20,000 nucleotides of DNA, taken from IMG/VR virus record IMGVR_UViG_3300017642_000077; one strand, written 5' to 3'. The notes beneath the pieces were generated by a model, which worked only from the letters and a program-made list of their open reading frames with translations, searched no databases and was not told the DNA's origin. Positions 1 to 20,000 of the stretch are shown here, in pieces (within the stretch, counting starts at the first letter, position 1; each line of letters opens with the position of its first letter). Source of the DNA: an uncultured virus (IMG/VR IMGVR_UViG_3300017642_000077). Its lineage: Duplodnaviria; Heunggongvirae; Uroviricota; Caudoviricetes. Position numbers and translations under genes: made by a program.

Positions 1-383
1 TGTTTGCTGACAAAAGAAACGTTATTTTTATTTACAGAATGGTTTTTCTTTATTTGGAGCTTTCTTTCTGGGATAATGTTCGTTTTGTATATTATTGCAG
101 GAGACTGGGTTGGGCGGGAAAGTTCTCCAGCCTCATATTTAGCCAACAACAATTTCCCAATAGAACAGCCGCAATCCCTGGAGCACTCCGGTTGCCCAGA
201 CTGGTAGTCTGATAAGCAAACAAACGGCGATATCCAGCCCCTATAACGACCGCGCACGCACGGAGCGTCTTTCCCGTGCGCACGACGGTCCCCATGGATG
301 TCAGCGGCTGCGGCAGCTCGTAAAAATGTTGCTGCTTGCATACTGTGGGCAACAGGCGATCCAAGTCCGCTACTAAGGTCCAT
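1..383 (-). CDS. Hypothetical phage protein (partial, runs off the left edge)
   Basis: Not in the ORF track; translated by hand. ATG at 383 overlaps the upstream stop (TGATG), with GAGGGGG RBS. The frame MDLSSGLGSPVAHSMQ...PFVCLSDYQSGQPECSRDCGCSIGK... stays open to position 1. Confidence 0.6.
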   Translation of the reverse strand, partial: MDLSSGLGSPVAHSMQAATFLRAAAAADIHGDRRAHGKDAPCVRGRYRGWISPFVCLSDYQSGQPECSRDCGCSIGKLLLAKYEAGELSRPTQSPAIIYKTNIIPERKLQIKKNHSVNKNNVSFVSK

Positions 384-553
384 CAGTTATTCCCCCTCTT
401 TGTCCCCAAACGCCATTTTCCACCTCTGGCCATGGTCAACGTCTGGCCCACGGGGCACACGAGACAGGCCGGGCACTCCCGATCAAGGTTTGCCCAGCAC
501 AGGGCCGATTCACGCGGTACGTTGGGATTTTGCGGGCAGGTGGAGGGGATCAT
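383..553 (-). CDS. Small Cys-containing hypothetical protein (56 aa)
   Basis: ATGA overlap with the CII-like stop; MIPSTCPQ...CWANLDRECPACLVCPVG; coupled to the next gene. Confidence 0.55.
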   Translation of the reverse strand: MIPSTCPQNPNVPRESALCWANLDRECPACLVCPVGQTLTMARGGKWRLGTKRGNN

Positions 554-1020
554 GCGTGTTCCTGCTCCCATTGCGTCTCGTAGAGGTCCAAATCCTGGCC
601 CACCTCGTCCACGTGCTTGTCAAAGGCGTCTCGAACGACGCGCGGATGTTCCCCGGTCTGCATGAGCTCATGGACAAGGGCCAGCGAGGGCAGATCGTCT
701 AGGCATTCTTCGGCCACAGTGTCCTTGTTGGGTTCGGTTGTGGCCTTGCCGCCGCATCGCTCATTAATGGATTCGGCAAGGTAGTTGAGCATCTGCCGAA
801 CCTCGTCCGGCTCTCCGGCATCATGGAGTTCGTCAAATAGATTGCGGAGTCGCACCAAAACACTATTTTCCGAATCGGAGGTGAATTTTGGATTGCGGCA
901 ATACCTATTTGCTTGTGTTGTCCCAATCCCAAGCAACCTCTGAAACGTGGCCAAGCCAAGGATTCGCTTGGCATTCGCCATCATTTCCCACGGCTCTACC
1001 GGGGGTTTTTGAAAGTTCAT
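550..1020 (-). CDS. Phage regulatory CII-like protein
   Basis: 156 aa with GAGGG RBS; N-terminal HTH-like segment (LATFQRLLGIGTTQANRYCRNP); lies downstream of cro. Confidence 0.6.
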   Translation of the reverse strand: MNFQKPPVEPWEMMANAKRILGLATFQRLLGIGTTQANRYCRNPKFTSDSENSVLVRLRNLFDELHDAGEPDEVRQMLNYLAESINERCGGKATTEPNKDTVAEECLDDLPSLALVHELMQTGEHPRVVRDAFDKHVDEVGQDLDLYETQWEQEHA

Positions 1021-1061
1021 CTGTCCCTCGCTATTGTTCTCGGGCCTTGTATTGTGGCCCC

Positions 1062-1292
1062 ATGCAAACCCTGAACGTCTCCATTGAAAAAGATGACGTC
1101 GGCCTTCTCGTCACCATATCCGTGGTCACGAGAGCCGCCGCCCACTTCCGCCGCTTCCGCCCGCCGGCCGGCACCACGTTGGCCGACATCACCAGCGAGG
1201 CCGAGCGCATGGCCCTGGAACGCTGGCCGGGGGAAATCTGCTACAGACTCCCGCTCCCCATGGAGGATTGCGGATATGTCCCCGACCTGTAG
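1062..1292 (+). CDS. Hypothetical protein (76 aa), antisense to the cro operon
   Basis: MQTLNVSIEKDDVG... starts 6 nt after TATTGT (possibly leaderless) and overlaps the next + ORF. Confidence 0.45.
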   Translation: MQTLNVSIEKDDVGLLVTISVVTRAAAHFRRFRPPAGTTLADITSEAERMALERWPGEICYRLPLPMEDCGYVPDL

Positions 1293-1452
1293 CGAGTGCG
1301 TGCACTGGCACGATGCACTCGTCGTGCAGCGACATCCGGTCGAGGTGCGCGCCTGCCTGGTGGCGCAACGGCTGGTCCAGACGGACACGCCGGCGGATGC
1401 GGAGTGTTTCGAGCGTCTGGTCACGCTCAAAACCCCCAAGGAACGCGGTTGA
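1276..1452 (+). CDS. Small Cys-motif protein (58 aa)
   Basis: GGAGG RBS at 1262-1266; MSPTCSECVHW...C...C resembles small phage Zn-binding proteins. Confidence 0.5.
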   Translation: MSPTCSECVHWHDALVVQRHPVEVRACLVAQRLVQTDTPADAECFERLVTLKTPKERG

Positions 1453-1612
1453 GTTCGCGGTCGCAGAAATCGCAGCAGTCCACAAAATCGGCCAGTTGCC
1501 GGTCGCGCTTCCGCTTCTCTTCGGCCTCGTTGTGCTCGATCAAACCCTGGACAAAGTCCGGGGTGATGCGGCCGGTACGTTCAAATTCGGTCCATGTGGT
1601 GAGGTCCATCAT
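1427..1612 (-). CDS. Hypothetical protein (61 aa)
   Basis: GGAG RBS and TAATG coupling; MMDLTTWTEFERTGRITPDF... Confidence 0.55.
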   Translation of the reverse strand: MMDLTTWTEFERTGRITPDFVQGLIEHNEAEEKRKRDRQLADFVDCCDFCDRELNRVPWGF

Positions 1613-1839
1613 TAAACTCCGTCTTGCGGTTCGAGTTCGTCGCCCCAAAGCCATTCCAAACGAGGAGAAAGGTCTGCCGTGGGGTGAATGCGATCCAAAC
1701 CGACCACCCAGCGGCCGCCACGACACAAAGCCAAAGTTGGGTTTGCGCCAGGGTAACGATGAAGAATTACGCCAACCCTGCCCGGGCAAATTTTGCAGCA
1801 AGATCGAACGCTAACGCGTTGGCCAGGGTATGGTTCCAT
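1612..1839 (-). CDS. Hypothetical protein (75 aa)
   Basis: ATG overlaps the cro stop (TGATG) and its stop overlaps the next ATG; MEPYPGQRVSVRSCCKICPGRVGVI... Confidence 0.5.
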   Translation of the reverse strand: MEPYPGQRVSVRSCCKICPGRVGVILHRYPGANPTLALCRGGRWVVGLDRIHPTADLSPRLEWLWGDELEPQDGV

Positions 1840-2096
1840 CACGCGGCCTCGTCGGGGTGGGGCTGGGTGGGGTCGGAGGGGAATGCCGTGGATAGCGGGG
1901 ACGGGAGGGGGTGGAGCGGATGGGTTTCTCCGTAGAGGTAGGGCCAAAGCTTTTGGATATTGGCATAGCTTGGCTTGGCTCCCTCAACATTGAGAAGCCG
2001 CCAGATGGTGGATTGAGGAACCCCGCTTTTCCTGGCGATTTCCGACTCGGAAAGTCCTGAGTTTTTTTTCGCTTGGAGGTCTTTCAAAATGTCCAT
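1839..2096 (-). CDS. cro: Cro-like XRE HTH regulator
   Basis: 85 aa; HTH SESEIARKSGVPQSTIWRLL; divergent from the repressor and shares its recognition helix. Confidence 0.85.
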   Translation of the reverse strand: MDILKDLQAKKNSGLSESEIARKSGVPQSTIWRLLNVEGAKPSYANIQKLWPYLYGETHPLHPLPSPLSTAFPSDPTQPHPDEAA

Positions 2097-2102
2097 GACG
2101 GG

Positions 2103-2131
2103 ATACTACCCAAACTTAGATAGCGAGTCAA
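2103..2131 (-). promoter_or_regulatory. PR-like sigma70 promoter
   Basis: Minus strand TTGACT-N17-TAGTAT; the -10 ends 6 nt before the cro ATG. Confidence 0.7.
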
Positions 2132-2154
2132 TGATCAATCGCCAAACTTGGGTA
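2107..2154. promoter_or_regulatory. OR-like operators (two 16-bp sites)
   Basis: TACCCAAACTTAGATA (2107-2122) and TCGCCAAACTTGGGTA (2139-2154); pseudo-palindrome TAYCCAA-NN-TTGGRTA, repeated at 4520-4566. Confidence 0.75.
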
Positions 2155-2199
2155 AGACAAAGTCTTCGCGGTTGGGTATGGGAAGATTGGAGGCCTTCC

Positions 2200-2925
2200 A
2201 TGCCGTTCCTGGAAGATGTCAGGCAAAGTCTCGCTCGGTTTGAAAATAATCAGTCCGAGCTTTCCCGGTTGAGCGGGGTTCCCCAATCGACCATAAATCG
2301 AATTTTCAAAAGCCAGGGCGCACCGAGGGCCGACATTTTGGGGAAGCTTCTAGACGCCGTCGGCGCGCGAATCGTCTTCCCCGGCGAGCGCCAGGAACTA
2401 ACCCGGGACGTCTGCTGGGTGGATGCCAAGATCGTCCCGGCCGGGAATGGGCAGGCACTCCCGCCGTCCGAAAGCTATTTTGCCGTCCCGCTCGTGGGCG
2501 AGGCTGGGGCCGGGCCGGGCGTGATGCCGACTGAGGAAATCAAGTCGTGGGTGCTGGTCTACCGCCACCAGCACGCCATCCGCTTCAAGCGTGACCTGCT
2601 CGCCGTTGAAATCGAAAAGCATAGCACGTCCATGGTGCCGCTGCTGCGGCCTGGGGATATCGTGCTCGTGGATCGCACCGACTTCGAGCCGACCAAGCCG
2701 GGCGGCATCTTTCTGGTGCGCGAGCCGGGCCAGGAAGGCGGGGCCATGGTCAAGCGGGTGTCCGTGAAAGATGTTCCGGACGATATCCTTGTCACGTTCT
2801 ACAGCGAGAACGCGGCCGAGAATCCAGCGGACACATACAGCCTAAAGCGCGATTATGACAATGAAATTTCAAAGGCCATAGTCGGACGCTGCGTTTGGGC
2901 ATGGTCGGATATTACGGGGAAGTGA
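2200..2925 (+). CDS. cI: CI-like phage repressor (HTH + LexA/S24 autopeptidase)
   Basis: GGAGG RBS before ATG 2200; HTH QSELSRLSGVPQSTINRIF; Ala-Gly site GEAGAGPG; catalytic-type Ser (STSMVP) and Lys (MVKRV). Confidence 0.92.
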   Translation: MPFLEDVRQSLARFENNQSELSRLSGVPQSTINRIFKSQGAPRADILGKLLDAVGARIVFPGERQELTRDVCWVDAKIVPAGNGQALPPSESYFAVPLVGEAGAGPGVMPTEEIKSWVLVYRHQHAIRFKRDLLAVEIEKHSTSMVPLLRPGDIVLVDRTDFEPTKPGGIFLVREPGQEGGAMVKRVSVKDVPDDILVTFYSENAAENPADTYSLKRDYDNEISKAIVGRCVWAWSDITGK

Positions 2926-2975
2926 TAAACCGTGCGGTGGTGGACAAATCAACCTCGAGCCCTTAAAATTGAGGC

Positions 2976-3875
2976 ATGATCGAAATGAGCGACCTCCCCG
3001 AGGACAAACGGCCGGACTTTTGTCTGACCATAGAATTCGCCAGGGACACCAAAAATCCAGGGCGAATTTTTAAGTCCATGGCTTCGTTGATCGAAGCCAT
3101 GGAGGGGATTGATTCTATCCTTATTGAGTCTATTGATTCAAAAATAAAGCCAGTTCTTTTGCTTGACTCTGTCGAGTCAGGGTCTGTAAAGGTATGGCTA
3201 AAGCAATTTCTTGAATTTTTCCCTGATGACGGGCTGAATAAACTAGACTGGAAGCCGCTCGTCGGTCAATATTTGGTAAAGGCCAAGCATTTTTGGCTTA
3301 GCAAAATTGACACAAAGGAACCACTACCGACGCGAGAAAGCATTGATGCAATATCTACTGGCATAAATGAAATTGCCAGAGAGACAAACGTAAAGCTACT
3401 CCCAGTTTACAAAAAAATACCAGCGATTGAAATCGCCCGTGGCATTAAGATGTTGGCCGACGCTACTGCTAAACTTGACCAGGGCGATTCTGTAAAATTT
3501 TCATCAGACGATGGTGACGCGCTTGTGCCATCATCCATCATCATAGAACAATCAAAAATAAATGAGATACTGTCATTTGAAACCATACAAAATGAAGCCG
3601 TAAAAATATTAATGGTCAGGAGACCTGATTTTCTTGGGGATACGGCGTGGGAGTTTCGACATGAAGATAAAAAATACCCTGCCAAGATAGACGACAACGA
3701 ATGGCTTGAAGAGTTCAGGGACGGGAAGCATGACATCAGGCCCGGAGACGCGTTGAAGGTTAAGATACTTGAAACGACTTCCTACGATATGAACGGGGAA
3801 GTCGTGAGCGATACAAGGTCAATAATAAAGATACTTGGTGTTATACGGCAACGCCGGATGTCTCTTATAGAATAG
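2976..3875 (+). CDS. Hypothetical protein in the immunity region (AT-rich; C-terminal possibly OB-like domain)
   Basis: 299-aa ORF with GAGG RBS; visibly more AT-rich than cI; C-terminus W-x-F...AKIDDNEWL...PGDALKVK. Confidence 0.85.
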   Translation: MIEMSDLPEDKRPDFCLTIEFARDTKNPGRIFKSMASLIEAMEGIDSILIESIDSKIKPVLLLDSVESGSVKVWLKQFLEFFPDDGLNKLDWKPLVGQYLVKAKHFWLSKIDTKEPLPTRESIDAISTGINEIARETNVKLLPVYKKIPAIEIARGIKMLADATAKLDQGDSVKFSSDDGDALVPSSIIIEQSKINEILSFETIQNEAVKILMVRRPDFLGDTAWEFRHEDKKYPAKIDDNEWLEEFRDGKHDIRPGDALKVKILETTSYDMNGEVVSDTRSIIKILGVIRQRRMSLIE

Positions 3876-3968
3876 GGAATATGTCTGCACCCACTGGGTG
3901 TTTAAGTCCTTGTGGTTCGTCCGCAAGGCCGCCGCGCAACGAAGAATGCAATCCCACGCGGCGTCAGG

Positions 3969-3997
3969 AAGCCCCGCCGACGCGGGGCTTTTCTTTT
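3969..3997 (+). terminator. Intrinsic terminator
   Basis: AAGCCCCGC-CGAC-GCGGGGCTT followed by TTCTTTT. Confidence 0.75.
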
Positions 3998-4023
3998 CCC
4001 GACCCATCCGCTATCCAATCAGC

Positions 4024-4449
4024 ATGAAGCACCACATCTACCTCGCCGGCCCCCTCTTCACCCACGCGGAACGCCAGTTTATGGCCTCTCTCCGCGACCG
4101 CTTGCGCCAGCTCACCCATGTCACCGTGACCTGGCCGGGCGACCTCTTTGACGATGCCCACCTTGCCTCCCTTGGTCCCAAGGCCAAACAGCACATCTTC
4201 GCCGGTTGCCGTGACGAGATCCACGCCGCCACGCACATAGTGGCCATCCTGGACGGCCCCCAGGTGGACGACGGCACGGCCTGGGAGATCGGCTACGCCT
4301 ACGCCCGGGGCCTGCCGGTTATCGGCCTGCGAACGGACTTTCGGCAGGCAGGCGACACTGCCCATTCGGTAGCAAACGCCATGATCGAGTGCTCGTGCGT
4401 GCATATCTACCGATCCGCTGATGAGCTTCTGGCCGCCCTGGCCGGATAG
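4024..4449 (+). CDS. Nucleoside 2-deoxyribosyltransferase (NDT/Rcl-like N-glycosidase) family protein
   Basis: Motifs IYLAGPLF and DGPQVDDGTAWEIGYAYARGLPVIGLRTDFR; 141 aa. Confidence 0.88.
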   Translation: MKHHIYLAGPLFTHAERQFMASLRDRLRQLTHVTVTWPGDLFDDAHLASLGPKAKQHIFAGCRDEIHAATHIVAILDGPQVDDGTAWEIGYAYARGLPVIGLRTDFRQAGDTAHSVANAMIECSCVHIYRSADELLAALAG

Positions 4450-4473
4450 CCAACCCCCGCCATCTCTATTTCT

Positions 4474-4510
4474 ATCCCCGCCCGGCTTCGGCTTGGCGGG
4501 GATTTTTTTT
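4474..4510 (+). terminator. Intrinsic terminator
   Basis: ATCCCCGCC-CGGCTTCGGCTT-GGCGGGGAT stem ending in a T8 run. Confidence 0.8.
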
Positions 4511-4519
4511 GGGCTATCT

Positions 4520-4570
4520 TATTCAAGTTTGGAAATTGACCTTGCATTACTACCCAAACTTGGATAGATT
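4520..4570 (+). promoter_or_regulatory. PL-like promoter with OL-like operators
   Basis: TTGCAT (4542-4547)-N17-TAGATT (4565-4570); operators TATTCAAGTTTGGAAA (4520-4535) and TACCCAAACTTGGATA (4551-4566, 15/16 identical to the 2107 site). Confidence 0.78.
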
Positions 4571-4879
4571 CTCCTCAACGAGCAGCCACCCGCACCCCGC
4601 ACCGCTCCGGCCTAGGCCGAGGGGCAAGGGGACAGGTGGCGGGGCGAGAGGCCGGAACGCGACCGGAAATCCCTGCAACAGCAAGCGCCGCGAGGATGCA
4701 CGCCACGGGAGGGGATGGGAGCGGGACGGCCAGGAAGAGAGAAAAAGCCTTTTGATTGAAGAGAGTTGAGCGGCAGGAACAACGATCCATCAACCACATG
4801 CCCATCAAGCGGGCGGCCGGATCAAGGGGCATTAAGAGTGTCTCGGCCGGCAATAAAACGAAACCTTTTGGAGCATGAC

Positions 4880-5482
4880 ATGGAAATATTAAAACTTCAT
4901 TTTAAAAAGGACGCTAAAGGACGTTGGCTTGGATTGTTTAGATGTAAAAATTGTGGAGTAATTTATATTAGGGATTTAAGCGCTGGCAAAAAATCAAAAC
5001 AATGCAAAAAGTGCTATAAAAATGGAATAGCGAAATTAAATTACAAACTATATCACATTTGGCACTCTATGCGCGACAGGTGTTATAATAAAAATAATAA
5101 GAATGCTAAATATTACTACAAAAAAGGTATAAGACTATGCAAGGCGTGGAGAAAGTTTGAAAATTTTTTAGAGTGGGCAAATAAAAACGGTTGGAGACCA
5201 GGATTACAGGTTGACAGGATAGACAGCGAAAGGGGTTATTCCCCAGATAATTGTAGGCTGGTTACTAGTTTGATAAACATGCGAAATAGAAGTTGCTGTA
5301 AACTGTCTATTGAAAAGGCTGAAACAATCAGGCTCCTTCATGCTGAAGGAAAGACTTCTAAAGAAATTGCAAATGAATTTTGCATAAGCAGGGCGATGCT
5401 AAGTTATGTTTTGCATAATAGGTGTTGGTCGGTCGAGCCCCCTACGCAGCGAGCAACCAACTCAACCGTTGGAAACGGCTAG
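4880..5482 (+). CDS. Phage HNH-type (homing) endonuclease with N-terminal Cys motifs and C-terminal HTH
   Basis: LYHIWHSMRDRC...GIRLCKAW...FENF...QVDRIDSERGYSPDNCRLVT; CxxC...CxxC at the N-terminus; strongly AT-rich; GGAG RBS. Confidence 0.8.
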   Translation: MEILKLHFKKDAKGRWLGLFRCKNCGVIYIRDLSAGKKSKQCKKCYKNGIAKLNYKLYHIWHSMRDRCYNKNNKNAKYYYKKGIRLCKAWRKFENFLEWANKNGWRPGLQVDRIDSERGYSPDNCRLVTSLINMRNRSCCKLSIEKAETIRLLHAEGKTSKEIANEFCISRAMLSYVLHNRCWSVEPPTQRATNSTVGNG

Positions 5483-5586
5483 CCAGGGGCATGACAACAG
5501 AATTTCTCCCTGGGGGACTTCGGTCCCCCTCGGGACTGGCCTCGCGTGTTCGGCGTGGGGCCTGACCGAGAAATAAGGAGGGAGGG

Positions 5587-6639
5587 ATGGGAAAAGAAGA
5601 AGAAAACACTGTTGTTCGTGGGTTTAAGGGATTCTCCAAAGACTTTAAATGCCGAGACAAGCAATACGGAACGGACGAGACTTTCGAGGAAGAAGGCAAC
5701 ATCGAGCTTTGCAAGCATGGAATGCACTTTTGCGAATATCCGCTCGATGTTTTCGGATATTACGAACCAGGGTTAGGCAGCCGCTATTGCGAGGTGTCAA
5801 CTGACTGTGCTTCTCCGAAGGCGCAGGGGTCGGATTCAAAACGTGTGACCAGCCGGCTTTCGGTCGGTGTTGAGATCAGCATACCCGGGATCGTGCAGGC
5901 CGCCGTGAAGTATGTGTTGGAGCGCATCACATCCGAAAAAACAGAGTCCAACACGGGCGACCAGAGCGCGGCCACCAACACGGGCGACTACAGCGCGGCC
6001 ACCAACACGGGCAACCGGAGCGCGGCCACCAACACGGGCAACCGGAGCGTGGCCACCAACACGGGCGACTACAGCGCGGCCACCAACACGGGCGACTACA
6101 GCGCGGCCACCAACACGGGCGACTACAGCGCGGCCACCAACACGGGCGACTACAGCGCGGCCACCAACACGGGCAACCGGAGCGTGGCCACCAACACGGG
6201 CTACTACAGCGCGGCCACCAACACGGGCAACCGGAGCGTGGCCACCAACACGGGCGACTACAGCGCGGCCACCAACACGGGCGACTACAGCGCGGCCACC
6301 AACACGGGCTACCGGAGCGCGGCCACCAACACGGGCAACCGGAGCGCGGCCACCAACACGGGCGACCAGAGCGCGGCCACCAACACGGGCTACCGGAGCG
6401 CGGCCACCAACACGGGCTACCGGAGCGCGGCCAGTGTCGAGGGCGAGCAATCTGTAGCCATTTCCACAGGAGAAAATGGCCGAGTCAAAGGCGCTCTAGG
6501 CTGTGGGATTTGTTGCGTCGAGCGTGACGAGGACGACGGCCATATCGTCGCCATCAAAGCCGCCATCGTGGACGGCGAAATCGTCAAGGCCGACACATGG
6601 TATTCTGTTAAAAATGAAGAATTTGTCGAGGTTGAATAG
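5587..6639 (+). CDS. Phage repeat-containing protein (DUF7666-like N-terminal domain + 9-aa repeats)
   Basis: Strong RBS; GFKGFSKDFKCR...GMHFCEYPLDVFGYY N-terminus; 18 x NTGxxSAAT; C-terminus VDGEIVKADTWY. Confidence 0.85.
   Translation: MGKEEENTVVRGFKGFSKDFKCRDKQYGTDETFEEEGNIELCKHGMHFCEYPLDVFGYYEPGLGSRYCEVSTDCASPKAQGSDSKRVTSRLSVGVEISIPGIVQAAVKYVLERITSEKTESNTGDQSAATNTGDYSAATNTGNRSAATNTGNRSVATNTGDYSAATNTGDYSAATNTGDYSAATNTGDYSAATNTGNRSVATNTGYYSAATNTGNRSVATNTGDYSAATNTGDYSAATNTGYRSAATNTGNRSAATNTGDQSAATNTGYRSAATNTGYRSAASVEGEQSVAISTGENGRVKGALGCGICCVERDEDDGHIVAIKAAIVDGEIVKADTWYSVKNEEFVEVE
5950..6435 (+). repeat. Coding tandem repeat, 18 x 27 bp
   Basis: Unit AAC ACG GGC (G/A/T)AC (TAC/CGG/CAG) AGC G(C/T)G GCC ACC, counted directly. 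Confidence 0.97.
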
Positions 6640-6677
6640 CGAATTTCCGGCGGGGGATGCTGAGTCCCCCGCCACAA

Positions 6678-6807
6678 CTTGGGATTCGAGCGGGTGGCTG
6701 ACCATGACTCATATGGGGACATGTGGCACTGGGCCGCGAAATCCAGATTGCTGCAATGCAGCGTGGTCGCCCCGACTGCCCGGACAGCCACCCGTTTGAG
6801 GCTCAAG
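6678..6807 (+). ncRNA. Putative structured ncRNA (long closing helix, multibranch)
   Basis: TTCGAGCGGGTGGCTG (6685-6700) pairs with CAGCCACCCGTTTGAG (6785-6800) using G-U pairs; internal CTGG/CCAG and GCTGC/GCAGC stems. Confidence 0.45.
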
Positions 6808-6810
6808 CAT

Positions 6811-6893
6811 CCAGGGGACAAACAAGAGAGGAATCCAGGATGACCCTAGGCACTCTCCTGGAGGCGATGGTTAAAGTCCATCCCCCTGGTCCA
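6811..6893 (+). ncRNA. tRNA-like RNA (acceptor stem + T-arm + CCA, no D-stem)
   Basis: CCAGGGG/CCCCTGG 7 bp, discriminator T, CCA; T-arm GATGG-TTAAAGT-CCATC; central stem TCCAGGA/TCCTGGA. Confidence 0.6.
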
Positions 6894-6899
6894 AAATTT

Positions 6900-6977
6900 C
6901 GGGACGTAGCGCAGTCTGGTTAGCGCGCCTGCCTTGGGCGCAGGAGGCCGGGCGTTCAAATCGCCCCGTCCCGACCA
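6900..6977 (+). tRNA. trnP: tRNA-Pro (anticodon TGG)
   Basis: Acceptor CGGGACG/CGTCCCG, A73, CCA; D-arm GCGC/GCGC; anticodon arm CCTGC-CTTGGGC-GCAGG; T-arm GGGCG-TTCAAAT-CGCCC. Confidence 0.96.
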
Positions 6978-7057
6978 AATCTCCCTCTTGCGGTTTCCCC
7001 GACCGCCAACCCCAACCGGGCCGTCTCCGGTGAGACGGCCCAAACGCCAATCAACGC

Positions 7058-7198
7058 CCGCATGGTGCGCGGCGGAACAGGAGGTAGAGCACTGCTCACC
7101 CTGATAGAGGATTGGATTCCCGCAATCCATACATGGCCCGAGGATGGCGCAGCATCAAAGCGCATCCGGGGAGATGGTATCGAATACCACCCTGCGGA
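7058..7198 (+). ncRNA. Putative expanded tRNA-like / multibranch RNA
   Basis: Ends pair (CCGCATGGTG/CACCCTGCGG); T-arm-like TGGT-ATCGAAT-ACCA; D-loop-like GGTAGAGCA; three internal hairpins. Confidence 0.4.
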
Positions 7199-7248
7199 GT
7201 GACTGAGGCAGCAACACGAATAAACAACCAGAGATGTTAGGAGAAAGC

Positions 7249-7356
7249 ATGATCCGAGGACCGACCAGTCGCCGTACCGAAAAGAATATAGCCCTGGAGA
7301 GCATCAGCAAGATCATCATCGGCGCCCACGGCACCGCCCCCGGCAAGAACATCTAG
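7249..7356 (+). CDS. Micro-protein (35 aa)
   Basis: AGGAG RBS; MIRGPTSRRTEKNIALESISKIIIGAHGTAPGKNI; below the ORF-track length cutoff. Confidence 0.45.
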   Translation: MIRGPTSRRTEKNIALESISKIIIGAHGTAPGKNI

Positions 7357-7518
7357 ACCGGCGGCTTGGCCATCTGAAACGCCCCCCGCTACTTGGCTCA
7401 CGGGAGGCCTGAAACCACGCATGTAAAAACCAATAGGAGGCGCGAAGCAGATGACAAAAGAAAAGGGTTAGATATCCGGTGTGGCCCTGATGGTGCTGCA
7501 CTTTTACAGAGTGACCGT

Positions 7519-7564
7519 GCCCGGCCAAAATCTACACCAACAGGTGATTTGGCCGGGCTTTTTT
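7519..7564 (+). terminator. Intrinsic terminator
   Basis: GCCCGGCCAAA...TTTGGCCGGGC followed by T6. Confidence 0.7.
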
Positions 7565-7667
7565 AGAGATGGAGCAAAGAGGCGGTTTGCACCCGCGAGC
7601 GTGGCCGCCATGCGAGACCGTCAAGAGCGGCAGGGGAACCCCCGAAGGCAACCTTTGTTCCATCTCT
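7565..7667 (+). ncRNA. Putative structured ncRNA (15-bp closing helix, multibranch)
   Basis: AGAGATGGAGCAAAG pairs with CTTTGTTCCATCTCT (one G-U); internal GGCGGTT/GGCCGCC and further short stems. Confidence 0.45.
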
Positions 7668-7791
7668 CCCAGCCGGGACTTGGCGGTCCTGGACGGGGAA
7701 AGGCTTTGCTTCCAGAACCCATCCCGTGGCGGCCGTGGATAGGCCGCGGCTGCTTCGGGGGTGGGGTCAGACACACACCACGGAGGCCACC

Positions 7792-7884
7792 ATGGGCATT
7801 GCACGCAGACGGGCGCGACGTAGGGCCGGAAAACAGCAACGGAAACGTAAGCGGAGGATGCAACGCCATGTGCTATCCGTATGA
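7792..7884 (+). CDS. Arginine-rich micro-protein (30 aa), N-like ARM peptide
   Basis: GGAGG RBS; MGIARRRARRRAGKQQRKRKRRMQRHVLSV; overlaps the next gene. Confidence 0.55.
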   Translation: MGIARRRARRRAGKQQRKRKRRMQRHVLSV

Positions 7885-8038
7885 GCCTGACCATATCAAG
7901 CACGCGTTCTGGTCGCTGGCGCTGGTCGCCGTCGTTGTTGTTGCGGTCATTGTCATTACCGCATGGTCAAGACCGTCGCTCGAAGCGCAATATCAAGCCC
8001 GGTGTATCGCCGGGAACATATGCGAGGTGCCGAAATGA
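7868..8038 (+). CDS. Small single-pass membrane protein (56 aa)
   Basis: GGAGG RBS; hydrophobic stretch FWSLALVAVVVVAVIVITAW. Confidence 0.6.
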   Translation: MCYPYEPDHIKHAFWSLALVAVVVVAVIVITAWSRPSLEAQYQARCIAGNICEVPK

Positions 8039-8355
8039 ACATCCCAAGCTATGCGACGTGCTCCATGTGCACCGGATATGAGGACGATAAATTGCACCCG
8101 GACTGCGGGACTTGCGTCGAATACGACAAGCAAGTCTTGGGAGCTATTGAAGCGGCTTGTTTGCCCAAGCCCAAGTTTTTCCGTTTAAGCATCCCTTGGG
8201 ACGCTAAGCCACCCTGCGGATGCGATGGATGGCAGCCCAACGATGAGGAACGAAGGTTCCAAGAAGAGGCCTCGACTCTTGTGGAGGCCTTGCCCATGGA
8301 CGACTTTCAGGCTCGCAACATGGAGGCCGGGCGACGGCCGGGAGGTGGAATATGA
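8035..8355 (+). CDS. Cys-rich hypothetical protein
   Basis: ATGA coupling; CSMC, CGTC and CGC motifs. Confidence 0.65.
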   Translation: MNIPSYATCSMCTGYEDDKLHPDCGTCVEYDKQVLGAIEAACLPKPKFFRLSIPWDAKPPCGCDGWQPNDEERRFQEEASTLVEALPMDDFQARNMEAGRRPGGGI

Positions 8356-8549
8356 ACGCAACCCCCATCTATATCGCCCCCGAGCACGCCGCTGTCCGTG
8401 ACGCATGTATCGAGCGCGGGCAACTGCGGCCCCAGGATCGGGCGGACATCGAGCGCATTAAGGGCATGCCCATTGAGGAAGTCGGGACCATGCTCGTTGA
8501 ATCGGTCCTGGCCAGCTATCGGCATATGTTGGCCGTGCGGGGCTACTGA
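8352..8549 (+). CDS. Hypothetical protein (65 aa)
   Basis: GGAGGT RBS and ATGA coupling. Confidence 0.65.
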   Translation: MNATPIYIAPEHAAVRDACIERGQLRPQDRADIERIKGMPIEEVGTMLVESVLASYRHMLAVRGY

Positions 8550-8641
8550 TGGATACCCCCAAAAGCGAACCGCCCCGGTGCTGGAACACTGGGGCGGACG
8601 GGAAACAAAAAATCATCTCTCTGCGTTGAAGGAGAGAGCTT

Positions 8642-9484
8642 ATGAGTAATATCGAGGGGCGTCAACTCCCCACGCACGGCATCTACCCGAACATCTCCCA
8701 CGACGACTATCACGCCCACCCGGCGGTCTCGAAGTCCGGCCTGGATCGGCTGGAGCAAAGCCCGGCTCACTTCCGCGCCTATCTGGACGGCGAGGACAAG
8801 GACACCGACGCTAAGCGCATAGGCCGCCTGTGCCACATGGCCATCCTGGAACCGGCCCGATTTAAGACCGAGGCCGTGGTGCCCCCTGACATCAACCGCC
8901 GCACCAATGCCGGCAAGGCCGAGTGGGAGGAATGGCAGCGGTTGCATGTCGGTTGTGAGATCATCAAGGACCAAGCCGAGGCGGACCTGCTCCGGCGTAT
9001 TCAAGATTCCGTCCTCTCGCACAAAACGGCCGGGGCGTTCCTCTCCTACCAGGGCCAGGCCGAGGTCTCCGCATTCTGGACAGACCTGGAGAGCGGGGTT
9101 GCCTGCCGGTGTCGGCCGGACAAGGTGCTTGGGGGCGGCGTCATCATCGACCTCAAAAGCGCCCGAGACGCCAGCCCCAGGGGGTTCACCAAGGCCGTCG
9201 CCGACCATCGTTATCACGTCCAGCAGGCATTCTACCTGGATGGGTTCACAGCGGCCGGAGGCTACGCGGACACGTTTATTTTCGTGGCGTTTGAAAAAGA
9301 GCCGCCATTCGCCGTGTGCTGCCACCAGCTGCAACCGGAGGACGTGGAAGAGGGCCGGGCGGATTACAGACGCAATCTGGCCACCTTAGCCCGGTGCCGC
9401 GCCGAAAATAACTGGCCGTCCTACGCCGATGACATCGTACAAATTACCTTGCCCGCATGGGCGAGAAAGGAGTTTCGGATATGA
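8642..9484 (+). CDS. RecE/Exonuclease VIII-like PD-(D/E)XK nuclease
   Basis: GIYPNISHDDYHAHPAVSKSGLD...SPAHF; CRCRPDK...IIDLKS; YHVQQAFY; FIFVAFEKEPPF. Confidence 0.9.
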   Translation: MSNIEGRQLPTHGIYPNISHDDYHAHPAVSKSGLDRLEQSPAHFRAYLDGEDKDTDAKRIGRLCHMAILEPARFKTEAVVPPDINRRTNAGKAEWEEWQRLHVGCEIIKDQAEADLLRRIQDSVLSHKTAGAFLSYQGQAEVSAFWTDLESGVACRCRPDKVLGGGVIIDLKSARDASPRGFTKAVADHRYHVQQAFYLDGFTAAGGYADTFIFVAFEKEPPFAVCCHQLQPEDVEEGRADYRRNLATLARCRAENNWPSYADDIVQITLPAWARKEFRI

Positions 9485-10656
9485 GCGAAAGCTTGCCTGA
9501 TTTAAAGAAGGAATCGGCTGCGGCCTCTCCTGATGTGGTCCTCGGATTCGGAAACGCCGCCGGATTCGCCATGCTGCAACGGGCAGCCGGCCTATTGGCC
9601 AACTCCACGCTGGTCCCGGAAGCCTATCGGAAGTGGATCAAGGACAAGGACAACAAATACGGTCCTCTGGTCGAGAACGAAGCGGCCATTTCCAACTGTG
9701 TCATCGCCCTCAATATGGCCCAGCGTTTGGAAGCCGATCCAATCATGATCATGCAAAATCTGTATGTGGTCGAAGGCCGGCCTTCCTGGTCCTCGCAATT
9801 CATCATCGCCGCCCTGAACACTACGGGCCGTTTTTCTCCCTTGCGGTTTCAAATCAGCGAACCCGTGAAGAAGACGGTCCAGGTCACGACGGTGGATTGG
9901 GTCAACAAACAGAAGCAGGTGAAGAAGGAAAACATCGAAATCCAGGACCGGACCTGCATCGCATGGGCCGTTGAGAAGGAGACCGGAGAACGACTGGAGA
10001 GCCCGCCTATCTCCATCGAAATGGCCGCCAAGGAAGGATGGCTTACCAAGAAGGGGTCGAAGTGGCAGACCATGCCGGACCTCATGCTCCGCTACCGCGC
10101 CGCCACCCTGTTCGGACGACTCTATGCGCCTGAAAAACTGATGGGCCTGCAAACCGAGGACGAAAGTCGGGACATTTACGACCTTGAGCCGGCCAATGGT
10201 GGTTTTTCACTTCCCGAGACTACCCCAGCCGACCATACCGCCGACATCCTGAAGCGGGCTTCCCAGGGCCAGGAAGAGCCCTCCCAGTCGGTTGAACCCT
10301 CCACCAACGGTATCCGCAACAAGCCCACCAAGGCCGAGATGGAACAACGCCGCGAGGAGGCCAAGACCGCAATCCTGTCCGCCGGCCTGGACCTGGAAGG
10401 CGTCGAAAAGTCCCTCAACTCCTACGCTCAAAACTGGAACACCGCGCAGTGCCAGCGGGCCATGAAGATGGCTGAAGAGGCCCAGGAAGCCGCGAACGAG
10501 AACCCTGACGATGACCAGTCGGACGATGCCGCCCAAGCCGAAACTTCGGAAGAGCCTTTCGAATGCCCCAACAACAAAGGGCCGGTCCGCCTCTCCGTCG
10601 AGTGCGCCGCCTGCGACCAGATGGGCAAGTGTCCAATGACGGATGGGCAGGCCTAG
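9481..10656 (+). CDS. recT: RecT/Bet-like ssDNA annealing protein
   Basis: Coupled to the exonuclease; IALNMAQRL..PIMIMQNLYVVEGRPSWSSQFIIA and SKWQTMPDLMLRYRA motifs; acidic C-terminal tail ending in a Cys4 cluster. Confidence 0.75.
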   Translation: MSESLPDLKKESAAASPDVVLGFGNAAGFAMLQRAAGLLANSTLVPEAYRKWIKDKDNKYGPLVENEAAISNCVIALNMAQRLEADPIMIMQNLYVVEGRPSWSSQFIIAALNTTGRFSPLRFQISEPVKKTVQVTTVDWVNKQKQVKKENIEIQDRTCIAWAVEKETGERLESPPISIEMAAKEGWLTKKGSKWQTMPDLMLRYRAATLFGRLYAPEKLMGLQTEDESRDIYDLEPANGGFSLPETTPADHTADILKRASQGQEEPSQSVEPSTNGIRNKPTKAEMEQRREEAKTAILSAGLDLEGVEKSLNSYAQNWNTAQCQRAMKMAEEAQEAANENPDDDQSDDAAQAETSEEPFECPNNKGPVRLSVECAACDQMGKCPMTDGQA

Positions 10657-10658
10657 CT

Positions 10659-11234
10659 ATGCCCACTATCCACTATCCACCCCACGTCTGTGAACGCGAG
10701 GGATGCACGAACATGACCAGAAACAAGCGGTTCTGCTCGCACAAATGTAGTCTTATCACCTCAAAGGAGCAAGGCGAGGCGGGCAGGAAAGCAAAATTGC
10801 ATCCGTGCATGATCTGCGGTGAACCGACAAAAAGAAAGATATGCGGCAAGAAAAGCTGTAGGGCGGAATTCTTTCGGAGGAGCGCGCTACACAGGGGGCC
10901 GCAGGGTACTCGGCGGTGTATCGCATGTGGACAGGAAAAGTCACTTAATGAGTTCCGCCGCCTCTCCGATGCAAGAAACTGCTACTTTTCGAGCACCTGC
11001 CACGCTTGCCGACCTGAAAACGCTTACGTCCTTGGCCAGACCGAAGTCCCGAGAGTACAGCCGAAACCCAAGCCGGTCCCGGTTCAAGCGGCCTGGAAGG
11101 ACCCTGACCCGGGACGTCCTGTGTTACCCATCGCCGTTGACGAGCATGGGCGTCGGTCCGCCATTCCCTGGTCATCCCTGAATCTGGGAGGGCTGCCCGG
11201 GACATCAACAAGCGCAACGCCGTTCGCGGCGTGA
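10659..11234 (+). CDS. Multi zinc-finger hypothetical protein
   Basis: Multiple Cys clusters (CEREGC, FCSHKC, CMIC, ICGKKSC, CIAC, CHAC). Confidence 0.65.
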   Translation: MPTIHYPPHVCEREGCTNMTRNKRFCSHKCSLITSKEQGEAGRKAKLHPCMICGEPTKRKICGKKSCRAEFFRRSALHRGPQGTRRCIACGQEKSLNEFRRLSDARNCYFSSTCHACRPENAYVLGQTEVPRVQPKPKPVPVQAAWKDPDPGRPVLPIAVDEHGRRSAIPWSSLNLGGLPGTSTSATPFAA

Positions 11235-11241
11235 GGGAGGC

Positions 11242-11436
11242 GTGATGGCCAGCAAACGTCACCTCCGCCGTAAGGCCTGTGTAGGCAAAATCCGCCACGA
11301 GATCCTGGAGCAGGCTCGGGCCATGGCCTGGAACGGGACGAGCCCGTATCACTGTCCGTTCTGTGGCGGTTATCATGTCGGGCATTGCCCAGGATATAAG
11401 GATCGGTTCAAGAAGCCAAATGGGAGAAGGTACTGA
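11242..11436 (+). CDS. Small basic phage protein with CPFCGGYHVGH motif
   Basis: GGAGG RBS; coupled to the next gene. Confidence 0.7.
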   Translation: MMASKRHLRRKACVGKIRHEILEQARAMAWNGTSPYHCPFCGGYHVGHCPGYKDRFKKPNGRRY

Positions 11437-11699
11437 TGCTCGAATGGACTGAAGAATATGACCGCTACGACAACACCCACTACGAGGCGGCCGGACCGTA
11501 CCAGGAAGAGGACGGAACGACGTTTTATTATCGTATCGTCCCGGTTCTGCGGGATAACAAGGTCCAGTTCTCGACCTGCGAATCGGACGCAGAACTGATT
11601 TCGGCTGCTGACGCCGAGGAATTCCCGACAGTGGAGGCGGCCAAGGAGGACTGCCAGCAGCGGGACGACAACCTGCGCGATGAATTGGCCGGGTTGTGA
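11436..11699 (+). CDS. Acidic hypothetical protein
   Basis: TGATG coupling; 87 aa. Confidence 0.7.
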   Translation: MLEWTEEYDRYDNTHYEAAGPYQEEDGTTFYYRIVPVLRDNKVQFSTCESDAELISAADAEEFPTVEAAKEDCQQRDDNLRDELAGL

Positions 11700-11890
11700 A
11701 TTATCAACAAACCGTCCTCCCCATATTCCCCGCGCCAGGATCACTCGTTCGGGTGCCGTCTCCCGGTGGGGGATATGTTCGGACCTGGACCATGACCGAG
11801 GCGCGGGATTTGGGGCAGGGGCTACGGATAAAATGTGTGGGTGAGGGTGAAGTAGAGGCAGGGAGGGTGAAAGAAATTGCCAGACGTTGA
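11696..11890 (+). CDS. Hypothetical protein
   Basis: GTGA coupling; 64 aa. Confidence 0.5.
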   Translation: MNYQQTVLPIFPAPGSLVRVPSPGGGYVRTWTMTEARDLGQGLRIKCVGEGEVEAGRVKEIARR

Positions 11891-12074
11891 TATCATTATT
11901 GAGCCAGAACGTGGGCGTTGCATCGTTAGCAACGTCAGGATGATTTCCAAAAAGCAGGTGGAAAAAGCGCCAAACTGGCACGTTGTAGCGCTGGTTTTCG
12001 GTGTCGGAAGCGGCAGAGCAAACGCCCTGTGCCGGGAATGGTGGATCGATCCAAACACAACAGAGACCCGCTAG
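11877..12074 (+). CDS. Hypothetical protein
   Basis: GGAGG RBS upstream of a TTG start; PNWHVVALVFGVGSGRANALCREW motif. Confidence 0.55.
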   Translation: MPDVDIIIEPERGRCIVSNVRMISKKQVEKAPNWHVVALVFGVGSGRANALCREWWIDPNTTETR

Positions 12075-12131
12075 CCCCGCCTCCGACCGGCCCTTCGGGA
12101 GAGGGGCCGGGAACAACCAAAGGAGAGCATT

Positions 12132-12389
12132 GTGGAACGGAAAGAATACGAGGCCATTGCCACACAATGGAACGACCAGATTACCGACCTGGAACGCTGG
12201 AAGTGGCTCCGAGACAACCCGGGCAAGCTCGTCGTGATGCTGGACAATGACAGCACCCTTGTCCGGTTCGCGGCGGAAGACGATGCCCCGGAAGACATCA
12301 TTTTGATGAACTTTGAAAGCTGGGTCGGGAACGATGACGGCATCTTTTATCTTCTCAATGCCGTTGAGATCCGAGCTGAGGGAGTCTAA
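12132..12389 (+). CDS. Hypothetical protein
   Basis: AAGGAG RBS, GTG start; VVMLDNDST motif. Confidence 0.75.
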   Translation: MERKEYEAIATQWNDQITDLERWKWLRDNPGKLVVMLDNDSTLVRFAAEDDAPEDIILMNFESWVGNDDGIFYLLNAVEIRAEGV

Positions 12390-12470
12390 TCACCCCCGCC
12401 AGCCCCTTCTGGCCCGGCTTCTGAGACGCAGCGGCCACGGTCGTTGCGTCAACTGGAGCCACACTTTTAC

Positions 12471-12495
12471 AGACCGCTACGGCGGTCTTTTTGTT
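12471..12495 (+). terminator. Intrinsic terminator
   Basis: AGACCGC-TACG-GCGGTCT followed by TTTTGTT. Confidence 0.65.
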
Positions 12496-12505
12496 GGGGG
12501 AGAGG

Positions 12506-12844
12506 ATGGAAGTGAAGTTTACGCCTGGGCCGTGGCGAGTCCGCAAAGATGAAAACGGCAACACCGTCGTTGCTACGATGCCAGAGCCTTCCGATATCCT
12601 GCATGGGGCCACGCAATCGTGGCACCTTGCCGTTGTCATGGGGACTCCTGGGAAAAGAGACAAGCAAGCCAACGCCAACATCATGGCCGCCTCCCCCATA
12701 TTGTACGAGGCTCTGGAACAGCAGCTTACCCAACTTCAACTAATCTCCAATATGGTTGATGACGACGAGGTTATAGCCGCTACCATCGAAGCGTCTATGC
12801 AACTCATCAACAACGCTCTCCGTGCGGCGCGAGGCGAGAAATGA
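12506..12844 (+). CDS. Phage protein, TPGPW...ANA-x-x-x-AA-x-P family
   Basis: KFTPGPWRV and ANANIMAASPILYEALE, a common early-region phage signature. Confidence 0.8.
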   Translation: MEVKFTPGPWRVRKDENGNTVVATMPEPSDILHGATQSWHLAVVMGTPGKRDKQANANIMAASPILYEALEQQLTQLQLISNMVDDDEVIAATIEASMQLINNALRAARGEK

Positions 12845-13335
12845 GTAACGAAGACACCACGAAATACATCCAGGGAAAGCTCTTACAAGAACATCGTCGT
12901 GGACTCGACGCCTATTACCGAACTGAAATTTTCACCGAGCACGGTGTTCGTGTGGCGACTGTCGATCTGTGCCCCGAGGATGTCCCCAACGGCCAAGTTT
13001 ATCTGCGCGGCGGGACTGCGCGCCGTCTCGTCGCCTGTGTCAACGCCTGTGCCGGCATCACCACCGAACAACTGGAGCGCGGCGGCCTGGAAATGCCGTT
13101 GCTCTCCACCCTCGCCGACATCCGCCTTGCGTTGGGCGTGGGGGATAGGCCGATGTTGTCGGAGCTGGCCCCGCTGGTCTCCACGGCCGTCAGGCACAGG
13201 GAAATGGCAATCGGCGCACTCCAAAACGCCATCGGTATGTTGACGCTCTACACGTCGCCCACGGATGAACTGGCACAAAGCGGGATTCAGTCGCTCAAGG
13301 ATGTTCTTTTCCAGGTCAATGGAGGTAACGGATGA
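12841..13335 (+). CDS. Hypothetical phage protein
   Basis: ARRLVACVNACAGITTEQLE motif; ATGA coupling. Confidence 0.75.
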   Translation: MSNEDTTKYIQGKLLQEHRRGLDAYYRTEIFTEHGVRVATVDLCPEDVPNGQVYLRGGTARRLVACVNACAGITTEQLERGGLEMPLLSTLADIRLALGVGDRPMLSELAPLVSTAVRHREMAIGALQNAIGMLTLYTSPTDELAQSGIQSLKDVLFQVNGGNG

Positions 13336-13829
13336 GCCAATATCTTATCTTCTTCGGTCCGAATCAGGCTTGGTATCGCCCCGGAGCGAATGGATACACC
13401 GATTCGGCGCTCGAAGCAGGCCGATTCCCCCGTGAGGATGCCGTCGAACACGCCCGGCGCGGCAACTGCTTCGTGGTCGAAGACGGCTCCGATGAAATGC
13501 TCATGCTTTGCAATAAGTGGGAGAAGTATTTTTTGCCGAAGATGGCTGCCCACGCCGCCGAGGTTGAGCGGCTGAAGGTGGAGCGGGATGAAGCTGAGAG
13601 GGCGAGGAAATACCTCTATGACGGCGTGAACGAGGCACTTCATCCCAACGGAGGAGGGCCGGAACGCCCGGCTGGATGCGACCTCGTTGGATATCTTAAA
13701 CATGATCTGCAACAGCTTCGGGCCGAGCGTGACGCCGCCGTGCGGGAACGGGATGCGGCGTTAAAGATTGCAGAAGAAGCCCAGATGAGCTCCCGCGCCG
13801 CACTCACCAAGATAGGGGGATGGGGATGA
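13332..13829 (+). CDS. Hypothetical phage protein with coiled coil
   Basis: WYRPGANGYT..EAGRF N-terminal motif; GGAGGT RBS. Confidence 0.75.
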   Translation: MSQYLIFFGPNQAWYRPGANGYTDSALEAGRFPREDAVEHARRGNCFVVEDGSDEMLMLCNKWEKYFLPKMAAHAAEVERLKVERDEAERARKYLYDGVNEALHPNGGGPERPAGCDLVGYLKHDLQQLRAERDAAVRERDAALKIAEEAQMSSRAALTKIGGWG

Positions 13830-14092
13830 GGATGAGCGTCATGTCTAAGCACCACCAAGAGCTGACCAACGGGGCAGGGAAGTGTTCCGTCCCCATGTGG
13901 TCTGGCGGCTGTCCTGATGGCTTTTGCGATGAACCGGCCTACGGATTCCGCCCTGACTGCGAGACGTTCCGGGACGCCTACACTGGAGAGATAAAGCGCC
14001 TCGACGGTCGATATAATGGATACGTTCCAGGCCTCGCTTGCCCCAAGCATGGCGGCCCCAAGAAGCCGGAGGAAGAGAATGAACAGTCTTAA
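13826..14092 (+). CDS. Cys-containing hypothetical protein
   Basis: GKCSVPMW..GFCDEPAYG..GLACPKHGGP; exact start uncertain. Confidence 0.7.
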   Translation: MRMSVMSKHHQELTNGAGKCSVPMWSGGCPDGFCDEPAYGFRPDCETFRDAYTGEIKRLDGRYNGYVPGLACPKHGGPKKPEEENEQS

Positions 14093-14897
14093 AAAATACA
14101 ACTTCAAAGATGAACAGGGTCATCCTTTGGAAAACTGCCAAGACTTTATCGAATTGGTTCACCGCGCATCTTCCGCCGAGTCCTCCCTTGCGGCCATGCG
14201 GCAGCGGGCGGAGGAGGCGGAAGCCAGGGCCGCTGAAGAAGAAAAGTCATGCGAAGAGGCGCTGAAGGAACGAGACGAGCTTGAGGATATCCTTGGGAAC
14301 CTCGCCGCTTGTTTCGACCAGGAGTTTTCAAGCTCCTACGGTCCTGAGTCCATCTCTCATGACATAACCGAACTCCAGGAGAACCGGGACATCTGGCAAA
14401 GCAAGGTCGAAGGGCTGGAAAAGAAGGTCCGGGAAGCCATCTCCAGGGCAGAACGGGCGGAAGATGCGTTGCGGGATTTTGTTTCCATCCTGTCCATCCC
14501 CCATCCCGTCGAACATGGAACGTACAAAGAGCTGCTGACGACCGCCTTTGGTCACGCCAAGGAACTGTTGGGGATGGTTCCCGATCCTGGTGCCTCCCCT
14601 CCCGCCGACGCCAGCACAATGGGCGGAGACCATAGTGCTGACGCCACCGAATTGGTGGAGGGACCGTGTCCCGACTGTTCTCACGAGTCCGCTAAAGAAT
14701 ACTCTTGGCACTGCATCGGATGCACAAGCGGCGGTGGGGGCCGGGAACGGAGGCTGGTGGAGGCACTGGAAGCAATATCGCGTCGTGCTCCAATAGCTGG
14801 AAGCCGGGATGAATACCGACGTGGGCAACTTGACGCGTTAGAGGCGTGTCGAGAAGTGGCACTCGCCGCCCTGGCCGAGATGGAGCAAAAGTCATGA
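14079..14897 (+). CDS. Coiled-coil (Ead/Ea22-like region) hypothetical protein
   Basis: GGAGG RBS; Glu/Ala/Arg-rich coiled coils and a CxxC..CxxC module. Confidence 0.7.
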   Translation: MNSLKKYNFKDEQGHPLENCQDFIELVHRASSAESSLAAMRQRAEEAEARAAEEEKSCEEALKERDELEDILGNLAACFDQEFSSSYGPESISHDITELQENRDIWQSKVEGLEKKVREAISRAERAEDALRDFVSILSIPHPVEHGTYKELLTTAFGHAKELLGMVPDPGASPPADASTMGGDHSADATELVEGPCPDCSHESAKEYSWHCIGCTSGGGGRERRLVEALEAISRRAPIAGSRDEYRRGQLDALEACREVALAALAEMEQKS

Positions 14898-15058
14898 AAG
14901 CTTTTTGGCTAATACTCGACTTACTCTCCCTGGTTATCCTCCCCATTTCGGCGTTCATGATTGGCGCAAACAACTTCGATTACCTGTTTCCATTGTCGGC
15001 GTCGTTGGTGGGGCTGATGTGGTCTCTGTTTAAGTTGCACAGGAGATCGGCGTTATGA
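14894..15058 (+). CDS. Small two-TM membrane protein (54 aa)
   Basis: ATGA coupling; two hydrophobic stretches. Confidence 0.6.
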   Translation: MKAFWLILDLLSLVILPISAFMIGANNFDYLFPLSASLVGLMWSLFKLHRRSAL

Positions 15059-15282
15059 CCGCCCGAGAAGCGATCTACAAGACGGCGTTGGAGCATATCA
15101 GAGACGGGCACGACATGGTTTGCCCAGTTTGTGGTTGGATGGGTTGCAATGCCGATCTTGAGGGCAGTCCTGAAGTTTTTTCACTGATGAGGGTTTGTCC
15201 TGCGTGTGGGGACAGGCCCATCAAAGGATACCGTCACCTGGCCGCCTACGCCCTGGCTCAGGCCGAGAAGGGGGAGGGATGA
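15055..15282 (+). CDS. Zinc-ribbon hypothetical protein
   Basis: CPVC...CPAC motifs; coupled on both sides. Confidence 0.65.
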   Translation: MTAREAIYKTALEHIRDGHDMVCPVCGWMGCNADLEGSPEVFSLMRVCPACGDRPIKGYRHLAAYALAQAEKGEG

Positions 15283-15536
15283 GCATAACCATAAAGATGG
15301 ATCGGCGAGCGAGGGAATATCTTGATCCTCTGGCTGTGTCCGTGTGGCATTTGGACGGTATGGACACGGCCGTTACCCACGCTGATGGGAAACGCTGCAT
15401 CGTCAACACCGACCGCGTGGCTGAAGCCCTTAAGGGCGGTCTGGAAAACGCTTTCGAATACGTCATGGGTGATGGCTGGAAGTTGTTGTCCTACAATTTC
15501 AACACAGGTGTGGCGACTGTGGAGCAAAAGTCATGA
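15279..15536 (+). CDS. Hypothetical protein
   Basis: GGAGG RBS and ATGA coupling. Confidence 0.65.
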   Translation: MSITIKMDRRAREYLDPLAVSVWHLDGMDTAVTHADGKRCIVNTDRVAEALKGGLENAFEYVMGDGWKLLSYNFNTGVATVEQKS

Positions 15537-16276
15537 CCACCCGCTCCCTCATCCTCCACCCCCACGAGGTCCGCGCCGCGCTCGATGGCCGGCTGCGGCT
15601 GATTGTGCGGCCGGTGAAGCCGCAGCCGGAATACCAGGACGCGACAGGCCGGTGGACATTTTGCGTGTCGTCAACGGACAAAAACAGCCGCGACAAGTGG
15701 AGCTACTGCGTCATTGACGACAACGGCCACCACTACACCGAGCGCGGCCGGGAACGATGCGTATTGTCACTGCGCGATCCGTTCGGCGTCCCTGGTGATC
15801 GGCTGATCGGGAAAGAGGCCTACTACATCCAAAACACCCACGGACAGCATCGCACCGATGGCCTTCGCTGGGGGTCGTGGTCCGGCCTGCCGATGACCAT
15901 CTCACCTGATGGCAAGCGCATCGTCTACTACAAGGAGGGGTTCGACCGTTGCGCCCCCATGTGGCGCTCCCCCGCCACCATGCCGGCATGGGCCAGCCGG
16001 ATAACGCTGGAGGTGATCGGGGTGCGGTGCGTTCGAACCAAGGATCTCACCGAGGACGACGTGCGTGCCTGCGGTTCCTTTCTCGGCCGCTGTTCCTGCT
16101 CCGAGATGAACCGCAAGCCACGGACTGCCATTGAATCGAAGTTCCGGCAGACGTGGTGCCATATCCACGGTGAAGAGTTTCGGTCGTTTTGGAACGCCAA
16201 ATACGCCAAGCGCGGCCTCGGCTGGGAAATCAATCCCTGGGCGTGGGCTGTGGAAGTGAGGAGGGTGGAGGGATGA
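15533..16276 (+). CDS. ASCH/PUA-like phage protein
   Basis: EVRAALDGR...RPVKPQP; PFGVPGDRL..KE; WRSPATMPAWASRITLEV; W..NPWAWAVE. Confidence 0.75.
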   Translation: MTTRSLILHPHEVRAALDGRLRLIVRPVKPQPEYQDATGRWTFCVSSTDKNSRDKWSYCVIDDNGHHYTERGRERCVLSLRDPFGVPGDRLIGKEAYYIQNTHGQHRTDGLRWGSWSGLPMTISPDGKRIVYYKEGFDRCAPMWRSPATMPAWASRITLEVIGVRCVRTKDLTEDDVRACGSFLGRCSCSEMNRKPRTAIESKFRQTWCHIHGEEFRSFWNAKYAKRGLGWEINPWAWAVEVRRVEG

Positions 16277-16644
16277 GCAAATACACCAGCAATGCGGAAT
16301 GGCCGGACACCGTTCGTCTTGGTTGCACGCCTAATGTCTCCACGGACACGCACGATTCCAAGGAGTTTGCCGAAGCTGTTTGTCGTCGTCTTGGTCGCGA
16401 AGGCTTTGGCGGCGAAAGGAAGATTTTCCCTATCCGCGTTTGGGTTGAAGAAATCCCGAGCGAAGAACCAGAACCCCGCCTCGGCAGAGCCTTGACGAAC
16501 TTGGCCATCATGGGCGCGGCTGTCGGTGTGAACGTCTCCGCACTCCTTGAGCACGCAATCGGCAAGGTGAAAGTTCCAAAGGCTATGGGGCCTGGGGCTG
16601 GCACAAACAGGATGCGCCGTCGCGCACAAGGGAAGGCTTGGTAG
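16273..16644 (+). CDS. Hypothetical protein
   Basis: GGAGG RBS; STDTHDS..AEAVCRRL.REGFGGERKIFPIRVWVE. Confidence 0.7.
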   Translation: MSKYTSNAEWPDTVRLGCTPNVSTDTHDSKEFAEAVCRRLGREGFGGERKIFPIRVWVEEIPSEEPEPRLGRALTNLAIMGAAVGVNVSALLEHAIGKVKVPKAMGPGAGTNRMRRRAQGKAW

Positions 16645-16646
16645 CC

Positions 16647-17198
16647 ATGACCACCCCCCGCCACGACCCCCGCGTTCTGGCCGCCATCGCGCGCGGCACC
16701 GTGCAAATCAAGCTTATCTGCGTCGAGGTCGCCCTGATGCAACTTGAACAGGTCTTTTCCCACGAGCCCCAAGCCGTCGCCCACTTCGCCAAAATACGCC
16801 GCTGGCTGATGGCCTGTTGGGAGACGACAGGAGCCCCACCGCAGCGTCTCATTGACGGCGAGTGGCGGCCCGTAAGCCGGGGTAAGCCGTTGTCCTCCGC
16901 CGTTCAGCGCCGGGCCGACACCGAGTCAGCCGCCGTGGATGAGGCTCGCCGGTCAGTCATCGGCAAATGTGCCACTGTGGACACCTGGGCCTCCTGGTTG
17001 GTCGCTTTGGACGCACTTATCCATGATGTCGTCTGCACGTGGCGGCCGGACGGGCGTCGGGCCTGCTGGCGCTATCTCGGACAGACATGGGAGACGCTGG
17101 CGCGGCAGTTTTTGGGCCAGTGCGAAGACGCGGGGAAGGCTGAAGAGGACGGGACGGCGATTTACGAACGGGTGATGGAAAGGACGGGATGGGTATGA
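16647..17198 (+). CDS. Hypothetical protein
   Basis: 183-aa ORF in the operon chain, predicted helical. Confidence 0.7.
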   Translation: MTTPRHDPRVLAAIARGTVQIKLICVEVALMQLEQVFSHEPQAVAHFAKIRRWLMACWETTGAPPQRLIDGEWRPVSRGKPLSSAVQRRADTESAAVDEARRSVIGKCATVDTWASWLVALDALIHDVVCTWRPDGRRACWRYLGQTWETLARQFLGQCEDAGKAEEDGTAIYERVMERTGWV

Positions 17199-17380
17199 GC
17201 GACTTTACCGAGAAAGTGCGGGCGATGGTTGAAGCGGCGTATCGTGAAGGCCACGAAGATGGATATCGCGACGGGACAGATGCCAATCTTAACGATGAAA
17301 CCATGTCGGCCGTTGATCGTGACTGGAAAAGGAGTGATGCTCTTTCTCTCCTCGACGCCGCCGATGCGGAGGAGAAATAG
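17195..17380 (+). CDS. Hypothetical protein
   Basis: ATGA coupling; AYREGHEDGYRDG motif. Confidence 0.6.
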   Translation: MSDFTEKVRAMVEAAYREGHEDGYRDGTDANLNDETMSAVDRDWKRSDALSLLDAADAEEK

Positions 17381-17382
17381 CC

Positions 17383-17766
17383 ATGATCGACACGAACGAT
17401 ATCCGCCAACGCATGACTGAATGCGACGTCAGCGAGGAAGACATCCTCGACCTCTGCAACGAACTCGACGCCGCACGTGCCGAGATCGAACGGTTGGCCG
17501 GGAAGCCGAAAGCGCAGACTGACCAAGATTATTTTGTTGTTGCCCTGCAACTTATATCAAACAACGGGGATCGACAGGAATCAACAATAAAACTTAAAGC
17601 GTGCAATGCATCAAGTCTCAATGAAGCCCTTGGCGCATCCGTAAAAGAATATGCATACGGAAATTATCATCTTGGAGCATGGAGAGCGGCGCACATTTCT
17701 GCTCTCACCGCCGACCTGCCCATCCCCGAGGAAACGACGGTCGAGGCGGAGGTGGAGAATGCTTGA
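17383..17766 (+). CDS. Hypothetical protein
   Basis: GGAGGAG RBS; 127 aa. Confidence 0.7.
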   Translation: MIDTNDIRQRMTECDVSEEDILDLCNELDAARAEIERLAGKPKAQTDQDYFVVALQLISNNGDRQESTIKLKACNASSLNEALGASVKEYAYGNYHLGAWRAAHISALTADLPIPEETTVEAEVENA

Positions 17767-17857
17767 CAAGAATAACAGGGCCAGATGCGAGAATGCGAGG
17801 TCTGTGGCGGTCCATGCGCAGCCTACGCGCTCGTGAGATTGTACCGGAAGGCCCGTC

Positions 17858-18226
17858 ATGTCGGATGAAGTGAAGCTGGAGCCTTGCCCGTTTTGTGGAT
17901 CGAAAGCGATACTCCGTGATTTTACTGATTTCGTGACTGTTTCCTGTCGAAAATGTGCAATGTCTGGACCATGCGACCCAACAAAACAAGGCGCCATCTC
18001 CGCCTGGAACGCATTACCCAGGGACCAGAAGTGGACCACCTACGACGGGAAGGAAGAGACGTTGCCGCCGTCCAATTCCGAAATTCTATTCTGCTTTGCT
18101 CGTGGTCCGGTGAAAAAGAAGTCTTACGCGAAGACCTATGAGGACAGGGAAGTCATCGTCCTGTCTATGTGGGACACAACCATAAAGACCGGAGATCGCT
18201 GGCTGCTCTGGCCGGAGGATAAATAA
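17858..18226 (+). CDS. Lar (restriction alleviation) family-like zinc protein with C-terminal extension
   Basis: KLEPCPFCGSKA...VSCRKC...AISAWN signature. Confidence 0.75.
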   Translation: MSDEVKLEPCPFCGSKAILRDFTDFVTVSCRKCAMSGPCDPTKQGAISAWNALPRDQKWTTYDGKEETLPPSNSEILFCFARGPVKKKSYAKTYEDREVIVLSMWDTTIKTGDRWLLWPEDK

Positions 18227-18228
18227 GC

Positions 18229-18420
18229 ATGAATTTACCAGTTAATTGGCCCAAGGTCATGAGCGAGATGGAGGCGGAGAAGAATGCCGAGATACAGCGT
18301 CTCCGCGCCGCTCTCGCTCCCATCCTCGCCCACGCTGATGCACCAGATACGGCGCCACCGCTTAGAATTAGCGTGAGAATGGCCAGGAAGATGAAGGAGA
18401 AGATTAATGCCACGATGTGA
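18229..18420 (+). CDS. Hypothetical protein
   Basis: GGAGG RBS; 63 aa. Confidence 0.6.
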   Translation: MNLPVNWPKVMSEMEAEKNAEIQRLRAALAPILAHADAPDTAPPLRISVRMARKMKEKINATM

Positions 18421-18652
18421 TGATTGTGGAAAGGAAGTTGTCTTATCTTGTGCTGAAGAACGTTCAAACCACTATCGTTGTTTTGAATGCTACCTTAAAT
18501 ATGAAGCAAGATGCCAATATATGCACAATCCAACGGTTAAGGCTTTGGTTGATGCCTTACGTCTGTGCGCTCCATACGCCAATCAGGCAGGAAAAAATGC
18601 GGCCAGACGCGCCCTTAAAAATTTCGGAGGACTTAATGCCAGCATATCGTGA
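18407..18652 (+). CDS. Small Zn-finger hypothetical protein
   Basis: AAGGAG RBS; CDDC..CFEC motifs. Confidence 0.6.
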   Translation: MPRCDDCGKEVVLSCAEERSNHYRCFECYLKYEARCQYMHNPTVKALVDALRLCAPYANQAGKNAARRALKNFGGLNASIS

Positions 18653-18812
18653 CATCACCCATTGTTCCGGCCACAACGCCCCCATCTGCGAACACTGCTG
18701 GCGCCGGACCTGCCCTGTGCCGGATGGTGAAGAGGTCAGTAACGGCGACTGGACGCCAAACACCAAGGGCCGTGGATGGTGCGAGGGGTTTATGGAGGAA
18801 CCGAAAATATGA
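18636..18812 (+). CDS. Small Cys-rich phage protein
   Basis: GGAGG RBS; DITHC...CEHCWRR...WCEGF. Confidence 0.65.
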   Translation: MPAYRDITHCSGHNAPICEHCWRRTCPVPDGEEVSNGDWTPNTKGRGWCEGFMEEPKI

Positions 18813-19156
18813 CAGATTTTGGCCGCCACCTGTCCGCCTATGAGGTCGCGGAACGGTTTGGCAAAAGCCTTGGCTGGGTGTACCGGCACAAGAACGCGCT
18901 GGGCGGTTTCCAGTCCGTCACCGGTGGGGCCGTCGTGTTCTTTGAAAATGTCATCAAGGAGAAGATCAGCCATGCCCTATCGCCAGAAAAACGGGACGTA
19001 CCGGGCGAGCAGGATGATAGCCGGCCAGAGGAAGCAAGCTGTGTTCAAGACCTTGGGCGAGGCAAAAAGGTGGGAGGCCGGGCAAAGCGCCGAGGCGTGG
19101 GAGCAAGCAGAGAAGCCGATCGTCACGGTGTTCTCGCTCGTGCAGGCCTATCTTGA
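18809..19156 (+). CDS. xis: Excisionase-like HTH protein
   Basis: LSAYEVAERFGKSLGWVYRH MerR/Xis-like HTH; directly upstream of and overlapping int. Confidence 0.65.
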   Translation: MTDFGRHLSAYEVAERFGKSLGWVYRHKNALGGFQSVTGGAVVFFENVIKEKISHALSPEKRDVPGEQDDSRPEEASCVQDLGRGKKVGGRAKRRGVGASREADRHGVLARAGLS

Positions 19157-20000
19157 TTTTGCCAAGGAACGATTCGGCCACAAGACATACGCCGAAAAAT
19201 CCCTGGCCACGGTCACGCTTCTGAAATTCGTTTCACCCAATACAAATGTGGAGAGCATCCAGCCAAAGGCGATCCTCGACGCGTTGAGAAATCGGGCCTT
19301 ATCCAGCGGAAACGCGGCCAACAAGGACCGCAAGAACCTCGTCGCCATGTGGAACTGGGGTATCAAGTATCTTGCATTGCCTCGGGATAACCCGTTCCAG
19401 GCCGTGGACCGGTTCGCCGCTGACAAGCACCCACGCTACGTTCCGAGCGAAGAGGACTTCTGGAAGGCCTATGACGCAGCCAGTGAGGACGACCAAGCCT
19501 TCCTGTTGACCGCGTTACACACAGCAGCCCGGCGCGGGGAGCTTTTCCGCCTGACGTGGCCCGACGTGGACTTAAAGTCCGGGACGATCCGGCTCGGCAC
19601 CAGGAAGACCGCCACGGGAGGGATGGAATACGCCACGCTGCCCATGACCTCGAAGCTCGCTGCGTCATTGTCCGCGCTGCGCTCCCGGGGTCCGCGCTCC
19701 ATGTTCGTGTTCTGCCAGGAGGACGGGGAGGCTTTCTCGTACCGGATTCACTACATGGAGCGGCTGTGCAAGCGGGCGAAGGTGCGGAAGTTTGGATTTC
19801 ACGCCATCCGCCACCTGTCGGCCTCGATCCTGGCGCGGGAGAAGGTGGACCTTCCGACGATCCAGGCTGTCTTGCGCCATAAGAGTCCGACCACGACGGC
19901 TCGGTATCTACACTCCCTGGGCATTGTCGAGAACGTGCTCGAAGGCGTGTTCGTCGAAAAACAAAAGGCCCCCGAGAAGATCACTCCCGAGAGCCTTTAA
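18972..20000 (+). CDS. int: Tyrosine recombinase / phage integrase
   Basis: AAGGAG RBS; catalytic-type residues R (TAARRGE), K (TRKT), HxxR (FHAIRH), H (LRHK) and Y (TARYLH). Confidence 0.95.
   Translation: MPYRQKNGTYRASRMIAGQRKQAVFKTLGEAKRWEAGQSAEAWEQAEKPIVTVFSLVQAYLDFAKERFGHKTYAEKSLATVTLLKFVSPNTNVESIQPKAILDALRNRALSSGNAANKDRKNLVAMWNWGIKYLALPRDNPFQAVDRFAADKHPRYVPSEEDFWKAYDAASEDDQAFLLTALHTAARRGELFRLTWPDVDLKSGTIRLGTRKTATGGMEYATLPMTSKLAASLSALRSRGPRSMFVFCQEDGEAFSYRIHYMERLCKRAKVRKFGFHAIRHLSASILAREKVDLPTIQAVLRHKSPTTTARYLHSLGIVENVLEGVFVEKQKAPEKITPESL

Follow-up and report, generated by a model that had tools for sequence, protein, structure and literature searches.

What does a temperate phage keep in more than 1 kb of DNA that has no convincing long open reading frame (ORF)? 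The question is raised by positions 6640–7790 (further referred to as the island) of a 20,000-nucleotide stretch from an uncultured Caudoviricetes virus (IMG/VR record IMGVR_UViG_3300017642_000077); this whole stretch is called the window below. The initial annotation described the island as tiled by back-to-back folded units around a tRNA-Pro gene and proposed a cassette of about nine discrete new small RNAs. Such a cassette did not emerge from the comparison with relatives; an apparent tRNA remnant, likely small ORFs and a replaceable segment were found in its place.

Setting, relatives and folding of the island

The window represents the early-left operon of a prophage of the lambdoid type, the host of which is probably a member of the Geobacteraceae. 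Genes on the + strand of the window encode a repressor (HTH_3 and S24), RecE-like and RecT-like proteins, Lar and an integrase, and a terminator and a promoter-like sequence can be read at about 4480–4565. The early-promoter leader at 4565–4730 was considered as an antitermination RNA and rejected: it is conserved in three variants, but none of its 46 predicted pairs shows a compensatory change.

All data searched yielded just four variants of the island, that of the window and those of three relatives (G001, L085 and L086). Homology with G001 begins exactly at 6640, and from 6891 onward the two sequences are 99.98% identical; therefore the difference between them is a clean module swap. In a contig of run X13, a DUF7666-like gene and tRNA-Pro are linked by 40 other letters, and H1, S and the remnant (Table 1) are missing. 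Extra variants were seen in runs X9 and X17 as well.

Exact-pattern searches of viral contigs returned the same two or three contigs or no match, and a 22-mer search of genome contigs gave no matches. A 20-mer search of metagenome contigs yielded eight loci, five of which are the known variants; L094, L095 and L098 were discarded as island relatives, given that their 20-mers matched by chance within coding DNA. None of 80 loci with DUF7666 relatives showed island homology, and the eight loci with RecE-like relatives had neither a tRNA nor the island. RecT relatives were present at nine loci in genomes, the best one in a Geobacteraceae MAG (79%), where the contig starts too near the gene for the island to be visible. 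In BLAST searches of 239 genomes from the order of the nearest host-like genome, the region 6640–6899 had chance-level matches in one genome (best E 6e-4) and the region 6978–7800 had short chance-level matches in 33 genomes (best E 4e-4); the lone 28-nt match is not a hairpin. Matches in GenBank phages were limited to the tRNA and a part of RecT. An 84-aa ORF inserted in L085 matched no family and no relative but itself. Two runs labelled as RNA-Seq (X16 and X17) were rejected as expression evidence, their contigs being marked 'probably DNA'; the high depth over 6856–6969 in these runs comes from tRNA-Pro of other organisms. Among the literature matches listed for tRNA arrays of temperate phages and prophages, no title concerned such an island.

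The features are listed in Table 1. Folding on the boundaries of the initial annotation, compared with 200 dinucleotide shuffles, gave z ≤ −3.2 in six of eight segments, including those that hold H1 (6640–6677) and H2 with H3 (6978–7057), with the proviso that boundaries picked to fit favour such scores. The several strong hairpins reported earlier were thus recovered, whereas the picture of a continuous series of folded units was not. In unbiased 120-nt windows the island folds no better than its flanks, sampled between 2041 and 12000 (mean z −0.84, n = 19, vs −0.54, n = 145; Mann–Whitney p = 0.19), and coding DNA at 2990–3130 folds better still (z −5.5). Therefore the tiling overall is no more than expected of G+C-rich DNA at this locus. 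The close packing of the first four units was confirmed, with gaps of 4, 2 and 6 nt between 6649–6673, 6678–6808, 6811–6893 and 6900–6977.

Table 1. Features of the island, with fold z-scores of the segments that contain them
Feature	Coordinates	Strand	Basis	Segment folded	Fold z
H1: G+C-rich 10-bp hairpin, no U-tract	6649..6673	+	fold −22.8 kcal/mol	6640–6677	−4.0
S: long-stem unit, conserved stem base, variable upper stem and 84-nt interior	6678..6808	+		6678–6810	−4.5
tRNA-shaped unit, apparent remnant	6811..6893	+	fold, ARAGORN -ps80, slot comparison	6811–6896	−1.9
tRNA-Pro, anticodon UGG, CCA encoded	6900..6977	+	ARAGORN, Rfam RF00005		
H2: trailer hairpin, 5–6 bp, C-rich loop of 5–7 nt	6990..7006	+		6978–7057	−3.3
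H3: 10-bp hairpin, tetraloop, no U-tract	7018..7041	+		6978–7057	−3.3
Probable small ORF (earlier 'expanded tRNA-like')	7062..7202	+	frame conservation, substitution pattern	7058–7200	−1.3
Putative 35-codon ORF behind Shine-Dalgarno-like GGAG	7249..7356	+	read from sequence		
Putative 6-codon mini-ORF, 10 nt behind AGGAGG (7435–7440)	7451..7471	+	read from sequence		
Predicted intrinsic terminator: interrupted 40-nt hairpin, then six U	7519..7564	+	fold −25.9 kcal/mol	7515–7566	−4.8
Second long-stem unit: 15-bp closing helix, branched interior	7565..7667	+	fold −49.6 kcal/mol	7565–7667	−4.8
G+C-rich hairpins, 5' leader of arginine-rich ORF 7792–7884	7668..7790	+		7668–7790	−3.2

At E ≤ 10, Rfam matched nothing in the whole stretch except the tRNA, and S, H2 and H3 are accordingly without an Rfam family. 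The tRNA-Pro was called by both Rfam and ARAGORN, whereas the two units labelled tRNA-like were matched by tRNA models in neither case. Of 11 island ORFs, none had a Pfam match at E ≤ 0.1, and PHROG returned two chance-level rows only (E 0.075 and 0.0074). The statement that no convincing long ORF is present stands to this extent; short ORFs do exist, and the one at 7062/7092–7202 carries coding-type substitutions. The data support an island that is mostly non-coding and probably transcribed together with a phage tRNA.

The tRNA slot and the structures around it

The tRNA-Pro gene, named already in the initial annotation, is called by ARAGORN (tgg) and by the RF00005 model (67.1 bits, E 6e-13; gathering threshold 29 bits) and is present in all four variants. 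A tRNA-Pro gene with 80% identity to it is present in a Geobacteraceae genome. Compared with two host-like tRNA-Pro genes, the gene of the window differs at anticodon-loop position 38, and that of L085 differs from the host-like form at positions 32 and 38.

Upstream of it, the unit at 6811–6893 has a 7-bp acceptor stem from C1–G72, a T-arm and an encoded CCA, together with two abnormalities, the lack of a D-arm and a 15-nt 'anticodon' loop. No RF00005 match was obtained at E ≤ 10 and no ARAGORN call in the default, intron and mitochondrial modes; with -ps80, only 6823–6893 was called, as 'tRNA-???' with a two-letter anticodon. The sequence is absent from three of the four variants, and ordinary tRNAs occupy this place in relatives. 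Together with a fold no better than that of shuffles, this speaks against a tRNA-like RNA unit, and judged by its sequence the segment looks like a decayed tRNA-like remnant. YrlA RNA (RF02553, threshold 69 bits) had no match in the window; its scores in relatives (18.8 and 22.6 bits) overlap true tRNAs.

The slot varies in content. Its order is Thr-Ser-Ala-Pro in G001 and Thr-Ser-Pro-Ala in L085; in L086, tRNA-Pro is accompanied by a tRNA-like unit that scores 38 bits and carries a 12-letter insert in its anticodon loop, and the window has the remnant and tRNA-Pro. The additional tRNAs of the sister phages are tRNA-Thr(UGU), tRNA-Ser(UGA) and tRNA-Ala(UGC).

On the left, the slot is preceded by two structures. 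H1 directly follows the upstream gene's stop codon and forms the left edge of the module common to the relatives; its stem is kept in all four variants, and its loop differs in sequence and length. Unit S adjoins the first tRNA or tRNA-like gene and overlaps the start of tRNA-Thr by 2 nt in G001 and L085. A helix of 20–24 bp closes S in all four variants. The window has 21 pairs; one relative has about 20 in its core (31 if the count is continued to the tip), and the other two have 22 and 24. No sequence is shared between the upper stems of the variants, and the interiors of the relatives measure 7, 52 and 139 nt. Fold z-scores of S are −4.5, −2.8, −3.0 and −7.0 across the variants, and in each of them the + strand folds 7–17 kcal/mol better than the − strand. 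Each helix contains 3–6 G.U pairs, and the change 6797 T>C, seen in a variant from another run, turns a G.U pair into G-C. No further copy of S was found in the 239 genomes.

The hairpins H2 and H3 changed in ways compatible with pairing. In L085, two pairs of H2 are altered on both sides and still paired (G-C to C-G and U-A to C-G), and a third pair is broken. H3 has three one-sided changes, all of which retain pairing via G.U, that is, in the + strand RNA only. Like the substitutions in the small ORF described below, these are tiny counts from just three distinct variants related by descent. Pairing-compatible changes were seen in S, H2 and H3. The RNAalifold covariation term for 6975–7215 was only −0.32 kcal/mol. 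The comparison supports the view that at least three elements, namely S and the hairpins 6990–7006 and 7018–7041, behave as + strand RNA structures across the relatives, as far as their sequences indicate. A nut site of the lambda type, which would have a conserved boxB hairpin with a GNRA-like pentaloop ahead of the terminator, was considered and rejected, since the H1 loops differ among the four variants and neither H2 nor H3 has a GNRA-like loop.

Short ORFs, terminator and right-hand units

The segment 7058–7198 had been described as an expanded tRNA-like unit. It has no tRNA match at E ≤ 10 and no ARAGORN call in four modes, and it most likely is a small protein-coding ORF, judging from the pattern of substitutions. 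Its frame is the sole + frame open in all three distinct variants and contains an in-frame ATG (7062), AGGAGG (7079–7084), a possible CTG start (7092) and a TGA stop (7200–7202). Of the pooled codon differences, 9 of 18 are synonymous in the ORF frame, as compared with 2 of 32 when both remaining + frames are counted (Fisher p = 7e-4). Little or no variation is seen in the blocks 7058–7091 and 7155–7198, whereas elsewhere the variants are 84–86% alike. The window's own copy shows no purifying signal against its relatives, with one synonymous and 11 non-synonymous differences from L085 and two and 11, respectively, from L086. It also has no canonical start behind the Shine-Dalgarno sequence. 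In favour of the ORF, the 1-nt indel of L086 falls between AGGAGG and CTG. The case also shows a pitfall, as the 'expanded tRNA' of the earlier reading most likely is a short ORF that ends in a T-arm-like hairpin.

Among 1.84 billion proteins, the L086 form of this ORF had a single match, the DUF4116-repeat protein P0002, with an E-value of 2.2e-10 that is the sum of seven weak repeat matches. P0002 carries 13 DUF4116 stretches, and pairwise BLASTP gives 37–40% identity over 35 aa (E 1e-5). The window's form diverged in the part that matches DUF4116 best, and the Pfam model PF13475 (DUF4116) matched none of the four ORF forms at E ≤ 10.

Two shorter candidate ORFs follow. The 35-codon ORF shares its first nine codons with L085 and L086 and diverges after them; the window and L085 differ by no synonymous and four non-synonymous codons, and therefore coding is not demonstrated. 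The mini-ORF lies just upstream of the terminator and is identical in L085.

The intrinsic terminator at 7519–7564 was predicted already in the initial annotation, and its G+C-rich hairpin with UUUUUU directly after it agrees with that. The site is not listed by a consensus terminator scan, because its stem is interrupted and is missed by a simple search. It is identical in G001 and L085. At the same position L086 has an RF03075 (DUF3800-VIII RNA) hairpin (3262–3327, 55.4 bits; threshold 40.2 bits), and the window has no match to this family at E ≤ 10. A literature search for DUF3800-VIII found no paper.

The second long-stem unit folds 6 kcal/mol better on the + strand than on the − strand. 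Just beyond its helix, at 7674, homology with L085 breaks off, and run X13 has a 93%-like copy of 7565–7760, starting exactly at 7565 behind unrelated sequence. The following leader (7668–7790) is replaced by 437 unrelated bases in L085 and is partly retained, with three small indels, in X13. The ORF that it precedes (7792–7884) has 30 codons, is rich in arginine and has no family match.

Explanations of the island and comparison with known systems

With slightly better than even confidence, we explain 6640–7790 as a mosaic spacer of the prophage early-left operon around a variable tRNA-gene slot and not as a new small-RNA cassette. It holds one working tRNA-Pro(UGG), the remnant upstream of it, and hairpins that bracket the slot (H1 and S upstream, H2 and H3 downstream). 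Further downstream there is, as predicted from the reading frames, a peptide of about 36–46 codons with a DUF4116-like repeat, the 35-codon ORF and the mini-ORF; the right end consists of the intrinsic terminator, the structured leader of the arginine-rich ORF and, between them, the second long-stem unit. The early transcript would run through the region, and RNase P together with 3'-end nucleases would cut out the tRNA(s). Since S ends 0–2 nt before the first tRNA, the RNase P cut would leave an upstream mRNA ending in H1 and a 20–24-bp helix. We infer cleavage and stabilisation roles for the hairpins: this end may be a shield against 3' exonucleases or an RNase III site, H2 and H3 may act likewise on the downstream message at its 5' end, and the terminator may restrict read-through into the recombination genes. 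A point against this explanation is the branched interior of 7–139 nt that S encloses instead of being a plain hairpin.

The idea that S, the tRNA-like unit, 7058–7198, 7565–7667 and the hairpin chain form a polycistronic cassette of phage small RNAs not described before, which are freed from a common precursor in the manner of tRNAs and act as regulators or as decoys for RNA-targeting defence, seems unlikely to us. It would account for units abutting at 2–6 nt, for S and 7565–7667 as discrete modules with borders at mosaic breakpoints, for the S helix being kept as its interior is swapped, and for the acceptor stem, T-arm and CCA retained beside an abnormal anticodon region in 6811–6893 and in the L086 unit; no unit of it is in Rfam. 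The coding signature in 7058–7198 argues against it, as do the replacement of 7668–7790 in L085, the X13 variant that lacks H1, S and the remnant, the unit 6811–6893, which folds no better than shuffles and is missing in three of four variants, and an island not globally more structured than its coding flanks. The same lack of excess structure, the better fold of 2990–3130 and the highly variable content among the four variants would suit another improbable explanation, by which nothing beyond the tRNA and the terminator is functional and the remainder is decaying module-exchange filler that folds through its G+C richness. This is countered by S helices maintained with differing sequences in all four variants, by compensatory and G.U-compatible changes in H2 and H3 (two and three, respectively), by the synonymous-substitution signature in 7092–7202 among the relatives, and by the near invariance of 7058–7091 and 7155–7198.

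It is less probable still that S and 7565–7667 are miniature inverted-repeat insertions or recombination scars at the DNA level that merely resemble RNA stems. Long inverted repeats do bound both units, both lie exactly at mosaic breakpoints, and the S interior differs wholesale, like different cargo at one site. However, neither 6640–6899 nor 6978–7800 has a second copy in the 239 genomes, no transposase is nearby, and the G.U pairs of the S helices and the worse fold of the opposite strand point to RNA. Equally little credence is given to a reading in which the slot beside the tRNA genes is a swap site, the conserved stem base of S presents a hypervariable, structured cargo of 7–139 nt freed when RNase P cuts at the neighbouring tRNA, and the tRNA-shaped units with abnormal anticodon regions are non-decoding mimics, both serving as decoys or sponges against host defence directed at tRNA or RNA. 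The mimics may then be 6811–6893 and the L086 form with the 12-letter insert, beside an array covering, in the sister phages, exactly the four NCN codon boxes.

If the island is a spacer around a tRNA slot, it exemplifies what is known in outline, namely temperate phages with exchangeable tRNA modules in the early operon, and the bracketing hairpins would let tRNAs be excised without destroying the flanking messages. Specialists may find it of interest that S retains about two helical turns even though its contents are exchanged completely.

Several elements have counterparts in known systems. The arginine-rich ORF, which in the early-left operon comes after hairpins and a terminator, resembles lambda N with its nut site; unlike in lambda, the peptide is far shorter, the ORF follows the terminator and has no family match, and H1, although a conserved hairpin, varies in its loop. 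The predicted terminator occupies the same place as the RF03075 match of L086 and has the same general shape, but is itself unmatched by that model. RNase III processing hairpins occur in phage early operons at T7 intergenic sites, in the lambda N leader and at sib, and processing needs a double-stranded stem that is at least about 20 bp long. S is likewise an interrupted stem of about two helical turns (21–24 bp) between cistrons of an early polycistronic transcript, with 21 pairs in the window and 20–24 in relatives; it differs in enclosing a branched interior of very variable length, and the likeness considered is that of shape.

The T4 tRNA region is a phage tRNA gene cluster that also encodes two stable RNAs of another kind, species 1 and species 2. 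As in such clusters, the tRNA genes studied here lie a few nt apart, encode CCA, are co-transcribed with non-tRNA structured RNA and vary in content between related phages. Unlike the T4 cluster, the island belongs to the early-left operon of a temperate prophage and keeps one tRNA in the window, and unlike the T4 stable RNAs, S is related to nothing by sequence or in Rfam, and its release as a stable RNA is only putative.

According to van den Berg et al. 2023 (PMC10264068), phage tRNAs may be a countermeasure to host defences that cleave tRNAs, and PMC11555353 is, by its title, about phage tRNAs that evade antiviral bacterial immunity. In line with these two papers, the phage has its own tRNAs, and tRNA-Pro of the window differs from the host-like genes at position 38. 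All anticodons of the sister-phage array (Thr, Ser, Ala, Pro) are U34-G35, and in Gram-negative bacteria this set comprises the tRNAs with mcmo5U34, according to PMC5909439. Such an array could indicate a specific attack on host tRNAs or a specific decoding need; codon compensation is an equally possible role of the tRNAs.

Setting of the island and its relatives

Every recognisable gene of the window lies on the + strand, and as judged from the sequence the gene order corresponds to the early-left operon layout of a lambdoid prophage. The closest RecT among sequenced genomes (79% identity) is encoded in a Geobacteraceae MAG, and hence the host probably belongs to Geobacteraceae. Two very stable hairpins at 3031-3103 (fold z -5.5 to -6), one with a perfect 12-bp stem, are located in an ORF (2976-3875) just 3' of the repressor gene.

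Features of the window
Feature	Coordinates	Strand	Remark
CI-type repressor	2089-2925	+	HTH_3 and Peptidase_S24
Nucleoside deoxyribosyltransferase-like gene	3898-4449	+	
HNH endonuclease	4766-5482	+	
DUF7666 protein	5587-6639	+	
H1	6649-6673	+	hairpin
S	6678-6808	+	long-stem unit
tRNA-Pro(UGG)	6900-6977		
H2	6990-7006	+	hairpin
H3	7018-7041	+	hairpin
35-codon ORF	7249-7356	+	behind GGAG
6-codon ORF	7451-7471	+	behind AGGAGG, just 5' of terminator
Terminator	7519-7564	+	
Arginine/lysine-rich ORF, 30 codons	7792-7884	+	behind GGAGG
RecE-like PDDEXK protein	8642-9484	+	
RecT	9457-10656	+	
Lar	17858-18226	+	
Tyrosine integrase	from 18819	+	

At 4480-4565 a promoter-like TTGCAT-17-TAGATT was read from the sequence, just behind a terminator. 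The ~165 nt right behind this early promoter (4565-4730), C-rich first and then G-rich, are ~89% kept in G001 and L093, where the promoter/operator regions differ. This segment may be a putative leader or antitermination RNA; compensatory changes were found at 0 of its 46 predicted pairs (window, G001, L093). Compared with G001, the HNH endonuclease gene (4731-5436) and the DUF7666 gene (5491-6639) each form an insertion of their own in the early leader, at points where G001 has 94 and 12 bases, respectively; G001 carries low-G+C genes upstream of its promoter instead.

To find homologues of the island (6640-7790), viral, metagenome and genome collections were scanned for patterns, protein-anchored searches were made and 239 genomes were searched with BLAST. 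The provirus record G001 is 99.98% identical to the window from 6891 to the window end and also shares 6640-6686, but differs in between. Beyond G001, the search yielded two more forms, L085 and L086, all other finds being duplicates, which gives four readable island variants in total. Contigs of four other sequencing runs show that there are additional variants, known as lists of differences only.

The tRNA slot

As initially annotated, the island contains a tRNA-Pro, the sole gene called by both ARAGORN and Rfam and the only island unit that RF00005 and ARAGORN assign to tRNAs. It was also the only credible match in the Rfam scan that the initial annotation had proposed, and a permissive scan (E <= 10) of 6500-7900 added no further credible RNA family.

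The order in all four variants is the conserved hairpin H1, then S, then the slot contents.

The slot and the S helix in the four variants
Variant	Slot coordinates	Slot contents	S helix pairs	S interior, nt	S fold z
Window		unit 6811-6893, Pro	21	84	-4.5
G001	L002 1633-1964	tRNA-Thr(UGU), -Ser(UGA), -Ala(UGC), -Pro(UGG)	core ~20 (31 to tip)	7	-2.8
L085	633-959	Thr, Ser, Pro, Ala	22	52	-3.0
L086		type-II tRNA-like unit 2621-2720, Pro	24	139	-7.0

The tRNA-like gene of L086 scores 38.3 bits with RF00005, has 12 additional letters in the anticodon loop and receives no ARAGORN call; its acceptor and T-arm resemble those of the L085 tRNA-Ser. The window unit has a 7-bp acceptor stem starting with C1-G72, a T-arm, an encoded CCA and a 15-nt loop, without a D-arm, and ARAGORN calls it solely at a lowered threshold, as nonsense. 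On a contig of run X13, 40 other letters stand between the DUF7666-like gene and tRNA-Pro, without H1, S or this unit. The simplest reading of these sequences is a tRNA-gene site with exchanged, decaying content, the unit 6811-6893 being a putative remnant.

The arrays of the sister phages G001 and L085 hold one tRNA per NCN codon box (four boxes), every anticodon having U34-G35. This is exactly the set (Ala, Ser, Pro, Thr) that PMC5909439 names as carrying mcmo5U34 in Gram-negative bacteria. Recent studies (PMC10264068, PMC11555353) have proposed phage tRNAs to offset host tRNA-cleaving defences. Position 38 in the tRNA-Pro anticodon loop (6931-6937) is C in the phage and A in two Geobacter-type genomic tRNA-Pro genes; L085 tRNA-Pro differs from those genes at positions 32 and 38, and the acceptor and T-arm also differ between phage and Geobacter-type tRNA-Pro.

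Small ORFs and the 3' part of the island

The unit 7058-7198, initially described as an expanded tRNA, matches no tRNA model, and its fold is unremarkable. Our reading is that the relatives have a small gene here, of which the window carries an allele that has diverged or is decaying. Only one + frame stays open throughout the three distinct variants of this unit. L086 has a 1-nt insertion between AGGAGG (7079-7084) and CTG (7092), beyond which all three are colinear without indels. When L085 is compared with L086, 4 of the codon differences in the open frame are synonymous and 3 are non-synonymous, versus 0/6 and 1/5 in the other + frames. Directly 3' of the small ORF, a 279-base insertion in L085 (1183-1462) carries an 84-codon ORF, the last 19 codons of which show 5 synonymous and 6 non-synonymous differences from the L086 ORF tail (other frames, 1/10 and 0/9). 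When pooled, synonymous differences constitute 9/18 in the open frame vs 2/32 in the others (Fisher p = 7e-4). Nearly all changes in the window copy, whose start codon is uncertain, are non-synonymous relative to the other forms (1/11 and 2/11 synonymous/non-synonymous). At its end, the L085 insertion repeats the final ~40 bases of the small ORF in diverged form, as if recombined in at that sequence; no relatives of the 84-codon ORF beyond itself were found.

Among 1.84 billion representatives, the L086 form matched one protein (E 2.2e-10 summed over seven weak repeat stretches), of NACHT type, 1193 aa long and with 13 DUF4116 stretches. BLASTP against individual repeats of this protein gave 37-40% identity over 35 residues; the Pfam DUF4116 model matched none of the four forms of the ORF. 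Pfam gave no family at E <= 0.1 for any of the 11 ORFs examined between 6417 and 8038, and PHROGs gave two chance-level rows only (E 0.075 and 0.0074).

The first nine codons of the 35-codon ORF are conserved; its coding is unproven, given 0 synonymous and 4 non-synonymous differences from L085. The L086 counterpart of the closing hairpin (3262-3327) matches Rfam RF03075 (DUF3800-VIII RNA) with 55.4 bits and sits just 5' of a CI-repressor-like HTH gene; the window terminator hairpin gave no RF03075 match in the Rfam scan (E <= 10). The segment 7565-7667, with a closing helix of 15 bp (z -4.8), is a discrete module, since L085 homology ends at 7674 and a 93%-like copy in X13 begins exactly at 7565. 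The adjacent 7668-7790, substituted by other sequence in L085, leads into the arginine-rich ORF. L085 has codons 1-19 of this ORF unchanged, and the tail diverges; a third tail version is a loose end in run X13. The arginine-rich ORF, which has no Pfam or PHROGs family match, runs into the beginning of a 56-codon ORF (7868-8038) with a hydrophobic segment.

Rival readings and candidate function

The directly supported parts of the island are one tRNA, an exchangeable slot, helices kept on the + strand, small ORFs and a terminator. A rival reading is the true small-RNA cassette of the initial annotation, tiled by folded units. The units lie where they had been placed, with gaps of 2-6 nt, and six of the eight segments cut at those boundaries fold at z -3.2 to -4.8 (vs 200 dinucleotide shuffles). 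The individual hairpins are thus real, but the tiling in itself is not beyond background, because neutral 120-nt sliding windows of 2041-12000 have a mean z of -0.84 in the island (n=19) vs -0.54 elsewhere (n=145; p = 0.19), and coding DNA at 2990-3130 folds at -5.5. The two supposed tRNA-like units, 6811-6893 and 7058-7198, are no better than shuffles (z -1.9 and -1.3).

Another rival sees DNA-level inverted-repeat elements. The same short motifs open and close S in all four variants, and in G001 and L085 its last two letters are the first two of tRNA-Thr. The stems above the common base are unrelated in sequence, yet a long helix with 3-6 G.U pairs closes in each variant. On the opposite strand S is 7-17 kcal/mol worse in every variant, and no second copy was found in 239 genomes. 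The single copy, the G.U pairs and the strand bias argue against a repeated DNA element, and together with the helix being kept by unrelated sequences they argue for a long stem required at the RNA level on the transcribed strand. In the window-type S of two other runs, 6797 T>C turns a G.U pair into G-C. Mere decay is the remaining rival. Among three distinct sequences, H2 has two pairs altered on both sides and one broken, and each of three one-sided changes in H3 retains pairing via G.U. The counts are low but consistent, four related variants being too few for covariation statistics.

In the most likely scheme, RNase P and 3' nucleases would cleave the early transcript at the tRNA(s). The upstream fragment would then end 3' in H1 and S, the downstream one would begin 5' with H2 and H3, and these elements would protect both fragments; alternatively, S may be an RNase III site. 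The terminator would gate read-through into the recombination genes.

Phage T4 has a tRNA cluster with co-encoded stable RNAs, and RNase III hairpins occur in the early operons of T7 and lambda. T4-type tRNA clusters and these T7/lambda hairpins would be the nearest precedents for the island.

What the first reader, a model, noticed from the sequence alone, without database searches (positions are those of the whole stretch)
6811..6893. tRNA mimic with perfect acceptor stem, T-arm and CCA but no D-stem and a 15-nt 'anticodon' loop
Seen: a perfect 7-bp acceptor (CCAGGGG/CCCCTGG), U discriminator and encoded CCA, and a perfect 5-bp/7-nt T-arm (GATGG-TTAAAGT-CCATC). The D region is an unpaired A-rich 16-mer, and a 7-bp TCCAGGA/TCCTGGA stem closes a 15-nt loop. 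It ends 6 nt upstream of the true tRNA-Pro. Known: this layout (acceptor + T-arm, no D-stem) resembles the tRNA-like domain of tmRNA and RNase P substrates, but it lacks the G3-U70 Ala determinant. Inference: intact pairing argues for selection rather than decay. It could be a non-decoding decoy for anticodon nucleases, tRNA-modifying toxins or synthetases, or a processing guide.
Basis: partly seen in the sequence, partly recalled or inferred. Interest (0 to 1): 0.75.

Follow-up and report, generated by a model that had tools for sequence, protein, structure and literature searches.

The report
Non-decoding tRNA-derived gene in phage
A temperate phage carries, just before its proline tRNA gene, an 83-base gene that descends from a tRNA and keeps a tRNA's outer shape but can no longer read codons; it is most likely a worn-out tRNA copy that is still trimmed like a tRNA, and no evidence shows a new job.

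Summary
Window 6811-6893 has a 7-bp acceptor stem, a 5-bp/7-nt T-arm, U73-CCA and a 7-bp stem closing a 15-nt loop. All 19 pairs are Watson-Crick. It is not chance: the acceptor + T-arm + NCCA descriptor hit 11 distinct sequences in 790 kb, 10 of them ARAGORN tRNAs plus this element.

The 'no D-arm' reading needs correcting. A covariance model of the element finds ordinary tRNAs (Gln, Gly, Thr; up to 35.7 bits). The element matches a 75-nt tRNA segment for segment, and the only length difference is +8 nt in the anticodon loop. The D arm is present in length with its stem reduced to 2 of 4 pairs, and U8, G18 and C56 are changed.

ARAGORN and Rfam do not call it. It lies in a swappable cassette: the closest relative phage has tRNA-Thr/Ser/Ala in the same slot. 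The only copies found are near-identical strains, one with two SNPs, both in loops, so selection cannot be shown.

Best reading: a tRNA-derived, non-decoding array member, still processable, probably a relic or processing module. A selected decoy or scaffold is not excluded. My direct pattern scans of metagenome and genome collections were void because I mistyped the pattern.

The parts
6649..6673 (+). G+C-rich hairpin (10-bp stem, 5-nt loop) after the stop codon of the DUF7666 gene. It has no T-run, so it is not an intrinsic terminator.
   Evidence: Fold. Conserved in relative G001. No terminator-like site was called.
6678..6807 (+). Leader: a long hairpin with a 6-bp outer stem and a 15-bp inner stem, ending 3 nt before the element.
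   Evidence: -66 kcal/mol, z = -4.29. G001 has a hairpin with the same base but a different interior, abutting its first tRNA (z = -3.15). Strain SNPs 6687 C>T and 6797 T>C keep pairing (C-G becomes U-G; G-U becomes G-C).
6811..6817 (+). Acceptor stem, 5' strand (CCAGGGG).
   Evidence: Pairs 7/7 with 6883-6889. Folds.
6818..6833 (+). Positions 8-25 equivalent: a degenerate D arm (AC / AAAC / AAGAGAG / GAA, plus T6834).
   Evidence: Segment alignment with tRNA-Gln. The D-stem 3' strand GAAT is identical and the 5' strand is AAAC instead of GTTC, so 2 of 4 pairs remain.
6834..6862 (+). Anticodon-arm equivalent: a 5-bp stem (CAGGA/TCCTG) extended to 7 bp, closing the 15-nt loop TGACCCTAGGCACTC.
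   Evidence: The loop is 8 nt longer than canonical. No 7-nt remainder obtained by removing 8 contiguous bases has U at position 33 (worked by hand). Strain SNP 6852 A>G lies in the loop.
6863..6882 (+). Connector GGC and T-arm GATGG-TTAAAGT-CCATC.
   Evidence: The T-loop keeps T54, T55 and A58 but has A at position 56. Strain SNP 6877 T>C falls at T-loop position 60.
6883..6893 (+). Acceptor stem 3' strand (CCCCTGG), discriminator T, and encoded CCA.
   Evidence: Similarity to G001 resumes at 6891.
6894..6899 (+). A/T spacer AAATTT between the element and tRNA-Pro.
   Evidence: G001 has ATTTTT between its tRNA-Ala and tRNA-Pro.
6900..6977 (+). Canonical tRNA-Pro(TGG).
   Evidence: ARAGORN. 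Rfam RF00005, 67.1 bits.

Best explanation
The element is a gene derived from an ordinary tRNA that has lost the ability to decode. It sits as one module of a phage tRNA cassette in the early-left (cI to int) operon of a temperate phage.

Shown:
- It descends from a tRNA and has tRNA dimensions.
- It has no usable anticodon loop.
- Its D-stem is weakened.
- The elbow contacts are lost (U8, G18, C56 changed).

Inferred:
- It is co-transcribed with the leader hairpin and tRNA-Pro.
- Its intact 12-bp acceptor/T-arm minihelix and encoded CCA would let RNase P and the 3' trimming enzymes cut it out like a tRNA.
- By recalled identity rules it is not aminoacylated: C1-G72, A3-U70 and U73 match no set that works without an anticodon.
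- Its most likely role is passive. Either it is a relic of a once-working array member, or at most it is a cutting signal that separates the upstream message with its leader hairpin from tRNA-Pro, as t-elements do in plant mitochondria.
For: - Origin: covariance model R1, built from the element alone, finds canonical tRNAs in host-clade genomes. These are tRNA-Gln(CTG) at 35.7 bits (E = 4.7e-5), two tRNA-Thr, and a tRNA-Gly(GCC) with its aberrant neighbour at 32.9 and 35.6 bits.
- Geometry: all 13 non-loop segments have the same length as in the 75-nt tRNA-Gln, and the D-stem 3' strand is identical.
- The descriptor finds only tRNAs plus this element.
- It is a module of a cassette. It has an encoded CCA and a 6-nt A/T spacer, like the tRNAs of G001. 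G001 has Thr/Ser/Ala in the same slot between conserved flanks.
- Run X4 holds a window-type contig and also a joint that skips 6687-6896, the stretch that differs between the window and G001.
- Non-decoding: ARAGORN in standard, intron, relaxed, mitochondrial and tmRNA modes does not call it in register. Rfam gives no hit at E <= 10 even on a 100-nt stretch.
- No sign of purifying selection: the variant strain has 2 SNPs in the element's 83 nt, out of 4 differences across the 259-nt contig that holds it.
- There is no promoter-like site on the + strand and no terminator-like site on either strand in 6300-7500, which fits read-through transcription.
- Aberrant tRNA copies recur in such arrays: G612 'tRNA-???', and L053 and L086 'tRNA-???'.
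Against: - The lesions are not spread evenly. Every one of the 19 pairs in three helices is Watson-Crick, while the D region, position 8, the T-loop elbow positions and the anticodon loop carry many changes. Even decay would be expected to hit stems too. This is a post-hoc argument, and block replacements could also explain the pattern.
- The anticodon stem is lengthened by two perfect pairs rather than eroded.
- The 15-nt loop is not a simple 8-nt insertion into a canonical loop.
- Phages tend to lose useless DNA, yet the element is found in runs from several studies dated 2016 to 2025.
- tRNA-Pro alone could supply an RNase P site, so a cutting-signal role does not require the element.
- No RNA data were obtained.
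Confidence: 0.5

Rival explanations
1. It is a selected, non-decoding tRNA mimic. The tRNA body serves as a stable, self-processing scaffold that displays the extended stem and 15-nt loop. The loop acts as a decoy or binding site for a tRNA-targeting nuclease, a modification enzyme or another RNA-binding protein.
For: - 19 of 19 Watson-Crick pairs alongside heavy change elsewhere.
- The stem is extended to 7 bp.
- The T54-A58 pair and the CCA are kept.
- Both strain SNPs fall in loops, which has roughly a 0.29 chance on its own by my arithmetic.
- Earlier scan notes list other non-decoding tRNA look-alikes in phage tRNA arrays. These are unchecked leads.
Against: - No homologue beyond near-identical strains: searches found none, and searches found only ordinary tRNAs and chance matches.
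- No covariation is available.
- By my inspection of the tRNAs, the loop resembles no anticodon loop I saw, so it is a poor decoy for an anticodon nuclease.
- No antisense target.
- No tRNA-related protein among the 20 window ORFs scanned.
- The closest relative phage lacks it.
Confidence: 0.27
2. It is a functional but highly unusual decoding or aminoacylated tRNA, for example a suppressor that uses the CUA in the loop or a tRNA with a short intron.
For: - The loop contains CTA at 6846-6848.
- The acceptor, T-arm and CCA are intact.
Against: - No 7-nt loop with U33 can be derived from the 15-nt loop (by hand).
- ARAGORN with introns of 0-40 nt allowed does not call it.
- The elbow nucleotides U8, G18 and C56 are changed.
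- The acceptor matches no anticodon-independent identity set (recalled).
- Short tRNA introns are not known to me in bacteria or phages (recalled).
Confidence: 0.03
3. It is a DNA-level or coding feature rather than an RNA. Either it is a recombination or restriction-related site (four CCWGG and one CCTAGG in 83 bp), or it is the start of a 27-codon ORF (6840-6923) behind the Shine-Dalgarno-like GAGAGG at 6826-6831.
For: - The element is the densest CCWGG stretch in the window: 4 sites, the only cluster of that density.
- The ORF frame is open (6723-6923).
- The spacing between AGGA and ATG is 7 nt.
Against: - The CCWGG sites follow from two stems sharing the core CCAGG/CCTGG.
- The ORF runs 24 bases into tRNA-Pro, and its start codon is buried in the 7-bp stem.
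- The integrase gene and its likely att site are 12 kb away.
- The tRNA geometry explains every part.
Confidence: 0.03

Closest known systems
Canonical bacterial/phage tRNA (Rfam RF00005), in particular U73-type tRNAs of Acidobacteriota (tRNA-Gln CTG, tRNA-Gly GCC, tRNA-Thr)
   Same: - Same segment lengths throughout.
- 7-bp acceptor and 5-bp T-stem with a 7-nt T-loop keeping T54, T55 and A58.
- 5-nt variable region, U73 and an encoded CCA.
- Array position with a short A/T spacer.
   Different: - 15-nt loop instead of a 7-nt anticodon loop, with no U33.
- D-stem 2 of 4 pairs.
- A8, A at G18 and A56.
- Not detected by ARAGORN or the Rfam tRNA model.
tRNA pseudogenes / aberrant tRNA copies in tRNA arrays (e.g. 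the 'tRNA-???' beside tRNA-Gly in genome G612)
   Same: - tRNA-derived.
- Perfect stems together with a disabled anticodon loop.
- Sits next to a working tRNA.
   Different: - The G612 copy keeps a perfect D-stem and canonical T-loop, has a 6-nt loop and ends in CTA.
- This element has far more change in the D and elbow regions, a lengthened stem, and an intact CCA.
t-elements of plant mitochondria (Forner et al. 2007, PMC1920247; abstract read)
   Same: A tRNA-like structure next to transcript ends that would act as a cis-signal for RNase P or RNase Z. Here the element directly follows the leader hairpin at the end of the upstream message.
   Different: - Different domain of life.
- Cleavage here is inferred, not shown.
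- The neighbouring true tRNA could do the same job.
tRNA-like domain of tmRNA
   Same: Acceptor stem, T-arm, a weakly paired or unpaired D region, and a long helix in place of the anticodon stem.
   Different: - No G3-U70.
- No mRNA-like part or pseudoknots; the whole element is 83 nt.
- ARAGORN in tmRNA mode and the Rfam models do not call it.
YrlA bacterial/phage Y RNAs with a tRNA-like module (Chen et al. 2014, PMC4201824; passages read)
   Same: A non-coding RNA that mimics tRNA. Some are RNase P substrates when they have a 7-bp acceptor stem.
   Different: - YrlA keeps conserved D and T arms and lies next to a Ro60 gene.
- No such gene was found among the 20 ORFs scanned here.
- No Rfam match.

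Membership tests
Canonical tRNA (RF00005) | Detected by tRNA covariance model or ARAGORN | tested here: not met
   The Rfam gathering scan and the E <= 10 scans on 901-nt and 100-nt stretches list only tRNA-Pro. ARAGORN in 8 settings never calls it in register.
Canonical tRNA (RF00005) | 7-nt anticodon loop with U33 | tested here: not met
   The loop is 15 nt, and none of the 7-nt remainders has U at position 33 (by hand).
Canonical tRNA (RF00005) | 4-bp D-stem and elbow nucleotides (U8, G18-G19, C56) | tested here: not met
   D-stem 2 of 4 pairs. A at position 8, A at position 56, and the G18 equivalent is A.
Canonical tRNA (RF00005) | 7-bp acceptor, 5-bp T-stem with 7-nt T-loop (T54, T55, A58), discriminator plus CCA | tested here: met
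tRNA-derived pseudogene / degenerate array member | Demonstrable descent from a tRNA | tested here: met
   Model R1 hits canonical tRNAs at up to 35.7 bits. Segment lengths are equal.
tRNA-derived pseudogene / degenerate array member | No purifying selection on the sequence | tested here: inconclusive
   Only near-identical strains are available. There are 2 SNPs in 83 nt, both in loops.
tmRNA | G3-U70 pair, tag reading frame, pseudoknots | tested here: not met
   The 3-70 pair is A3-U70. The element is 83 nt in all. ARAGORN found no tmRNA and there is no Rfam match.
YrlA / Y RNA | Adjacent Ro60 (TROVE) gene; conserved D and T arms; Rfam model match | tested here: not met
   No TROVE hit among the 20 ORFs scanned. 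No Rfam match. The D arm is degenerate.
t-element-like processing signal | tRNA-like acceptor/T-arm structure placed at a transcript boundary | tested here: met
   It follows the leader hairpin by 3 nt. In G001 a true tRNA occupies that place.
t-element-like processing signal | Cleavage by RNase P / 3' processing in vivo | not testable with these tools
   No RNA library with usable cover. The one 'RNA?' run is probably DNA and did not cover 6821-6888.

The most novel reading that the evidence does not exclude
The element is one instance of a wider, undescribed habit of phages: keeping non-decoding tRNA look-alikes inside their tRNA arrays. In this reading the tRNA body gives free processing and stability, and the rebuilt anticodon arm (here 7 bp plus a 15-nt loop with a central CCUAGG) is the working part, for example a decoy or binding site for a host tRNA-directed defence or for a phage protein.
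Probability: 0.25. Interest if true: 0.7.

Novelty: new member of a known kind. Interest (0 to 1): 0.33.

Why it matters
If it is a relic, it matters mainly for annotation. tRNA finders miss such genes, and it illustrates how phage tRNA cassettes turn over, since two alleles of the slot appear to coexist in one community. If it is selected, it would add to the hints that phages keep tRNA-shaped RNAs for purposes other than decoding. That bears on the open question of why phages carry tRNA genes and how they deal with tRNA-targeting defences.

Tried and rejected
**Void searches**
- The gapped pattern I sent to metagenome contigs and genome contigs was mistyped, with two instead of three free bases after the T-loop. 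It could not match even the window, so those zero results mean nothing.
- The caps then prevented a corrected scan of those two collections. The corrected pattern was run on viral contigs only, with 0 hits.

**Sequence and model searches for the element**

| Search | Result |
|---|---|
| Exact 28-mer in viral contigs | 0 hits |
| Stem-loop pattern in viral contigs | 0 hits |
| blastn of the 95-nt stretch against 50,697 phage records at E <= 10 | no match |
| 901-nt stretch against the same phage records | 112 records, all listed rows matching only the tRNA-Pro part |
| Whole window by megablast | no match |
| blastn-short against 93 loci | nothing beyond 11-15-nt words |
| Model R1 over 98 of the 118 sources then held (654 kb) | only the window and L098 |
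| R1 on G001 | nothing |
| BLAST of leader + element in 401 family genomes | 3 genomes, fragments of 23-30 nt |
| BLAST of leader + element in 401 order genomes | 5 genomes, fragments of 27-32 nt |

**Synteny**
- Anchoring on DUF7666 (80 loci kept of 417 relatives) and on the RecE-like protein (9 loci) gave no homologue. Apart from the G001 region, only 4 loci held any tRNA.
- The RecE-like protein matched 1 of 401 family genomes, at 40% identity.

**R1 hits judged not to be homologues**
- L121 and L133 lie inside ORFs, so they are chance resemblances.
- L123's 63-nt match is part of a tRNA-Leu.

**Other tests**
- Antisense target of the loop: none in the window beyond itself, and no more than the reversed-pattern control in 4 host-clade genomes.
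- RNA evidence: no RNA holder listed. The 'RNA?' run X13 is probably DNA and gave no cover of 6821-6888.
- Literature: two searches found no description of such an element. The AcrIIIA1 paper (PMC11662646; passages read) concerns host tRNA fragments, not a phage tRNA-like gene. The eLife paper on phage tRNA loop mutations (PMC10264068; one passage read) concerns working tRNAs.
- Earlier-findings look-ups by place and by sequence were empty.

Full report
**The observation**

Window 6811-6893 reads as follows:

| Part | Sequence |
|---|---|
| Acceptor 5' strand | CCAGGGG |
| D region | ACAAACAAGAGAGGAA |
| Long stem 5' strand | TCCAGGA |
| Loop | TGACCCTAGGCACTC |
| Long stem 3' strand | TCCTGGA |
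| Connector | GGC |
| T-arm | GATGG / TTAAAGT / CCATC |
| Acceptor 3' strand | CCCCTGG |
| Discriminator and 3' end | T, CCA |

- Six bases later, tRNA-Pro(TGG) begins (6900-6977; ARAGORN; Rfam 67.1 bits).
- All 19 base pairs are Watson-Crick.
- The lone-strand fold gives the three helices: -31.6 kcal/mol, z = -1.94, with 4 of 200 shuffles folding as well.
- I estimated the chance rate with a strict descriptor: 7/7 acceptor, adjacent 5/5 T-stem, TTNNA T-loop, N-CCA. It was run over all DNA then held, 141 records and 789,698 bases on both strands, with L137 left out because its genome is flagged unpublished.
- The descriptor found 11 distinct sequences. Ten are ARAGORN tRNAs and the eleventh is this element. 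The structure is real and is not a chance find.

**What the finders say**

- ARAGORN does not call the element in standard mode, with introns allowed, at relaxed thresholds, or in mitochondrial or tmRNA modes. At an 80% threshold it reports only an off-register 'tRNA-???'.
- Rfam lists nothing for it at gathering thresholds.
- Rfam also lists nothing at E <= 10 on 901 bases. At E <= 10 on 100 bases only noise hits appear, and none is from a tRNA, tmRNA or Y-RNA family.

**What it descends from**

I built covariance model R1 from the element and its stated structure.

- In 151 genomes of the likely host family, 4 had a match at E <= 1:
  - tRNA-Gln(CTG), 35.7 bits, E = 4.7e-5.
  - Two tRNA-Thr.
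  - One 20.7-bit match inside a 355-aa ORF, which I discard.
- In 151 genomes sampled across the phylum, 10 had a match at E <= 0.1. One of them is the unpublished G639, whose locus I did not examine.
- The best phylum-level hits are a tandem pair in G612:
  - A tRNA-Gly(GCC) with acceptor CCTGGAG/CTCCAGG, U73 and CCA (32.9 bits).
  - An aberrant neighbour with acceptor CCTGGGG/CCCCAGG, U73, a 6-nt loop and a CTA end (35.6 bits). ARAGORN labels it 'tRNA-???'.
Three had no ARAGORN call, and one of those three (L133) lies in an ORF.

Laid against the 75-nt tRNA-Gln, every segment of the element has the same length except the anticodon loop, which is 15 nt against 7.

- The D-stem 3' strand GAAT is identical. 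The 5' strand is AAAC instead of GTTC.
- Pairs 10-25 (A-U) and 13-22 (C-G) can therefore still form, while 11-24 and 12-23 are A·A mismatches.
- Position 8 is A, the T-loop has A at position 56, and the G18 equivalent is A. The contacts that build the tRNA elbow are gone.
It is a canonical-length D arm, a 5-bp anticodon stem lengthened by pairs 26-44 and 25-45, and a 5-nt variable region.
- Removing any 8 contiguous bases from the loop never leaves a loop with U33 (by hand). The loop is therefore not one simple insertion.
- The isotype of origin is ambiguous. It could be Gln-, Gly-, Cys- or Thr-like, all of the U73 type.

**Where it sits**

The window is the early-left region of a temperate phage, with all genes on the + strand:

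| Gene | Coordinates |
|---|---|
| cI-like repressor | 2089-2925 |
| Nucleoside deoxyribosyltransferase | 3898-4449 |
| HNH endonuclease | 4766-5482 |
| DUF7666 protein | 5587-6639 |
| RNA region (this finding) | 6649-6977 |
| RecE-like nuclease | 8642-9484 |
| RecT | 9457-10656 |
| Lar | 17858-18226 |
| Integrase | 18819 onward |

- There is no promoter-like site on the + strand and no terminator-like site on either strand in 6300-7500. This fits read-through transcription.
- The nearest held relative, G001, shares 65% of the window's sampled words. It matches 6640-6686 at 96% and 6891-7100 at 99%.
- Between those flanks G001 carries a different leader interior followed by tRNA-Thr(TGT), tRNA-Ser(TGA) and tRNA-Ala(TGC), then the same tRNA-Pro.
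- The slot is therefore a swappable cassette whose right boundary is the CCA of the preceding module.
- G001 has no copy of the element elsewhere.
- Run X4 holds a window-type contig and also a joint that skips 6687-6896, the stretch that differs between the two cassettes. The two alleles probably coexist in one community.

**Other copies and variation**

- L098, a metagenome contig, is 99.88% identical to the window over 3,316 bases and carries the element unchanged.
- One search listed 20 rows from 12 studies (bioreactor, wastewater, sludge and others) that hold the 461-base stretch or part of it. Ten rows hold half or more of its words, and three may be the source sample.
- I laid four runs. 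X4 and X8 hold the element without differences.
- An X9 contig (259 nt, 6760-7018) carries 6852 A>G in the big loop and 6877 T>C at T-loop position 60, plus 6797 T>C in the leader.
- Two SNPs in loops have about a 0.29 chance by position alone (45 of 83 bases are unpaired; my arithmetic).
- The element's SNP density is no lower than that of its flanks.
- No covariation test is possible.

**Searches for more distant homologues**

All the valid searches were negative. The list is under Tried and rejected. That is the main gap in this report.

**How it most likely works**

Shown:
- It is tRNA-derived.
- It cannot decode.
- It is one module of a tRNA cassette.

Inferred:
- It is transcribed with the operon and cut out by RNase P and the 3' trimming enzymes.
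- The acceptor/T-arm minihelix and the CCA are intact.
- By recalled identity rules it would not be charged.

Relic or selected RNA: the two readings are close, and I lean towards the first.

For a relic or passive processing module:
- The slot turns over.
- The element has no relatives.
- Aberrant tRNA copies recur in arrays.
- The G612 example shows that perfect stems can coexist with disabling lesions.

For a selected RNA:
- The lesions avoid all 38 stem positions.
- The anticodon stem is lengthened.
- The T54-A58 pair and the CCA are kept.

Block replacement of the D region and of the loop could also produce the uneven pattern. I put relic or passive processing module at 0.5 and a selected mimic at about 0.27.

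**Comparison with known kinds**

- It works like, and probably is, a degenerate tRNA. It fails the tests for a canonical tRNA.
- It resembles the tmRNA tRNA-like domain only in outline, and it fails G3-U70 and everything else that defines tmRNA.
- It is not a YrlA Y RNA. There is no Ro60 neighbour among the 20 ORFs scanned, the D arm is degenerate, and there is no Rfam match.
- The closest functional analogy is the t-element of plant mitochondria, a tRNA-like cis-signal for RNase P or RNase Z at transcript ends (PMC1920247, abstract).
- Earlier notes of this scan describe other non-decoding tRNA look-alikes in phage tRNA arrays. I did not check them, and they are leads only.

**Verdict**

The element is a new member of a known kind (tRNA-derived, non-decoding array members) and is of modest interest unless more distant copies show selection.

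Noticed in passing
window 6678-6807; L001 1161-1257: A long, very stable leader hairpin directly precedes the first tRNA(-like) module in both phages (z = -4.29 and -3.15). The base of the stem is conserved (CTTGGGATT / GAGnCTCAAGC) but the interior is entirely different. Strain SNPs 6687 C>T and 6797 T>C keep pairing. It may be a 3' stabiliser of the upstream message released by RNase P, or an RNA of its own. No Rfam match.
   Followed up: partly
window 6687-6890 versus L001 about 1170-1500; run X4: The tRNA slot is a cassette with at least two alleles: leader + element, or another leader + tRNA-Thr/Ser/Ala. Run X4 holds a window-type contig and a joint skipping 6687-6896. An X9 contig leaves the window sequence after 6801, which hints at a third variant.
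   Followed up: partly
window 6900-6977; L094, L096, L097, L099-L103, L105, L108, L110: The 3' part of the phage tRNA-Pro occurs as orphan 3' fragments. Most start at the anticodon-loop CTTGGGCGCAGG motif, and L108 and L101 hold shorter pieces. Where upstream sequence is present it is unrelated. Most are followed by similar flanks (CCAATAGAATCA..., CCAATGGA...). They are found in soil and peat metagenome contigs and in two Bryobacteraceae genomes. Genome G002 has a full tRNA-Pro 91% identical to the phage's. These look like attachment-site remnants of other integrated elements and suggest a Bryobacteraceae-like host.
   Followed up: partly
L131 1501-1658 (minus strand), genome G612: A tandem pair 8 nt apart: tRNA-Gly(GCC) with an unusual C1-G72/C2-G71 acceptor, and an aberrant tRNA with a 6-nt loop containing GCA, U73 and a CTA 3' end. 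The neighbouring ORFs have no Pfam or PHROG match.
   Followed up: partly
window 6826-6923: A Shine-Dalgarno-like GAGAGG sits 8 nt before an ATG at 6840 that opens a 27-codon frame running into tRNA-Pro. I judge it spurious but did not test it.
   Followed up: no
window 6811-6889: Both long stems share the core CCAGG/CCTGG. This gives four CCWGG sites in 83 nt, the densest stretch in the window. It also allows an alternative 9-bp pairing of 6807-6815 with 6857-6865, with one mismatch, seen through a noise hit.
   Followed up: partly
L132 1501-1572 (minus strand), genome G737: A 72-nt tRNA-shaped sequence ending in TCCA, with a good T-arm, that ARAGORN does not call (29.2 bits with R1). It may be another aberrant tRNA.
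   Followed up: no
window 5587-6639: The DUF7666 protein just upstream of the RNA region is very common in viral contigs (417 relatives confirmed, 80 kept). In the loci examined it is not linked to tRNA genes.
   Followed up: partly
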